From positions 2,087 to 66,086 of the forward strand of contig JAOUMJ010000002.1 in the NCBI GenBank assembly GCA_029881495.1: 64,000 bases of DNA. The letters run 5' to 3'. Position 1 is the stretch's first letter. Every line of letters starts with the position of its first letter. Below the pieces are notes generated by a model, which made no database searches, was not told the DNA's origin, and worked only from the letters and a program-made list of their open reading frames with translations. Positions 1 through 64,000 of the stretch are shown here, in pieces. A program made the translations under genes and the position numbers. The stretch is from Nitrospinota bacterium. GTDB taxonomy: Bacteria; Nitrospinota_A; UBA7883; JACRGQ01.

Positions 1-511
1 CGACACGCTGAAAGGGGAGATAGAGGCGGAGCTTTCCTCCATCGCTATGTCGGTGGGGAGGGCGGCCTTCTGGCTCGTGGTCGGGCTTGTGATCCTTATT
101 GCCAGTTCGAGGATGCTCGTTTGGGGGTCCGTGGAGATAGCCCGCGCGCTGGGTGTGAGCGACCTTATAATCGGCCTTACGATAGTTGCGGTCGGGACAT
201 CCCTTCCGGAACTCGCTTCATCGCTGATAGCGGCGCGAAAGGGTGAGCATGACCTCGCCATCGGCAACGTGATAGGTTCCAACCTTTTCAACACCCTTAC
301 GGTTGTTGGCATAGCCGGGGTGATAAACCCTATGATGATAGAGCCGGAGGTGCTTTCGCGCGATGTCCTCGTAATGAGCCTGTTGACCCTATTCCTATTT
401 TTACTCGGCTACGGATTCCGCGGGGAGGGGCGTGTAAACCGTCTGGAGGGGGGGATACTGCTGTTCTCCTACATCGGCTATACGGCCTATCTGATACATA
501 GCGTCTTTTAG
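1..511 (+). CDS. Ca2+/cation antiporter (CaCA / YrbG-like), 3' part; 5' end lies upstream of the window
   Basis: The ORF is open from base 1. Alpha-2 repeat signature GTSLPELASSL..NVIGSNLFN plus multiple TM segments typical of Na+/Ca2+ exchanger family. Confidence 0.8.
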   Translation, partial: DTLKGEIEAELSSIAMSVGRAAFWLVVGLVILIASSRMLVWGSVEIARALGVSDLIIGLTIVAVGTSLPELASSLIAARKGEHDLAIGNVIGSNLFNTLTVVGIAGVINPMMIEPEVLSRDVLVMSLLTLFLFLLGYGFRGEGRVNRLEGGILLFSYIGYTAYLIHSVF

Positions 512-898
512 AACATTTTCCTGTTCCCCTTGCGGCGCCGCACTCCGCACCGCGTAACGCCGTAAAAGTTGTCGTCACAGAAACCAGAAATTGCCGATTG
601 AGCAGATAAACCGCATCGGAAATCGGACGATAGCGAAATATGGCGGGAGAGCGGTTCTTTAAGCGACGATATCGACGCGTGTCCCTATCTTTGAGCGTTC
701 AGCGGCGGAGATGCGTTGCCATGTGGAATCTTTTCTCTGTTGTGATTCGCTTTGCAGGACTTCGCGCCCGTGGTCGGAAAGCTCCCTGTTCGGCCTGGTG
801 ACCGCCTCTAGAGGCGGTAGTCTGTCGGTTGGTGATACTGCCATAGCTCCTCCGATCCCCATTTTACCAGAGATGAGGGTTTTTCGGATTTTGGGAGG

Positions 899-1654
899 TC
901 AGCCGTTCATCTTCTTCAGCTCGGTTTTTGCTTCCAAGGCGGAGTCCGTGTCGCCATAGCTTGCGACCAGATCTTCGAAAACCTTTTTAGCTTTTGCGAA
1001 CGCCTCTTCGTTCTGATACGACTTCCCCTTGAGGAGGAGGGCGCGCGGGACTAGTTTGGAAGAGGGGAAAATGGCAACGAATTCGTCAACGCGCCTGATG
1101 CAGGAGCCGAAGGCGTCTATCCTGAAATAGAATTCGATTATGTACATCTGCTTTTGCGCGAGGAGTTCTTCCAGTGAGCCAAGTTTTTCCTTCGCGAAAC
1201 CGTGTGCCGGGTGGCCCGGGTATTTCATGACAAAATTCGTGAAGGCCTCAATAGTCTCCTCGGTAGCCGACTGGTCGCGCGGGATATCCTTGATATCCCG
1301 GTAATAGCTCATCCCTTCGTAAAAGAGGGCGTGAGGTGTCCTCTCATCGAGCGGATATAGCTCCTGGAAACGCTTGTACACCGGAGCGGCGAGGTAGAAA
1401 TCACCCTGCATATAGTATGAGTCGGCTGAGCCGAGCAGCGCGTGTAGCCTCAGCGGGCTGTCCGGGAACTCATCGAGGATCTCCTGGTACTTTTTTTGCG
1501 CAAACTCGTATTTCCCCTTGGCGAAATAGTAGTTTGCTTCGTCGAAGCTCTCGTTTGCAAGTATCTGCTTATCGGTCGTGGCGCAACCGGAGAGGATGGC
1601 TCCGCAGATCAGGAGGGAGCCGATGTTCCGTATCAGTTTGGCATTCATTTTCAT
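899..1654 (-). CDS. bamD: outer membrane protein assembly factor BamD (TPR lipoprotein)
   Basis: Lipobox LSGC at the N-terminus. TPR-like YYFAKGKYEFA..YYMQGDFYLAA..LFYEGMSYY repeats. Size 251 aa. Confidence 0.8.
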   Translation of the reverse strand: MKMNAKLIRNIGSLLICGAILSGCATTDKQILANESFDEANYYFAKGKYEFAQKKYQEILDEFPDSPLRLHALLGSADSYYMQGDFYLAAPVYKRFQELYPLDERTPHALFYEGMSYYRDIKDIPRDQSATEETIEAFTNFVMKYPGHPAHGFAKEKLGSLEELLAQKQMYIIEFYFRIDAFGSCIRRVDEFVAIFPSSKLVPRALLLKGKSYQNEEAFAKAKKVFEDLVASYGDTDSALEAKTELKKMNG

Positions 1655-1742
1655 CGGGACATTCTACCCTGTAAAGGGGGGATGGCAATACTGCTATTCT
1701 TTTTCTGTTTTCATCCCCCAAAACGGGTAAAATTACCCGGAT

Positions 1743-3116
1743 ATGGTTTCAGGAAAGCGCGTATGGTCCCGGCTGTCGCCGCCGCATGTTATGGCCCTTA
1801 TGTTCCTCGTGGTTATTCTCATTGGCGTCGTTCTGCTCATGCTCCCTGTTTCGCACAAAGTGCCGATATCGTTCATTGACGCGCTCTTCACGTCGACATC
1901 CGCCACATGCGTAACGGGACTGATGACCGTAAACGCGGCTGAGACCTTTACCTTTTTCGGGCAGGTGGTGCTCCTCTTTCTTATCCAGATAGGGGGGATG
2001 GGGATTACGTTCGTATCTTCGTTCTTCATGATCATGCTCGGGAGGTCGATGTCGATACGGGGCTCCTCGATGGTTCATGAAAGTTTTTCCTCTTCATACA
2101 GGATAGATCTCCACAAACTTATACTTTCCATACTTGTCCTGGTGCTCGCTTTTGAGGCGCTGGGAACCGTGAGCCTCACCTGGTACTTGTGGGACATGTT
2201 CCCGCCGGCGACGGCAATCTGGGTAGGGCTTTTTCATTCCGTTTCGGGATTTTTCAACGCCGGGATATCGATATTGCCGGAAGGGCTCGACTCCCTGCCA
2301 AAGAATCCGATACAGGATATTATATTCACCGTGCTGATATGGGGGGGCGCTCTCGGCTTCATGACATACCGTGAGTTTTACGAGAGGATCAAATATCCCA
2401 GCGTCGCGAAGAGGAACTGGTCGCTTCAGACGAGGATAGTTATGGTTTATACAGCGGGTTTGACCGTTGTCGGGGCGCTTGGGATATATCTGTTTGAGCG
2501 CAACGGCGTCCTTGCCGGATTGCCGTTTTATGAGCAGGTAACGAATTCGATCTTCCATTCCGTCTCCGCGCGAACCGCCGGTTTTTCAAACGTCGATTTT
2601 TTCTATTTGAACAATTCCACCCTCTACCTTTTCATGTTGCTCATGTTCATAGGGGGGGGGCCTGGCTCGGCGGCGGGGGGTATCAAGGTTACGACCTTTG
2701 CCATACTGATAGGTCTTGCGATGTCGAGATACAGGGGGCACGAATCTGCGCATATATTCAACCGGGCCATACCGGAGGAGATAGTTTCCAGGTCGATATC
2801 GATAGTCTTTTTATCCGTTATTGTAATGACGATATTCCTCTTTTTTCTTCTCGTTTCGGAAGCGCATCTTGTGGATCCGCATACGGGGGGGAGGGCGACA
2901 TTCATGGAAATTCTTTTCGAAGCGGTGTCGGCGCATGGCACCGTGGGGCTGAGCATGGGGATAACGCCGAAACTTTCCGGTATCGGGAAATTCCTTGTTG
3001 TGCTGATGATGTTTACCGGGAGGCTGGGACCGCTTGCCATTGCGGTGCTGGTCGGTACCAGGGAGAAGGGGAAAGCGTCGTTCAAGTTGTCAGAAGAATC
3101 GGTTATGGTAGGATAG
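1743..3116 (+). CDS. trkH: Trk/Ktr-type K+ uptake membrane subunit TrkH
   Basis: N-terminal RLSPP motif. Repeated pore-loop signatures CVTGL, GGMGITF, GG(P)GSAAGGIKVTT. 457 aa polytopic. Confidence 0.88.
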   Translation: MVSGKRVWSRLSPPHVMALMFLVVILIGVVLLMLPVSHKVPISFIDALFTSTSATCVTGLMTVNAAETFTFFGQVVLLFLIQIGGMGITFVSSFFMIMLGRSMSIRGSSMVHESFSSSYRIDLHKLILSILVLVLAFEALGTVSLTWYLWDMFPPATAIWVGLFHSVSGFFNAGISILPEGLDSLPKNPIQDIIFTVLIWGGALGFMTYREFYERIKYPSVAKRNWSLQTRIVMVYTAGLTVVGALGIYLFERNGVLAGLPFYEQVTNSIFHSVSARTAGFSNVDFFYLNNSTLYLFMLLMFIGGGPGSAAGGIKVTTFAILIGLAMSRYRGHESAHIFNRAIPEEIVSRSISIVFLSVIVMTIFLFFLLVSEAHLVDPHTGGRATFMEILFEAVSAHGTVGLSMGITPKLSGIGKFLVVLMMFTGRLGPLAIAVLVGTREKGKASFKLSEESVMVG

Positions 3117-3120
3117 CGCT

Positions 3121-3789
3121 ATGAAAAAGACAAAGAGGTTTGCGGTAATAGGTCTTGGGAAGTTCGGGTTTTATCTTGCGCGCAGTCTGTTCGAGCGCGG
3201 GCACGATGTGATCTCCATCGACATCGACAAGGATGTCGTACAGGAAATAAAAGACTATTCAACGCAGGCGATAATCGCTGATGCCACCAACAAGGATACG
3301 CTTCTCTCGCTGGGGATAAAGGATGTCGATATCGCGATCGTCAGCCTGGGAACAAGAATGGATCACTCCATCCTCGTCACCCTCCACCTGAAGGAGATAG
3401 GGTTGAATGAGATAGTCGTAAAGGCTATCACAGAGGATCACAGGAAGATACTCAGCATGATAGGCGCGACTGAAGTGATCTTTCCAGAGAGGGACATGGC
3501 CGAAAAGCTCGCTCACTCCCTTTCATCTCCGAACATAATGGATTTCCTCCCGCTTACGGAAGGGGTCTCCATAATGGAGGTGGTACCTTTGAAGTCGTTT
3601 GTCGGGAAGAGCATAAAGGATATTCAGTTGCGCAATAAATTCGGAGTTCAGGTAATAGCCGTAAAGGAGATAGTCCCTGAGAGAATGAATCTCATACCGG
3701 CCCCGGATACGATAGTGAAAGAGTCGGACGTCCTCGTGTTGATGGGACGTGATGAAGACCTGGCGAAACTGGAAGATCAAAGCGAGTAA
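3121..3789 (+). CDS. trkA: K+ uptake regulatory subunit TrkA/KtrA (RCK N+C domains)
   Basis: GLGKFG Rossmann motif; TrkA-N and TrkA-C domains. Starts 5 nt after the trkH stop. Confidence 0.88.
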   Translation: MKKTKRFAVIGLGKFGFYLARSLFERGHDVISIDIDKDVVQEIKDYSTQAIIADATNKDTLLSLGIKDVDIAIVSLGTRMDHSILVTLHLKEIGLNEIVVKAITEDHRKILSMIGATEVIFPERDMAEKLAHSLSSPNIMDFLPLTEGVSIMEVVPLKSFVGKSIKDIQLRNKFGVQVIAVKEIVPERMNLIPAPDTIVKESDVLVLMGRDEDLAKLEDQSE

Positions 3790-3859
3790 GTCATTCTCTT
3801 TTTCTGAGCCGGATGCGGACTCAAATAGACGGAAACGCAAACCTGAAAAGGAAGGGGCG

Positions 3860-4117
3860 CTATTTGAGGGTTATACCGGCCTGACGAATAACCTGTTTGG
3901 CGCTTATTTTCACGACTGCCATCTCGGAGAGGTTTGACATAAGCACCGAAAGGGTATTCATCGGATCGCCTTCAATCTCCTTTACGGTCATGTCGTCGTT
4001 GAGGATGACGCCTGATCTCTCAAAAATGGATCTGATCCTTTCATTTTCCGTGCTGACCCTCATGGCAGTTATGAGGATATCATTAAATATTCCTGCGGGA
4101 TTATCCATCATATGCAA
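3860..4117 (-). CDS. hypothetical small protein (85 aa) immediately downstream of the ODP-like gene
   Basis: Clean ORF with an 8-nt gap to the upstream gene on the same strand. No recognisable motif. Confidence 0.4.
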   Translation of the reverse strand: MHMMDNPAGIFNDILITAMRVSTENERIRSIFERSGVILNDDMTVKEIEGDPMNTLSVLMSNLSEMAVVKISAKQVIRQAGITLK

Positions 4118-4124
4118 TACATCC

Positions 4125-4913
4125 CTACTGAGAATGCTTCAGTTTTATGCCGTGTTTTGCCGCCAGCGCGTCGACTTCTCCTCCGACATGCAGTTCATGG
4201 GCGGCTTTGATATAGGCGGCGATTATACCCTTAGGGATGAGGCAGCCGTGTTGCGGGCAAATCAGCTCGATCCCGTAATGATCGTCCAGTTTTTCGATCC
4301 TCTTCAGCGCGTACTCAAGAGCCTTTTTCGATCCGAGGTACTGCCCGAGGAACGCCGAAAGCTGTGCCGGGTACTCTACCTCGACATAAAGGCTCGACTT
4401 CCCGGTGAATCCTCCAAACGCGTCAGATGAGAAGAGGCTTTTTGTTTTGAAATCGTAGGTGACCATTGAACCTACGAAGTGGCAATACGGCGTCATTATG
4501 AATTGAAGGGTGCGGTCGTTGCCGAATGTCAGTTCGTCGTCGTCGTCAAGAGGTACCATAGGGGAGGTGAAGCCGTAATGTTGCACAAGGACTTTCGCCT
4601 CCAGTGGAGCATAGACCTTGACGTCCGGATGAACCTCCTTTTCAATAAGCGGAATGGCGGCGCAGAGGTCTGGGTCCTGATGCTGGACGATGATATGCTT
4701 TATCTTCTTCATGTCGATAACCCCTCTGATCTTTTTCATCACGACATTAAAGAATTCAGGTTTGGCCGAGCCGGGGTCGATTACGACCGCTTCACCGCCG
4801 TCTACGATGAGATAAGGGATATTGTTGAAGCTGTTTGGAATGTCTTGAACTCCCAGGTGGTAGACACCTGGCGCGATCTCAATAGCATCACTGTCGTTGT
4901 AAGTATCTTTCAA
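4125..4913 (-). CDS. stand-alone flavodiiron-like metallo-beta-lactamase-fold protein (ODP-like, no flavodoxin domain)
   Basis: MBL fold with degenerate metal motif HQDPD, Gly-rich DPGS loop, 262 aa. Resembles the N-terminal domain of FprA/FDP. Located next to cheY/cheR. Confidence 0.6.
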   Translation of the reverse strand: MKDTYNDSDAIEIAPGVYHLGVQDIPNSFNNIPYLIVDGGEAVVIDPGSAKPEFFNVVMKKIRGVIDMKKIKHIIVQHQDPDLCAAIPLIEKEVHPDVKVYAPLEAKVLVQHYGFTSPMVPLDDDDELTFGNDRTLQFIMTPYCHFVGSMVTYDFKTKSLFSSDAFGGFTGKSSLYVEVEYPAQLSAFLGQYLGSKKALEYALKRIEKLDDHYGIELICPQHGCLIPKGIIAAYIKAAHELHVGGEVDALAAKHGIKLKHSQ

Positions 4914-5005
4914 TTTTGCATTGCTCCGGATTATTAGCTCAATTATTCAACAATCTGTGTCATTTTAACCTACTCATGCAGGATAATAAAACTAAATCGT
5001 GAAAT

Positions 5006-5392
5006 CTACAAAAAATTCGGGATGTTTTTCAATTCAGCAAAGAGCTCTGACGGTTTGAACGGTTTTTGGAGATAGGCGTTCGCGCCCAGGGATTTTGCCA
5101 AATTCCTGTCCTCCTCCATGGCATCGGTGGTGATCATGATCACCGGTATGTTCCTGAATTTCTCGTCGCCTTTTATGGTTTTCAGGAATTCCAGTCCATC
5201 CATGTTCGGCATATTAATGTCGCAGATTATAAGATCTATCTCGTTTTTAGCGAGCGCGTCGAGCGCTTCCAATCCGTCGGCGGCCTGAATATGGTTATCG
5301 AGGGAGGCCATCTTTTTCAAGGCGAATGTTACCATCGTTCTGAATGTCGAGGAATCATCCACTACCAATACAGTTTTAGAATTATTCGACAT
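5006..5392 (-). CDS. cheY: single-domain response regulator CheY
   Basis: VLVVDDS..ICDINMPNMDG..ITTD..GANAYLQKPF receiver signature. 128 aa. Confidence 0.85.
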   Translation of the reverse strand: MSNNSKTVLVVDDSSTFRTMVTFALKKMASLDNHIQAADGLEALDALAKNEIDLIICDINMPNMDGLEFLKTIKGDEKFRNIPVIMITTDAMEEDRNLAKSLGANAYLQKPFKPSELFAELKNIPNFL

Positions 5393-5417
5393 GGTTTTTT
5401 ATTCTATTATTGTTTGG

Positions 5418-6296
5418 CTATTTAGGCAAAGCATTCTTGCCTCCAGCGGAAATAAGAGGTTTTTGGTACATTATGACCTTGGACATCGGTTTCATGTCGA
5501 AAAGTGTTGTTATTTTGAACAAGGACTCAGTTTGTCCTATTAACAGGAATCCCCCAGGAGCCAGCGAATCATAGAAGTTCTTTACGATCTTGCTCTTCCC
5601 GTCAGAATCGAAGTAGATAAGGGCATTTCTGCAAAGTATAAGATCAATGTCCTTCACGAACGCCATCTGGCTACTGTTGAAGAAATTGATTCTTGAGAAT
5701 TTCACCATGTCGATAATTTTTTTATCCAGTTTGAAATACCTGCCGCTGTCATGGGAGAAATATTTTGTTCTTATGTTTGCATCAGTGGCCCTGAAATCAA
5801 ATTCGTTGTAGATGCCCTGTTTTGCTACGTTGAGGGCTTCGGTATTTATGTCGGATCCCAATATTTCTATTGTCCATTCTTTGGGACTAAAAAGTCCACT
5901 TTCCACGATGAGAATAGCCATCGTATACGGTTCGGCTCCGGTTGAACAGGCGGCGGACCATATGCGGATCTTTTTAATTCCGCTTTTTTGTTTGCTTTCC
6001 TTCAGCATCGGGAGGAAAGAATTTTTCAGCATTTCCATCTGCGGAGGTTCCCTGAAAAAGTATGTCTCGTTTACGGTGACAAGATTCAAAAGAAGTATGA
6101 TCTCCTCTTCCTTTTTGGAATCAAACCGGAGGAAATGGTAGTAGTCCTTGACGCTGCCGAGGCTGTTGGCTTCCACCCTCATGAGGATTCTTTTTTTGAA
6201 AAGATCTTCCTGGGCGCCTTTGAAGACAAGCCCTGAGTATTCCCGCAGGTAATCCTCAAACAGTTTCAGCTCCTCCGCGGAGATTGTTAGCGCCAT
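5418..6296 (-). CDS. cheR: chemotaxis protein methyltransferase CheR
   Basis: CheR N-terminal helical domain plus SAM-binding core (TVNETYFFRE, IWSAACSTGAEPYT, LAPGGFLLIG). Confidence 0.88.
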   Translation of the reverse strand: MALTISAEELKLFEDYLREYSGLVFKGAQEDLFKKRILMRVEANSLGSVKDYYHFLRFDSKKEEEIILLLNLVTVNETYFFREPPQMEMLKNSFLPMLKESKQKSGIKKIRIWSAACSTGAEPYTMAILIVESGLFSPKEWTIEILGSDINTEALNVAKQGIYNEFDFRATDANIRTKYFSHDSGRYFKLDKKIIDMVKFSRINFFNSSQMAFVKDIDLILCRNALIYFDSDGKSKIVKNFYDSLAPGGFLLIGQTESLFKITTLFDMKPMSKVIMYQKPLISAGGKNALPK

Positions 6297-6344
6297 ATTA
6301 GACTGTTATCCTTGTTTTTCGCGAAAGGCGTTTTCTTTCGGCTT

Positions 6345-6683
6345 CTATTTGCTAAAACTTTTTACGGCGTCGTCCCTGCCTGTAAAAACACCAAACTTCG
6401 ATAAAAGTCCGGTAACCTCGAAAGGGGTTTTAATATCGGGATTCAGGGAAGCAAGGGCGACATTGCCGCCATTGGCCTGAGAATTCCTGAGAATGCTTGC
6501 AAACGCACCGAGTCCGTAGCTCGAGATGAATTCAGTCAGTTTCATGTCTATAACTAATTTGTATCTTCCGTCTTTCATGAGTTTTTCCGCAAACTCCATG
6601 AATACTGGCGTCGAGTGCACATCCAATTTCCCGTCGATTTGAACTACTGTTATATCCCCGATATTTTCAGATTCAATGATCAC
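6345..6683 (-). CDS. STAS-domain anti-sigma-factor antagonist-like protein
   Basis: SpoIIAA-like length (112 aa) and pattern: VVQIDGKLDVHS..FISSYGLGAF. Confidence 0.75.
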   Translation of the reverse strand: MIIESENIGDITVVQIDGKLDVHSTPVFMEFAEKLMKDGRYKLVIDMKLTEFISSYGLGAFASILRNSQANGGNVALASLNPDIKTPFEVTGLLSKFGVFTGRDDAVKSFSK

Positions 6684-6704
6684 ATTACCTCCAATGGCAA
6701 AATA

Positions 6705-9119
6705 TTAGCTTGTAAGTTTCTTGATCCAGGGGTCATTTTCACCTTCAACCCCTTTTTGTAACAGGTCAATTATCTTGCTGTCGGCAGACGACGACAGGGC
6801 AAGCGCGGATATTCTTCTGATCGAAGGAGACGCGGCTTGGAGTCCCTTGAAAAGGAATTCTACGGATTCACTCTTTTCTATAAAAGCTGGGAGTGAATAG
6901 ACGAATTTCCGTATAGTGTGATTTGTAATCGCAGACGGGTCGAATACGATCCCATGTTTGTCCGTTATAGTATTTAACGCGGAGTACGCCTCAAACCTGT
7001 GTTTTTCAACACCGAGATACTCAAGGAGCATTTCCGCATGTTCGGCCCCTCCGATAACAGAGAGCGCCTTCATGGCTTTGTGCAAAAGAAGAATGTTCGA
7101 ATCGTCCCTTGGCAGGAGCTTTAAAAAGGTTTCCACCCGGGGTAGGGCGCTGTCGATTGTGTAGTCCGTTATATATCCGAGAACGGCAGATTGTATTATC
7201 CAGCTCTCCCTTTCGAGGCAGGGGAGGATGGATTCCGATTCCTTTTCACCGCCTAGCAGAGCAAGAGTTGAGACAGTTTCTGCAACTAATTCCGGTATTT
7301 CATCGTCAAGGATGTTCCTTAGCGCCGGTATTGCCTTTTCGTCGCCGCATTTACCAAGAGCTGTGATGGCAACTATTTTAGTTTCGGAATTCGTATCTGA
7401 GGTAAGCAGTTTCAAAAGAGGCTCGGAAGCTTCCGTCAGGCGGCGCTTCCCTATAGCCCTTACCACATAATTAAGGGTATCTGGTTTTACCTCGCCAAGC
7501 AGATTTACCAGGAGTTCATTTGCTGTCGGATGGACGATACTGCTTAAGGTCCATATCGACTGTACTCTAACCGAGAAATCATCATCGTTGAACAGCTTTG
7601 AAATGGATGTGAAAAGATCCTTTTCGGAAATGTTGTCTCTGTTCTTGTTTCCCTGGTATCCAAAGGAGTGTACGGCCGCGGCGCGGGCCTTTGGGGAGGG
7701 ATCAGAAAATCCATTGAGGAGAATAGGCGCCACGTCGCCCATTGATGAAAAGCCGAGAGCCCGGTACGCGCCCCATCGGATATTTTCATTGCCGGATCTG
7801 GTGAGAGCCTTGATTTTTTCCCTGTTGAATTTTTGCAGGAGAGACATCCCGCCTACGGCCGCTTTCCTTATGGACTCTTCGGGGGATGAAAGCATCGGTA
7901 CGATTTTGTCAAACTGCAGAGATGCCTGCATCATCCCGAGTGATTTGATCGTATCTGCAACGATATCGCTGTCGGGAGAGTCAAGGAAAGGAAGGAGTCT
8001 TTCAGAGTCGTCTTCCTTTCCGAGGAGGCCGATAATCCTTATAAGATTGCTCAATACCTGCTTTTTATCGGATTTCAATCCGGCAAAGATATTTGCCAAT
8101 ATGCCCGGGCCCTGCACTGTTATCAGTTCGCGAACTTCATTTTCAAAAGCGGGGTCCTCAAGTAGCGGGAGAAGATGCTCAACGGAGAATTTGCCTCTGA
8201 AATCCCAAAGTATGTTCAGGGCGGATTTGACTTCTTCCGTTTTTCCTCCAGAGAGCATCTCGATTATCGCGTCTATAATATGCGATGAATCGAGTTTTTT
8301 CAGTTCAAGGTTGGCTTTGTAATAATAAAATCCATGCCGGGTTATCTTCGCGAATTCCCTTTCCCTGTCCCTTATCATCGCCAGGGAGGTTATTCCAGCC
8401 TTTATAAGGTTTTTGTCATCGGTGCCTGAGATGACGTTTATTATCGGGAGGAGACCGCCAAGCTCTCCTATCATCCCGATGGCGGAAATTGCCGGGTAGC
8501 CGAGGATTGGATCATCAAGCATTTCAATCAGCGAAGGGAGCGCGCGCTCATCCCCGATCAATCCAAGCGCGGTTATATAGGGGAATTTGGACCAAGTTTC
8601 TTCCTTTACAACCGCTTCAAGTAGTGTGTCGACAGCCTCCGGGGACCCTATTCTTCCGAGCGCCTCGACGATGGCGTATCGGACGTTTTCATCCGGATCG
8701 TAAATCGAATTAAGAAGATAATTCAGAGCTTCCTTCTTCCCGAGGTTGCCGAGAGTATTAGCGCAGTAGATGCGGACATCGACAGTCGGATCGCTATTTA
8801 GTATTTCTCCAAGCGGCTGGGCAACATCTTCCCCCATCTCCTGAAGCACCGTCATGGCTGTATTTCTTACGGCTGCTCCCGGATCCCTCAAACAGTCAAT
8901 AAGAGGGGCGATACTCTCTTTTTCCTTTATTTTCACCAATGAAGTGGCGGCTGTATTTCGCACCTGCCAATGATCGTCCCCCAGAAGTGCAAGAAGGGGT
9001 TTTACGGCTGTACTCTCGCCGAATTCACCGAGCATCTCCGCGGCCTGTCTGCGAACGGAGAATTCCTCCGATTCCAACTGGCTGATAAAGAATTCAACTT
9101 CATTCATGGTATTAATCAT
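6705..9119 (-). CDS. large HEAT/PBS-lyase-repeat protein (804 aa)
   Basis: More than 15 repeats of the VR..AA.ALG.IG..A...L..LL.D type (PBS lyase HEAT-like) along the whole protein. Confidence 0.8.
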   Translation of the reverse strand: MINTMNEVEFFISQLESEEFSVRRQAAEMLGEFGESTAVKPLLALLGDDHWQVRNTAATSLVKIKEKESIAPLIDCLRDPGAAVRNTAMTVLQEMGEDVAQPLGEILNSDPTVDVRIYCANTLGNLGKKEALNYLLNSIYDPDENVRYAIVEALGRIGSPEAVDTLLEAVVKEETWSKFPYITALGLIGDERALPSLIEMLDDPILGYPAISAIGMIGELGGLLPIINVISGTDDKNLIKAGITSLAMIRDREREFAKITRHGFYYYKANLELKKLDSSHIIDAIIEMLSGGKTEEVKSALNILWDFRGKFSVEHLLPLLEDPAFENEVRELITVQGPGILANIFAGLKSDKKQVLSNLIRIIGLLGKEDDSERLLPFLDSPDSDIVADTIKSLGMMQASLQFDKIVPMLSSPEESIRKAAVGGMSLLQKFNREKIKALTRSGNENIRWGAYRALGFSSMGDVAPILLNGFSDPSPKARAAAVHSFGYQGNKNRDNISEKDLFTSISKLFNDDDFSVRVQSIWTLSSIVHPTANELLVNLLGEVKPDTLNYVVRAIGKRRLTEASEPLLKLLTSDTNSETKIVAITALGKCGDEKAIPALRNILDDEIPELVAETVSTLALLGGEKESESILPCLERESWIIQSAVLGYITDYTIDSALPRVETFLKLLPRDDSNILLLHKAMKALSVIGGAEHAEMLLEYLGVEKHRFEAYSALNTITDKHGIVFDPSAITNHTIRKFVYSLPAFIEKSESVEFLFKGLQAASPSIRRISALALSSSADSKIIDLLQKGVEGENDPWIKKLTS

Positions 9120-9154
9120 TTAATGCTAACATCATCTAATGATGCAGTTCATTC

Positions 9155-9514
9155 CTAATGTTTCATTTTTTTCAGGTATTCCGCAAGCACCTTCGGATCC
9201 ATTGGAGCCCCCGGCAATACGCTGCTCTTTTTACCCTGTTTGAGCCAGTTTTTAACAACACCGATGACAAGGTCGGGCGTTTCATCCGCCATGATTTTTA
9301 TCGTGAACATGTTTCTCGGAATTCCCTGGGGAATTATGACCTTTCCATCCGGCAGTATAGTGAGCTTTGGTATGTCCGATCTCCTTTTTAACTCTTTTTT
9401 CAGCTTCGGAACAGGCGGGAGGGATTCGACGGTCTTGACGGGCGGTTTTTGCGCGGGAGAGGATATATAGGCGATAAGGGCAATGACGAGCGAGGCCACA
9501 AGGACGAAGACCAA
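9155..9514 (-). CDS. hypothetical N-terminally membrane-anchored protein (119 aa)
   Basis: Single N-terminal TM (VFVLVASLVIALIAYI) followed by a Lys/Pro-rich segment. Tightly spaced between xerD and the HEAT gene. Confidence 0.5.
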   Translation of the reverse strand: MVFVLVASLVIALIAYISSPAQKPPVKTVESLPPVPKLKKELKRRSDIPKLTILPDGKVIIPQGIPRNMFTIKIMADETPDLVIGVVKNWLKQGKKSSVLPGAPMDPKVLAEYLKKMKH

Positions 9515-9534
9515 ACCGATTGCGATGTTGATAA

Positions 9535-10428
9535 CTACCCCCTTGGATGGGCTTTCGAATGTATTTTTGAAAGCCTTTCCCGGTTGATATGTGTATAGAT
9601 CTCCGTGGTCGTAAGCGTTGAATGTCCCAGCATGGACTGCACCGACCTAAGGTCGGCGCCTCTTTCCAGCAGATGAGTTGCAAAGGAATGGCGCAGTATG
9701 TGAGGCGATACGCCTCTCCTGATCTCTGCGGTAAGCGCATATTTTTTTAACATAAGCCAGAACGTCTGGCGCGTCATCGGTTTCCCAAGCCTCGAAAGGA
9801 AGAGGGCTTTAACGGGGCGTTTCCCCTTTTCGTATAGGGGCCTGCTTTCAAGCAGATACTTTTCCAGTTTTTCAATGCTTCTCTCGCCAATAGGGATAAG
9901 CCTCTCTTTAGAACCTTTGCCGGAAACCATTATATAGCCTGCCGACAGGTTCAGGTCGGAAGTATTTATCCCGACCAGTTCCGAAACCCGGATGCCTGTG
10001 GAGTAGATCAGCTCGAGCATGGCGGAATCCCTTATTCCTTCGGCTGTTGTTTCGTCGGGCTGCTCAAGCAACCTGTCGATCTCAGACAAGTTCAGAAATT
10101 TTGGGAGTCTTTTCGTGTTTACCGGGTGTTTCATGTTCCGGGTCGGGTCGTTCTCAAACCGGTTCCGGGCAACGCCATACCTGAAAAACATCCTGAGAGA
10201 GGAGAGTTTTCTTGAAATGGAGCGGGATGTGATGTTCTGTTTTCGCAGGAGGGTCATCCACGCTGTCACATCGTGCTGATCGATATTGCCGGAAACATCC
10301 TTTCCGGAGGTTTTCAGCGACTCGATAAAAGATTCCATATCCCGCCTGTACGCATCGACGGTATTTTCGGAAAGATTTCTTTCAACTGTAAGGTGTGTGA
10401 TCCATTCATCCAGAATGGGGAGCATCAA
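9535..10428 (-). CDS. xerD: tyrosine site-specific recombinase XerD/XerC family
   Basis: N-terminal SAM-like core-binding domain (LSENTVDAYRRDM). C-terminal catalytic R..HxxR..Y motifs (RHSFATHLLERGADLRSVQSMLGHSTLTTTEIYTHI). Confidence 0.88.
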   Translation of the reverse strand: MMLPILDEWITHLTVERNLSENTVDAYRRDMESFIESLKTSGKDVSGNIDQHDVTAWMTLLRKQNITSRSISRKLSSLRMFFRYGVARNRFENDPTRNMKHPVNTKRLPKFLNLSEIDRLLEQPDETTAEGIRDSAMLELIYSTGIRVSELVGINTSDLNLSAGYIMVSGKGSKERLIPIGERSIEKLEKYLLESRPLYEKGKRPVKALFLSRLGKPMTRQTFWLMLKKYALTAEIRRGVSPHILRHSFATHLLERGADLRSVQSMLGHSTLTTTEIYTHINRERLSKIHSKAHPRG

Positions 10429-11066
10429 GCGTATCCTTCCAGCTGCCGGAGAAACGGATTATGCTCCTTTTCTTCCCCAATGGTGGTGGTTTCACCATGT
10501 CCTGGGAACACGATCGTGTCATCCGGCAAAATGAAAAGTTTTTCCTTGATGGAAGCAAGAAGCTGCATGTGGTTCCCCCCGGTAAGGTCCGAGCGTCCGA
10601 TGGAGTTAAGAAACAGGGTATCTCCTGAAATCAGGAACCCATCACCATATATGCAAATCCCTCCAGGTGTATGACCGGGGGTATGTATTATTCTGATGCT
10701 GAAATCTTCGCACAGGTCGATTATTTCGCCGTCGGAAACGGTGGCGTCGTTTTTTGGGGCCTTCTTCACCCCCAGGTAGTCCGCGATATCCTGTTGTTCC
10801 TTGCTGGTCAGCATCCAGGCATCGTCCTCGTGGCAGAGGAAGGGTATGCTGAAGTGCCGAGCCACAGCTTCAACCCCGCCGGTGTGGTCGGAATGGCAGT
10901 GGGTATTGAGGACGAGCTTTGGGATCAGTTTCCTCTCTTCCATGAATTTGATGATCCTTGCCGCACTATCCCCAGGATCAATAACAATTGCCGACAGATG
11001 TTCATCGCAATAGAGAATGACGCAGTTCACGTCTATCGGACCGACGGTAATAACTTCAATTTTCAT
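10425..11066 (-). CDS. MBL-fold hydrolase, glyoxalase-II-like
   Basis: THCHSDHTGG metal motif. Start chosen at MKIEV with an AAGG RBS; the ORF track extends 14 codons further. Confidence 0.8.
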   Translation of the reverse strand: MKIEVITVGPIDVNCVILYCDEHLSAIVIDPGDSAARIIKFMEERKLIPKLVLNTHCHSDHTGGVEAVARHFSIPFLCHEDDAWMLTSKEQQDIADYLGVKKAPKNDATVSDGEIIDLCEDFSIRIIHTPGHTPGGICIYGDGFLISGDTLFLNSIGRSDLTGGNHMQLLASIKEKLFILPDDTIVFPGHGETTTIGEEKEHNPFLRQLEGYA

Positions 11067-11486
11067 AACCAGCCTTTTCTCTGAATAATTTCCGATATTG
11101 TACATCACTTGAATAGATTGAGCAGTTCCATTTATTAAATACTTTTACCTGAATTCAGTACAAGCGGACAAGCGGACAGGGTGATAAAATTTGGTGAGAG
11201 GGAAAGTATTTAGACCTGCCGGGGAGATGGAGGAGCAGGATATGTATGGCGGATCGCGATCTTCGGGTTTGTAACCCCGATATATCGCGTGCAGATGGTG
11301 CAAAATGGGCATTATGCCGAGTCATTTGCATCGCTTGTAGGCTCACGGTTGGAACAGATGGAAAAGAGCTGGAAAGATAAGTAAAATCCGGGCGTAAAAA
11401 ATCTGCTTTTTCCACTGGTTGCTTTAGGTTATTATATGTAAGTTAGAAAAAAGAACATTATCTTGAAATTTTAATAGGTGAGATTA

Positions 11487-12224
11487 ATGGGAAAAACTGC
11501 CTTAATAGTTGATGATGAGATGGAAGTGAGGCGTTGGGTCTCCAACCTGCTGACCACACAACTTGGCTTTGCAAAAACCATGGACGCTCCAAGCGGCGAA
11601 GCCGCGGTAGACCTTATAAAATCTGGCGAAAACTTTGACCTGATCTTCAGTTCGTGGGAGATGCCCAGGATGAAAGGGGATGAGCTCCTTGGCGAACTGA
11701 GGAAAATTCCTGAATCCCAGAATACGCCGTTCATCATGATGAGCTATAAAAAGGACAAGGATTCCCTTGTGAAAGCTATTCAGGCGGGAGTCAATAACTA
11801 CCTTGTAAAACCTCTCTCTGCCGGCATTTTCATGCAAAAGGTGAAAAAAACAATAAGCGACATGGAGAAGAAGGAGCTCGATTCCTTTAAAACAAAACGG
11901 AAGAATCCGGTTGATATTATTCTTGGCGATGATTTTTCCCATCCGGCCTCACTGCACAGCGTGACAAAATCAGGGTGTGTCGTTAGAGCGCCGTTGATAA
12001 AAGGGGGAGAAGTGGGGATTTACAGCCAGGTACATCTGGCAATATTCATGGATGGGATCCCTTTTAAGGTCCCTTCTGAGCTGGTAGCGCTGGAGGCGGA
12101 CAGGGTGGATTCATCAACAAGGCATTTTATAATGGTCACATTCAAATTTGGCGAACACGACCTGAAAATAGACGGAAAGATCGACAGGCTGATAAACAGC
12201 TTTTCTGCGGCAAATCAAAAATAA
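11487..12224 (+). CDS. response regulator with C-terminal PilZ-like domain (REC-PilZ)
   Basis: Receiver motifs LIVDDE..DLIFSSWEMPRMKG..MMSYK..NNYLVKP. C-terminal about 100 aa beta-rich domain consistent with PilZ. AGGTGA RBS 6 nt upstream of the ATG at 11487. Confidence 0.7.
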   Translation: MGKTALIVDDEMEVRRWVSNLLTTQLGFAKTMDAPSGEAAVDLIKSGENFDLIFSSWEMPRMKGDELLGELRKIPESQNTPFIMMSYKKDKDSLVKAIQAGVNNYLVKPLSAGIFMQKVKKTISDMEKKELDSFKTKRKNPVDIILGDDFSHPASLHSVTKSGCVVRAPLIKGGEVGIYSQVHLAIFMDGIPFKVPSELVALEADRVDSSTRHFIMVTFKFGEHDLKIDGKIDRLINSFSAANQK

Positions 12225-12307
12225 CAGATACTGAAGAGTCTCCCCGTTTCCGCTAAACCAAAAAGAATCCCCCTTTTTATTCGCTGAGCCAGTTTTAAAA
12301 AGCCTTT

Positions 12308-12607
12308 TTAACCCCCTTCGGCGACTTTAATTATGGTCCTTTCGATTTCAAGCCTGTTCTCTTCGGTAACAGGGCAGACGATATGGAACTTCTGTGCTCC
12401 GGCTCCCCCAAAGGTCAGGTCAAATCCGCTTCTGGTAGTGGTGGAGATCTTCATCCTGTTCCGGCCATGGGAGTTGTTGTTTATTACATCCGGGACTATC
12501 AGCGAGATGAAAGGGAGTTTTTGAAGCTGTTCAACGTATGGCAAAGCTTCCTTGAGGATATGGTGCCTGGTCTTTACCTTGTTTACCCGATATGTATGTT
12601 TTTTCAA
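12308..12607 (-). CDS. hypothetical protein (99 aa) downstream of ddl
   Basis: Clean ORF co-directional with ddl and separated by 14 nt. No recognisable family. Confidence 0.4.
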   Translation of the reverse strand: MKKHTYRVNKVKTRHHILKEALPYVEQLQKLPFISLIVPDVINNNSHGRNRMKISTTTRSGFDLTFGGAGAQKFHIVCPVTEENRLEIERTIIKVAEGG

Positions 12608-12621
12608 GGCGTCAGGCGAAA

Positions 12622-13794
12622 TCAGTGAGCCGATTTTTTCAGGTACTCCGTCACCGCTGAAAAGCCCGAAGTACGGCGGAGCATTTTTTTTCTTCTGAAA
12701 GTCGCTTCGGCATAGCCGACAAGTTTTTCAGTAAGTTTCGGGAAAGGGATACCGCTGGCTTCCCAAAGATAGAACGAGAGCGAGCCAGGGATGGAATTCA
12801 GCTCGGTCACCGTAAGCTCTCCATTACGCCCAAGGAGGAAATCAACACGGCAACAGCCGCTGCAGTCAAGCTCCCTGAAAGTGTTTTTCGCGATATCTTT
12901 TATCTTTTTCTCAGTCTCCGCAGGGATATCTGCCGGTATCGTTCTGGCTACGTTCGACATCCCTCCCTGTCCCTTTTTCCCCCCTTTGAGGTACTTCTGT
13001 TCGTAATCGAGGAATCCCTTGCTGTAAACCTCCTCGCAAACAGAGGTGATTATCTCGGTATCGTCTCCAATAACGGCGCAATTTATCTCTCTCGGCTCCT
13101 CGACACCTTCCTCAACTATTATCTTGCGGTCGTATCGGCACGCTTCATCCAGCGCAACGGAGAGAAACTCCTCGGAGTTCACGCGTGATATTCCAACGGA
13201 CGAGCCGGATGACGCAGGCTTTACGAACACGGGGAATTTGAAATTCCCGATGATCTCCTGCTTTATCCTGTCATGGCTCTTCTCGATATCGGCCTTTAGG
13301 TAATAGCGGTATTTCACTATCGGGACGCCCGCGGATTGAAGGATACGCTTTTGAAGCACCTTGTCCATTCCCACGGCACTGCCCGCTATTCCAGCGCCTA
13401 CGTATGGGAGGTCGGCAAGCTCCAGCAACCCTTGCAGGGAGCCGTCTTCCCCTCCAACTCCGTGGATGAGAGGAAAGGCAACATCGATATTCAGTTTTTT
13501 GTCCTGGAACTTTTGAAGAAATCCCGCGTCACCATGCCTTGCAGGGTAGGGGGGGATATACATCCTGTTGAATTTTGCGATATCGCTCTTTTTGCCGGTG
13601 AATATTTCTCCATATCTTGTTACGTCCTTCAGCCTGTCGTCGCATACCCAATCGCCGTCCTGTGTAATGTAGATCGGTATAGGATCGAACTTGGAAGTAT
13701 CGAAATTTTTAAATACCTGATGGAATGTGATTATGGATATTTCGTGTTCGGTAGAAGATCCTCCGAATATCAGTCCAACGCGTTTTTTTGACAT
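12622..13794 (-). CDS. ddl: D-alanine--D-alanine ligase family ATP-grasp enzyme (long form)
   Basis: Ddl N-domain GLIFGGSSTEHEIS. HGVGGEDGSLQGLLELADLPYVGAGIAGSAVGMDK. ATP-grasp C-domain. Confidence 0.8.
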   Translation of the reverse strand: MSKKRVGLIFGGSSTEHEISIITFHQVFKNFDTSKFDPIPIYITQDGDWVCDDRLKDVTRYGEIFTGKKSDIAKFNRMYIPPYPARHGDAGFLQKFQDKKLNIDVAFPLIHGVGGEDGSLQGLLELADLPYVGAGIAGSAVGMDKVLQKRILQSAGVPIVKYRYYLKADIEKSHDRIKQEIIGNFKFPVFVKPASSGSSVGISRVNSEEFLSVALDEACRYDRKIIVEEGVEEPREINCAVIGDDTEIITSVCEEVYSKGFLDYEQKYLKGGKKGQGGMSNVARTIPADIPAETEKKIKDIAKNTFRELDCSGCCRVDFLLGRNGELTVTELNSIPGSLSFYLWEASGIPFPKLTEKLVGYAEATFRRKKMLRRTSGFSAVTEYLKKSAH

Positions 13795-13881
13795 AGTGGT
13801 TAAATATACATTCTTTTACGTATTAATCAAACGGGTGGTTCAAATGATTTTATTGTCGGCGTCCAATAAGAGGTATAGAAT

Positions 13882-14271
13882 GTGCCGATGGAACTCAAGT
13901 TTATCAGCGCAAAGGATGCCCCCAAGGCTATTGGACCTTATTCACAGGCGGTCAAGGCCGGAAATACCATTTATCTGGCAGGCCAGATCCCTCTGGACCC
14001 CGCCACGATGGAACTCGTACCGGGGGGGATAAAAGAGCAGACAAAGAGGGTTCTGGACAACCTTGAAGCTGTGCTAAAGGAGGCTGGAGCCGGTTTCGGG
14101 AACGTCGTCAGGTCTACCGTATATATGAAGGACCTTTCGATGTTTGCCGATATGAACATGGTTTATGAATCAATGTTCAAGGACCACAAGCCTGCAAGAG
14201 TTACCATCCAGGTGGCGGGATTGCCGAAAGAGGCGCTTGTCGAGATAGAGGCCGTGGCGGTAATCGGCTGA
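13882..14271 (+). CDS. ridA: RidA/YjgF family reactive-intermediate deaminase
   Basis: PKAIGPYSQAV..IYLAGQIPLDP..EIEAVA signature. AAGAGG RBS 8 nt before a GTG start at 13882. Confidence 0.88.
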   Translation: MPMELKFISAKDAPKAIGPYSQAVKAGNTIYLAGQIPLDPATMELVPGGIKEQTKRVLDNLEAVLKEAGAGFGNVVRSTVYMKDLSMFADMNMVYESMFKDHKPARVTIQVAGLPKEALVEIEAVAVIG

Positions 14272-14316
14272 TTCGAATAAATCCCTTCTTGCAGGAAAGG
14301 TTGGGCGGAGGGGAGA

Positions 14317-14922
14317 TTACTTGTCCGGTTTTCTGAGTGTCTCCTTGTCCTGTCTGCTTTTCTGGTGCGTGGATTTCTGATGCGCAGTTTTTACCTGTTT
14401 TCCGGCATCGGGCCTGTTTGTTTTTGCCTTGCTGTCCCGGATGATGAATTTCTGGTCGATCCCGTAGAAGTAATCGGCGGAATCTATCATTATCTGTGAG
14501 CAGGTCTCAGGATAGCTCCAGACCTCGGCCTTGCACCCCCTCGATTTGATGTACCAGATAAGGGGAAGATAATCCTTGTCCCCACCGACGATGACAACTA
14601 CGTCGAGTTTTTCCGCCATTGTTACGGCATCGATTATCAGCCATGCGTCGACGTTCTTTACCGGCTGCTTTATCTCGCCTCCCTGTTCATGCCAGAACTT
14701 CTTGAAATCATCGGTTATATCCTTGTGCTGAGGCTTGTAATAGATGATCCTGGTTATCTGCCGTATTCCGCCTATCGCTTCGATAAGCTTTTTATAGTCG
14801 GTACGTCCGTTGTGGATAGTGTAACCGGACATTTCAACATTCTCAGCGTCTATGAAAATGCCGATTTTCTGGTTGATAAGGAATTTCCCTACTGTCGACT
14901 GCTCTTTTTGATACGTTACCAT
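14317..14922 (-). CDS. NYN-domain (LabA-like) protein
   Basis: IGIFIDAENV..VVIVGGDKDYLPLI pattern of LabA/NYN nucleases. Basic, Lys/Gln-rich C-terminal tail. Confidence 0.7.
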   Translation of the reverse strand: MVTYQKEQSTVGKFLINQKIGIFIDAENVEMSGYTIHNGRTDYKKLIEAIGGIRQITRIIYYKPQHKDITDDFKKFWHEQGGEIKQPVKNVDAWLIIDAVTMAEKLDVVVIVGGDKDYLPLIWYIKSRGCKAEVWSYPETCSQIMIDSADYFYGIDQKFIIRDSKAKTNRPDAGKQVKTAHQKSTHQKSRQDKETLRKPDK

Positions 14923-15269
14923 CCGTGAATATTATCACGGCCTACGAAAATAAAACAAAAAATCACTCAAAATTTGTGTCATTTATTTTCTACCAACAAA
15001 ATTTGTAGCTAGTCAGGCGACTATTGATCTTCTTCATGACTAACTGCATGATATATAAGGAGATAAGCGGAAATAAATAAACGGCACAATGATTGCTCTA
15101 TAAGTAGTCAAGCGGGTAATGCCGCTAAAGTTCGGATGGCGGGGTTCCGTCCGTTAAAAAGCCCTGAACGCCTCCAACGTTTAGAACGGGTACGGAATTT
15201 CCGAAAAAGTTTATCCCCAATAAACGCCCCCCGCCCCGAACTTTGTTTTCACTTCCAGATTCCCGGTAT

Positions 15270-15506
15270 CTATGTTGTCTTGCGGTATCCGCCTTCGCCG
15301 TCGCGCACAAACTTTGAAAACCCTTTATCCTTGAGATTGGAGTTGGAAAGGTGATTTTTCCCATGTGAGAAGGGGGAGAGGATTCGAATTACCCGATCTT
15401 GGCATACGGGGCAGAAATCAAGAGGTTTTTCAGCTAGAGTAATGAATTCAAATGGATCCCTGCATTTTGTAGTTTTATCGACATGTTTATATTCAAATAT
15501 CGGCAT
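15270..15506 (-). CDS. FmdB-like zinc-ribbon protein
   Basis: MPIFEYKH...CPVCQ arrangement typical of FmdB-family putative regulatory zinc ribbons. Confidence 0.55.
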   Translation of the reverse strand: MPIFEYKHVDKTTKCRDPFEFITLAEKPLDFCPVCQDRVIRILSPFSHGKNHLSNSNLKDKGFSKFVRDGEGGYRKTT

Positions 15507-15640
15507 CTTTTTACCTTTCAGGCTGTATTCTATATGTATTAATTTGGAAAAAATTAAAAAAGATCATTTTTTAGCTAAACTTTTACAAATTTGTGCCGAA
15601 AGGACTATTAGGATAGTTTTTTTTAAAGAGGACAGGTGTT

Positions 15641-15865
15641 ATGCAAGTAGATATTAAGAGGCCGGGAACAGGAAGTATTAAACCTCCATCACAGAGCAGC
15701 GGTATAAATCCTGGAAAGGCGGCGGGGCGATTGAAATCGATGGCTTCCAATGTGCTCAGGAGCTCGAAGCAGGTCGAATCGCACGTTGCGCAGGAGACGC
15801 AGAAGAATGTTCAGGCCGGCAAAAATCCGAAAACTATAAAAGGCGGTATTGATCTAAAGGCTTAG
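15641..15865 (+). CDS. hypothetical small basic protein (74 aa)
   Basis: ORF preceded by AAAGAGGA RBS. No homology recognised. Confidence 0.35.
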   Translation: MQVDIKRPGTGSIKPPSQSSGINPGKAAGRLKSMASNVLRSSKQVESHVAQETQKNVQAGKNPKTIKGGIDLKA

Positions 15866-15954
15866 TCCTTTCCGCCCGTTTCAGGATTTTTGCACGCTAC
15901 GAATCGCGGATGCCGTGCGCGCATCCCCAAGACAGGAAGAGAGGCTTGCTCCCT

Positions 15955-16126
15955 ACGCCCCCCCCAAAAAAATATGGGAGGGATCTAACCCCAGAAAATA
16001 AGGCCCGGTATGTAAGGTGTGACCATATTCTTGTGATAGGGGAGTATCCTTATGGCGAAACCGTGAAGCCCCGCGCTGTCGCAAGGTATCGGCCCTTTGA
16101 AATGGTAGCTCCCTTTCTCGATTTCC
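15955..16126. repeat. left copy of a roughly 170-bp direct repeat; a displaced duplicate of the glgP 3' end (46 codons plus stop-proximal sequence)
   Basis: Near-identical (2-3 mismatches) to 19374-19542. On the minus strand it encodes EIEKGSYHFKGPIPCDSAGLHGFAIRILPYHKNMVTPYIPGLIFWG*. Begins with a C8-A7 homopolymer pair. Confidence 0.9.
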
Positions 16127-16470
16127 AGGAAGCTCTTGTAAAGCGCCAACAGGCATGGGGGACGTATCGGCTCCATGATCCCTCTGGCGCTTGAAGTGCG
16201 CGCTCACGACATGTTTTTAGGCTGTATTCCGAAAAAATCCAATTGCATATTTTAATTACAATTTTATGAAAATAAACTCATATTTACAGGTAATTAAATA
16301 AATACAAAGCTCTCCATCGTAATAAAAATATGCCGTTTTATTTATTTTGTTTGCTACCAGAAATAGGTATATTAATATAATATCGTGCCTATATTAATAC
16401 AGATGTAATGCGTAGTTAATTTATGTGTGACATTTGAGCTAATCAGTTCATTTTAATTTGGGGGTATTTT

Positions 16471-18951
16471 ATGGCGCAAAGAAAGGTTTCCGTTCTCTTC
16501 TCTTCACTCAGGACATTACTGCTCTTTTTTTCTCTTATCCCGTTATTAACGGCTTGTCCAGCCCCTACGGGAGAACCTGTACTGACATCATTGGTCATAT
16601 CGGGTGATTCAGCGATAAATGAAAACAGCAGTGCCACATATACGGCCATGGCGGAGTATGATGACGGCAGTTCCAAGGTTGTCAACGCGTACTGGTCGGA
16701 GGACAGCTCAGACGCTTCCGTGGATACCAGCGGAAAGGTAACAACAACAGAGGTGTCGGCTGACACACTTTTCACCTTGAGGGCCGAATTTGATACAAAG
16801 ACCGCTACCAAGGCGATTACCATTAAGGATGTATTAAATACGACTGACACCACCACTGACACCACGACTGACACCACGACTGACACCACGACTGACACGA
16901 CCACTGACACGACCACTGACACGACCACTGACACGACCACTGACACAGGTACTGGCACCGCCATTCCTTCTGTGACATCGGTTACAATAAACGATGGGGT
17001 CGCTTCGACAATTTCGGCTACCGTTAATGTGTCTATAGATGCTACGGATGACGTTGGTGTTACAGGCTACTTCCTCTCTGAATCAGCCACAACACCGGCG
17101 CTTGCCGATTTCATAGACGCTACATCCGCGGCAACTTTTAACGTCTCGACAACATTTACGCTTAGCGCGACATTTGGCACAAAGACGATTTATGTATGGG
17201 TAAGAGATGCGGCGGGGAATATTTCAGCTTCTGCTTCCGATTCCATAGGCCTTAATAAATTCTATTCAGATACATCTATTTCCATCCCTGATTATGACAA
17301 CGTCAACTGGAATCCCGGTGTTGCGACATCGACGATCAATATATCTGGAGCAACGTTTGTTACCAATGTAAGGGTAGGCGTCGATATCTCCCATGTCGAT
17401 GATCAGGACTTGGAAATAAATTTGATAAGCCCTTCGGGTCGTAGGGTAACTCTTTTCAATTACAGCCCATGGGAAAACCAGGCCACAAACCCTGGCAATA
17501 ATTTGACCTCGGCTGTTTTCGATGACTTTGCGAGCCAGGAAATCTTAAAGTCAACGGGGCCTTTCAGCGGATCGTATCGACCCGTCGGCTACCTCGCGTC
17601 ATTAGTTGGTGAAAGCATTAATGGGAACTGGCAGCTGGAGGTAAATGATTGGGGAGTAGATAACATCGGAACCATAAACGGCTGGAGCCTGGAGTTTGAA
17701 ACCGCCGCCACCGCGACTGTTCCGGTTCCTCCTGCTCCATTTATTTCTTGGAGGTTTTTAGAAAGTCAAGGTACGCCTTCCATGTACTGGCATCAGCTAA
17801 ATAACAGCCTGGAAACCGTAACGACAAATATATATATCGGCACTGCTCCTGGCGTTACTCCGGTTCCGACAAGTACGCCCGATATTTTAAAAATGGCGCC
17901 TGATTATAGCGGGGCCAATTGGTTCAGTCATACCTTCGCCGCCAGCGCTACGACATATTACTATGTGCTGACTTTTGAAACTGCCGCTGGTGAGAGCCTC
18001 CCGTCCGAAGAGTTCCAAATTACAACACCGGATTCAGGGTTAGGAACGCAAACACTGTTGACAAGCGATTACGCGGGTACCGGCGCGATCACCGGCTGGC
18101 TCGGTACAGGAACCTGGGGTACTACCAGCTCGACGGTAAACGCAGGTTCGACATCGTTTACCGATAGCCCGGCAGGGAACTACGCGCCTAATACTAATTA
18201 CTTCCTGACATCCACAACAGGCGTTGATATTTCAGGTTATACAAATCCGGTACTCTCCTTTGCCCACAAATATGATTTTGGTATTTGGACAAACGACACT
18301 GGATTTGTAGAAATTTCTACTGATGCCGGCGTAACGTGGAACCAGTTGGCAGCCTATAACTCCTATGACGGATCGGTGACAGCATGGACGCCAGAAGCGC
18401 TTTCGTTGGCATCTTATGCAGGTGCCCCTTCACTCAGGGTACGATTCAGGTTGTTTATTATGGATAACGGCGTTGCAAACACCTTTGATGGCTGGTATCT
18501 GGACGATATCGCGATCATAGACGTTCCTCCTTCTGGCGTCTATAACTCAACTGGGGCAGTGGCAATTTCAGATAATTCAACTGTGACTTCCACAATAACT
18601 GTTGCGGATACCGGGACAGTTGCCAGTGTCAAGGTATATGTGAATATAACTCATACATGGTCATCTGATATGACAATTGTTCTTATAAGTCCTAGTGGAA
18701 CCAGTCTAATACTGGCTGATGGGCTGGGGTCGATTGATTCTTTTGTCGATACGATCTTTGATGATTCCGCAACCTTGGACATCAATACCGCAGGTGATCC
18801 GTATACAGGCTCGCATAGAGCGGCTTCAATGCTTTCAAACTTAAACGGAGAAACCATAAATGGAACATGGACTCTTGAAGTGACAGATAGCGTGAACGGT
18901 GATGTAGGTACAATAAACAGCTGGTATGTCGAGATTGTTCCTGCTCCTTGA
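16471..18951 (+). CDS. surface lipoprotein with Big-like domains, a (TTDT)n linker and two proprotein-convertase P-domains but no peptidase domain
   Basis: Lipoprotein signal ...LLTAC. Two P-domain blocks: VGVDISHVDDQDLEINLISPSGRRVTLF...INGNWQLEVNDWGVDNIGTINGWSLEFE and VKVYVNITHTWSSDMTIVLISPSGTSLIL...INGTWTLEVTDSVNGDVGTINSWYVEI. No S8 Asp-His-Ser motifs. Confidence 0.8.
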   Translation: MAQRKVSVLFSSLRTLLLFFSLIPLLTACPAPTGEPVLTSLVISGDSAINENSSATYTAMAEYDDGSSKVVNAYWSEDSSDASVDTSGKVTTTEVSADTLFTLRAEFDTKTATKAITIKDVLNTTDTTTDTTTDTTTDTTTDTTTDTTTDTTTDTTTDTGTGTAIPSVTSVTINDGVASTISATVNVSIDATDDVGVTGYFLSESATTPALADFIDATSAATFNVSTTFTLSATFGTKTIYVWVRDAAGNISASASDSIGLNKFYSDTSISIPDYDNVNWNPGVATSTINISGATFVTNVRVGVDISHVDDQDLEINLISPSGRRVTLFNYSPWENQATNPGNNLTSAVFDDFASQEILKSTGPFSGSYRPVGYLASLVGESINGNWQLEVNDWGVDNIGTINGWSLEFETAATATVPVPPAPFISWRFLESQGTPSMYWHQLNNSLETVTTNIYIGTAPGVTPVPTSTPDILKMAPDYSGANWFSHTFAASATTYYYVLTFETAAGESLPSEEFQITTPDSGLGTQTLLTSDYAGTGAITGWLGTGTWGTTSSTVNAGSTSFTDSPAGNYAPNTNYFLTSTTGVDISGYTNPVLSFAHKYDFGIWTNDTGFVEISTDAGVTWNQLAAYNSYDGSVTAWTPEALSLASYAGAPSLRVRFRLFIMDNGVANTFDGWYLDDIAIIDVPPSGVYNSTGAVAISDNSTVTSTITVADTGTVASVKVYVNITHTWSSDMTIVLISPSGTSLILADGLGSIDSFVDTIFDDSATLDINTAGDPYTGSHRAASMLSNLNGETINGTWTLEVTDSVNGDVGTINSWYVEIVPAP
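16841..16948 (+). repeat. about 9 tandem copies of a 12-bp unit (actgacaccacg / actgacacgacc) encoding (TTDT)n inside the lipoprotein gene
   Basis: Read directly in the sequence. The unit is in frame, so copy-number change alters linker length, not reading frame. Confidence 0.9.
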
Positions 18952-18969
18952 CGAGTAATTCAAATGTCA

Positions 18970-19003
18970 GTCGCCATCGGCCCGATTCTGGGCCGATGGT
19001 GAC
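18970..19003 (+). terminator. putative intrinsic terminator after the lipoprotein gene
   Basis: 14-bp stem gtcgccatcggccc/gggccgatggtgac with loop gattct, followed by gtttaat and a T-rich stretch. Confidence 0.45.
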
Positions 19004-19373
19004 GTTTAATCCGCCAGATTTTTGATTTTGCAAAACTCCCCCTAATTCTGTTTGGGGGAGTTCCTTTGGTTTGCACAGCAGTTTGGGGTAGCCACAACCA
19101 AAAGCAACCCCCTTTTAAGGCTTTTGCGAAGGAAGTGAGCGTAGAGGAGCCGGGATTATACAGACCTTTGTGCTTTTCCGCTTCTAAACCGGTTTCCTTG
19201 CGGTTACATCCCCCCTGGGTAAATTTCGCCCCATGTTTGGAGCGTCGAGCGGTTTTTCCGGGAGGGATACAAGAGAATGGGAGAGATATCTGACGGTGCA
19301 GTCCGGTTTTTTTGATTATAGCGGTGCTGGAAACCACCCCCGGAGGTACAATGACGGGGATGAGAATAGAGGC

Positions 19374-19542
19374 TCGCCCCCCCCCAAATATGGGAGGGAT
19401 CTAACCCCAGAAAATAAGGCCCGGTATGTAAGGTGTGACCATATTCTTGTGATAGGGGAGTATTCTTATGGCGAAACCGTGAAGCCCCGCGCTGTCGCAA
19501 GGTATCGACCCTTTGAAATGGTAGCTCCCTTTCTCGATTTCC
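19374..19542. repeat. right copy of the roughly 170-bp direct repeat; the functional 3' end of glgP
   Basis: Begins with a C9 tract followed by aaatatgggagggatctaacc... It is contiguous with the intact glgP reading frame. Confidence 0.9.
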
Positions 19543-21959
19543 CCTTCACACGTCATCGCGATCGATTTACCTTCGTTTATCTCGCCGTTGCTGTCCAGAT
19601 TGCCGTAATAGCACTCTACGACGATATCGTCCGGGGTCAGGTCCCCCAGCCTTACCTTTACCTCGACCGGCTTCAGGTTGCCGACAGCTGGGTGGAGGAA
19701 ACTGTCCTCCTTTATCTCCAATATCTTTATGTGAGGCCAGCCGTTTTTCAGCTTGTGCTTCCAGGCCGCGAGCGATTTTATTATTTCGGGCTGCTGTTCG
19801 ACCTGTTCATGCCAGCGTCTGCCGAGATCGAGGTAGAACTTCTCGGTGTACTCCCTTACCATCCTGTTGGTATTGAAGATCGGGATGAGGTTCATCATGG
19901 CGCTCTTCATCTTCCCTATCCACCCTCTCGGGAGCCCGTCCGTGCCCCTTGTGTAGAAGAGGGGGATGATGTCCTTCTCAAGAATTTCATAGAGGTTTCT
20001 CCCCTCGATAGAATCCTGGATCGCTTCATCCTTGTACTCCTCGCCGGCGCCTATTGCCCATCCGTTTTCATGGGAGTAGATTTCGTCCCACCATCCGTCG
20101 AGAACGGAGAGATTGAGGACGCCGTTTGCGGCGGCTTTCATTCCGCTGGTACCGCTCGCCTCAAGGGGGCGCCGCGGGTTGTTCAGCCAGATGTCGCACC
20201 CCTGAACCATATAGCGGGCGATGTCGATATCGTAATTTTCAAGAAAGATGATCTTTCGAAGGAACCCCATCTCCCTGGCTGTATGGACTATCTTCTTGAT
20301 GAAGTTCTTTCCCTCGGTATCGGCGGGGTGGGCCTTTCCGGCGAATATTATCTGTACGGGCCTCTCCTTGTTCTCAAGGATCTTCTCGAGCCTTTTGAGA
20401 TCGCTTAGGATCAGCGTTCCCCTCTTGTATGTGGCAAATCTCCGGCCAAATCCGATGGTAAGCGCCTCGGGATTAAGCGATTCCTCCGCCTGTTGCATTT
20501 CGGAATCGGACGCCCCCCGCTTCTTCAGCTGTTCGAGGAGCCTTTTGCGCGAAAAGGCCACGAGACGCTCCCTGCGCCTTTCGTGCATGCGCCAGAGTTC
20601 CGCGTCCGGAATGGCGGCGATTTTTTTCCATATGGTGTCGTCTCCCGGTTTGGTTATCCATTTGGTGCCGAGATAGCGTTCGTAGAGGTTTTTCAGCTCC
20701 TCGGATACCCATGTGCGTATATGTATTCCGTTGGTGATCGAGCGGATAGGAACATGGCTCACCGGAAGGCCGGGCCAAATGTTGTGCCACATCTGCCTGG
20801 ATATCTTGCCATGGAGTTTCGAAACTCCGTTATTGCCGGCAGAGAGCCTGAGGGCAAGCACCGTCATGCCGAACGGTTCGTTATGGTCTTCGGGATTGAT
20901 CCTCCCCAGGGTGAGGAGCCTGTCGACATCAAGCCGGGTCTCCCTTAAAAGCGGCTCCATGTATCTTTTGAGCATGCTCTTTTCAAACAGCTCGTTGCCT
21001 GCGGGAACCGGCGTATGGGTTGTGAAAACGGTTGAAACCCTGCACGCCTCCTTTGCTTCAAAGAAGTCGAATCCGTGCTTTTTCATCAGGTGAGCGATAC
21101 GCTCGACCCCCAAAAAGGCGGAATGCCCCTCGTTCATGTGGAATACCGTCGGATTCAGCCCCAGAGCCTCGAATATCTTTATCCCGCCAATGCCGAGGAG
21201 TATCTCCTGCTGTATCCGCATCTCCCTGTCTCCGCCGTAGAGCTGGGATGTTATCTGCCTGTCCTCTGGGGAGTTCTCCTGAATGTTCGTATCGAGGAGA
21301 TAAAGGGGAATTCTGCCGACTTCCGCCTTCCAGATATGCGCATATACGTTTCTTCCAGGGAACGGTATTTCGACCTTTACTGGTATTCTATCCTTCTCCT
21401 CCCTTTTAAGCGGAAGAAGGTAGAGGCTGTTTTCGGGATATTTTTCCTGCTGCCACCCGTCGGGATTGAGGTACTGCGTAAAGTAGCCGTGCGAGTATGC
21501 CAAACCGATCCCGACAAGCGGAAGGCCGAGATCGCTTGCCGATTTCAGATGGTCCCCGGCCAGCACTCCAAGGCCGCCGGAGTATATCGGCAGGCATTCA
21601 TCTATTCCGAATTCAAGCGAGAAATAGGCGATCTTTGTATCCTTGCTCCATTTCTGCAAGTGCTTCTCCTTGAACCATGTATCCGCTTTGAGATATTCCT
21701 CCAGGCTTATCAAAACCGTCTCAAGATGGGTAAGGAATCCGTCGTCCTCGGCAAGTTCGCGCAATCTCTCCTGGGTTGCGGTGCCGAGTACCTTGACCGG
21801 ATTGTGGTTGCAGGAATCCCAAAGGTCGGAATCAATCCTGCGAAGAAGGTTTACCGCGTCATGGTTCCAGGTCCACCAGAGGTTATATGCGATATCTTCA
21901 AGCGGTTTTAGCTTTTCCGGCAGTGAAGGTTCAACTATAAATTTTCTGTACTCAGGCAT
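19401..21959 (-). CDS. glgP: alpha-glucan (glycogen/maltodextrin) phosphorylase, GT35 family
   Basis: 852 aa. PLP-site region EASGTSGMKAAANGVLNLSVLDGWWDE. Overall architecture of the alpha-glucan phosphorylase family. Confidence 0.88.
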   Translation of the reverse strand: MPEYRKFIVEPSLPEKLKPLEDIAYNLWWTWNHDAVNLLRRIDSDLWDSCNHNPVKVLGTATQERLRELAEDDGFLTHLETVLISLEEYLKADTWFKEKHLQKWSKDTKIAYFSLEFGIDECLPIYSGGLGVLAGDHLKSASDLGLPLVGIGLAYSHGYFTQYLNPDGWQQEKYPENSLYLLPLKREEKDRIPVKVEIPFPGRNVYAHIWKAEVGRIPLYLLDTNIQENSPEDRQITSQLYGGDREMRIQQEILLGIGGIKIFEALGLNPTVFHMNEGHSAFLGVERIAHLMKKHGFDFFEAKEACRVSTVFTTHTPVPAGNELFEKSMLKRYMEPLLRETRLDVDRLLTLGRINPEDHNEPFGMTVLALRLSAGNNGVSKLHGKISRQMWHNIWPGLPVSHVPIRSITNGIHIRTWVSEELKNLYERYLGTKWITKPGDDTIWKKIAAIPDAELWRMHERRRERLVAFSRKRLLEQLKKRGASDSEMQQAEESLNPEALTIGFGRRFATYKRGTLILSDLKRLEKILENKERPVQIIFAGKAHPADTEGKNFIKKIVHTAREMGFLRKIIFLENYDIDIARYMVQGCDIWLNNPRRPLEASGTSGMKAAANGVLNLSVLDGWWDEIYSHENGWAIGAGEEYKDEAIQDSIEGRNLYEILEKDIIPLFYTRGTDGLPRGWIGKMKSAMMNLIPIFNTNRMVREYTEKFYLDLGRRWHEQVEQQPEIIKSLAAWKHKLKNGWPHIKILEIKEDSFLHPAVGNLKPVEVKVRLGDLTPDDIVVECYYGNLDSNGEINEGKSIAMTCEGEIEKGSYHFKGSIPCDSAGLHGFAIRILPYHKNMVTPYIPGLIFWG

Positions 21960-22184
21960 AATTGCCCCCTGTTTTTACCTGTTCGTAACCGCGTATATGA
22001 TCAATCCGCAAAAAGTTAACCCTCATCACGTTCATTTTAACGTGTTGTGAGGATTTTCTAAATCATTATTATGCCGGATTTGAAAAGTAAACCTTGGATA
22101 TAAAGGGAATTCTCCCCCCCTTCAAAAAAGGGGGGACTCGCTAAATCGGAATCGGAACGGAGATGTAGAGCGAGCTTCCGGGGT

Positions 22185-22841
22185 TCAAAGCGAGATAATC
22201 GCGTTTGAATATTCCCTGTAATGATGCAGCACTTTGTCCGCATAGTAATACTTTATCCTTTTTCTCCTCTTCAGGTCTTTGCTTATGGAAGCGGGCCCAC
22301 GGTTGTATGCCTCAAGGGCCAATCGGACGTTCCCGAACTGCTGAAGAAGTTTTGAAAGATAATATGTCCCAAGCGCGATATTTTTCCTGCTGTCGTACAG
22401 GTTGCCTTCGTGATAATAGGCGACATTGGCTTTGTCGGCCACATAGCTGGCGGTAGGGGGGAGAAGCTGCATCAGACCTACGGCCCCCTTGTGCGAAACA
22501 GCAAATCGCTGAAAATTGCTCTCGGTCCTGATTACTGCAAGTATCAAAACAGGATCAATATTGTGCTCCTCGCTCTTGGCGAGAATGAGCCTGGCCAGTT
22601 TTTCAGGATTATGGTAGAGATTGCCGTCGGATTCCTTTAGGAGCGCCTCAACCTTGGCGCAAAATTCCGCCCTTAGCATCCAGTCGTTGTATTCCACCTT
22701 GAGACTTTTCAATTCTGCAATAAGGCCAGGCTTGGCATCTGCACTCTCCTGCTGTTTAAAATCCTCCACTGTGCGCAAATATCCAAACCCGAGAAGAAAT
22801 GGTATCGAAATAATTATGTAAAAAAAGCCTTTTATCCTCAT
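22185..22841 (-). CDS. membrane-anchored lytic transglycosylase (SLT domain)
   Basis: N-terminal TM. SLT motif ILAVIRTESNFQ...AVGLMQLLPPTA...YN.G. Confidence 0.8.
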   Translation of the reverse strand: MRIKGFFYIIISIPFLLGFGYLRTVEDFKQQESADAKPGLIAELKSLKVEYNDWMLRAEFCAKVEALLKESDGNLYHNPEKLARLILAKSEEHNIDPVLILAVIRTESNFQRFAVSHKGAVGLMQLLPPTASYVADKANVAYYHEGNLYDSRKNIALGTYYLSKLLQQFGNVRLALEAYNRGPASISKDLKRRKRIKYYYADKVLHHYREYSNAIISL

Positions 22842-23100
22842 CCTTTTCTCCTGTTTTTCCGTAGAGTACAGTATAGTTTGCGCTTGCCATTTATGGCTGG
22901 CAGAGTGGAGAGAGCCAAAATTTTAGTTCTGCATAGTCTCCACTTACGATACCGTGCTCAATTTAAAAGTTTGTTAAGCCGTATTTTGTTAGTAATTATA
23001 TATATAATGTATTTAAAAGAGAAGTATTTTATTAAAAAAATAAATTCAGATAACACCAATAAATACAGCGTGATAGACTTGGGCTGGGTTGTGAAATATG

Positions 23101-23109
23101 TGTTATAAT
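23101..23109 (+). promoter_or_regulatory. candidate extended -10 element (TGtTATAAT) in the AT-rich region upstream of the giant gene
   Basis: tgttataat at 23101-23109, about 115 nt upstream of the ATG at 23226. Surrounding region is over 70% AT. Confidence 0.3.
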
Positions 23110-23225
23110 GTACCAGTAGGAGGAGAAAGACCAAATATGTATGTCTTTCTATTGCCAATTATGTGTATTTGCATAACCATATTTGGAGTGAAATCTGGAT
23201 ATGTAGGTTTCCAAGGTAAAAAAAG

Positions 23226-26200
23226 ATGATAGTTTCCTGCCCAAACTGCGAAAGCAGGTACGATATCGAGCCTGGCGGAATTCCGCAAGGGGGGACATAC
23301 GCGCATTGCACCAATTGCGAAAACATTTTCTTCCTGAAAAAACGTAAAAAGGGTGAAAAACCTCGCGCCGCCGCCGTCGGAGCCGGCTCCGCATTGTCGG
23401 AAAGGGATACCGGCGAGATGAGGATTGCTGAAGATAACGGATTTAATCCAGATACCGACTCATTCCCGACCGGAGAAGAGGAGACGGCGCAGGAGCCGGA
23501 ATCGCTCTTTGATGAGATGTTGAATGAAGGTTTCGACGAAGGCCAGCCTCCGGGCGAACCTATGGAGGAGACATTCGCAAGTCAACAGAACGGTGTTCAG
23601 ACATTTTCAATCGAGGATGAGAACGGAGGTGTTGAAGAGAGCATCGCCGACGCGGTAGAAGAGGATATTGACGAGTTTTCTGACGGCACATCCGAGGTGT
23701 TGGAGCTTGAAGCGCCAAATCTCCTGATGGATGAATCTCTAGCAGAGATTGAAGAGGCCGATTTCGAGAGGGATTCTGAGGACCATATTCTTAATTTCGA
23801 AGATGAGGAAAGCGATGAGCCCCAGACGGTAGAAAATGAGATCAGCGACATTCTTCAGTCGGCAGGTCTGTTCGGCAATGGTGAGGCCGAGCCTATCAAG
23901 GCGGAGAGAGGGTTTTCCAGCATGGAAGAGGCGGGCGGGAGCGAATCCGAAGCGGATATCTTTGATGAAGTTAAATCCGAGATGGATATGTTTGAAGAGG
24001 TGAAATCTGAAATCGAAAAAACCGCGCCCCCCGAGACAATGACTGCCGACCTGGCGGAAGAGAGCGAGGTAGGGAGGATATTTGATGACATAAAGAGCGG
24101 AGCCGTTTCAGACGACAGCGGATCTCCTTCAAGCGAAACCGAATTCCAGGACGAAATAGACAAGCTGTTTGCGATGGCGGATGGGGAGGGAGACGCGTCA
24201 ACGCAGGCAGTCGGAAGAGGGGTGATCGATTCAATACTGGATGATTCCAGTTTTGATACAGAGGAGCATGAAGGGGACGCAATCAACGGCAATGGCGGGT
24301 ACAACAATCCGTTTGAAGAGTCGCTCCTTGGAACAGATTCCGATCCGGTGCATGACGAGGTTGATGATATCTTTTCAAGCGGGGGATTGTTCGATGATGA
24401 ATCTACAGGAGCGAATGCAAAGGAGCGGGGGCTCAAGGAGGGGACAGCGTCAGTACCAATGTCCGTGCAGGATGAGATAGATGAGCTTTTTGAACGTAAC
24501 CAGGAAAAGGGACAGACCTACATCATGCCTGAAAGCGCGGTTGAGGATGTGCTTGCACAGGCGGATCAAAGTTCCAAATCCGGCTTTGACGATGTCGACA
24601 TCGACGCTATATTTGCCGAATCGAGCCAGCAGGAGTTTTCACATGGCACAGAGCCGACTGATACGGAGATAGTAAATCTGGAATATACGCCCTTGCCTGG
24701 AGAGTCCTCCCCAATGGATGAATTTGCTGGCGAGGATATTGAATCCCTCTTTTCGGAAGAAAGCGAAGTTCCAGGCAAAAAAGACTCATTGGCGGAAGTT
24801 GATTCAGAAAAAACGGAATATGGCGGAGGTGGCGTGGAGCTCTCCCTGCAGGATGAAATAAACTCTATCTTGTCAGATTCATCTTCGGATTCGGATTCGC
24901 CGCTTGAATCGCCCGAGGCGCTTAGCGAACTGGATACGATAATATTTGAAAGTACAAAGAGAGGTGATTCTGCAAAAGGGCAGTCTGATGTTGATTCACT
25001 TTTCGATGTGTCAAAAGAGAATGACAAGCCCGAGCCAGCGCCAGCAGAGTTACCCACATCTTCCGGTTCCGGCGCTCAATTCAACATAGACGCCATATTT
25101 GCCGAGGCGGCCGGCGGCGGGTCTACAGGCTCGGCAGAGCCGGAGGCTTCAAAAGGTGTTTCATCAGGCGAAGAGATAGACATAGACGCGATATTTGCCG
25201 AGGTTAAAGGTGGCGGGTCTACAGGCTCGGCAGAGCCGGAGGCTTCAAAAGGTGTTTCATCAGGCGAAGAGATAGACATAGACGCAATATTTGCCGAGGT
25301 TAAAGGTGGCGGGTCTACAGTCTCGGCAGAGCCTGAGGCATCAAAAGACGTTTCGTCAGACGAAGAGATAGACATAGACGCAATATTTGCCGAGGTTAAA
25401 GGTGGCGGGTCTACAGTCTCGGCAGAGCCTGAGGCATCAAAAGATGTTTCATCAGATGAAGAGATAGATATAGACGCAATATTTGCCGAGGTTAAAGGTG
25501 GCGGGTCGACAGGCTCGGCAGAGCCTGAGGCATCAAAAGACGTTTCGTCAGATGAAGAGATAGACATAGACGCGATATTTGCCGAGGCTCAAGGCGGCGG
25601 GTCTACAGTCTCGGCAGAGCCGGAGGCTTCAAAAGATGTTTCGTCAGACGAAGAGATAGACATAGACGCGATATTTGCCGAGGCTCAAGGCGGCGGGTCG
25701 ACAGGCTCGGCAGAGCCGGAGGCTTCAAAAGATGTTTCGTCAGACGAAGAGATAGACATAGACGCGATATTTGCCGAGGCGACAGAAGGTATAGACGCAG
25801 AGCTGACAGATTCAGATACTTCCTCCAGCGTAGATCAAGGGGGACAGGCTGATATTGATGCCTTCTTTGCCGAGACAACCGGTGAAAAGAATGTAATTCC
25901 TGTTGTTGCGGATAAGGAAATTGACGTTAACCTGGGGGGACAGAACGATATAGACGCTATGTTTGCCGAGGCGGCAGGGGGGGAGACCGCTACGGTATCT
26001 GAGGCCCCTTCCGGCGACGACCTCGGCGGTCAGGATGATATTGATTCGATGTTTGCCGAAGCGGCAGGCGGGGAAACTGCTACGGTATCTGAGGCCCCTT
26101 CCGGCGACGACCTCGGCGGTCAGGATGATATTGATTCGATGTTTGCCGAGATGACAGACGGGGAACCCCCCGCGGTATCTGAGGCCCCTTCCGGCGACGA

Positions 26201-27995
26201 CCTCGGCGGTCAGGATGATATTGATTCGATGTTTGCCGAGATGACAGACGGGGAAACCCCCGCGGTATCTGAGGCCCCTTCCGGCGACGACCTCGGCGGT
26301 CAGGATGATATTGATTCGATGTTTGCCGAGATGACAGACGGGGAACCCCCCGCGGTATCCGAGACCACATCAAGCGACGACCTTGGTGGAGATAACGATA
26401 TAGACGCTATGTTTGCCGAGGCGGCAGGGGGGGAGACCGCTACGGTATCCGAGACCCCATCAAGCGACGACCTCGGCGGAGATAACAATTTAGATTCATT
26501 ATTTGGCGAATCAGCCGATAACACGGAGAAGGGGGAATTGGCCTCTGGAGGTGACTCTATGAATGAAGGTATTGATGTTTCATCTGACGATGATTTGGAC
26601 GCTCTTTTCGATGGAGATGCCTCGGAACCTACAGATATTTCCACTCCTGCAGAGCCGAGTTCCGCAGAGGGGACATCAAAGCAGGAAGAGGATGGGGCTG
26701 TAATAAGTCAGGATGATCTGGACGCCTTGTTTTCAGAAGAGGGTGGAGGGGACCCTGGTTCCATGGCAACTGCAGATAGTGCCGCTGATGGAGGGGAAAC
26801 TGACAGCTCCGAAGTAGATTTCGGGATATCCGGCGATAAGGATCTTGATTCGCTGTTCGATGCTGAAGCCGAGACGGCAATAATAGGAGACGAGCCTTCC
26901 TTTGACGCCACCCCTGCTGAAAGCGCGGGCGGAAGCAGCGAAGGGGGGATTGACACTTCAATGCTTGAGAGCGTTTCGGAATCGAATGAGCCTGATCATG
27001 AACTTGAGGAGACAAGCGTAGTCGAAACCCAGAGCGTGGATGGTGAGCAGAAAGTAGGAAAACTCGCCAAAGCAGTGCTGGGGGAGGAGGACGAGTTGGA
27101 TTTTGACGAGCCGGCAGAAAAGAAAAAATTTGGCCTCATAGGGAAATTGGCAAAAGTTGCCATGGCTGCCATGCTCCTTGTAGCAGTCGGGCTTGGAACA
27201 GTAACCTACACAAAAAACCAGAATCCGCTGGCGGTAATTGAGCAGGTAAAATCAAAAGGCTTCGGAGGCCTGGGGATAGGTATGTCTGAGATCCTTTCGT
27301 TCAAAGGTTCCGCCGATGTCGAAGAGATGGAGAAAAAGAGAGAAGAGGGGAAGGAAAGCGCTTCTTCAAAAGTGGATGAATCGAAATCAGACGATCAGGT
27401 CGCTGAAGGTACCGGAGAAGCTGCAGGTGATGGAGGCGGCGACACAAGTGGGGATGGCACAAGTGTTGTGGAACAGAAAGAGTTGACCGGCGTGGTACCT
27501 GTACCTGAAAGAGGTGGAACGGTGGTAGCCGACAAGACTCCGTCGCCGGAATCGTCTCTGCCGCCTTTGGAAGAGGACGCGATAGAGACAGCCGCATTGG
27601 AGCCCGCTCCGGTAAAAGCGGCCGTAACAAAAGCGATACCACCCCCGGGCGAGCGCGGAGAGGAATTTCAGTCGGAAGTCTATGAGAGAAACACGGAGCT
27701 GAAGATAGGGGTAATCGTTCCGGTAGACTTCAACGCCGAAGCCGTGAAGGTTATGACTGCTGATGTTCTGATCACGTTCCAGAACACGTCTGAATACGAT
27801 ATGGCCGACACGAAAAGATATCTGTACGAGATGGCGGTAGAAGAAGAGATCGAGAAATTTTTCCTTGATAAGTTTTATGAAGATACTCTGTATGTTCAGG
27901 ACAAAATCATTGCCCAGCTTAATACTAAATTTAAAAAACGGCCCGAGATGGGGAAAATTGCCGAAATAGATATCGAAAACTTCAAGCTGAAATGA
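23226..27995 (+). CDS. giant (1589 aa) hyper-acidic protein with an N-terminal MJ0042-type zinc ribbon, a roughly 1250-aa repeat-rich acidic linker, one TM helix and a DUF3426-like C-terminal domain
   Basis: N-terminus MIVSCPNCESRYDIEPGGIPQGGTYAHCTNCENIFFLKK (CxxC...CxxC). TM KKKFGLIGKLAKVAMAAMLLVAVGLGTVTY near aa 1300. About 230-aa beta-rich C-terminal domain. Single uninterrupted ORF. Confidence 0.8.
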   Translation: MIVSCPNCESRYDIEPGGIPQGGTYAHCTNCENIFFLKKRKKGEKPRAAAVGAGSALSERDTGEMRIAEDNGFNPDTDSFPTGEEETAQEPESLFDEMLNEGFDEGQPPGEPMEETFASQQNGVQTFSIEDENGGVEESIADAVEEDIDEFSDGTSEVLELEAPNLLMDESLAEIEEADFERDSEDHILNFEDEESDEPQTVENEISDILQSAGLFGNGEAEPIKAERGFSSMEEAGGSESEADIFDEVKSEMDMFEEVKSEIEKTAPPETMTADLAEESEVGRIFDDIKSGAVSDDSGSPSSETEFQDEIDKLFAMADGEGDASTQAVGRGVIDSILDDSSFDTEEHEGDAINGNGGYNNPFEESLLGTDSDPVHDEVDDIFSSGGLFDDESTGANAKERGLKEGTASVPMSVQDEIDELFERNQEKGQTYIMPESAVEDVLAQADQSSKSGFDDVDIDAIFAESSQQEFSHGTEPTDTEIVNLEYTPLPGESSPMDEFAGEDIESLFSEESEVPGKKDSLAEVDSEKTEYGGGGVELSLQDEINSILSDSSSDSDSPLESPEALSELDTIIFESTKRGDSAKGQSDVDSLFDVSKENDKPEPAPAELPTSSGSGAQFNIDAIFAEAAGGGSTGSAEPEASKGVSSGEEIDIDAIFAEVKGGGSTGSAEPEASKGVSSGEEIDIDAIFAEVKGGGSTVSAEPEASKDVSSDEEIDIDAIFAEVKGGGSTVSAEPEASKDVSSDEEIDIDAIFAEVKGGGSTGSAEPEASKDVSSDEEIDIDAIFAEAQGGGSTVSAEPEASKDVSSDEEIDIDAIFAEAQGGGSTGSAEPEASKDVSSDEEIDIDAIFAEATEGIDAELTDSDTSSSVDQGGQADIDAFFAETTGEKNVIPVVADKEIDVNLGGQNDIDAMFAEAAGGETATVSEAPSGDDLGGQDDIDSMFAEAAGGETATVSEAPSGDDLGGQDDIDSMFAEMTDGEPPAVSEAPSGDDLGGQDDIDSMFAEMTDGETPAVSEAPSGDDLGGQDDIDSMFAEMTDGEPPAVSETTSSDDLGGDNDIDAMFAEAAGGETATVSETPSSDDLGGDNNLDSLFGESADNTEKGELASGGDSMNEGIDVSSDDDLDALFDGDASEPTDISTPAEPSSAEGTSKQEEDGAVISQDDLDALFSEEGGGDPGSMATADSAADGGETDSSEVDFGISGDKDLDSLFDAEAETAIIGDEPSFDATPAESAGGSSEGGIDTSMLESVSESNEPDHELEETSVVETQSVDGEQKVGKLAKAVLGEEDELDFDEPAEKKKFGLIGKLAKVAMAAMLLVAVGLGTVTYTKNQNPLAVIEQVKSKGFGGLGIGMSEILSFKGSADVEEMEKKREEGKESASSKVDESKSDDQVAEGTGEAAGDGGGDTSGDGTSVVEQKELTGVVPVPERGGTVVADKTPSPESSLPPLEEDAIETAALEPAPVKAAVTKAIPPPGERGEEFQSEVYERNTELKIGVIVPVDFNAEAVKVMTADVLITFQNTSEYDMADTKRYLYEMAVEEEIEKFFLDKFYEDTLYVQDKIIAQLNTKFKKRPEMGKIAEIDIENFKLK
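25084..25780 (+). repeat. coding tandem array A: 96-bp unit x about 7.25, encoding DIDAIFAEVKGGGSTGSAEPEASKGVSSGEEI
   Basis: Unit boundaries at 25084, 25180, 25276 and so on up to 25757. Copies differ by a few synonymous or conservative substitutions. Confidence 0.9.
25935..26500 (+). repeat. coding tandem array B: 90-bp unit x about 6.3, encoding GGQDDIDSMFAE(A/M)(A/T)(G/D)GE(T/P)(A/P)xVSEAPSGDDL
   Basis: Read directly in the sequence. Distinct from array A but carrying the same DIDxMFAE core. Confidence 0.9.
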
Positions 27996-28097
27996 CGTAT
28001 CGGCGCGCCCAAACCTGAATATTTCTCTTTTGCAAAGTTTTCATTTTCTTTTTTTTGTCTCCTTGTTTTATCCTTTCCGAGATGAGAATATCTATAC

Positions 28098-28760
28098 ATG
28101 GCAAAAATATTGATCGTTGATGACGACCCGAATATAGCCCTTCTCCTTGAGATGACGCTTCAGAAAAAAGCCGAGTATTCCATCGAAAAGGTGACAGACG
28201 GGCAGAAGGCGCTTGAGCGTATAAATGAAACGAAGCCGGATCTTATCCTTCTTGACATCATGATGCCGGGAATTGACGGGTATGAAGTATGCCGAAGGCT
28301 GAAGATGTCAAACGATACCAAGTATATCTCGGTCATTATCCTTTCGGCGAAGAGGGATATCCAGGACAAGATCAAGGGTATGGATATCGGGGCGGACGAC
28401 TATATTGTCAAGCCTTTCAATCCCGACGAGCTTCTTACACGGGTTCAGGTGCAGTTGCGGATTCGAAAGCTGGAATCGGAAATAGTGGATAAAAAGCAGC
28501 TTGAAACGGTCCTTGCGATGTCCGTTACCCTTCAGCATGAGATCAACAATCCCCTGGCAGGGATACTGGGGAACGCTGATCTTTTAAAGGAGTGGAAGAA
28601 TCTCAGCGACGAAGAGGTGGACGAATCGATCCAGGCGATCGTGAAACAGTCTGCAAGAATAAGGGACATCGTACATAAGATGTCCACGGCGACAAAGGTG
28701 GTTGAATCCACCTATCTCGGCGATACCAAGATGATAGATATTACAAGGCTTAATCCGTAG
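28098..28760 (+). CDS. response regulator receiver fused to a HisKA dimerisation/phosphoacceptor domain, with no HATPase domain
   Basis: REC motifs ILIVDDD..ILLDIMMPGIDG..ILSAK..DDYIVKPF. H-box SVTLQHEINNPLAGILGNADLL. The protein ends about 60 aa later with no ATP-binding N/G boxes. Confidence 0.75.
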   Translation: MAKILIVDDDPNIALLLEMTLQKKAEYSIEKVTDGQKALERINETKPDLILLDIMMPGIDGYEVCRRLKMSNDTKYISVIILSAKRDIQDKIKGMDIGADDYIVKPFNPDELLTRVQVQLRIRKLESEIVDKKQLETVLAMSVTLQHEINNPLAGILGNADLLKEWKNLSDEEVDESIQAIVKQSARIRDIVHKMSTATKVVESTYLGDTKMIDITRLNP

Positions 28761-28799
28761 TATTAGAGCCTTTTCAATTTAATCAGGGAGTGGGGATTG

Positions 28800-29345
28800 C
28801 TACTTCAGCAGTTCCGCAACGACATGCTCCATCGCGTCAAATCCTTTAGCAGCGTCCCTTACTGCACGGATCGTCCCGAGCCTGTCGGCAACATAGAATG
28901 TCGCGTATGAAGCGTGACGGAATTTTTTTCGTTCAGTATTATCAATATCCGCGAAGGCGTAAAATCCGTCAGGCGTATCGCTGAAATTTATGGAGCCATA
29001 TTTCTTTCTCTGTTCGTCCGACGCTGGAACCTCTATGGCGAGAGTTACAAGCCCCGATAGATGGTACTTCTTCTGAAGCTTGTAGGACCACGAAAGCATC
29101 TCTCTGCTTATTTCGACGTCACCTTTTGCGAAAAACAGGAGAATGACCTTCCCCTCCGTGTCGTCCATTGAGAGGGGAGCGGTAAGCCATTGGTTGGATA
29201 TGATCTCCGGCAAAGGCTCTCCTTCCATAAGCCGGGACTGGAAAACGTTGAACTTGACCGCGATTATGAAAAACCCAACGAGCAGAAAAGATCCGATGAA
29301 GATATTGCGGCTTGTCCTTTGTATGTTCTTAAGTGCGGGTTCCAT
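28800..29345 (-). CDS. membrane-anchored thioredoxin/TlpA-like fold protein lacking the CxxC active site
   Basis: Redoxin-like topology. GKVILLFFAKGDVEISREM occupies the position of the usual W-C-x-x-C. Confidence 0.55.
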   Translation of the reverse strand: MEPALKNIQRTSRNIFIGSFLLVGFFIIAVKFNVFQSRLMEGEPLPEIISNQWLTAPLSMDDTEGKVILLFFAKGDVEISREMLSWSYKLQKKYHLSGLVTLAIEVPASDEQRKKYGSINFSDTPDGFYAFADIDNTERKKFRHASYATFYVADRLGTIRAVRDAAKGFDAMEHVVAELLK

Positions 29346-29424
29346 TTCTATCCGGTAAAATGCGCGGCGTTTCGCAATTCTATGCGGTGAGCAAAAATCC
29401 TATTGCCCCATCCGCCGGGAGGCA

Positions 29425-30897
29425 TCAGAGTGTCGGCGTCTTGGCGGAAATGGAAGGGTCGCGAAGTTTCTCATAGGCCGATGCGGCTGTAAAGAGGGCA
29501 GGTTCGCCCCAATGGTTTGCCAACATCTGAACTCCCAAAGGTCTGCCGTTTTTGGATGAGAATCCGGCCGGTATAGTAATTCCCGGTATGCCGGCGAGGT
29601 TTGCGCTTACAGTGAAGATGTCGCTGAGGTACATCTCAAGCGGGTCGCTTGTTTTTTCACCGATATTGAAAGCAGGGGAAGGGGTCGTGGGGGTTAGGAT
29701 GATGTCGCATTTGCCGAATGCCTTTGTGAAATCCTCCGTAATGAGCGTCCTTACCTTTTGCGCCTTGATGTAATAGGCGTCGTAATATCCGCTGGAGAGC
29801 GCATATGTTCCTACCATTATCCTTCGCTTCACTTCGGTGCCGAAGCCTTCAGTGCGGGAATTGATATACATTTCGGCAAGGTTCTCGCCGTTTTTGCTTC
29901 TGTACCCGTATTTCACGCCGTCGTATCGCGAGAGGTTGGAGCTTGCTTCCGCAGGGGCGATAACATAATAGACAGGTATGGCGTATTCAGTATGAGGGAG
30001 CGATATCTCCTCAATCCGCGCCCCTTCGCTCTCAAGCCTGGAGGCGGCCCCCTTCACGGCGGCGAGCGCTTCCGCATCGGTTCCTTCAATCAGGTACTCC
30101 TTTGGAATCCCTATCACCATCCCTTTAACACCCTTGTTCAGGCTTTCCGAATAGTCCGGGACCGGGAGGTTGACCGAGGTGGAGTCCATCGGGTCGAATC
30201 CGGCGATGGCCTGCAGGATAGTGGCCGAATCTTCAACGGTGTGAGACATAGGGCCGATCTGGTCCAGAGATGAAGCGAAAGCGACAAGGCCGAACCTGGA
30301 GACCCTTCCATATGTAGGCTTTAATCCGACAATTCCGCAAAGGGCGGCGGGCTGGCGTATGGAACCTCCGGTGTCGGAACCGAGAGAGCCGGGGCAGAAT
30401 CCGGCGGCAACAGCCGCGGCTGAACCGCCGCTGGAACCGCCCGGCACCGCCTTCAAATCCCACGGATTTTTACACACTCCGAAATGCGATGTTTCGTTTG
30501 ATGAACCCATGGCGAATTCGTCCATATTGGTCTTCCCAAGAAATACGGCTCCCGCCTGCTCGAGCTGTTTTATGACGAAAGCCGAGTATGGGGAGCGGAA
30601 GTTTTCGAGGATCTTCGAAGCGCAGGTAGTTACGACCCCTTCGATGTTTATGAGGTCTTTTATGGCAAGCGGAACACCGAGTAAAGGGCCTTTCTCGCCG
30701 GCGGCAATCCTTTTATCAGCCTCCTCCGCGTTTTTAAGGGCTATTTCCCTTCCAACGGTAATAAACGAGTTGATATCCCTGTCATGTTTTTCGATCCTGC
30801 CAAGGTATGCCTCGGTTATTTCCCGGGAGGTGATTTCGCGCTTTCCGAGTTTCTCCGAAAGCGACCGGATTGTCTGGTAGAAAATGTCAGCCATCAA
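29425..30897 (-). CDS. gatA: Glu-tRNA(Gln)/Asp-tRNA(Asn) amidotransferase subunit A
   Basis: Amidase signature [14 protein letters not shown]...[13 protein letters not shown]. 490 aa. Confidence 0.92.
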
Positions 30898-30906
30898 GCA
30901 ATCCCA

Positions 30907-31203
30907 CTATTCAATTATGCGGGGGACGGAAAAATAATTCCTGTCCTTTGCGGGGGCGTTGTCCAGGGTCAGTTCGGTTTTGAAATTATTTGTATGTTCG
31001 TCCGCCCTGAACACGTTTTCCGACTGAAGCGCGTGGCTTGTGGGGGGGACGTTGCCGGTATCGAGCTTTTTCAGCATGTCGATATGCCCAAGTATCTGGG
31101 CGAGCGTCCCTGTCATTTTTTCCAGCTCGGCGTCATCGAACCTCAGGTTTGCAAGGGTCGCTACTTTCCTCACCTCATCGCCTGTCAATTTGGCCATTGT
31201 CAT
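30907..31203 (-). CDS. gatC: Glu-tRNA(Gln) amidotransferase subunit C
   Basis: Start taken at MTMAKLTGDEVRKVATLANLRF. GatC-like 98 aa sits directly upstream of gatA with a 9-nt gap. The ORF track's longer N-terminal extension is unlikely. Confidence 0.75.
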   Translation of the reverse strand: MTMAKLTGDEVRKVATLANLRFDDAELEKMTGTLAQILGHIDMLKKLDTGNVPPTSHALQSENVFRADEHTNNFKTELTLDNAPAKDRNYFSVPRIIE

Positions 31204-31279
31204 CTGTGGGACGCTCTCTTGGACCGCCATCGTTTCTTTCTTTTTTTCTTCTTGGTCGAGCTTGCCATTTGTCCTCCTG

Positions 31280-32113
31280 TTACAGTTTTTGGTAAACGGG
31301 TATCCCGTTAGCGTTGACAAGTTTAAAGTTTTTCGAAACATTGTGCAACGTTTCCGAGTGTCCCGTAAAAAAATAGCTGTTATCCCCCATTATTTTCGAT
31401 ATTCCATCAACGACCTTTCTTTTGGTTTCAATGCCGAAGTAGATAAGGATGTTGGCGCAGAATACGACGTCGAAGTTATCATATCCCTGAGGGTATTTGG
31501 GATTGAGCAGGTTGATCCTGTCGAACCGAACTTTGGGGAGTTTCTCCTTTTTCAGCTTGTACCAATCGGTGTGATTTTCGAAGAAATTCTCCCTGTATTC
31601 CGGCGGCATGTTTCGAAGGGAGTGTTTTGAGTAGTTTCCGGCTTCGGCCATTGCCAGAACTTCCGTATTTATATCGCTTGCGTACAGTTCAAGGGATATC
31701 CCTTTTGGGATTGCGTTTTTACGCGCAAGTATCATCGCGATGGTATATATCTCTTCACCGGAGGAGCTTGCGGCGCTCCATATCTTTACCTTGTTATTGC
31801 CGGATGTTTTTTTTACACGCAATATTTCTGGCAAAAGTATGTTTACAAGGGCGTCTATCTGCGCGACGTTTCTGAAGAACGACGTTTCATTCGTGGTTAC
31901 GGCGTTTATGAAGTGTTCGATCTCGGTTTTACTACTCTTTGGGCCGTCAATAAGGGGAAGGTATTCTGTGAAACTCGAAAGTCTCAGGTCGTAAAGCCTC
32001 TCCTGAAGCCGGGCTTCAAACAGGTATTTTTTAGCGGAATCATAAAGGATGCCGCATTCCCGGTTGATGACTTTTGACATCACCGCAAGCTCTTCGTCCG
32101 TGAGTTTGATCAT
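31280..32113 (-). CDS. cheR: second CheR-type chemotaxis methyltransferase paralogue
   Basis: TTNETSFFRN, KIWSAASSSGEEIYT and MGDNSYFFTGHSE motifs of CheR. Confidence 0.85.
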   Translation of the reverse strand: MIKLTDEELAVMSKVINRECGILYDSAKKYLFEARLQERLYDLRLSSFTEYLPLIDGPKSSKTEIEHFINAVTTNETSFFRNVAQIDALVNILLPEILRVKKTSGNNKVKIWSAASSSGEEIYTIAMILARKNAIPKGISLELYASDINTEVLAMAEAGNYSKHSLRNMPPEYRENFFENHTDWYKLKKEKLPKVRFDRINLLNPKYPQGYDNFDVVFCANILIYFGIETKRKVVDGISKIMGDNSYFFTGHSETLHNVSKNFKLVNANGIPVYQKL

Positions 32114-32319
32114 TTCTCCCCGATTATCACTCCTGGGTATTCCCAGACTTATTTTAAATATATCCCTCCATTATCCTCCCGGCAAATCTGGAAAACCATC
32201 GGTAAAATAAAATATTTTCAGCATCCTCCTTCAGTCTCCACGCATTATTCAGGGATGTATGGGGAAAAATAAATCAATTGAAACATTGACTGAAAACAAA
32301 TGACAGGTAAAATGAAGGA

Positions 32320-32796
32320 ATGTTTGAAAAAACCATTGAAAGGCTGGAAGAAGAGCTGATGAAGCTGAACTACCAGTTTACGGTCGAAATACCGAAAGAG
32401 CTCAATACCGCGGTTGCGCTTGGGGACCTGAGCGAAAACGCCGAGTATCACGCGGCAAAGGAAAAAAAACGGAACTGCGAGAGAAGACTGTCGATGATAA
32501 AGGGGCGCATCCGGGATCTTAAAAAGCTCGACATCTCCAAAATTTCAAAAAGCGGGGTAGGGCTCGGAAGCATAGTAACCCTCGAGGACCTCGATTCCGG
32601 CGAGGAGAAGATCTACGAACTGGCCGTGGCGGACGACGTGGACGCGGAGAACGGCAAGATTTCCATCATGGCACCGGTAGGGAAGGCTCTCCTTGGGAAA
32701 CAGGTTGACGACGAGGTGGTAATAAACATCCCAGCCGGCAAAAAGGAGTATGTGGTCACAAAGCTAGTCACCATTCACGACCGTTCGGATCTGTAG
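32320..32796 (+). CDS. greA: transcription elongation factor GreA
   Basis: LGDLSENAEYHAAKE coiled-coil tip with acidic residues. FKBP-like C-terminal domain. 158 aa. Confidence 0.9.
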   Translation: MFEKTIERLEEELMKLNYQFTVEIPKELNTAVALGDLSENAEYHAAKEKKRNCERRLSMIKGRIRDLKKLDISKISKSGVGLGSIVTLEDLDSGEEKIYELAVADDVDAENGKISIMAPVGKALLGKQVDDEVVINIPAGKKEYVVTKLVTIHDRSDL

Positions 32797-33005
32797 TATC
32801 CCCTGGGCAGTTTCGGAATCACCACCCCGGTAAATCCATACACGCTTTGCTGTTTAGTTAAAAATGAGGATCCCGCTCCTCTCCTGGCGAAATGCCGTCA
32901 GAATAGGTGAAATAACCGCTGAAAAAGCCCCGAAAAAGATTCTGCGAAACTTACATCCGGCTGGGGCGTGCCAGTTTTTTATAAAGAAGCTCTATACCGG
33001 TTCCG

Positions 33006-34706
33006 TCAATTACCGATCATTTCCCTGGCGTGTTGGCGGGCGGTTTCGGTGACCTCTTTTCCTGCCTGCATACGCGCAAGCTCTTCGACACGCTCCTCGT
33101 CGCTCAATTTCACGATGGAGACGTCCGTATCGTTGTTCTTCACCGTTTTCTTTACGACGAAGTGATGGTCCGCCTGGCGCGCTATCTGGGAGAGGTGCGT
33201 GATGCAGAATATCTGGCAACTCTTGGAGAGCTTTTTCAACTTCTCCCCGACAAGGTCAGCCGTCTTCCCTCCGATGCCGCTGTCTATCTCATCGAACACC
33301 AGTACCGGGACCGGCTGTATCTTCCCGATGGCGGTTTTGAGAGCGAGCATGATGCGGGATACTTCTCCCCCGGAAGCGATCTTCACTAGCGGCCTTGGCT
33401 CCTGCCCTTCATTGGTGGATATAAGGAACTGGAAACTACCGAAACCGTGGTGGAACATCCTGGCCGGTTTTCCATCGAGAGTATAACCTTCGCCTCCATC
33501 CGATTCCGGAAGCAATACTTCCACGGCAAAGCGGGCGGAGCCCATGTTGAGACCCGCCAGCTCTTCTTCGACAGTTTTCTTGAAACCGGCGATCCCTTCG
33601 ATACGTTTTTTATGCAATCCCTCGGCTTTCCGACCGAGGGCAAGTTTTTGGGAGGCTATCTCCTTTTCGAGCTTTTCGGTAACGTCGCTTGCCGTGACGA
33701 TCGAATCAAGTTCTTCCCTCGTTTCGTCCAGCATCTTCAGGAGTCCGGGGAGATCCGACTTGTACTTTTTTTTCAGCCTCTCAATGAGAGCTATCCTCTC
33801 TTCGACCGTTTCCAGGCGCGCCGGGTCGTCCTCCACGTCGGTCGTGCGCGAGAGTATCTCCCTTGCGCTGTCGGAGATCTGCGCGGACATATCGGAGAAG
33901 AGAGCGGAGTATTGGCTGAAGAAGGGGTCTATCCTGCCGAGTTTTTCAATATCCTTTGCAGATTCCTCCAGGCCGGAGAGGATTGACGTTTCGGAATCGT
34001 AGAGGCGGTCGAACAGTCTCTGCCCCGCCTGTCGAAGCTCTTCGGCGTTCGCGAGCACCTTTTGTTCCTTTTCCAGCTCCCCCTCCTCGTCGATATTGAG
34101 GCCCGCCTTTTCGATCTCATTCAGTTTGAATTCGAGGAGTTCTCGTCTTTCGACGGCATTCTTCTGTCGCTCGTTGTGCTCAGCGAGTTTCTCTTCCAAC
34201 TCTCTTATCTGCGTGAGGAGTTTCGAAACTTCGCCCGATTCCTTTATCAATTTCAGGTAGAGATCGAGCCAGGGGAGGTGGCTGTCCTTTTTCAGCAGGG
34301 CTTGGTGCTCATGCTGTCCGTGGATATCGACCATTTTTTCCGCGCCGTTCTTGAGCGATGCGAGGGTGATGGCATTCCCGTTTACCACGATGCGGCTTTT
34401 GCCCTCTTTTTGAAGCAAACGTCTGATTATGTATTCCCCCTCTTCGGGCTCTATTCCCTGTTCCACAAAATCGGGGATAGGGGAGAGTATCGTTTCAGCG
34501 GATATCAAGGCTTCGGCAAATCCGTCCAGGTTTTTATCCTTCAGGTTGGAGTAGTCCGCTCGCTCCCCAAGGAGAAGGTTGAGCGCGGAGAGGATCATCG
34601 ATTTTCCGGCGCCTGTTTCGCCAGTCAGGATGTTGAGCCCTTCGCCGAACTCCATTTCGAGGCCGGATATGAGCCCTATGTTCTTTATCTTCAGCTTTTT
34701 AAGCAT
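33006..34706 (-). CDS. recN: DNA repair protein RecN (SMC-like ATPase)
   Basis: Walker A GETGAGKS. Long coiled coil. C-terminal signature and Walker B (LVFDEIDSGIGG). Confidence 0.92.
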   Translation of the reverse strand: MLKKLKIKNIGLISGLEMEFGEGLNILTGETGAGKSMILSALNLLLGERADYSNLKDKNLDGFAEALISAETILSPIPDFVEQGIEPEEGEYIIRRLLQKEGKSRIVVNGNAITLASLKNGAEKMVDIHGQHEHQALLKKDSHLPWLDLYLKLIKESGEVSKLLTQIRELEEKLAEHNERQKNAVERRELLEFKLNEIEKAGLNIDEEGELEKEQKVLANAEELRQAGQRLFDRLYDSETSILSGLEESAKDIEKLGRIDPFFSQYSALFSDMSAQISDSAREILSRTTDVEDDPARLETVEERIALIERLKKKYKSDLPGLLKMLDETREELDSIVTASDVTEKLEKEIASQKLALGRKAEGLHKKRIEGIAGFKKTVEEELAGLNMGSARFAVEVLLPESDGGEGYTLDGKPARMFHHGFGSFQFLISTNEGQEPRPLVKIASGGEVSRIMLALKTAIGKIQPVPVLVFDEIDSGIGGKTADLVGEKLKKLSKSCQIFCITHLSQIARQADHHFVVKKTVKNNDTDVSIVKLSDEERVEELARMQAGKEVTETARQHAREMIGN

Positions 34707-35751
34707 TGGTTATTTCTGTTTCGGTAGCGACACGGTTCCTCCCCCCGGTTTTGGCCAGATATAGCGCCTTGTCCGCCCTCTTTACCGTTGAATTTATGTC
34801 GTCGGACTTGGAGAGTTCGCTTACGCCGACGCTGACGGTTACCGGCACCCTCTCACCTCTGACGGTGAATTCCCAATCGTATACCACTCCCCTTATTTTA
34901 TCCGCTATTTGTGCCGCCTCATCAAGCGGCATGCCGTGGCAGATTACGGCGAATTCCTCCCCGCCGTACCTGCATACTGTGCATCGCTCCGTGACCGATT
35001 TTTTCATCTTGTCCGAGACGGCGACTAGAAGCTTATCCCCGATGATATGTCCGAAGGAGTCGTTGAATTTTTTAAAGTGGTCGATATCTATAAGAACAAG
35101 CGAGCATTTATTGTCGTTGGAGACGTATTTAAGCGCTTTTTCCATCGACTCGTTGAACGACCTCCGGTTAAGAAGTTTGGTGAGGGTGTCGATCCTGGCT
35201 TCGGATTGAGATTCCTCAAGTTGCTGGTTGAGATTGTGCAGAAGTTTGTTCGAATCTTCAAGTTTGTTGAGAATGTTCTGGTTCTGTTTGTGTGTTTCGG
35301 CAGTGTCTTTCAGGAGTTGCTGGAGGAGTTCCTTAAGATCGTTGAGCGATTTTGTCTTTTCCGCCTTCTTGCTGAAGTGGCTCAGATTCTCGCCGTAATC
35401 GGAGGTGGATTCGATCCCCGCTATTACTTCCTTGATGGCTTTCAAAAGGATCTCGCCGGCCTTGCTGCTCACCGCCTCCGCTGTGGAAATTTCACCCTGC
35501 ACTTTTTTGGTAAGTTCTTCGTTGAGATCCCGAACGTAGAATTTTTTGTATACCCTTTCCAGGAGGTCTGGCGTGAAATGCGTTCCGGCCTTGATAAGAG
35601 TGTCGACTTCCTTCACTATCTCGTCCTTTGCCCCCTGGAAGTAATCAAAGAACAGGCGGTAGTTGTCGGGGGTCATCTTGATCTTCTTCTCAGTTAGGAA
35701 AGGAAGGAGTTTCTTTACGGTATCGCTGGTACTTGGATATTTCCTAGCCAT
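34699..35751 (-). CDS. diguanylate cyclase (GGDEF) with N-terminal coiled-coil region
   Basis: RYGGEEF active-site motif. An I-site RxxD-like motif upstream. Start taken at MARKYPS, which overlaps the nadK stop. The end overlaps the recN start by 8 nt. Confidence 0.82.
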   Translation of the reverse strand: MARKYPSTSDTVKKLLPFLTEKKIKMTPDNYRLFFDYFQGAKDEIVKEVDTLIKAGTHFTPDLLERVYKKFYVRDLNEELTKKVQGEISTAEAVSSKAGEILLKAIKEVIAGIESTSDYGENLSHFSKKAEKTKSLNDLKELLQQLLKDTAETHKQNQNILNKLEDSNKLLHNLNQQLEESQSEARIDTLTKLLNRRSFNESMEKALKYVSNDNKCSLVLIDIDHFKKFNDSFGHIIGDKLLVAVSDKMKKSVTERCTVCRYGGEEFAVICHGMPLDEAAQIADKIRGVVYDWEFTVRGERVPVTVSVGVSELSKSDDINSTVKRADKALYLAKTGGRNRVATETEITNA

Positions 35752-36631
35752 TTGGTTTTGACGAGCCTCCCCATCCGAGTTTGCTACGCAAGGTATCAAA
35801 ATGCGTCCTTCCTGGAACCTTGACAAGCCGGGTGATCTTTTCCGAGCATGAGATAGTCAGATGGTCATGTTCCTGTATATCGATGCTCTCCTGACCGTCC
35901 AGGGTGGCGATGATCGTTTCCTGCCCTTCATGCAGGTCAACCTCTATGACGAAATTGCCGGGTACAACGAGAGGGCGGTTCGAAAGCGTGTGAGGGCAGA
36001 TGGGGCATATGACAAGCGCGTCGAGGGTGGGGTAGAGGATCGGACCTCCGGCGCTAAGGGCGTACGCGGTGGAGCCGGTGGGGCTTGATATAATCAGTCC
36101 ATCCGCCTTGTAATCGGTAACGTATTCCTTGTTTACGGTGATGGAGAGTTCAATCATCTTGGCGATATTTTTCCTTGAGAGCACCACGTCGTTCAAAGCG
36201 ACCAGGTTGATGGAATCCTTGTCGCTCTCGACGGTCACGTTCACCATTAGCCGGTTCTCGATGTCGAAATCGCCATGTTTCAGCTTTTCCAGGGCACGCT
36301 CCATTTCTTCATAGGCGACCTCGGTGATGAATCCAAGACTTCCAAGGTTTACGCCGAGTAGAGGCACTGAATGGTTGGTCGCCATCCTTGCGGAGGCAAG
36401 GAGCGTACCATCCCCTCCAAGGATAAGGAGTACGTCTACCGAATCGAGAAGTGTGGAGTGTTCCACCCCTTTTTCCTTTACGATCTTTCCGGTTGTTCTG
36501 TCGGTCAGGATCTCCACCCCGTTTTTAGCCCCCCATTCCATGACGCGGGCAATGGCCTGAGGAGCGAGCGGACTTTTCGGTTTCACGATGATACCGATGG
36601 ATTTGACAGGTTTATTTTTCATGTTTTTCAA
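35744..36631 (-). CDS. nadK: NAD+ kinase
   Basis: GGDGT(L) motif LGGDGTLLASARM. NAD kinase C-terminal beta domain. 295 aa. Confidence 0.9.
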   Translation of the reverse strand: MKNMKNKPVKSIGIIVKPKSPLAPQAIARVMEWGAKNGVEILTDRTTGKIVKEKGVEHSTLLDSVDVLLILGGDGTLLASARMATNHSVPLLGVNLGSLGFITEVAYEEMERALEKLKHGDFDIENRLMVNVTVESDKDSINLVALNDVVLSRKNIAKMIELSITVNKEYVTDYKADGLIISSPTGSTAYALSAGGPILYPTLDALVICPICPHTLSNRPLVVPGNFVIEVDLHEGQETIIATLDGQESIDIQEHDHLTISCSEKITRLVKVPGRTHFDTLRSKLGWGGSSKPNG

Positions 36632-36642
36632 TTATCTCATTT

Positions 36643-37617
36643 TTAGGGGGCTAGAAGCGAAAGAATCCATTCCGCGCTTTCAGCAAACTCGTCTATTTTC
36701 ACTATGTTTGATTTTACATAATCGAAGGTATTCGGTACATATTTCAGGAAAAAGGGATTTTTCCTCGATTCAGCCTGGAAGCCGAATGTGCCGAGCGCCT
36801 TGATATTGCGCTGAAGCGAGATCCTGATGAGGTTTTTTGCTATGTTGACACCCTTTACGGGATTTCCCTCCTCACTGTTCAGCTTTTCAATGTAATATGC
36901 GGCGAGCCTGTTTCGTATACCGTCATCAAGCCTGACGTAGCTGTCGAACAGAAGGGAGACGAGGTCGTACTGTGCCGGGCCCATCATGGCATCCTGAAAA
37001 TCGAGGATGAAATAATTACCATCCTTGATCATGATATTGCGTGAATGATAATCCCTGTGGGAGAAAACAAGCGGCTCTTCCTCAAGCGGGGTTACAAGTT
37101 TCAGGAACCAGTCGGTCAGCTTTCTGTCTTCCTCCGGCGAGAGGTTCTTTTTCAAATGGCCGATGATGAACCACTTTTTCGCATGTTCAAGCTCATACAT
37201 GTACTTTGCAGTATCGAATTTCCTGGTTGTAGCCGGATTCCCGATTGCCAGTGAGGATGTGCAGTGCACCTGCATTTTCACGAGGATATCTATTACGTTC
37301 ATATAGTGTCGCGTAATTTCATCGGCGCTGGCGGATGTCAAGGCCCCTTCAAGGAGGAGGTCACCGCAGTCGTCGAGGTAGATCTCCCCTTCGGCGGGGC
37401 GTTTCCCGAAAATTTCCGGGACCGGAACGCCGCAATCGTGCAGGTACTCCCGAAGTATCAGAAAGTCGTTTTCAGCTTCGATGAAAGGGGCCGGGAGTTT
37501 CATAAGTATCATGGTTTTCGGCAAGTGGGCCGGATCGTCGAAGTTCAACCGGAAATATTCCCTCGTGGAGGCGTCGCCCTGAAGTTTTATAATGGAGCGG
37601 TTTGTAGGAATTTCCAT
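36643..37617 (-). CDS. aminoglycoside-phosphotransferase-fold kinase (AmgK/MurNAc-GlcNAc anomeric kinase-like)
   Basis: APH-family Brenner motif HRDYHSRNIMI and DFQD metal site. 324 aa. Lies in a cell-envelope operon. Confidence 0.65.
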   Translation of the reverse strand: MEIPTNRSIIKLQGDASTREYFRLNFDDPAHLPKTMILMKLPAPFIEAENDFLILREYLHDCGVPVPEIFGKRPAEGEIYLDDCGDLLLEGALTSASADEITRHYMNVIDILVKMQVHCTSSLAIGNPATTRKFDTAKYMYELEHAKKWFIIGHLKKNLSPEEDRKLTDWFLKLVTPLEEEPLVFSHRDYHSRNIMIKDGNYFILDFQDAMMGPAQYDLVSLLFDSYVRLDDGIRNRLAAYYIEKLNSEEGNPVKGVNIAKNLIRISLQRNIKALGTFGFQAESRKNPFFLKYVPNTFDYVKSNIVKIDEFAESAEWILSLLAP

Positions 37618-37620
37618 ATT

Positions 37621-38922
37621 TTAGCTTTTCACGCTCTCTTTATTTCTTATGAGTTTTGATATCTCTATAAAACTGTTTTTCAAGGCTCCCCGGTTGTTCA
37701 GTATGGTCTCATAACCGGCAAGTCCAGCTCTTTTCCTTTCAGGTTCGTCCTTTAGAAGCCTTTCAATTTCGGTTTCCAGCTCTTTTATGTCTGCCGTTTC
37801 GAAAGCGGCTCCAGCATCTATCAGCTGAGGGGTAATGGTTCTGAAGTTTTCCATATGCGGGCCGAACAGAACAGGGATCTTCCATGAAGAGGCCTCAAGC
37901 GGATTCTGTCCGCCGTGAGGGATGAAACTCCCTCCTATCACCGCAATATCGGTTGCGCCGTAGAGGTTTCCCAGTTCCCCTATCGTGTCGAGGAGGAGAA
38001 GTGTATCCGGCTTTTCCCTGTTCGATCGTCTCGCCGGATAGATGCCGACCGTTTTGCATATATCCGATATTTCATCCGCTCTGTTCGGGTGGCGGGGCGC
38101 GATGATTGCGAAAAGAGCGTTTATCTTTTCACGAAGCCTCAGGAAGGCCTCAAGTAGAGGGCGATCCTCGCCTGAATGAGTGCTTGAATAAATAATTACC
38201 GGGACATCCAGCGGTATCTGGAACTCCCGGCGAATCTCTTCCCTGCTGTGCACCTTCTGGAGTGACTGGTCGAATTTCATGTTTCCGCAAACTTTTACAG
38301 TTTCGGGTCTTGCCCCAAGTATGACTATCTTTTCAAGATCTTTTTGCGACTGCATCAGGAGGAGAGTAATTGAAGAGATATATGGCGCGATAAATATCCT
38401 TGCTTTCATATAGCGCGTCATCGACCTATCGGAGATCCTGCCGTTCACCAGCACGGTCGCAACACCTCTATTGCGGCATTGATGGAGGAAGTTCGGCCAT
38501 ATTTCCGTTTCGAAGAATATGAAAGTTGCCGGGTCGATGTGCCGAAGCGAGGCTTTCACGGCGAAGGGGAAATCGTATGGGAAGTGAATTATGTTAAGCC
38601 TGCCAGGATTTTCATCCATCTGTCTTTTGAGTTTTGAGCGGGCCAATCCCATCCCTGTGGATGTGCTTGCCGAGAAGGTTATCGTCTTGTCCTTATACTC
38701 CCTGAGGAGCGTATCTATCAGCGGTATCGATACGTTCGTTTCACCCACGGAGACGGCATGTACCCAAATCCCGCCGCCGGGCGGAGGGGGGCTTTTGATA
38801 AATCCCATCTTCTCGCGAAGACTGTCGGCACTCTCTTTCCCTATCGCAACGCGATATATGAAATATGGAAGGATAAAGGGGAGGAGTATGAGAAGAAGGA
38901 GGTTGTAGAAAAAGTGAATCAT
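37621..38922 (-). CDS. waaA: 3-deoxy-D-manno-octulosonic acid (Kdo) transferase
   Basis: N-terminal glycosyltransferase domain with HAVSVGE. GT-B C-terminal domain. 433 aa. Confidence 0.88.
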   Translation of the reverse strand: MIHFFYNLLLLILLPFILPYFIYRVAIGKESADSLREKMGFIKSPPPPGGGIWVHAVSVGETNVSIPLIDTLLREYKDKTITFSASTSTGMGLARSKLKRQMDENPGRLNIIHFPYDFPFAVKASLRHIDPATFIFFETEIWPNFLHQCRNRGVATVLVNGRISDRSMTRYMKARIFIAPYISSITLLLMQSQKDLEKIVILGARPETVKVCGNMKFDQSLQKVHSREEIRREFQIPLDVPVIIYSSTHSGEDRPLLEAFLRLREKINALFAIIAPRHPNRADEISDICKTVGIYPARRSNREKPDTLLLLDTIGELGNLYGATDIAVIGGSFIPHGGQNPLEASSWKIPVLFGPHMENFRTITPQLIDAGAAFETADIKELETEIERLLKDEPERKRAGLAGYETILNNRGALKNSFIEISKLIRNKESVKS

Positions 38923-39590
38923 GACGGGAAGGACGAGGCCGCGGTTTCCGTCAGCCGGTTCAGTTCGTTTTCCAGCTCAAGATTATTTCTCATGAGCTCC
39001 TCCGAGTCGGCCTTGTTGTCGATGTATATCGGGCTTCCAACGGCGACGGTTATCCTTGTGAAAGGGTAGGGGAAAAGGGTCTTGTCCCAGGTTCTCAGCC
39101 TCTTTCCTTTCTCCGCTTCATACGCGATAGGTACGATAGGCAATCCGGTGAGTTTGGCCAGGAAGACCGAGCCGGGCTGTGATTTTCTCGCGGGGCCGCG
39201 CGAACCGTCCGCCACCATTGAAGCGGCGGCTCCCTGCTCGCGTTCCTTTTTGAGCCTTCGCGCCATGCCAAGGAGGGAGCTTCGAGGATTCTCGTGTGTC
39301 GACCCTCTCACGGTGAAAAATCCAAGGAGGCGCAACATGCCGTCCATGATATCTCCGTCGGAACTTGGGGAGACGAGGACGTAAAACCTCTTTCGCCATC
39401 TGAGGTGAAAAGGGACGTAAAAGAGGTGGCAATGCCACAAGGCAACGATGCAGCCGTTCTTGAGCATGAAATCGTTGTTCTCTTTCCCGATTATCCTTAT
39501 CCTTTGCGTATATCCGCAAAAGAGCATCATGAGAAAAATGATGAACGGTGCGATATACCCCTGAAGGGCTCTTTTAAGCAGTCGTTTCAC
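38919..39590 (-). CDS. DUF374 lysophospholipid-acyltransferase-like protein
   Basis: DUF374 family with the HCH..Y..S.DGD motif block (ALWHCHLFY..SPSSDGD). Overlaps waaA by 4 nt, the classical waaA-DUF374 pairing. Confidence 0.75.
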   Translation of the reverse strand: MKRLLKRALQGYIAPFIIFLMMLFCGYTQRIRIIGKENNDFMLKNGCIVALWHCHLFYVPFHLRWRKRFYVLVSPSSDGDIMDGMLRLLGFFTVRGSTHENPRSSLLGMARRLKKEREQGAAASMVADGSRGPARKSQPGSVFLAKLTGLPIVPIAYEAEKGKRLRTWDKTLFPYPFTRITVAVGSPIYIDNKADSEELMRNNLELENELNRLTETAASSFPS

Positions 39591-39609
39591 TTGTCGATGT
39601 TATTCCGGG

Positions 39610-40368
39610 CTATTTATCCGAAATTTTATCAGCAATGGTTTTGACGGCGGTTATCATGTCCATCGGGATGGGGAACAGCGTGACGGAGTTGTTCTCCGAG
39701 GCTATTTCCCTGAGAGTCTGAAGGTATCTCAGCTGTATGGAAACCGGGTGGCCTCCCATGATATCTGCCGCCTCCCGAAGTTTGTGGGATGCCTGCAGTT
39801 CACCTTCCGCGTTTATGACCTTCGCGCGCCTCTCCCTTTCGGCTTCCGCCTGCTTGGCCATCGCCCTTTTCATCTCCTGCGGGAGGTCGACATGTTTTAT
39901 GGAAACAGAGGATACCTTGATACCCCAAGGGTCTGTCTGCATGTCGAGCACTTCCTGTATGCGCGAATTTATCTTCTCCATTTCGGAGAGAACTTCATCT
40001 AGTTCGGACTGTCCCATTATCGCGCGAAGGGTGGTTTGCGCCAGCTGGGAGGTGTTGTAATGGTAGTCTTCCACCTTGATGATGGCCTTTTCCGCTTCCA
40101 TTACGCGGTACATGACAACCGCGTTAACCTTTATTGAGACGTTGTCCTTCGTGATGATGTCCTGCGGCGGCACGTCGAGCGCGACAATTCTCATATCGAC
40201 CCTTTGCATGGTCTGGAGTACAGGGATCAGTATCTTGATACCCTTTGTATAGGTGGCAAAATACCTTCCGAGCATGAAAACCACCCCCCTTTCGTACTCC
40301 ATGATTATCTTGATGGAGCTCGCAAGGAGCATCAGAACTATCAGTGCCAGGGCGTATAGGGAAATCAT
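39610..40368 (-). CDS. SPFH/band-7 (stomatin-like) membrane protein
   Basis: N-terminal TM plus SPFH core ([29 protein letters not shown]..) and C-terminal coiled coil. Confidence 0.85.
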
Positions 40369-40462
40369 TTATACTTCTCCTCCAGGGTTTCTCTTCTTTT
40401 ATGTATCATACTTCAATTGGCTGGCGTTAAAAAGGAGCCTTTTCCAATTGCCGAAATCGGGA

Positions 40463-41125
40463 CTATTCTATCTTTTTCTGCAATACCATATTGTAAAAAC
40501 CGTCGCTGTTTTCGGAAATGCCAGTAATGGAAAAATATCGGCTGAAGATGGCAATTAGCTCCTTTCTCGACGAAAATCTGTCGTAATGGCCGTGGTGGCA
40601 GGCGTACCCATTCTTGTAGGTTTTTCCGTTTGCGTGCCGGAATTTTCGGCTGAAACATGTGAGGATAATATACCCCCCCGGCACGAGGAGAGAAAAAAGG
40701 AAATTCAGGAATACCTTTGTATCTTTTCTGCGAATATGGTGAAAAACGCCGTAGTCTATCACCAGGCCGAAACTATTCTCCTTGACGGGGATGCGAAAGA
40801 TATCTCCAAGAATATATAAAACACCCTTCCCCTTTCTTCTGCCGGCGTTTTTCAAGGCGGTCTCCTGCATGTCAATCCCGATAACCTTAAAACCGTTCTC
40901 CGAAAGGTACGAAGAGTGTCTCCCTTCGCCGCATCCGAGGTCTAGCGCAATTCTATTAGGGAGTTTTTGTGCGATCTCCTTCAGCGATTTTTGCAGGTTC
41001 CCTGACGGTTTTCCGTCAACGGACCAGGGGGTATGCCCGGTTTTATAGGCATTTTCGTAAAAATTGTTCTGACTGCGGTAAAGCTTTTCTTCCGAAAGTT
41101 TTGTCAGCCCTGCTTTTAACATCAA
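40463..41125 (-). CDS. class I SAM-dependent methyltransferase
   Basis: Motif I ALDLGCGEGRHS. Motif post-I KVIGIDM. Confidence 0.75.
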   Translation of the reverse strand: MMLKAGLTKLSEEKLYRSQNNFYENAYKTGHTPWSVDGKPSGNLQKSLKEIAQKLPNRIALDLGCGEGRHSSYLSENGFKVIGIDMQETALKNAGRRKGKGVLYILGDIFRIPVKENSFGLVIDYGVFHHIRRKDTKVFLNFLFSLLVPGGYIILTCFSRKFRHANGKTYKNGYACHHGHYDRFSSRKELIAIFSRYFSITGISENSDGFYNMVLQKKIE

Positions 41126-41436
41126 TATCCTAACCTGAAAATATGTTGTGCTTAGTTACACTTTTCATTTTGCAATTTTGTTTCAAAGAGAGCAACCAAG
41201 TCAACCCAAACGGGTCTTTTTTAATGTAAAATGCGCCATACGAATAAAAATTTAACTGACAATGAAAACCGGGGGGGCAAGTTGCGGCATTTGAAATTCC
41301 GTAATGGAATAAACTTGGGAATGATCACAACTCCATTCGGACTGACAGTTCTTGGTGAGCGAACGGTTTTAAGGAACAGTAGCGTTCAATGCAATGTATC
41401 CACTAATGGTTTTCAAATGAATGAAGTGGATGTTGC

Positions 41437-43077
41437 ATGGTGAATCCTTTGTTTGGCATTGGGACAGACAATGCAGAGAAGCGTTTCGAAAAAATGTTCG
41501 GCCTTGTTAAAGATATTGGCGCGCTGAATCATGTCAGAAACAGGGATCTGCGTCATGTCATGCAGGAAGCCGCCAGGCTATTTGTAGAAAATGGCATAGC
41601 TGAATTTTGCTCCATTCTTTTCTGTCCCTCCCCTGTATCCTGTTTCAACCGCGTATTTGCCGTGAGGGATCGCAACGGCGGGGTTACCACGGAAATTTTC
41701 ACAGACCGCATCTCGGTTGAAGATTCCCCTTTCCTGCTGAAAATGATGGAGGATGGGGTCCCGGTGTTTATCGATTCGATCGGTGATATTGAGCGGGAAG
41801 CCAGGATCAACATGATCGTGCCGGAAGGTTACAACTCCCTCTTTAGCATACCGGTCACATCCAATTCTGATACGTTCCTGTCTCTTACTTTCGGATATTC
41901 CGAAAAAAGATCAAAACCTGAAGAAAGCGAGATGGATTTCCTTGTTCATCTGGCACACCAGATCTCTGATATCCAGGCGATACAGTATTCGGACGAGCTT
42001 TTCCAAAACTATGAAATGGAATACCGTGAGCTTTTTGAAAATTCGGCTGACGTTGTCATCAAGATTAACGCTCAAGGGGAGATCGAGGATATAAACTCGC
42101 AGTTTACCGCGGAGACTGGTCTGGACGCCGGGGACTGGATAGGAAAACCGATATCGTCACTTTTCACCGGCGTTGAAAACGCCGGGTATGAGATATTCAG
42201 GAAAAATATGGACCGCTTTTCCGGCCTTGAATGCGTGTTGAACGGCAACAGAGAACAGAAATTTTATCTCCTCTCTTCGTGGCCAAGATTCAACAGCGAG
42301 GGGAAAATGATCGGAAACTGGATAGCGGCACGTGATCTGACCGAGAGGAAAAAAAAGGAGATGGATCTCCTCAGGCTGAAAGAAAAGGCGGAGGCGGCCA
42401 ACTTCTCAAAACTCTCTCTGCTGAATAACGTCTCGCACGAATTGAAAACCCCTCTGACTTCAATCATCGGTTTTGGCAAGCTGATTTCATGCAATGAAAA
42501 GATCGATACGAAGGTGAGAGAGCAGGCCGCGATAGTCGAGAAGGAGGGGAAGGATCTCCTGACCATCATTAACAGTCTGCTGGATGTGGCAAGCGCTGAA
42601 AAGGAGTGGGGAGAATTAAAACACACAAGGATACAGCTGGGAAAATTCCTTAAATTCATTGCCAACGGCGGCAAACGTGGAGTGCTTGAAATTTCCATTG
42701 ATAATGATCTGCCTGAAACGATCATTGCTGACGAGAAAAAACTAATGATCGTGCTGGATCAGCTTGTGGATAATGCTTTCAAATTCTCGATGGGGAAGAA
42801 GGTATCGCTAACCGCCAGGAAATCGGAAGGCGACATTGTCTTTTCAGTAAAGGATGACGGCGTAGGGATAGAAGAGAAAAACCTGGAACGCGTTTTCGAA
42901 CATTTCGTGCAGGAAGACAGCGGATTATCACGGGAGTTTGAAGGGATGGGCCTCGGCCTTCCGCTTGCCAAGACGGCGGTACTGGCGATGGGTGGGAGGA
43001 TTTGGGTCGACAGCATTAAAGGGGAGGGGAGCACCTTCCATTTTGCCATTCCGTTTGTTACGGCAACTGCCGAATAG
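41437..43077 (+). CDS. cytoplasmic sensor histidine kinase (GAF-like plus PAS plus HisKA plus HATPase)
   Basis: H-box LNNVSHELKTPLTSIIGF. N box (DNAFKFS), G1 (KDDGVGI) and G2 (GMGLGL) boxes. No TM segments or REC domain. Confidence 0.85.
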   Translation: MVNPLFGIGTDNAEKRFEKMFGLVKDIGALNHVRNRDLRHVMQEAARLFVENGIAEFCSILFCPSPVSCFNRVFAVRDRNGGVTTEIFTDRISVEDSPFLLKMMEDGVPVFIDSIGDIEREARINMIVPEGYNSLFSIPVTSNSDTFLSLTFGYSEKRSKPEESEMDFLVHLAHQISDIQAIQYSDELFQNYEMEYRELFENSADVVIKINAQGEIEDINSQFTAETGLDAGDWIGKPISSLFTGVENAGYEIFRKNMDRFSGLECVLNGNREQKFYLLSSWPRFNSEGKMIGNWIAARDLTERKKKEMDLLRLKEKAEAANFSKLSLLNNVSHELKTPLTSIIGFGKLISCNEKIDTKVREQAAIVEKEGKDLLTIINSLLDVASAEKEWGELKHTRIQLGKFLKFIANGGKRGVLEISIDNDLPETIIADEKKLMIVLDQLVDNAFKFSMGKKVSLTARKSEGDIVFSVKDDGVGIEEKNLERVFEHFVQEDSGLSREFEGMGLGLPLAKTAVLAMGGRIWVDSIKGEGSTFHFAIPFVTATAE

Positions 43078-43205
43078 CCTTGCCGGCTATCCTCTCTATT
43101 CTTCGAATCCCGATATCTGATAAGATTGTATCAGCAGAAAAGGATTGGCGTTTCGATTAGTAAAGTGATTAACAATCCCCTTTTCTGTTTAAGGGGTTTC
43201 CCTCC

Positions 43206-44567
43206 ATGAGCAGATCGGTTTTGATTTCGTTATCATTGATAGCGGTAGCAGTGATTTGCCACGCGCTCGGCATTTATTCGGGCTGGTGGGGGATCACAAA
43301 AGCCGAATCGATATCATTTACCATCCTTGCGATAACCGCCATCTTCTGGATAAGTGAAACCGTACCGCTGTTTGTCACGAGCTTTCTGATAATTGCGTTG
43401 CAGACAGTTTGGCTCCTCCCCGCCATCAATGAAGGGGGAAAGGATATATCCGGCCAGATGTTCCTCACGCCGTTCTTTTCGGATATTATCCTGCTGTTCC
43501 TGGGGGGATTCGTCCTCTCCGCAATGCTGCACAAATTCAATCTGGACCAGCGCATAGCCAAATGGATACTGGCGCGTTCAGGGGGGGAGCCGTCCATACT
43601 CCTTCTGTCAGTTATCGTTATCTCCTCCTTTTTCTCGGCCTGGATGAGCAACACCGCGACCGCCGCCATGATGTTCGCCATTATCCTGCCGATCCTGAAT
43701 GATCTGCCAAAGGGTTCCGTTTTTCCTGTCGCGCTTTCCCTCTCAATTCCCTTCGCTTGCAATCTTGGCGGACTGGCAACGCCGATAGGCACTCCGCCGA
43801 ACGCCATCGCTTTAAGCTATCTTGCGAAACAGGGTGTAGAGATATCCTTTGCATTTTGGATGGTACTTGCCATACCGCTTGTACTCCTTTTAATGTTTCT
43901 CCTTTGGCGCGCGCTGATGTGGCTCTTTCCTCCGGAGGGCGAAAAGCTCTCTCTTAGCGCCATCGACGTGGAAAGGCTGTCGCCGAAACATTATTCGGTT
44001 ATTGCGATATTTTCCATTACCTGCCTCGGGTGGCTTACCACCGACCTGCATGGCCTTTCCACAGGGATGGTCGGCATTTTTCCGGTCATCGCGACCTTCG
44101 GCTTCCGGCTTTTGAACACGCGCGATTTCAGAACCCTTTCATGGGATGTGCTGATAATGCTCGGCGGCGGTCTTTCGCTGGGGGTCGGATTGGAGCAGAG
44201 CGGTCTTGTGGGGGAGATCATCAAGGTAGTGCCGGACAGCATGCCTCTGTGGGGCTTGCTCGCGGTTATTGCCTTTATCGCGCTACTTATGTCCACCTTC
44301 ATCAGCAATACGGCGACTGCCAATCTGCTTATCCCAGTGGCTGTATCCATTTCTTCCGGTTCGGCTCTCCACGCGCTGGTAGTTGCGATGGCGTGCAGTG
44401 GAGCAATGGCGCTCCCGGTAAGTTCGCCGCCGAATGCCATTGCCTTCGGTTCGGGAACTATCACCTCACGCCAGATGTTTCTAGCCGGAGGGCTGATAAG
44501 CCTGTTAACGCTTGCTGTCCTCTTGCTGGCGGGCGTATTCTATTGGGAGATGCTCGGCATCAAATAA
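43206..44567 (+). CDS. DASS/SLC13-type anion:Na+ symporter (ArsB/NhaD permease superfamily)
   Basis: Duplicated hairpin motifs SAWMSNTATAAMM and TPIGTPPNAIA / SSPPNAIAFG. 453 aa polytopic. Confidence 0.8.
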   Translation: MSRSVLISLSLIAVAVICHALGIYSGWWGITKAESISFTILAITAIFWISETVPLFVTSFLIIALQTVWLLPAINEGGKDISGQMFLTPFFSDIILLFLGGFVLSAMLHKFNLDQRIAKWILARSGGEPSILLLSVIVISSFFSAWMSNTATAAMMFAIILPILNDLPKGSVFPVALSLSIPFACNLGGLATPIGTPPNAIALSYLAKQGVEISFAFWMVLAIPLVLLLMFLLWRALMWLFPPEGEKLSLSAIDVERLSPKHYSVIAIFSITCLGWLTTDLHGLSTGMVGIFPVIATFGFRLLNTRDFRTLSWDVLIMLGGGLSLGVGLEQSGLVGEIIKVVPDSMPLWGLLAVIAFIALLMSTFISNTATANLLIPVAVSISSGSALHALVVAMACSGAMALPVSSPPNAIAFGSGTITSRQMFLAGGLISLLTLAVLLLAGVFYWEMLGIK

Positions 44568-44582
44568 ACAGGGAGAAGGAAA

Positions 44583-44906
44583 TTGGAAATTCACCGTCAA
44601 ACATGCCAGAAATGCGGAAGCCGGGAGATGCGCAACCTGCTTGCGCGCGCCGTGGGGGAGAGCGACAAGGTTTTCGTGCAGTGCGTCAAGTGCGGAGAGC
44701 TTGTGGCGCGGTACACGATAGGGCAGGGTGGGTATTACCATCACGGCAAGGGCTATGAGAGCTATCTGCGGAGCCTGAACCGCGGCGGAGATTACGAAAG
44801 CACGCGCGATATGAATAACGCGTTCAATACGATCGTAGAGAGCTGTGAAAAGGAGTTTGCTGAAATACTGAAACATCTTGAGGAAAAGGAACGGAAAGGT
44901 GGCTGA
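44583..44906 (+). CDS. small C4 zinc-ribbon protein (107 aa)
   Basis: CQKCG...CVKCG pair. Starts 16 nt after the transporter stop. Confidence 0.5.
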   Translation: MEIHRQTCQKCGSREMRNLLARAVGESDKVFVQCVKCGELVARYTIGQGGYYHHGKGYESYLRSLNRGGDYESTRDMNNAFNTIVESCEKEFAEILKHLEEKERKGG

Positions 44907-45102
44907 ATCAGGCTCGACATTTTGCGGGACTATTGGGAAGTGATATAGTGCAGGGATAGTTGCAATTGCAATTAAACAGACCAATTCGAACCGTTTGTAT
45001 ATCAGAGGTGAGGTGAAGCATCTTGAATTAAAACAGGCACCTACGAAAATCTAAGATACGGCATTTCCAATTTCAATTTGACCGCATAGGAGGTTATGCA
45101 GA

Positions 45103-46008
45103 ATGGCACATCGTAATATTTCTCTCATAGCGTTTATTTTGTTATCAACTGTCATGATGTCGTTTTCGAATGTTCGCGCGGAGGAGACGGTTGGAAAAAT
45201 TAAAGCCGACTTCATGAATCATCCCGTGCTGGCCGCCGAAAACTTCAGCGTGGAGATCAAGGATTTCAAGCAGGGTTTCCTGTCTCTCTATATACCGAGG
45301 CACCCAGGCAAAACAATGGACGATATGGAATCATCCTACGGGAAAAAATGGAAGGATTTGATGGAGAAGGCTGAGGCTCTCGCGCTTAAAAATCCCGAGG
45401 TAAGGGACGTAACATGGTTCGTGAAGGGAGATGGGGGTAGCGAAGACGCCATATATTACTATAAGCGACGCTATTTCACTGAATGGACAGCCCACATACA
45501 TATGGGCGGAGGAGAGCTTTCATGGGCTGGTGACACGTCCTGGGATGGCGGCTCGACCAAGGAGGTGTGGGCGTCAAGTTTTGATATAGGGAAGAAAAGC
45601 TGGCCCGCTCTTCTCCACTTCAGCTCCACCGGAACAGCCGCAAGGTTTGCACTGACCGGCGGAAGCGGCGACCGATACCGCGTTCACGAAAGTTCATTCG
45701 GTTTCAGGAGATATTTCTCCTTAATGGGGATCTCGCCGTACCTTGGCGCTGGCGGAACTCTGGTGACTGTAAGCGCGGACTATTACATGAACAGCCAGAA
45801 CAACAATACAAATAACGCAAATATGATCGACGATGTTACTTCTTCGAAAGGTGGATACGTCAATCTCGGAATAATGAAGAAAATGGGAAAATATTTTGAG
45901 GCCGGGATAGACGCCAAGGCAGTGCGAGGCGAAAAGGTTACGGTCGAATTGATTGAAAATGACATCAATTACAACTCGGCATCGGTATTCGTGGGATTCG
46001 GGTTTTAG
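45103..46008 (+). CDS. secreted putative outer-membrane beta-barrel protein
   Basis: Signal peptide ...SNVRA-EE. Alternating amphipathic strands. C-terminus VFVGFGF with terminal Phe, typical of the BAM-substrate signature. Confidence 0.55.
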   Translation: MAHRNISLIAFILLSTVMMSFSNVRAEETVGKIKADFMNHPVLAAENFSVEIKDFKQGFLSLYIPRHPGKTMDDMESSYGKKWKDLMEKAEALALKNPEVRDVTWFVKGDGGSEDAIYYYKRRYFTEWTAHIHMGGGELSWAGDTSWDGGSTKEVWASSFDIGKKSWPALLHFSSTGTAARFALTGGSGDRYRVHESSFGFRRYFSLMGISPYLGAGGTLVTVSADYYMNSQNNNTNNANMIDDVTSSKGGYVNLGIMKKMGKYFEAGIDAKAVRGEKVTVELIENDINYNSASVFVGFGF

Positions 46009-46084
46009 CCGGATAGTATAAAACGCCTGAACGGCGGAAGCCGTTCAGGCATCGGCGACCGGTTTCATGATGAAGCGGATCCGT

Positions 46085-46696
46085 TTAAACGCGTTTCCTC
46101 GCTTCGAAGAGTTTAACCATGTCCAGGTAGATGTTGTATTCCCTCGTAATCCTGAATCCCGCCTTCTCTACATTCTCGCCGGTGCGGCGATTGATGTCGG
46201 GCCCCATAAGCGAAATTAGCGGAGCCATTATATCCATCATTGTTCCAAGGAGCAGGTTCGACGGCCGCACATGCTCGAACATCAGGAGCGTGCCGTCGTC
46301 CTTCATTACCCTGTGCAGTTCGCGAAGGCCTTTCACAGGATCGGGAACGGAGCAGAAGGTGCATGAGGTGACAATCGTATCGAATGATCTGTCCTTGACG
46401 CCTAGTTCCTGCACGTCGGCGTGAAGTAGTTTTACGCCCCTTCCTGTCCTCCGGATCTTTTTTCCGGCCTCTTCAAGCATTTTTTCGGAGAAGTCGACTG
46501 CGGTAAGCTCCACGTTGTCCGGTATGTACGGAAGGTCGAGGCCTGTGCCGACGGCTACAAGCATCACCCTCCCTCTGCACCTGGAGAACCACTCCTTCTT
46601 GAAGCGTCCGTATCTCTTCTCAACGCCGACGCTGAATTTGTCAAAGCCGGGGGCAGACTTGTCCCACTTCGCCGAAGCCTTTTTAACGCTGGTCAT
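46085..46696 (-). CDS. class I SAM-dependent methyltransferase (UbiE/Methyltransf_11-like)
   Basis: VMLVAVGTGLD motif I. DTIVTSCTFCSVPD. Start placed at MTSVKK to avoid a 23-codon overlap with the upstream gene. Confidence 0.75.
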   Translation of the reverse strand: MTSVKKASAKWDKSAPGFDKFSVGVEKRYGRFKKEWFSRCRGRVMLVAVGTGLDLPYIPDNVELTAVDFSEKMLEEAGKKIRRTGRGVKLLHADVQELGVKDRSFDTIVTSCTFCSVPDPVKGLRELHRVMKDDGTLLMFEHVRPSNLLLGTMMDIMAPLISLMGPDINRRTGENVEKAGFRITREYNIYLDMVKLFEARKRV

Positions 46697-47081
46697 CGCT
46701 TTCCGGTCTCGCCGTTTCGCCGTGAAGCTTCGCGTCGTAAATATGGAACACGAATTGAACGACAACGGCGATAATTACACCTGTTATTGTCAGCGAGGCA
46801 AAGGGTATCTCGCCGTCTCCCTTCATCGCGGATATCATCCCGGCGACCATTCCGATTATCATCCCCGGCATGAGGATGTCGAAACTGGTAGAAACGCGGA
46901 TGAACGCGACAAGGACAGGTATCTGCACAAGCATCCCTATAAACATGCCGAGAAACATCGCGATGGCGTGATGGAGAGTGGCTGGGAGTATAAGCGCTGG
47001 GGTAATGGCGGCGAGGATGCCGATGGATATGGAGGCGGTGTAATCGTATAGTCTGAAAAGTCTCAGTTCGTCAGGTTGCAT
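46683..47081 (-). CDS. hypothetical polytopic membrane protein (132 aa)
   Basis: Three or four hydrophobic segments rich in Gly and Met. No known family recognised. Confidence 0.45.
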   Translation of the reverse strand: MQPDELRLFRLYDYTASISIGILAAITPALILPATLHHAIAMFLGMFIGMLVQIPVLVAFIRVSTSFDILMPGMIIGMVAGMISAMKGDGEIPFASLTITGVIIAVVVQFVFHIYDAKLHGETARPESDDQR

Positions 47082-47179
47082 CAGATTAATATAGCCACTG
47101 TTTTGATCATATGAAAGGGATTTCGGAATTGCGAAAGTGCGTCATGGAAAAGCCGGCCTGCAGGGACTACTATATGGGT

Positions 47180-47549
47180 GGAGGCGGACGGATGGTCGCC
47201 TTGCCGCTTTACCGCGGTGGGGAGGAAAGTCCGGACACCGCAGAGCAGGGCACTTCCTAACAGGAAGCGGGAGCGATCCCAGGGAAAGTACCACAGAAAA
47301 TATACCGCCCGCCTATGGCGGGTAAGGGTGAAATGGCGAGGTAAGAGCTCACCGGGTCTGCGGCGACGCAGGCCGCATGGCAAACCCTGCCCGGTGCAAG
47401 GCCAAATAGGGGAGCGCGCCCCGCAAGGGGCAGGAGGCGGCTCGCCTTCGGCTCCCGGGTAGGCCGCACGACGTTGCCGGCAACGGCAATGCTAGAGGAA
47501 TGACCGTCGCCCCGAAAGGGGTACAGAATCCGGCTTACAGTCCGCCTCC
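47180..47549 (+). ncRNA. rnpB: RNase P RNA (bacterial type A)
   Basis: P1 helix ggaggcggac...gtccgcctcc. Conserved blocks GGAGGAAAGTCCGGAC, ACAGAAAATATACCGCC, GGTAAGGGTGAAATGGCGAGGTAAGAGCTCACC, GCAAGGCCAAATAGGGG, CCGGGTAGG and ACAGAATCCGGCTTA, all in canonical order. Confidence 0.92.
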
Positions 47550-47640
47550 ATTTATTGCTAAACGGATGAGGTTGCATTCAGAGACAGATACAGTGAAATG
47601 ATATTTCCCGCGCCGGGGCAGGGGGCGGTTCGGCAGAGGA

Positions 47641-48363
47641 TCAGCTGGCGGTCTGGAAAAGCCTGGGGGAGTAGAGGAACCTGCTACAGCTTGGGCAGGT
47701 ATGTATGGCGGAGCCGGTGTTTATTTCAACGATCATCTGCGGTCTGACCGTGGTGTTGCAGACGGTGCAGATATCCTCTTTCAGTTCCGAAACCGCGATA
47801 CCAGCCCTGCTTTTGAGAAGGCTGTCATATTTCTTTGCGTATGAGTTGTCGACGCGCGCGTAGATGTCATTCCTGCTTGCTATGAGCGCATCCTTTTCGG
47901 ATTTCACTTCGGCGATGCGGGCGTCGTTCTCCGATTTTATCTTCGAAAACGCTTTTTCTTCTTCGGTGACTTTTTTCTTTAGTTCTTCCTGCTTTGAGGC
48001 GCTGGAGTCTACCTCTTCCATCAGTTCCAGTTGTTCGTCCTCCAACAGGCCTACGGCGGCGGTAAGGTTTTCTATCTCTTTCAGGGCGGCGGTATATTCC
48101 TGATTGGTTTTTATCTCGTGAAGTTTGGTCTTTGCCTTGGCTACGGCGGCATTTTTGTCTTCGACTTCCTTCTCCTTTTGGAGCCGTGATTTCTTTTTCG
48201 CTTCGATCTCCTTCTGGAAAGTCGCAAATTCCTCTTTGGCTTTATCCATATCCATGGAATGTGCCTTGATCTCCTCCGGGAGCGATACGAGAAGGTTGTC
48301 GATAGTTTTTATCTTGTCGTCTATTTTCTGAAGTTCTACCAGCTGTTCAAGTATGTTTACCAC
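47641..48363 (-). CDS. COG1579-type coiled-coil protein with C-terminal C4 zinc ribbon
   Basis: Long heptad-rich region followed by CTVCNTTVRP...HTCPSCSRFL. Canonical upstream neighbour of Nif3. Confidence 0.75.
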   Translation of the reverse strand: MVNILEQLVELQKIDDKIKTIDNLLVSLPEEIKAHSMDMDKAKEEFATFQKEIEAKKKSRLQKEKEVEDKNAAVAKAKTKLHEIKTNQEYTAALKEIENLTAAVGLLEDEQLELMEEVDSSASKQEELKKKVTEEEKAFSKIKSENDARIAEVKSEKDALIASRNDIYARVDNSYAKKYDSLLKSRAGIAVSELKEDICTVCNTTVRPQMIVEINTGSAIHTCPSCSRFLYSPRLFQTAS

Positions 48364-48373
48364 GCCTTGTGTC

Positions 48374-49144
48374 CTATAAGTAATCGTACAGTTCTTTTTC
48401 GTTGAAGAGAGTAATTCTAATATTTTTTTTCAATTTTGTCAGATTCTTTTTCAGATAGTTCCCGACAAGCGGAACCATATGCTTTTCGGTGCCGAGATGC
48501 CCGGCATCAATGACCGGAAAGCCGAGTTCGTTACACTCTACTCCGTTGTGATGTTTTACATCGCCCGTTACAAGAATATCTGCTCCTGCTTCAAGCGAGC
48601 CGGTGACAAGATCTCCTCCGCTTCCGGTGCAGACGGCGACATTTTTCACTTTTTTCGCCGGTCCGTAATGCCTTACTCCGGCAAGTGAGAGATTTTTTTT
48701 GACAGTTTCCGCAAATTGGTGCGAATCGACCGTTTTCGATACCTCTCCTATTCTGAAAATGATGCCGTCTCCGGCTACCGCGCGGATCTTTTTAAGGCCG
48801 AGGAGTTCTGCCACATACTGGTTTAGGCCGTTCGGCGCCGAGTCGAGGTTTGTGTGCATAGCGTATAGCGAGATGTTGTTTTTCAGTAGGCGGGCAAGGA
48901 TGTTTCCGGTTGCGCTTTCGATATTGACGGCTTTCAGCGGAGTAAATATGAGAGGGTGATGAACGATTATCAGGTTTGCACCGGTATTTATAGCGGTATC
49001 GACGACATCGCTTGTGGCGTCCAGCGCGACGACGATACCCTTTACGGAGATGTTGCCGCTTCCTGCCAGAAGGCCGATGTTATCAAATGGTGACGCTGAA
49101 GCAGGAGGCGCAAGTTTTTCCAGAAGGGGGATGAGTGTTCTCAC
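48374..49144 (-). CDS. Nif3-family dinuclear-metal-centre protein (YqfO/YbgI-like)
   Basis: NIGLLAGSG..VVALDATSDVVDTAI..NLIIVHHPLIF signature. GTG start at 49144 has a GGAG RBS 9 nt upstream and avoids overlap with the mrcA 3' end. Confidence 0.8.
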   Translation of the reverse strand: MRTLIPLLEKLAPPASASPFDNIGLLAGSGNISVKGIVVALDATSDVVDTAINTGANLIIVHHPLIFTPLKAVNIESATGNILARLLKNNISLYAMHTNLDSAPNGLNQYVAELLGLKKIRAVAGDGIIFRIGEVSKTVDSHQFAETVKKNLSLAGVRHYGPAKKVKNVAVCTGSGGDLVTGSLEAGADILVTGDVKHHNGVECNELGFPVIDAGHLGTEKHMVPLVGNYLKKNLTKLKKNIRITLFNEKELYDYL

Positions 49145-49187
49145 CTGTAGTCTCCGGGGTAATGCAGGAAAGCAGACCCCGGCATTT

Positions 49188-51662
49188 TCATGACCGCGGC
49201 GCGGGCGGGATATATTCCAGAGGAACCTGCCCTTCCTTGAATGATTCAAACATTGCGTTTGGATTATCCGGCGTGGCGAGCGCGCCCGTTTCAGAATCGA
49301 TCCTTACGAAAACGATATTTTGCGGAGGGATGAACGGTGTCTTTGGCGCTTCGTTTACCATGTATTTCATGTAATTTAGCCAGATAGGCGCGGCGGCACG
49401 GGCGCCTGTTTCGTTCATGCCGAGGGTCTCTTCCCTGTCTTTTCCTATCCAGACGCCGCAAACCATCCCAGGAGTGTATCCAATGAACCATGCGTCGAGA
49501 AAATCGTTCGTAGTGCCGGTTTTTCCCCCGGCTGGAACTCCGATGGAGCGGACCGAAGTGGCCGTTCCTTCGGTGACCACCGACCTCATGATGCTGTTCA
49601 TAAGATAGGCTACATCTTCCGGGATAACCTGTTTTGGATTTGGGGCATGTTCTTCGATAACGGTTCCGTCGGGAGCTTCTATCCTGTTTATGAAATACGG
49701 CTCGTTCCTTACCCCGCCGTTGGCAAAAACGCCGAAGACGGACACCATCTCCTGGAGGGTTACGCTGGAAGCGCCGAGCGCGAGGGAGAGATTGTCGTCC
49801 AGGTGGGATTCAATTCCGAGCTTGCGCGCCCAGTCGATGACATACGGGATGCCTATCCTGTCGAGTACCTTTATCGTAACGATGTTTCGTGAATGCGTAA
49901 CCGCCTTGCGGATTGTAGTAGGGCCGAAAAATTTCTGATTGAAGTTGACCGGCTTCCAGTTCTTGAAATCGCTTATATCCTTTTCGAAGATGATCGGAGC
50001 GTCGATAACTATAGTTGCCGGCGTATATCCCTTGTTCAGGGCGGCGGAGTAGATGATCGGCTTGAACGAGGAGCCAACCTGCCGTTTTGCCTGCACGGTC
50101 CTGTTGAAGGAGCTTTTCTCGTAATCATATCCGCCTACCATTGAAAGGATCGAGCCGGTCTTGTAGTCGATGCTTAATATCGCCCCTTGAACGGTCGGCT
50201 CCTGGTCGAGGAAAAAGGCAATGGTGCCATCCTCTTCATTTTCGATGGTTCGCACTTCAATGACGTCCCCCTCATTGAGATTCAATTCGGTGGCATCGGT
50301 AACCCTCTTGGCGAAATAGCCGTCTTCCTCCGGATTTGGTGGATGCGCCCATTTGAATCCAGGTTGTTCGATCAGACGTATATAGCCGTTTATCTCGATG
50401 AGGATATACTCCTTCTCAACCCCTTTTACTATTGCTCGCAACCTTTTTCCCGGTTTGAACCAGTCGTTTTCATCCATGTTTACAAGCTGAGGATTGAGTT
50501 TCTCCCAATTTAGTTGCGGATTGTCCCTGAACTCCTTTTCAGAGTCCCACCCTGTATATCCCTGCCATACGGTTTCAGTTTCAGTCCCTTCCTCGGAATC
50601 GGTATCCGTATCGGAGTCGGTGGATTCCCCGGTCTTTATCGGGTCTATTTCGCCAGTATCCATGTTCCAGCGGCCGACAGGCCCCCGGTATCCGAGCCGT
50701 CTGTCGGTGATCTCTATTCCTCTTTCCAGCGCTTCCTGAGCCTTTTTCTGCCATGAGAGATTCAGCGTGGTTACTATTTTCAGGCCGTTATGGTAGAGGT
50801 TTTTTGTCCCATACTCGTTTTCAATATATCTGCGCACATGCTCGGCGAAGAAGGGGGCCTTGTTCAGTTGCGGTTTTTTCTCGGCCAATTCAATAAAGTC
50901 GTATTTTGCGCTCATTGCTTCGCCTGCCGATATGTATCCAAGCTCGGCCATCCGCACGATAACCAGGTTTTTCCTGTTTTCGGCAGCTTCCATATCGTTA
51001 AAAGGGGAGAAGGCGTTTGGTGATTTTGGAAGCCCGGCGAGGATGGCCATTTCCGCAAGAGAAAGCTCTTCCACCGATTTGTCGAAGTAGAGTTGCGATG
51101 CCGCCTCAACTCCATAACAGCCGTGACCGTAATAAATCTGATTTAGGTATATCTCCAGTATCTCGTTTTTAGTTAGATTCTTTTCAATCTGGAGGGAGAG
51201 GAGAACTTCCTTTATCTTTCTTTTGAAAGTGCGCTCGCGCGTGAGGTATAGGAGCTTGGCGACCTGTTGTGTGATGGTGCTTCCTCCCTGCACGATGGTG
51301 CCTGCCTTGAAATTGACGATCGCCGCTCTGGCGATACCCCACAGGTCTATGCCATGGTGATTGTAAAAGTTGTCATCCTCTATCGCGAGGCTCGCCAGCT
51401 TCATGAGTTCCGGTATTTCATCGAGCGAGCGGAGGATACGCTTTTCTATGTAATATTCCGCGATCTTTTCCTCGGTAACGTCGTATATGGTGGTTATCAG
51501 GGAAGGGGAATAGTTCTTCATCTCCTTTACGTCGGGTATTGCCGCGCTCAGCCTGAAATAGGCCAAAGTAATCATCAGCACGGCCGCGCCAGCGAAAAAA
51601 AAGCTCAGATACGCGATAACGTCCAGGAATTTATTTCTTTTTCCGCTTTTCTTTTTTGTCAT
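49188..51662 (-). CDS. mrcA: bifunctional class A penicillin-binding protein 1A (glycosyltransferase GT51 plus transpeptidase)
   Basis: GT51 motifs EDDNFYNHHGID, GGSTITQQ and KEVLLSLQIE. Transpeptidase SSFK, SxN and KTGTT motifs. Confidence 0.92.
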   Translation of the reverse strand: MTKKKSGKRNKFLDVIAYLSFFFAGAAVLMITLAYFRLSAAIPDVKEMKNYSPSLITTIYDVTEEKIAEYYIEKRILRSLDEIPELMKLASLAIEDDNFYNHHGIDLWGIARAAIVNFKAGTIVQGGSTITQQVAKLLYLTRERTFKRKIKEVLLSLQIEKNLTKNEILEIYLNQIYYGHGCYGVEAASQLYFDKSVEELSLAEMAILAGLPKSPNAFSPFNDMEAAENRKNLVIVRMAELGYISAGEAMSAKYDFIELAEKKPQLNKAPFFAEHVRRYIENEYGTKNLYHNGLKIVTTLNLSWQKKAQEALERGIEITDRRLGYRGPVGRWNMDTGEIDPIKTGESTDSDTDTDSEEGTETETVWQGYTGWDSEKEFRDNPQLNWEKLNPQLVNMDENDWFKPGKRLRAIVKGVEKEYILIEINGYIRLIEQPGFKWAHPPNPEEDGYFAKRVTDATELNLNEGDVIEVRTIENEEDGTIAFFLDQEPTVQGAILSIDYKTGSILSMVGGYDYEKSSFNRTVQAKRQVGSSFKPIIYSAALNKGYTPATIVIDAPIIFEKDISDFKNWKPVNFNQKFFGPTTIRKAVTHSRNIVTIKVLDRIGIPYVIDWARKLGIESHLDDNLSLALGASSVTLQEMVSVFGVFANGGVRNEPYFINRIEAPDGTVIEEHAPNPKQVIPEDVAYLMNSIMRSVVTEGTATSVRSIGVPAGGKTGTTNDFLDAWFIGYTPGMVCGVWIGKDREETLGMNETGARAAAPIWLNYMKYMVNEAPKTPFIPPQNIVFVRIDSETGALATPDNPNAMFESFKEGQVPLEYIPPAPRS

Positions 51663-52396
51663 TTCATTCTCTTTATCTGTTCATCTCTTAACATTTGCAG
51701 GTCTACCCATGCAAGTTTCTTCATATTCGGCGAGCGGAGCAGAAACGAAGGGTGATAGGTCGGAATAAGCGGGACGCCGTGGTAATCGTGCAGTCTACCC
51801 CGCATATTTCCGATAGATTCATCCGTTTTAAGCAGCGTCTGGGCCGCATGTGTGCCGAGGGCGCATATTATCACAGGTTTCACCGCTTTTATCTGTTCGA
51901 TGAGAAAATGTTCGCATGCCGCCACTTCATCAGGCTTTGGGTCGCGGTTTCCAGGGGGACGGCATTTAAGGACGTTTGCTATGAATACCTCTTCCCTTTT
52001 AAATCCGATTGCCGCGATCATTTTCGTAAGTAGGTTCCCCGCGCGCCCCACGAACGGTTTCCCCTGTTTGTCCTCTTCCTCCCCTGGCGCCTCGCCTACG
52101 AACATTATCCTTGCCTGCGGGTTTCCGGTTCCGAAAACAACCATGTTCCTGGTTTTGTGTAGACCGCATGCTACGCACGCTTCAACTTCCGTTTGCAATG
52201 ACGAGAGGTTAAATGTTCGCGGAGTTTCTGCGGAATCCACCACAGCTACGGGATTCTCACTTTGCCTTTCGACCTGCTTGGCAACCGGTGAGAGAACTGC
52301 GGTATCCCCTTGGGCCGGCTCGACATACTCTATGCCAATCGATTTCAGAAAGGAAAAATATGCAATTCCCTTTTTCAGCGCTTCTTCTTTTTCCAT
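51659..52396 (-). CDS. family 4 uracil-DNA glycosylase
   Basis: CxxC Fe-S ligands (CVACGLH). GEAPGEEEDKQGKPFVGRAG motif. C-terminal HPS motif (YHPSFLLR). Confidence 0.88.
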   Translation of the reverse strand: MEKEEALKKGIAYFSFLKSIGIEYVEPAQGDTAVLSPVAKQVERQSENPVAVVDSAETPRTFNLSSLQTEVEACVACGLHKTRNMVVFGTGNPQARIMFVGEAPGEEEDKQGKPFVGRAGNLLTKMIAAIGFKREEVFIANVLKCRPPGNRDPKPDEVAACEHFLIEQIKAVKPVIICALGTHAAQTLLKTDESIGNMRGRLHDYHGVPLIPTYHPSFLLRSPNMKKLAWVDLQMLRDEQIKRMK

Positions 52397-52421
52397 CTAG
52401 GGATAAGATTGTACACTTTTT

Positions 52422-53645
52422 TCATCCGCCTTTGCCGAGAACATAGGAATCCTTTGAACCGCTCAGCTGGGTAACCTTATCAAGAACCTTCTGGGCAAGG
52501 ACTCTTTTCGGGAGTCTCCCGGTCTTTTCAAGCTCCTGTGTGCGCGATATGAATGTCAGCTCGTTGAATTCGCTGTCAAATCCGATATCGTTCCTGCTCA
52601 CGTCGTTGAGGCATATAAGGTCGATATTTTTCTTCAGCATTTTTTCCCTGGCGTTTTGTATCCAGTTATCGGTCTCCGCGGCAAACCCTACTATGAATTG
52701 ACCCTTCTTCCTGATCCCGATCTCCTTGAGGATGTCGGGATTTGGCGAAAGCGGGATTGTCATCTCGGCCGTTTCTTTCTTGATCTTCGAGTCGTATATC
52801 TTGGCCGGGCGGAAGTCGGCAACAGCGGCGGCCATAATTAGAATGTCGCATGAGGGGAAGAGATTTGAAACCTCGCTGAACATCTCCTCAGCCTGCCTTA
52901 TGCCGATATTTTTTGTGGTTTCGGGGAGCGGTTCCGAAATGGAGCCGTGGATAAGGGTCACGTCGGCGCCACGTTCCGCGGCGGCAATGGCGATGGCTAT
53001 ACCCATTTTCCCCGATGACCGGTTGGATATATAGCGGACGGAATCTATCGGCTCCTCCGTTCTCCCGGCGGTAACGACGATTTTTTTCCCTTCGAGATCG
53101 TTTTCCAGCCCAAGGCCGTGTTCAACGATGGCAAGTAGTCTTTCCAGGCCGGGAAGCCTCCCTTCACCGGCTTCACCGCATGCCATATCCCCCTCATCGG
53201 GCTGGATGATCTGGCATCCTCTTCGCTTCAGTGTGAGGAGGTTTTCCTTTACCGCGCTGTTGTTGTACATCCGTGGGTTCATCGAAGGGGCGATATAGGG
53301 AGGGGTGACCAGCGCGAGTGATATTGTGGTCAGCGGGTCGTCGGCAATCCCTCCGGCAAGTTTTCCGATGATGTTTGCGGTCGCGGGGGCAATAAGAGCC
53401 ATGTCGTAGTGTAGGCTCTCGGAAAGGTGCAAAAGTGGATCATCCTGATTGCTCCAATCATGAACCCAGACCTTGTTACCGGAAACGGCCTCCATGGTGA
53501 GAGGGGTCACGAATTTTTCCGCACTTCTGGTCATGACAACCCTTACGTCAATACCCTTTTTTTTCAGCATTCTGACGAAATCGGGCATTTTATATGCGGC
53601 TATCCCCCCACTGATGCCAAGAAGCACCTTCTTCCTTCTTCCCAT
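52422..53645 (-). CDS. coaBC: bifunctional phosphopantothenoylcysteine decarboxylase/phosphopantothenate-cysteine ligase
   Basis: N-terminal flavoprotein (LLGISGGIAAYK) and C-terminal DFP ligase domain (TAGRTEEPIDSVRYISNRSSGKMG). Confidence 0.92.
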   Translation of the reverse strand: MGRRKKVLLGISGGIAAYKMPDFVRMLKKKGIDVRVVMTRSAEKFVTPLTMEAVSGNKVWVHDWSNQDDPLLHLSESLHYDMALIAPATANIIGKLAGGIADDPLTTISLALVTPPYIAPSMNPRMYNNSAVKENLLTLKRRGCQIIQPDEGDMACGEAGEGRLPGLERLLAIVEHGLGLENDLEGKKIVVTAGRTEEPIDSVRYISNRSSGKMGIAIAIAAAERGADVTLIHGSISEPLPETTKNIGIRQAEEMFSEVSNLFPSCDILIMAAAVADFRPAKIYDSKIKKETAEMTIPLSPNPDILKEIGIRKKGQFIVGFAAETDNWIQNAREKMLKKNIDLICLNDVSRNDIGFDSEFNELTFISRTQELEKTGRLPKRVLAQKVLDKVTQLSGSKDSYVLGKGG

Positions 53646-53800
53646 TACTACATTGTAACCGAGGGAAATGTCGTTTCAAAATAACATCGTGTTCCTACTC
53701 TGTTTTCTTTTATGACAAAGAGAGTTTGCATGAAGATTCACAGAACCTACATGTGGGAAATGTGGAGGGGGAGGGGAGAGTTTAAGAAAATATAGTTTAG

Positions 53801-53832
53801 AAAAAAAGCCCCGGCAATCTGATTGCCGGGGC
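53801..53832 (-). terminator. intrinsic terminator downstream of groEL
   Basis: On the minus strand a perfect 12-bp inverted repeat (gccccggcaatc / gattgccggggc) is followed by a T7 run. It lies 40 nt after the groEL stop. Confidence 0.8.
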
Positions 53833-53870
53833 GAGGAATGTTTTCCTTTGTGCCTAATCTGGGAGGGGGC

Positions 53871-55544
<1,674 letters not shown>

Positions 55545-55581
55545 TTAAAAGATTGTTGTTTGTTAATAGCTGAAAACCGGT

Positions 55582-55875
55582 TTATGCGATAACTCCAAGG
55601 ATGTCGTCTTCCCTGAGAAGGAGGTATTCCACGTCGTCATATTTGATCTCGGTACCTGCATACTTGCCGTATATCACCTTGTCGCCAACCTTGACCGACA
55701 TAGGCTGAATATTGCCATCATCCTTGGTTCTGCCAGGTCCGACCGCCACAACCGAGCCTTCAACCGGTTTTTCCTTGGCTGTGTCGGGGATGATGATCCC
55801 GCTTTTTCGTACTTCTTCCTCTTTCGAGGGCTGTATAAGAACCCTGTCTCCGAGAGGTTTTATTTTGACTGCCAT
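55582..55875 (-). CDS. groS: co-chaperonin GroES
   Basis: [15 protein letters not shown]... 97 aa. AGGAGG RBS 5 nt upstream. The ORF track's longer N-terminal extension is unlikely. Confidence 0.93.
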
Positions 55876-55977
55876 TAACTGTCCTCCTAAATAAAATAAG
55901 ATATTTCTTGTTATGGAAAAGGCTTGCGCCCCCCTCTTCACACTTTAAAAACAAGTATATCAATGAGATATACTGCT

Positions 55978-56004
55978 TTAGCACTCAATATGCCAAAGTG
56001 CTAA
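55978..56004. promoter_or_regulatory. CIRCE operator (HrcA binding site) upstream of groES
   Basis: TTAGCACTC-aatatgcca-AAGTGCTAA, with one mismatch to the consensus TTAGCACTC-N9-GAGTGCTAA. Lies 103 nt upstream of the groES start. Confidence 0.85.
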
Positions 56005-56210
56005 TAAGATAATAATACCCCGTTGGGAAAAAGCAAGCTCCAGGGCAGAAAAAAGTCGCTATTTTTTTCCGAAATTTTGCGAAGGCGGGGGGCGGGGAAA
56101 AGTAAATTATCAAGCGATTCATCCGGTTTTCCGATAAGTGAAAAGAGGGAAATATTTTTTAATGCAGGATTTTAATGTAAAATACCAGAGAAAGAGAACT
56201 ATTTGAAAAG

Positions 56211-57662
56211 ATGAAGAAAAACTACGATTTTGCGATACGTGAATTTGTCCGGCTATCAGACATAGCGACGATATTCCTCTCTTTTTATATCGCATATTCC
56301 ATCCGGGCATCCGAAAAATTTGCTCCGCTTGTTACAAAGTATTTAGGCGCATATTTATCAAATCCGATTTCATTAAACTTTGGAGAAAACGAAGTAGAAA
56401 AGATACTTTGGCTTATTGTTCCTCTCTGGCTTTTCCTGTACTCCTTTTTCCAGACATACTCGTTTGAGAGGACAGATACGTTCTTCAAGATTTTCAGGAA
56501 CCTTTCCAAGGTTCATATAGTTGGCGCTCTTGTTGTCGCGACGTTCATATTTTCAACGAATGCCTGGGAATACAGACGTTCCTTTTATGTTCTTTTCGTT
56601 CTGTTCATCTTTGGATTGTCAGCTTCTATCCGTTTCGTCATTTTAATGGGGATGAGGGTGTTCAGGGCGCATGGAAGGAATACAAATCGGGCAATCATTA
56701 TAGGGAGCGGGCAGAAGGCGTTCCAGATACTTTCCGAGCTGAAGAACCACAGCTACTGGGGATTCAGGCTTGAAGGTCTCGTAACGGAAAAAAGGATAAG
56801 CGAACAGACTATGCTGGGGCAGAAGGTATTGGGCTCCATGGATGATCTCGAGATGATTTTACGCAAGATGCCTATCGACGACGTATTCCTGGCCACCGAA
56901 GAGGGGAAATTCCTCGAATTGAAGGGGCTTTTAAGAATCTGCGAAAACATCGGCGTAAACGTATATCTCATCCCGGATAAATACGATATGGAAATAGCAC
57001 ACTCAACAGTGGGGAATTTCGGTGATCTTGACTATATCTCCTTCTCGACCATTCAAACCAATATTGCCCAGAAAGGGGCGAAGAGAGTCATAGATCTCAT
57101 TCTTTCCATGATGCTGATGCCTCTTTTTGCTGTCGCCTACGTTGTTGTCGGTATTATCATAAAGCTCGATTCCAAAGGGCCTGTTCTCTATAAATCACAA
57201 AGGGTGACCAAAAGCAGGCGGCTATTCACTTTTTACAAGTTCCGCACGATGGATGCCGGCGCGGAGGAGAAGTTCCATCTTGTTTCGCGTGAAAATCAGA
57301 TGGAAGGGCCAATATCGAAGATCAAGGATGACCCGCGCGTAACCAAAGTCGGCAGGTTTTTACGAAAGTATTCCATCGACGAGTTGCCGCAGATACTCAA
57401 TGTTTTAATGGGTGATATGAGCCTCGTCGGGCCTCGTCCTCCTACCGCAGAAGAGGTAGCTCATTACTCCGTTCCGCAACTCCGCAAGCTCAGCATGCAC
57501 CAGGGGATGACCGGTCTTTGGCAGGTAAACGGTAGGGACAAGATAGTCCGTTTTGAGGACAGGTTGAAACTCGACCTGGAGTATATAGACAACTGGTCGC
57601 TCTGGCTCGATATAAAGATAATGCTGAAGACTCCGTTCATCATAGTCAAGGGAGCGATGTAG
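56211..57662 (+). CDS. polyprenyl-phosphate hexose-1-phosphate transferase (WbaP/EpsE-type bacterial sugar transferase)
   Basis: N-terminal TM bundle plus CoA-like NAD-binding domain. C-terminal bacterial sugar transferase motifs (KRVIDLILS..., DELPQILNVLMGDMSLVGPRP). Confidence 0.85.
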   Translation: MKKNYDFAIREFVRLSDIATIFLSFYIAYSIRASEKFAPLVTKYLGAYLSNPISLNFGENEVEKILWLIVPLWLFLYSFFQTYSFERTDTFFKIFRNLSKVHIVGALVVATFIFSTNAWEYRRSFYVLFVLFIFGLSASIRFVILMGMRVFRAHGRNTNRAIIIGSGQKAFQILSELKNHSYWGFRLEGLVTEKRISEQTMLGQKVLGSMDDLEMILRKMPIDDVFLATEEGKFLELKGLLRICENIGVNVYLIPDKYDMEIAHSTVGNFGDLDYISFSTIQTNIAQKGAKRVIDLILSMMLMPLFAVAYVVVGIIIKLDSKGPVLYKSQRVTKSRRLFTFYKFRTMDAGAEEKFHLVSRENQMEGPISKIKDDPRVTKVGRFLRKYSIDELPQILNVLMGDMSLVGPRPPTAEEVAHYSVPQLRKLSMHQGMTGLWQVNGRDKIVRFEDRLKLDLEYIDNWSLWLDIKIMLKTPFIIVKGAM

Positions 57663-57772
57663 GAGACTCTCTCCTGCTGAATCCGTCACATGTTCTTTCT
57701 TTCCGAGGGTATCCCTCGTCAGGAATTTAGTGAAAAAACGGTGTGAGACTCCCCCTTTTAGCGGGGGAGCTG

Positions 57773-58141
57773 TTAGAGCGTGCCCGCGTTCTGGCGGGTA
57801 ATTTCCATAGGATCGATAACGTCGGTAACGCGAATGCCGAACCGTTCATTGACCACGACAACCTCGCCTCGGGCTATCAGGAGCCCGTTAATGAATATTT
57901 CCATAGGTTCGCCTACGAGCTTGTCCAGCTCCAGCACGGCGCCGTCGTTCAGTTTCAGGACTTCGCGGATGGTGATGCTCGCCCTGCCGAGCTCGGCATT
58001 GACTACCAGCGGTATATCAAGGTATTGGGCAAGGTCGTCCTTGATCTTGGTAAGGGCTATTTTTTCTTCATCGGTTTTTTCGACAATTTGCAACGTTTCC
58101 GCGTCGGCATCATCGTCCATTATGTCTTTTTCTTTGCCCAT
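57773..58141 (-). CDS. fliN: FliN-like SpoA-domain protein (flagellar motor switch C-ring family)
   Basis: LVVNAELGRASITIREVLKLNDGAVLELDKLVGEPMEIFINGLLIARGEVVVVNERFGIRVTDVI is a near-canonical FliN/SpoA core. Only 122 aa. Confidence 0.75.
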   Translation of the reverse strand: MGKEKDIMDDDADAETLQIVEKTDEEKIALTKIKDDLAQYLDIPLVVNAELGRASITIREVLKLNDGAVLELDKLVGEPMEIFINGLLIARGEVVVVNERFGIRVTDVIDPMEITRQNAGTL

Positions 58142-58142
58142 C

Positions 58143-58559
58143 TTATCCTTTCTTTACTTCTTCAACATATCTCATTCGAAGTTCATAAAGGGACGTATCA
58201 AGGAGCTGTTTTTCTTCATCGGTAAGGTTGCCCTTTGTTTTCTCCTGTATTATAGCCAAAATATCGATCGATTGTTTTGCATGGTCGAGGTTTTTTGGGA
58301 TATGGCCTGAAACCGGGTCCTGATACCCTCCGAGGTTCATGGCCGCGGAAGAGCTGAGTGATATGATGAAAGTGGAAAAATCTATCGGAGGGAAACTCCT
58401 CTTTGAGCGTTCCTTCTCCCCCTTATCGGCGTTTTTCGCCGCTCCCTCCTTCTTTACTTCCGAAGAACCGGCGGTTTCACGGGAAGCATCTGAGTCAGGT
58501 TCCGAAGAGCCTCTCTTGTCCTTGATAACAAAAGACTTTTTCTCTTCTTCGCTGACCAT
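58143..58559 (-). CDS. acidic hypothetical protein with a conserved hydrophobic segment (DUF1844-like)
   Basis: N-terminal Ser/Glu/Lys-rich region followed by FSTFIISLSSSAAMNLG. The family assignment is from memory and uncertain. Confidence 0.45.
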   Translation of the reverse strand: MVSEEEKKSFVIKDKRGSSEPDSDASRETAGSSEVKKEGAAKNADKGEKERSKRSFPPIDFSTFIISLSSSAAMNLGGYQDPVSGHIPKNLDHAKQSIDILAIIQEKTKGNLTDEEKQLLDTSLYELRMRYVEEVKKG

Positions 58560-58564
58560 GATCT

Positions 58565-58804
58565 TTATCCGTCCAGATGTCCTTTGGAGAGGGTAATTGT
58601 CTTGATCTCTTCCAGTTTCTTAACCTGGATTTTCTGCTCGACGATTTCCTTGAGAGCTATGTCGAACAGCGAGAGGCCATCGGGATCTACCATCGGCTCA
58701 ACACCCCCCTGAAGCTGTCGGATCCTCATAGACATTGCGTTTACAAGGAGGTAATGCTCCGGGATGACTTCTAGCGCTTTTCCATATAATTTCAGATCAA
58801 ACAT
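58565..58804 (-). CDS. rpoZ: DNA-directed RNA polymerase subunit omega
   Basis: 79 aa. Pattern IPEHYLLVNAMSMRIRQLQGG..P.V.......IALKEI matches the RpoZ core. Confidence 0.55.
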   Translation of the reverse strand: MFDLKLYGKALEVIPEHYLLVNAMSMRIRQLQGGVEPMVDPDGLSLFDIALKEIVEQKIQVKKLEEIKTITLSKGHLDG

Positions 58805-58831
58805 TTGATTTTGGTTCCTTCTCTTTTCCGG

Positions 58832-59230
58832 TTACTCGTTTGCGCCGAACTTGTAGGTTTCGTTTGCGCCTGTGTCGTCTTCTTCCTTCTTTTCAAATTC
58901 TTCCTGGCAATCGATGCAGAATTTCACGAAGGGTCTTGCCGCCAATCGTTTAATCTCTATCTGCTCCTCGCAGTTCTCGCAGACGCCATAGATGCCGCCA
59001 TGCAGTTTTTCAAGGGCTTCGTTGATAAGCTGGAGTTCCTGGTTGATCCGGTGCCTAAGCGTCATTGACATTTCGAGCTCCGTTGCATGTTCGGCTACGT
59101 CAAGCTCGTCTCCGTGTGGAGCTTCTATCTGCGTAATTCTGTCGTCCGCATGGTTGGATTCAAGGGCTATCAGCTCTTTTTTCCTGTCTTGCAACTGCCC
59201 AAGAAGCTCTTTGTATTCTTTACTTAACAT
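58832..59230 (-). CDS. DksA/TraR-family C4 zinc-finger protein
   Basis: N-terminal coiled coil (with an acidic tip DEL). C-terminal CENCEEQI...CIDCQ four-Cys finger. Confidence 0.75.
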   Translation of the reverse strand: MLSKEYKELLGQLQDRKKELIALESNHADDRITQIEAPHGDELDVAEHATELEMSMTLRHRINQELQLINEALEKLHGGIYGVCENCEEQIEIKRLAARPFVKFCIDCQEEFEKKEEDDTGANETYKFGANE

Positions 59231-59567
59231 CCAACGAATTCCCTATATTAAATTTATTGGTATTTTATTTCGCATAAACTGAACGTCATTAGATACCATA
59301 CAAAACAGCGTTTAGCAATAACAATAAACAAATAACCATCTTCTGCCTAAGCGCCATTAAAAACAATAAGTTGCGCTCAAGGCCGGTCCTTTTGCCGAAA
59401 AGGGCCGAATAGATATCATTTATTTATCGGTCATTTGACCTATTTGATGAATAGCGCGGTATCTAAAGAGAAATTGAAACTTATTTGTATTTTGTGCCTC
59501 TAAAGGGGGTGTGGAAAAGGGTGAAGCATGGTAAAATTCGTTTGTTTTTGCAAGGGATAACATATTT

Positions 59568-59795
59568 TTGAAGAGGAAGAAGATGCTTGTAAACGTTTCT
59601 TGGGGTATTCTGGCGCTGTTTGCCGTTGTAATGACATTCGCACCGCTTGGGTATACGCCTCACCTGGTTGAAAAGTGGCAGATGTTCAAGGAAGGGACAT
59701 TGAAAAAGCCGATCGATATCTTTGACGTCTTTTTTCATCTCTCCCCCTATTTTCTTATGGCGATAAAGGCATACGAGGAGTTTTTCAAGGAGTAA
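59568..59795 (+). CDS. hypothetical small membrane protein
   Basis: One TM (VSWGILALFAVVMTFAPL). The true start may be the ATG at 59583 after a GAGGAAG RBS. An overlapping minus-strand ORF was rejected. Confidence 0.35.
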   Translation: MKRKKMLVNVSWGILALFAVVMTFAPLGYTPHLVEKWQMFKEGTLKKPIDIFDVFFHLSPYFLMAIKAYEEFFKE

Positions 59796-59905
59796 CCGCC
59801 GCCTACCGCTCTATCTTTTTTTGCCACTCCTCCATTCACGATTATTTCCCGTAATCACCGCGTATTGTTTAAAATAGTCCGGATTTCGTTAATCGATGAT
59901 CAAGA

Positions 59906-60520
59906 ATGGAGGGGGACATTAAGGGCAAATTTATCGTGCTTGAAGGGCTGGACGGCTCCGGTAAAAGCACACAGGCGAAAAGGCTTGTCGAGAGGCTCAA
60001 TCTCTCCGGGATAAAAGCGGTCTCGCTCAGGGAGCCAACGGATGGACAATGGGGGAGGAAGATAAGGGAGATAGCCGCAAAAGGGCGCGAAGGTATCACC
60101 CCTGAAGAGGAACTGAGCTACTTTGTGAACGACCGGCGCGAGGATGTGGAGAAGAACATCATCCCGGCGTTAAACGATGGCATGGTGGTGGTGATGGACA
60201 GGTATATCTATTCAAACATGGCGTACCAGGGGGCGCTCGGGATAGACGTAGACCATATAGCAGAGATTAACAGAGAATTTCCGAGGCCGGACCTGGTGAT
60301 CTTTCTTGATTTCAAGCCTGGAGAAGGGCTTGGCAGGGTAGAGATGAGGGGAGCCGCGAACGCGGGCTTTGAAAAGAGGGAGTTTCTGGAAAAGGTCTAC
60401 GAAACATATCAGCTTCCGCAGTTTGAAATTATGTCGAGGATCAGTGCGAAGGGGAGCGTCGAAGAGGTCGGCGAGAGGATATGGGGAGTTGTTGCGCCGT
60501 ATCTGGAGGATTTTCAGTGA
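59906..60520 (+). CDS. tmk: thymidylate kinase
   Basis: P-loop EGLDGSGKST. DRY motif (MDRYIYS). LID region. Confidence 0.92.
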   Translation: MEGDIKGKFIVLEGLDGSGKSTQAKRLVERLNLSGIKAVSLREPTDGQWGRKIREIAAKGREGITPEEELSYFVNDRREDVEKNIIPALNDGMVVVMDRYIYSNMAYQGALGIDVDHIAEINREFPRPDLVIFLDFKPGEGLGRVEMRGAANAGFEKREFLEKVYETYQLPQFEIMSRISAKGSVEEVGERIWGVVAPYLEDFQ

Positions 60521-60972
60521 AGGACGATGACGAATTCAGGACTATCTACGAGCTGAATCCGAGCCAGATACGGGATCTGGAGCTGTTATACAGGAAAGAG
60601 TGGTGGGCCAGTACGAGGGAGTTCAAGGATATAAAAACCATGCTTGAGAACAGCGATCTGGTGATCGGGATATTGGAATCCGCAACCGGGAAGTTGGTAG
60701 CATTTACCCGCGTTCTCTCCGATTTCGTATACAAGGGGCTGATACTGGATGTGATCGTGGCGCACGATTACCGGCAAAAAAAGCTGGGACGGAGGCTGAT
60801 GGATACGATCCTGAATCATCCTAAGCTGAAAGCGGTACACCGTTTCGAACTCTACTGCCTCCCGGAGATGGCTCCGTTCTATGAGAAGTGGGGTTTCGTG
60901 GAGACGAAAAAGGTTTTATTCATGGTCAGGGAATCGGTTAAGCCGGGGGAAAAAATAGACGAACTCGCATAG
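60517..60972 (+). CDS. GNAT-family N-acetyltransferase
   Basis: Acetyl-CoA motif A-like Q..G.G..L (YRQKKLGRRLM). A GTG start overlaps the tmk stop (GTGA). Confidence 0.7.
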   Translation: MKDDDEFRTIYELNPSQIRDLELLYRKEWWASTREFKDIKTMLENSDLVIGILESATGKLVAFTRVLSDFVYKGLILDVIVAHDYRQKKLGRRLMDTILNHPKLKAVHRFELYCLPEMAPFYEKWGFVETKKVLFMVRESVKPGEKIDELA

Positions 60973-60997
60973 CGCGATGGAACGGATTTTTTTTTTA

Positions 60998-63376
60998 CTA
61001 CTCTTGCTGGTCGCTGTCCGAACCGGCTGAGGCGAGGGATTCTTCCTTCTCTCCGTCATCGCCGGCATTCACCTTCGATTCATCGATGTGCTTCTGCCGG
61101 GTGAAATCGCACTCCTTGTTGGGGCACTTCAGCTTGATCGTGTTGTTGTCTATCTTCCTCGCGAATACGAGATACTTGCTGCCGCAGACTTCGCATGGGA
61201 GATCGAAAGGTTTTTCCCAGCTTGTGAAATCGCAATCGGGATATTTGGTGCATCCGTAGAAGCTTCTCCCTTTCTTGGATTTTCTCTCCGCGATCTCGCC
61301 GATACATCCGTCCTTGGGGCATTTGATGCCGAGAGTGAACGGTTTTGTGGTTTTGCATTCGGGATAGTTCGAGCATGCGATGAATTTTCCGAATTTTCCA
61401 GACTTGATGAGAAACTCGCCGTCTCCGCAGACATGGCATTTTTCGCCTGTCTTGACAGGTTCCGCGGCCCCTTTCCCTATCTGCCTGGTGCTCTTGCACT
61501 CCGGGTATCCGGTACAGGCGAGGAACTGGCCGAAGCGACCGTATTTAATCTCCATCTCCTTGCCGCACTTATCGCACTTCTCTTCGTACTCGGTCCCTAT
61601 CTTGTAGTTCTTCATCTCCTTGCCCGCCTTTTCGAGCGCGGAAACAAAAGGCGTGTAGTATTCGTTCATCAGGGATACCCAGTCTTTCCTTCCGCCTTCA
61701 ACCTCGTCGAGGTTCTCCTCCATCTGCGCCGTGAAACCTATGTCCATGATGGCAGGGAAGTGGAGCACAAGCGCCTCCGTGATCAGCTTTCCGAGTTCCG
61801 TAGGCCAAAGCCTCCTCTCCTCAAGCTCCGCGTAGTCGCGGTCGATTATCGTCGACATGATTGAGGCATATGTGCTCGGACGCCCGATACCCTTATCCTC
61901 AAGCTCCTTGATAAGAGTTGCCTCGCTGTACCTCGGCGGAGGCTGTGTGAAGTGCTGGTTAGGTGTTATCTCGTTTAGCGCGAGCCTCTCCCCCTCCTCA
62001 AGGTTCGGGATAACGCTCTCATCATCCTTGTCCGTCTTGTCGTCATCCTTGTAGACTTTCAGGTAACCCTCAAACTTCACGTTCGAACCGGAGGCGCGCA
62101 ACAGATGACGTCCCGCGTTGATATCCACCGAGAGGGTGTTGATGATCGCCGGGCTCATCTGGCTGGCGACAAACCTTTTCCAGATAAGATCGTAGACCTT
62201 GTACTCTTCCGGCTGGAGCATATCTTTCAGCGACGCCGGCGTCCTGAGTACCGATGTCGGCCTTATGGCTTCGTGCCCCTCTTGCGCAGATTTCTTTACC
62301 TTGAAGGTGTTTGGCGCTTCAGGAAGAAAATCCTTCCCCATTGTTTCAGTGATGTATCCTCGAACCTCTTCAAGCGCTTCCGTTGCCGTCCTGGTTGAGT
62401 CCGTTCTCATATAGGTGATAAGACCGACCCTTTCGTCGTGCCCGATGTCTTCGCCTTCATATAGCCTTTGAGCAAGCCTCATGGTCCTTGAGGCGGAGTA
62501 TCTGAATCTTTGGGATGCCGCCTGCTGGAGTGTGCTGGTGATAAACGGAGCAGGAGCGTTTCGCTTTTTATCCTTGACGGTCAGCGTCGTAACGGCAAGA
62601 GCTTCTTTTTTTATTTCGTCGACTGTCTTCTGCGCGTCCGCGCCGTTATCGAGTTCGAATTTTTTACCGTCGGTGTGGAAGAGCTTTGCATCGAACTCAT
62701 CCTTTCCGTTCGGTTTCAGTTTGCATGTGACGGTCCAGTACTCTCTCGGTACGAAAGCCGTAATTTCGTTCTCCCTGTCTACAAGCACCCGGAGGGCCAC
62801 CGACTGCACGCGCCCCGCGGATAGACCTCTCCGCACCTTTTCCCAGAGAAGGGGGCTGAGTTTGTATCCCACTATTCTGTCAAGGGCGCGCCTTGCCTGC
62901 TGGGCCTGTACGCGGTTTACGTCGATCGTGAGCGGGTGCTCTATCGCTTCGGTGATAGCCTTCTTTGTTATCTCGTTGAACTGTATCCTGTAGATCTGTC
63001 CCTTTGTGTCTATTACGTCGTTGATGTGCTGGGCGATCGCCTCCCCTTCGCGATCAGGGTCAGGGGCAAGGTAGATGTTGTCCGCACCTTTTGCCGCCGC
63101 TTTCAGCTCCTTTATTACAGAAGCCTTCCCTTTAATGGTTACAAGCTGAAGGGCGAATCCGTTCTCAACGTCGATCCCCAGCTTGCTTTTCGGCAGATCG
63201 CGTATGTGACCGATGCTTGCCTTTACGTCGAAACCTCGCCCAAGGTATTTGCGTATTGTATTCGCCTTGGCTGGAGACTCTACGATAACGAGGTTCTTAA
63301 CCTGTTTCCTTGAGGCGCTCTTTGCGCTTTTTTTCGCTGAGGTTGTCTTTTTTGCTTTCTTCTTCGCTTCTGCCAT
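60998..63376 (-). CDS. topA: DNA topoisomerase I
   Basis: Toprim domain (LVIVESPAKA). Catalytic Tyr region (GLITYMRTDS). Three C-terminal C4 zinc ribbons and a Lys-rich N-terminal extension. Confidence 0.95.
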   Translation of the reverse strand: MAEAKKKAKKTTSAKKSAKSASRKQVKNLVIVESPAKANTIRKYLGRGFDVKASIGHIRDLPKSKLGIDVENGFALQLVTIKGKASVIKELKAAAKGADNIYLAPDPDREGEAIAQHINDVIDTKGQIYRIQFNEITKKAITEAIEHPLTIDVNRVQAQQARRALDRIVGYKLSPLLWEKVRRGLSAGRVQSVALRVLVDRENEITAFVPREYWTVTCKLKPNGKDEFDAKLFHTDGKKFELDNGADAQKTVDEIKKEALAVTTLTVKDKKRNAPAPFITSTLQQAASQRFRYSASRTMRLAQRLYEGEDIGHDERVGLITYMRTDSTRTATEALEEVRGYITETMGKDFLPEAPNTFKVKKSAQEGHEAIRPTSVLRTPASLKDMLQPEEYKVYDLIWKRFVASQMSPAIINTLSVDINAGRHLLRASGSNVKFEGYLKVYKDDDKTDKDDESVIPNLEEGERLALNEITPNQHFTQPPPRYSEATLIKELEDKGIGRPSTYASIMSTIIDRDYAELEERRLWPTELGKLITEALVLHFPAIMDIGFTAQMEENLDEVEGGRKDWVSLMNEYYTPFVSALEKAGKEMKNYKIGTEYEEKCDKCGKEMEIKYGRFGQFLACTGYPECKSTRQIGKGAAEPVKTGEKCHVCGDGEFLIKSGKFGKFIACSNYPECKTTKPFTLGIKCPKDGCIGEIAERKSKKGRSFYGCTKYPDCDFTSWEKPFDLPCEVCGSKYLVFARKIDNNTIKLKCPNKECDFTRQKHIDESKVNAGDDGEKEESLASAGSDSDQQE

Positions 63377-63425
63377 CAGGGAACTCTAGACAAAATGTTT
63401 CGGGTTAGTCAAGTCTTGATAAAAA

Positions 63426-64000
63426 TTATCTGTTTTTTAATTGCGGGAAGAGTATTACTTCGCGGATGGTATCGTGACCCGTCAGGAGCATCGCGAGGCG
63501 GTCAATCCCTATCCCTTCGCCTGCCGTAGGGGGCATTCCATACTCCAGCGCGGTGACGAAATCTTCGTCCATTCCATGCGCTTCGTCGTCGCCGGAATCT
63601 TTCATCTTCACCTGCTCTTCGAACCGCGCGAACTGGTCGTCGGGGTCGTTAAGCTCAGTATAGGCATTCGCTATCTCTTTCGCGCCGATGAACAGCTCGA
63701 ACCTCTCCACTATCTCGGGATTATCAGCTCTTTTCTGGCTGAGCGGAGAGAGTGAAAGAGGGTAGTCGTATATGAATGTCGGCTGTATCAATTTCGGCTC
63801 AACGCAGAAATCAAAAAGTTTTTCGAGGACTTTCGCGCCACGTTCCGTCTTTTCCGTCTTAACGCCATGCTCATGGAGCCACTTTTTTGCCTTCTCTATG
63901 TCCTTTACGATATCTTCCGGCACTCCGCCTACCTCGACAAGGGATTGAAAGAAGGTGTAGCGTTTATACTTCCCGCCCATTTCGATCTCGTTTCCGCCCC
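63426..64000 (-). CDS. lysS: lysine--tRNA ligase (class II), C-terminal part; the start lies beyond the window end
   Basis: Class II motif 3 region GMPPTAGEGIGIDRLAMLLT. Motif 2-like FELFIGAKEIANAYTELNDP. Confidence 0.85.
   Translation of the reverse strand, partial: GGNEIEMGGKYKRYTFFQSLVEVGGVPEDIVKDIEKAKKWLHEHGVKTEKTERGAKVLEKLFDFCVEPKLIQPTFIYDYPLSLSPLSQKRADNPEIVERFELFIGAKEIANAYTELNDPDDQFARFEEQVKMKDSGDDEAHGMDEDFVTALEYGMPPTAGEGIGIDRLAMLLTGHDTIREVILFPQLKNR

What the first reader, a model, noticed from the sequence alone, without database searches (positions are those of the whole stretch)
25084..26500. About 35 copies of an acidic short linear motif, D-[IL]-D-x-[ILM]-F-A-E, arranged partly as two perfect tandem arrays
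What the sequence shows directly: a 96-bp unit repeated about 7 times, a 90-bp unit repeated about 6 times, and roughly 20 degenerate solo copies elsewhere in the protein. Each unit carries the same 8-residue core (EIDIDAIFAE, DDIDSMFAE, DLDALFDG, DVDSLFDV, IDKLFAM and similar) separated by flexible Gly/Ser/Glu spacers. Everything beyond that is speculation. A repeated acidic-hydrophobic-x-x-hydrophobic-Phe peptide embedded in a disordered region looks like a multivalent docking motif. From memory only, it resembles the CheY-binding peptides at the FliM N-terminus and CheZ C-terminus, the FtsZ C-terminal peptide (DIPAFL) and the SSB tail (DDDIPF). A REC-domain gene lies immediately downstream, and cheY/cheR/fliN genes occur elsewhere in the window. 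One candidate role is a scaffold that clusters or sequesters many copies of a receiver-domain or cytoskeletal partner. The near-identical units also imply recent expansion and likely strain-to-strain copy-number variation.
Basis: inference. Interest (0 to 1): 0.8.

Follow-up and report, generated by a model that had tools for sequence, protein, structure and literature searches.

The report
FliL-like membrane protein displaying CheY-docking-type motifs
One 1,589-residue membrane protein carries about 35 copies of a short acidic peptide that closely resembles the docking peptides the flagellar switch proteins and CheZ use to bind CheY, fused to a FliL-like domain, so it is probably an undescribed multivalent docking platform of the flagellar or chemotaxis system, although no binding partner has been shown.

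Summary
ORF 23226-27995 (+) encodes a 1,589-aa protein with two near-identical tandem arrays, 96 bp x7.2 at 94% identity and 90 bp x5.8 at 89%. It has 27 profile-detectable copies of h-[SG]-Q-D-D-I-D-A-h-[FL]-A-E, about 35 with degenerate ones. Outside the arrays there are 11 copies against 0.18 expected. The protein has a ZitP/GltJ-type zinc ribbon, a roughly 1,250-aa acidic disordered region, one TM helix and a periplasmic FliL-fold domain. It belongs to an uncharacterised family centred on Nitrospinota, with 81 representatives and always a divergent lytic-transglycosylase neighbour. The motif is conserved in orthologues, while spacers and array structure are not. It matches the FliM N-terminal peptide and is nearly identical to a CheZ C-terminal tail. 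A sister clade, which includes Nitrospina gracilis, instead carries arrays that pass Pfam's threshold for the FliN N-terminal motif. The best reading is a membrane-anchored multivalent platform or decoy for proteins that bind switch-protein peptides. Phosphorylated CheY is the most likely partner and FlhG is the main alternative. Binding is untested. I rate it a new variant of a known kind.

The parts
23226..27995 (+). Whole gene: a 1,589-aa bitopic membrane protein with zinc ribbon, acidic disordered region with motif arrays, TM helix and FliL-like domain.
   Evidence: ORF list and translation. The same protein sequence is in the representative library as P0004.
23226..23333 (+). N-terminal zinc ribbon (aa 1-36, CxxC...CxxC) of the ZitP/GltJ (MJ0042) type, followed by the basic patch LKKRKKGEKPR.
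   Evidence: Pfam Zn_ribbon_4 1.7e-9. TIGR02098. PDB 2nb9 at 7e-4 alone and 3.4e-11 with the family profile; 7zok (AgmX/GltJ) 1.2e-7. AF2 pLDDT 93-95.
23370..27119 (+). Cytoplasmic acidic disordered region (aa 49-1298): 28% D+E, 12% S, 11% G.
   Evidence: Composition. No Pfam match. Low pLDDT for the part modelled.
24144..25010 (+). Eight solo motif copies upstream of the arrays, for example FQDEIDKLFAM, SVQDEIDELFER, DVDIDAIFAE and GQSDVDSLFDV.
   Evidence: Motif-profile hits. Shuffle test.
25084..25779 (+). Array A: 96-bp (32-aa) unit x7.2, core EEIDIDAIFAE[VA][KQ]GGGS. There are eight motif cores at 25086-25787.
   Evidence: TRF. DNA alignment of units. Profile hits.
25839..25883 (+). Solo copy between the arrays: GGQADIDAFFAETTG.
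   Evidence: Profile hit of 11.9 bits.
25959..26479 (+). Array B: 90-bp (30-aa) unit x5.8, core LGGQDDIDSMFAE. Six motif cores at 25935-26429 are the best-scoring copies (16-17.7 bits).
   Evidence: TRF. Profile hits.
26490..26873 (+). Four trailing solo copies: NNLDSLFGE, DDDLDALFDG, ISQDDLDALFSEE and DKDLDSLFDA.
   Evidence: Profile hits.
27144..27209 (+). Single transmembrane helix (about aa 1307-1328). It is preceded by KKK...K, so the N-terminus is inferred to be cytoplasmic and the C-terminus periplasmic.
   Evidence: Sequence read directly. The positive-inside rule is an inference.
27216..27695 (+). Periplasmic low-complexity linker of about 160 aa.
   Evidence: Translation.
27696..27992 (+). 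C-terminal FliL-like (SPFH-related) domain.
   Evidence: Family profile: 81 representatives. 19 of 33 family domains hit Pfam FliL, best 2.7e-8. AF2 pLDDT 86. The top 10 Foldseek PDB hits are FliL periplasmic domains, followed by stomatin/SPFH.
22185..22841 (-). Divergently transcribed SLT lytic transglycosylase, the only conserved neighbour of the family.
   Evidence: Pfam SLT 6e-28. The best NCBIfam hit is the flagellar-assembly lytic transglycosylase BB0259 model, 1.5e-27, domain level only. It holds the same position in the window and eight of nine related loci (L001-L003, L005-L009; L004's contig ends too close to tell).
28098..28760 (+). Downstream REC + HisKA (no ATPase domain) gene. 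This neighbour is lineage-specific and is a possible but unproven partner.
   Evidence: Pfam. Present downstream only in the window and L003.

Best explanation
The gene encodes a bitopic inner-membrane protein of an uncharacterised family. A FliL-fold domain sits in the periplasm. FliL domains form rings around flagellar stator units, so this end probably oligomerises at or near the flagellar basal body. In the cytoplasm, a ZitP/GltJ-type zinc ribbon heads a roughly 1,250-residue acidic disordered chain. That chain presents about 27-35 copies of a short helix-forming peptide, h-[SG]-Q-D-D-I-D-A-h-[FL]-A-E. This is the same kind of peptide that FliM and FliY (N-terminus, the 'EIDAL' motif) and CheZ (C-terminus) use to dock phosphorylated CheY. 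The protein would therefore act as a membrane-anchored, highly multivalent docking platform or decoy for whatever binds the switch-protein N-terminal peptides. The most likely partner is CheY-P, which the protein would concentrate, buffer or sequester next to the motor.

Shown here: the architecture, the disorder, motif conservation with free spacers, the FliL fold, the zinc-ribbon homology, and the sequence equivalence to the FliM_N, CheZ_C and (in the sister clade) FliN_N peptides.

Inferred: the topology, oligomerisation, association with the motor, and the identity of the ligand. The confidence of 0.45 is for the platform for switch-peptide-binding proteins as a whole. I put CheY-P specifically at about 0.35. 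That this is a multivalent short-motif scaffold on a zinc ribbon-TM-FliL-like protein I put at about 0.9.
For: Architecture.

Motif enrichment and purifying selection on motif codons only.

Conservation in orthologues with the consensus [SGA]QDDIDAL[LF] and independent array expansions. Unit sizes are 96 and 90 bp in the window, 81 bp in syntenic L003 and 93 bp in L004; repeat units of roughly 17-48 aa occur elsewhere in the family.

Disorder: pLDDT 44-59 across the repeats, against 93-95 for the zinc ribbon.

Similarity to CheY-docking peptides. FliM 6-19 is the top hit of the motif profile among 40 E. coli flagellar and chemotaxis proteins, and the CheZ C-terminus is second but scores only 0.7 bits. 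FliM is 7th of 177,635 PDB sequences. A CheZ fragment (Pfam CheZ 6e-4) carries two C-terminal copies, 'QDDIDAMFAE' and 'QDDIDALFN'.

The sister clade of the same orthologous locus, including N. gracilis WP_237097832.1, carries tandem arrays of [DE][DE]DLWA[QE]AFA[DE]Q. These pass Pfam's gathering score for FliN_N (3e-21 to 9e-8, with 3-6 stretches each) and match the E. coli FliN N-terminus 'MDDLWAEALSEQ'. Two different clade-specific motifs thus both map to switch-protein N-terminal peptides.

The conserved SLT neighbour is closest to a flagellar lytic transglycosylase model. The core genome of Nitrospina and Ca. Nitromaritima (the family's main phylum, Nitrospinota) encodes flagella and chemotaxis (PMC5029188). 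That the EIDAL motif binds CheY is stated in PMC6946799.
Against: No binding was tested, and the AlphaFold tool returns no contacts. None of the nine related loci I read has a flagellar or che gene within 10 kb, whereas canonical fliL sits next to fliM. The window's own FliL-like domain does not hit Pfam FliL directly, and its arrays hit no Pfam model.

The motif is a generic acidic amphipathic helix. The same profile also matches the MglB C-terminal helix (ranks 2-4), a PKS docking domain (rank 1) and paxillin LD motifs in the PDB, all at non-significant E-values. E. coli CheZ scores only 0.7 bits.

The CheY-like protein in the window (5006-5392) lacks the basic residues equivalent to K119 and K122 of E. 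coli CheY (my by-eye alignment). Array A's core, 'EEIDIDAIFAE', lacks the S-Q of the FliM motif. [quoted passage not shown]
Confidence: 0.45

Rival explanations
1. The protein is a polar or flagellar-placement hub. The repeats recruit the MinD-like ATPase FlhG, which also binds the FliM/FliY N-terminal peptide, or another ParA/MinD-type protein. The zinc ribbon targets the protein to a pole matrix, so it would work like HubP/FimV or ZitP rather than in chemotaxis signalling.
For: FlhG interacts with FliM/N through the N-terminus of FliM (PMC12826062). The zinc ribbon is homologous to that of ZitP, which binds the polar organiser PopZ, and the family keeps an invariant aromatic (F35) at the position of ZitP W35, whose mutation abolishes PopZ binding. 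In L008 and L009 a FimV_N + SPOR protein is encoded in the adjacent SLT operon. The long acidic repeat region resembles that of HubP (my own knowledge).
Against: No flhG, flhF or popZ was seen near any locus. The topology is the reverse of HubP/FimV, and there is no LysM or FimV_C domain. The near-identity to CheZ tails points to CheY, because CheZ is not known to bind FlhG.
Confidence: 0.2
2. The repeats are ligands of the protein's own zinc ribbon, or of an MglA-like small GTPase. This would give autoinhibition or intermolecular cross-linking into a membrane-associated network or condensate, as in GltJ, where the zinc ribbon binds a linker motif in competition with MglA-GTP.
For: The GltJ zinc ribbon binds an 18-residue linker peptide of GltJ and the MglB C-terminal helix (PMC11135422). 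That MglB helix, 'ISDDDIDNLFSE', is among the best PDB matches of the motif profile and binds MglA (PMC6785124). The window's zinc ribbon is homologous to the GltJ/AgmX zinc ribbon 7zok.
Against: I ran AF2 on a construct joining the zinc ribbon (aa 1-75) to three repeats. No repeat gained confidence (pLDDT 56-59, pTM 0.30), so there was no sign of docking. This is a weak negative, because contacts are not returned and the alignment covered only the zinc ribbon. Outside Myxococcales, ZnR-GYF proteins (the GltJ architecture) show no correlation with MglA/MglB operons (PMC11135422). No Mgl genes were seen in any locus.
Confidence: 0.1
3. There is no specific protein ligand. The region is an acidic spacer, entropic brush or cation-binding chain, and the recurring hydrophobic pattern reflects repeat expansion and composition only.
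For: The composition is extremely acidic and the region is disordered. Tandem duplication alone explains the identical copies within each array.
Against: Eleven solo copies occur outside the arrays against 0.18 expected. The same 9-11 residue consensus is kept across family members that are only 21-63% identical in the C-terminal domain, while their spacers are unrelated. Motif codons show only synonymous changes. The sister clade conserves a different but equally sharp motif that meets a curated Pfam model.
Confidence: 0.07
4. The repeats form a folded repeat domain, or the arrays are an assembly artefact.
For: Regular 30-32-aa periodicity. Repeats are prone to mis-assembly, and in L001 the orthologue is frameshifted between the zinc-ribbon ORF and the rest of the gene.
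Against: pLDDT stays below 60 with almost no secondary structure. Unit lengths range from 17 to 48 aa across the family, which is incompatible with one fold. Copies differ by 6-11% in a pattern consistent with real divergence. Arrays recur in independent assemblies.
Confidence: 0.03

Closest known systems
FliL (flagellar basal-body-associated protein, Pfam PF03748; structures 7sgn, 6ahq, 9hmf)
   Same: Single-pass membrane protein with a C-terminal periplasmic domain of the FliL/SPFH fold. Most family members hit the Pfam model, and NCBI annotates one (N. gracilis MCF8719954.1) as FliL.
   Different: Canonical FliL has a short cytoplasmic tail (E. coli FliL is 154 aa) and is encoded beside fliM. 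This protein has a 1,300-residue cytoplasmic part with a zinc ribbon and motif arrays, has a long periplasmic linker, and is never next to flagellar genes in the loci I read.
CheY-P docking peptides: the FliM/FliY N-terminal 'EIDAL' motif (LSQxEIDALL) and the CheZ C-terminal peptide
   Same: Same residue pattern, [SG]-Q-[DE]-[DE]-I-D-A-L-[LF], set in a flexible region. FliM_N is the top E. coli hit of the motif profile, and some CheZ tails are nearly identical.
   Different: Those peptides occur once (occasionally 2-3 times) at a terminus of a switch protein or phosphatase. Here 27-35 internal copies sit on a membrane protein with no CheC, SpoA or CheZ domain. Binding to CheY is not shown.
FliN N-terminal motif (Pfam FliN_N, PF16973)
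   Same: The sister clade of this family, in the same locus and with the same architecture, carries 3-6 tandem copies that pass the curated threshold and match E. coli FliN 'DDLWAEALSEQ'.
   Different: The window's own repeats do not match FliN_N. They share only the spacing of hydrophobic positions, h-x-x-h-F-A-[DE]. I found no established ligand of FliN_N in the paper library.
ZitP (Caulobacter) and GltJ/AgmX (Myxococcus): bitopic adaptors with an N-terminal MJ0042-type zinc ribbon
   Same: Same overall plan: zinc ribbon, flexible linker, TM, then an extracytoplasmic domain. The zinc ribbon is homologous to theirs (2nb9 3.4e-11; 7zok 1.2e-7). In GltJ the linker holds a short motif bound by a signalling protein.
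   Different: The extracytoplasmic domain is FliL-like rather than DUF3426 (ZitP) or GltJ's periplasmic domain. There is no GYF domain. The linker is far longer and carries dozens of motif copies.
HubP/FimV polar hubs
   Same: Membrane-anchored proteins with a long, very acidic, repetitive cytoplasmic region that recruits flagellar and chemotaxis regulators (my own knowledge; HubP and FlhF in PMC12826062).
   Different: Opposite topology, no LysM/FimV_N or FimV_C domain, and unrelated repeat units.

Membership tests
FliL (PF03748) | Sequence match to the FliL profile. | tested here: inconclusive
   The window's domain has no Pfam hit even at E<=10. However, 19 of 33 homologous domains from the same family profile hit FliL, best 2.7e-8. 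The family profile scores E. coli FliL only at 2 bits.
FliL (PF03748) | FliL/SPFH-like fold of the periplasmic domain. | tested here: met
   AF2 pLDDT 86. The Foldseek PDB top 10 are all FliL (7sgn, 6ahq, 6ahp, 9hmf_O), probability 1.00, TM 0.5-0.73, E 3e-3 to 6e-3.
FliL (PF03748) | One TM helix followed by the domain at the C-terminus. | tested here: met
   TM at about aa 1307-1328 and domain at aa 1491-1589.
FliL (PF03748) | Encoded within a flagellar operon (typically upstream of fliM) and associated with stator units. | tested here: not met
   No flagellar gene lies within about 10 kb in the window or the nine related loci. Stator association cannot be tested with these tools.
CheY-P docking peptide (FliM_N EIDAL / CheZ_C) | Sequence pattern LSQxEIDALL or a related pattern in a flexible segment. 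| tested here: met
   The family consensus is h-S-Q-D-D-I-D-A-L-[LF]. FliM 6-19 is the best E. coli hit at 11.3 bits. The CheZ tail P0089 carries 'QDDIDAMFAE'. Array A's variant 'EEIDIDAIFAE' lacks the S-Q.
CheY-P docking peptide (FliM_N EIDAL / CheZ_C) | Located at the N-terminus of a switch protein or the C-terminus of CheZ. | tested here: not met
   The copies are internal, in a protein with no FliM, FliN, CheC or CheZ domain.
CheY-P docking peptide (FliM_N EIDAL / CheZ_C) | Binds the alpha4-beta5-alpha5 face of phosphorylated CheY. | not testable with these tools
   The structure tool returns no contacts and accepts one chain only. The flagellar CheY of this organism is not in the window.
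FliN_N (PF16973) | Match to the curated Pfam model above the gathering score (24 bits). | tested here: not met
   The window's arrays give no hit. Sister-clade arrays score 32-75 bits with 3-6 stretches each.
ZitP/GltJ-type (MJ0042) zinc ribbon | CxxC-N(19-21)-CxxC ribbon matching Zn_ribbon_4/TIGR02098 and the solved ZitP and GltJ domains. | tested here: met
   Pfam 1.7e-9. TIGR02098 8.6e-4, just under its cutoff. PDB 2nb9 and 7zok. C5, C8, C28, C31 and F35 are invariant in 34 sequences.
ZitP/GltJ-type (MJ0042) zinc ribbon | Binds a partner (PopZ; MglB Ct-helix or a linker motif). | tested here: inconclusive
   AF2 of the zinc ribbon plus three repeats shows no confidence gain in the repeats. 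No PopZ or MglB gene was seen.
HubP/FimV polar hub | Periplasmic LysM/FimV_N domain, TM, acidic cytoplasmic repeats and a FimV C-terminal domain. | tested here: not met
   Only the acidic repeats are shared. There is no LysM, FimV_N or FimV_C hit, and the topology is reversed.

The most novel reading that the evidence does not exclude
This would be a new layer of flagellar motor control. A FliL-type ring protein carries a cytoplasmic 'decoy brush' of multiplied switch-protein N-terminal peptides, FliM_N-like in this lineage and FliN_N in the Nitrospina lineage. The brush would buffer, concentrate or sequester CheY-P (or FlhG) right at the motor. It would also imply that the poorly understood FliN N-terminal motif is a ligand-binding peptide functionally interchangeable with FliM_N.
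Probability: 0.3. Interest if true: 0.85.

Novelty: new variant of a known kind. Interest (0 to 1): 0.68.

Why it matters
If the repeats bind CheY-P, this would be the first example of a motor-associated membrane protein that multiplies the CheY docking site tens of times. That would make it a built-in buffer, sink or concentrator that could change how chemotactic signals reach the switch. The swap between FliM_N-like and FliN_N arrays in two clades of one orthologous gene gives a direct, testable handle on what the FliN N-terminal motif does. The family also offers a natural case of rapid, independent expansion of a short linear motif in bacteria. It points to unexplored flagellar biology in Nitrospinota, important marine nitrite oxidisers in which motility has never been seen although the genes exist.

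Tried and rejected
1. Pfam scan of the window's repeat segments and of five orthologues' repeat regions at E<=10 gave only noise.
2. A search of 5.8 billion proteins with a tripled EIDAL-type motif profile returned only 7 short hits and did not even recover the family itself, so it is not a global ranking. The same search with the W-motif profile returned nothing.
3. AF2 of zinc ribbon + repeats, run to test self-binding, showed no sign of docking. The tool gives no coordinates, so this is only a weak negative.
4. I scanned the SLT/gene intergenic regions of nine loci for sigma-28 and sigma-54 boxes. The regex matched only in L001. By eye I also saw sigma-28-like GCCGATA or CCGATAA boxes in L002 and L005. 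The window and L003 show extended -10 sigma-70-like elements. The result is inconclusive.
5. An exact look-up of the window's protein in public assemblies found it is not on record.
6. The FtsZ C-terminal peptide and SSB tail analogy is rejected: neither appears in the PDB profile search and the motif lacks their conserved Pro.
7. REC-HisKA (28098-28760) as the general partner is rejected, because it is present only in the window and L003.
8. I found no fliN in the window among the 56 ORFs I scanned (all of at least 110 aa).
9. Literature searches for FliL plus zinc ribbon and for the FliN N-terminal region found no description of this architecture.
Full report
**1. Observation**

The finding lies inside one long ORF, 23226-27995 on the + strand, 1,589 aa. 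Tandem Repeats Finder reports two arrays. The first is 25084-25779, period 96 bp, 7.2 copies, 94% matches. The second is 25959-26479, period 90 bp, 5.8 copies, 89% matches. The arrays are near-identical, not perfect.

Each unit encodes a core, EEIDIDAIFAE in array A and GGQDDIDSMFAE in array B, followed by a Gly/Ser/Glu/Pro spacer. A profile built from motif copies of the whole family finds 27 copies between residues 307 and 1216 and none in any other ORF of the window. About eight weaker copies lie further upstream, so 'about 35' is a fair count.

Outside the arrays there are 11 matches to [DE][ILV][DNE]x[ILMF][LF], against 0.18 expected from 5,000 composition-preserving shuffles. None of the shuffles exceeded 3. 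Within the 96-bp units the motif codons vary only synonymously, while the spacers carry amino-acid replacements.

**2. What the protein is**

- **N-terminus.** Residues 1-36 are a zinc ribbon (Pfam Zn_ribbon_4, 1.7e-9). It is homologous to the solved zinc ribbons 2nb9 (3.4e-11 with the family profile), which I take from memory to be Caulobacter ZitP 1-43 because the entry is labelled only 'Uncharacterized protein', and Myxococcus AgmX/GltJ (7zok, 1.2e-7).
- **Disordered region.** The zinc ribbon is followed by a basic patch and then about 1,250 residues that are 28% Asp+Glu. They have no Pfam match.
- **Membrane anchor.** A single TM helix at about aa 1307-1328 is preceded by lysines. This suggests a cytoplasmic N-terminus and a periplasmic C-terminus (sequence read directly; the topology is inferred).
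- **C-terminal domain.** The last 100 residues have no direct Pfam hit. A profile of this domain finds 81 representatives among 1.84 billion proteins, always at the extreme C-terminus. Of 33 such domains, 19 hit Pfam FliL, best 2.7e-8. The AlphaFold model has pLDDT 86. Its ten best PDB matches are all FliL periplasmic domains from H. pylori, Vibrio and the C. jejuni motor, followed by stomatin/SPFH domains.

**3. The family and its context**

Close members are annotated only as 'zinc-ribbon domain-containing protein [Nitrospinota bacterium]'. One N. gracilis entry is named FliL by NCBI. L003 (GCA_024275955.1) is syntenic with the window over more than 20 kb.

The only conserved neighbour is a divergently transcribed SLT lytic transglycosylase. 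It is present in the window and in eight of the nine related loci; L004's contig ends too close to the gene to tell. Its best NCBIfam match is the flagellar-assembly lytic transglycosylase model BB0259 (1.5e-27). The match covers only the catalytic domain and is below the model's cutoff.

No flagellar or che genes lie within 10 kb of the gene in any locus. The REC-HisKA gene downstream occurs only in the window and L003. The core genome of Nitrospina and Ca. Nitromaritima does encode flagella and chemotaxis, although motility has not been observed in culture (PMC5029188).

**4. The motif is a conserved short linear motif**

Orthologues keep the motif, with the consensus h-[SG]-Q-D-D-I-D-A-L-[LF]-[AS], in 2 to 25 copies. 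The spacers are unrelated and the arrays are built from different units:

- 96 and 90 bp in the window
- one 81-bp x7.9 array in the syntenic L003
- 93 bp x5.8 in L004
- repeat units of roughly 17-48 aa elsewhere in the family

This pattern indicates selection on the peptide and repeated, independent expansion.

I also modelled a construct joining the zinc ribbon (aa 1-75) to three 32-aa repeats. AlphaFold gave pLDDT 93-95 for the zinc ribbon but only 44-59 for the repeats, with 4-residue nascent helices at IDAIF. The repeats are therefore not a folded domain.

**5. What the motif resembles**

- **PDB scan.** Scanned against all PDB sequences, the motif profile's best matches are a PKS docking domain, the C-terminal helix of MglB (ISDDDIDNLFSE), FliM residues 6-19 (7th of 177,635) and paxillin LD motifs. 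All have individually non-significant E-values.
- **E. coli proteins.** Against 40 E. coli flagellar and chemotaxis proteins fetched from K-12, FliM 6-19 (SILSQAEIDALLNG) is the clear top hit at 11.3 bits. The CheZ C-terminus is second at only 0.7 bits.
- **CheZ tail.** A search with a tripled motif profile returned a CheZ fragment (Pfam CheZ 6e-4). It ends in '...LLNGPALDGPETAQDDIDAMFAEGGEEVGQDDIDALFN', almost identical to the window's 'GGQNDIDAMFAE'. That search was insensitive and is not a global ranking.
- **Known function.** The EIDAL motif of FliM is the CheY-binding site (PMC6946799). FlhG also acts through the FliM N-terminus (PMC12826062).

**6. The sister clade**

More distant members include the N. 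gracilis protein WP_237097832.1. It sits at the same locus with the same SLT neighbour. These members have the same architecture but a different repeated peptide, [DE][DE]DLWA[QE]AFA[DE]Q, again partly in tandem arrays.

This is the N-terminal motif of FliN: E. coli FliN begins MSDMNNPADDNNGAMDDLWAEALSEQ. The arrays pass Pfam's curated threshold for FliN_N with 3-6 matched stretches each, at 3e-21, 8e-20, 3e-12, 1e-8 and 9e-8.

So two clades of one orthologous gene multiply two different peptides, and both correspond to N-terminal peptides of flagellar switch proteins. Together with the FliL fold, this is the strongest argument that the family belongs to the flagellar and chemotaxis system, and that the repeats mimic switch-protein docking peptides.

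**7. Mechanism proposed**

I propose a membrane-anchored protein that is probably oligomeric and motor-proximal. Its cytoplasmic disordered chain displays dozens of low-affinity docking sites for proteins that normally bind the FliM/FliN N-terminal peptides. The most likely partner is CheY-P, which the protein would concentrate, buffer or sequester. FlhG is the main alternative.

The zinc ribbon is a protein-binding module in its relatives: the ZitP ribbon binds PopZ, and the GltJ ribbon binds a linker motif of GltJ and the MglB C-terminal helix. Here it may localise the protein or regulate the repeats. The AF2 test gave no support for binding to its own repeats.

Steps shown: the architecture, the disorder, motif conservation, and the sequence equivalences. 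Steps inferred: the topology, ring formation, motor association and ligand identity.

**8. Weak points**

- No binding data exist.
- No flagellar genes are adjacent.
- The motif is a generic acidic amphipathic helix that also resembles the MglB and PKS docking helices.
- The window's FliL-like domain is linked to FliL only through family members and through fold.
- The CheY-like gene in the window lacks the basic residues that contact FliM_N in E. coli CheY. This rests on my by-eye alignment.

**9. Novelty**

I found no description of a FliL-like protein with a zinc ribbon or with arrays of switch-protein peptides. I rate it a new variant of known kinds (FliL, CheY-docking peptides, ZitP/GltJ-type adaptors), of clear interest to flagellar biology but unproven.

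Noticed in passing
Related proteins P0051, P0056, P0063, P0075, P0077 and P0084 (loci L007-L009, gene at 10001 onward): The sister clade of the family, including N. gracilis WP_237097832.1, carries tandem arrays of [DE][DE]DLWA[QE]AFA[DE]Q. These pass Pfam's FliN_N threshold and match the E. coli FliN N-terminus. The ligand of this FliN motif appears to be unknown.
   Followed up: yes
L010:1745-3159 (+), several frameshifted ORFs on a low-coverage contig: A different protein has at least 6 copies of 'DGPLGQDDIDALLAEMNG' plus further EIDAL-like copies, then a TM helix and a region that looked TPR-like to me by eye (not scanned). It lies just downstream of a receiver-domain fragment. Multi-EIDAL arrays therefore exist outside the FliL-like family.
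   Followed up: partly
P0089 (partial CheZ, Pseudomonadota MAG); P0090, P0091 and P0094 are similar fragments: Some CheZ proteins end in two tandem copies of QDDIDA[ML]F rather than one docking peptide, so modest multivalency already exists in a known CheY-binding protein.
   Followed up: partly
window 22185-22841 (-), and the equivalent gene in L001-L003 and L005-L009: The SLT lytic transglycosylase is always divergent from the gene. Its best NCBIfam match is the Borrelia flagellar lytic transglycosylase model BB0259, at domain level only.
   Followed up: partly
L008:6126-8315 (-) and L009:6154-8421 (-): A protein of about 730-755 aa with FimV_N, Cds6_C and SPOR hits lies in the SLT operon next to the gene in two Nitrospina-like contigs. 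This hints at a peptidoglycan-anchored polar or septal module.
   Followed up: no
window 5006-9119 (-) and 31280-32113 (-): A cluster encodes a CheY-like protein (NMPNMDG signature), CheR, a STAS protein and an 804-aa HEAT-repeat protein, with no cheA or cheW nearby. A second CheR gene lies 3 kb downstream of the finding.
   Followed up: no
window 11478-12224 (+): A receiver domain is fused to an unassigned C-terminal region of about 120 aa. The same gene is conserved in L003 at 952-1743.
   Followed up: no
L001:5968-6294 and 6346-7788: The orthologue in GCA_041643075.1 is split by a frameshift between the zinc-ribbon ORF and the rest of the gene. This could be a pseudogene or a mis-assembly at the repeats.
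   Followed up: no
L005:9900-9960, and L001/L002 upstream regions: Sigma-28-like boxes (TAAAG-N16-TCCGATAA in L005; TCAAAG-N12-GCCGATAG in L001 and a similar box in L002) lie upstream of the gene in three loci. They are absent from the window and L003, which show extended -10 sigma-70-like elements.
   Followed up: partly
window 23334-23369 and the zinc-ribbon alignment A5: In the EIDAL-type clade the zinc ribbon ends in a conserved 'CENIFFVKKRKK' basic patch. The FliN_N-type clade has a different C-terminal strand. This could be co-variation with the repeat type or simply phylogeny.
   Followed up: no
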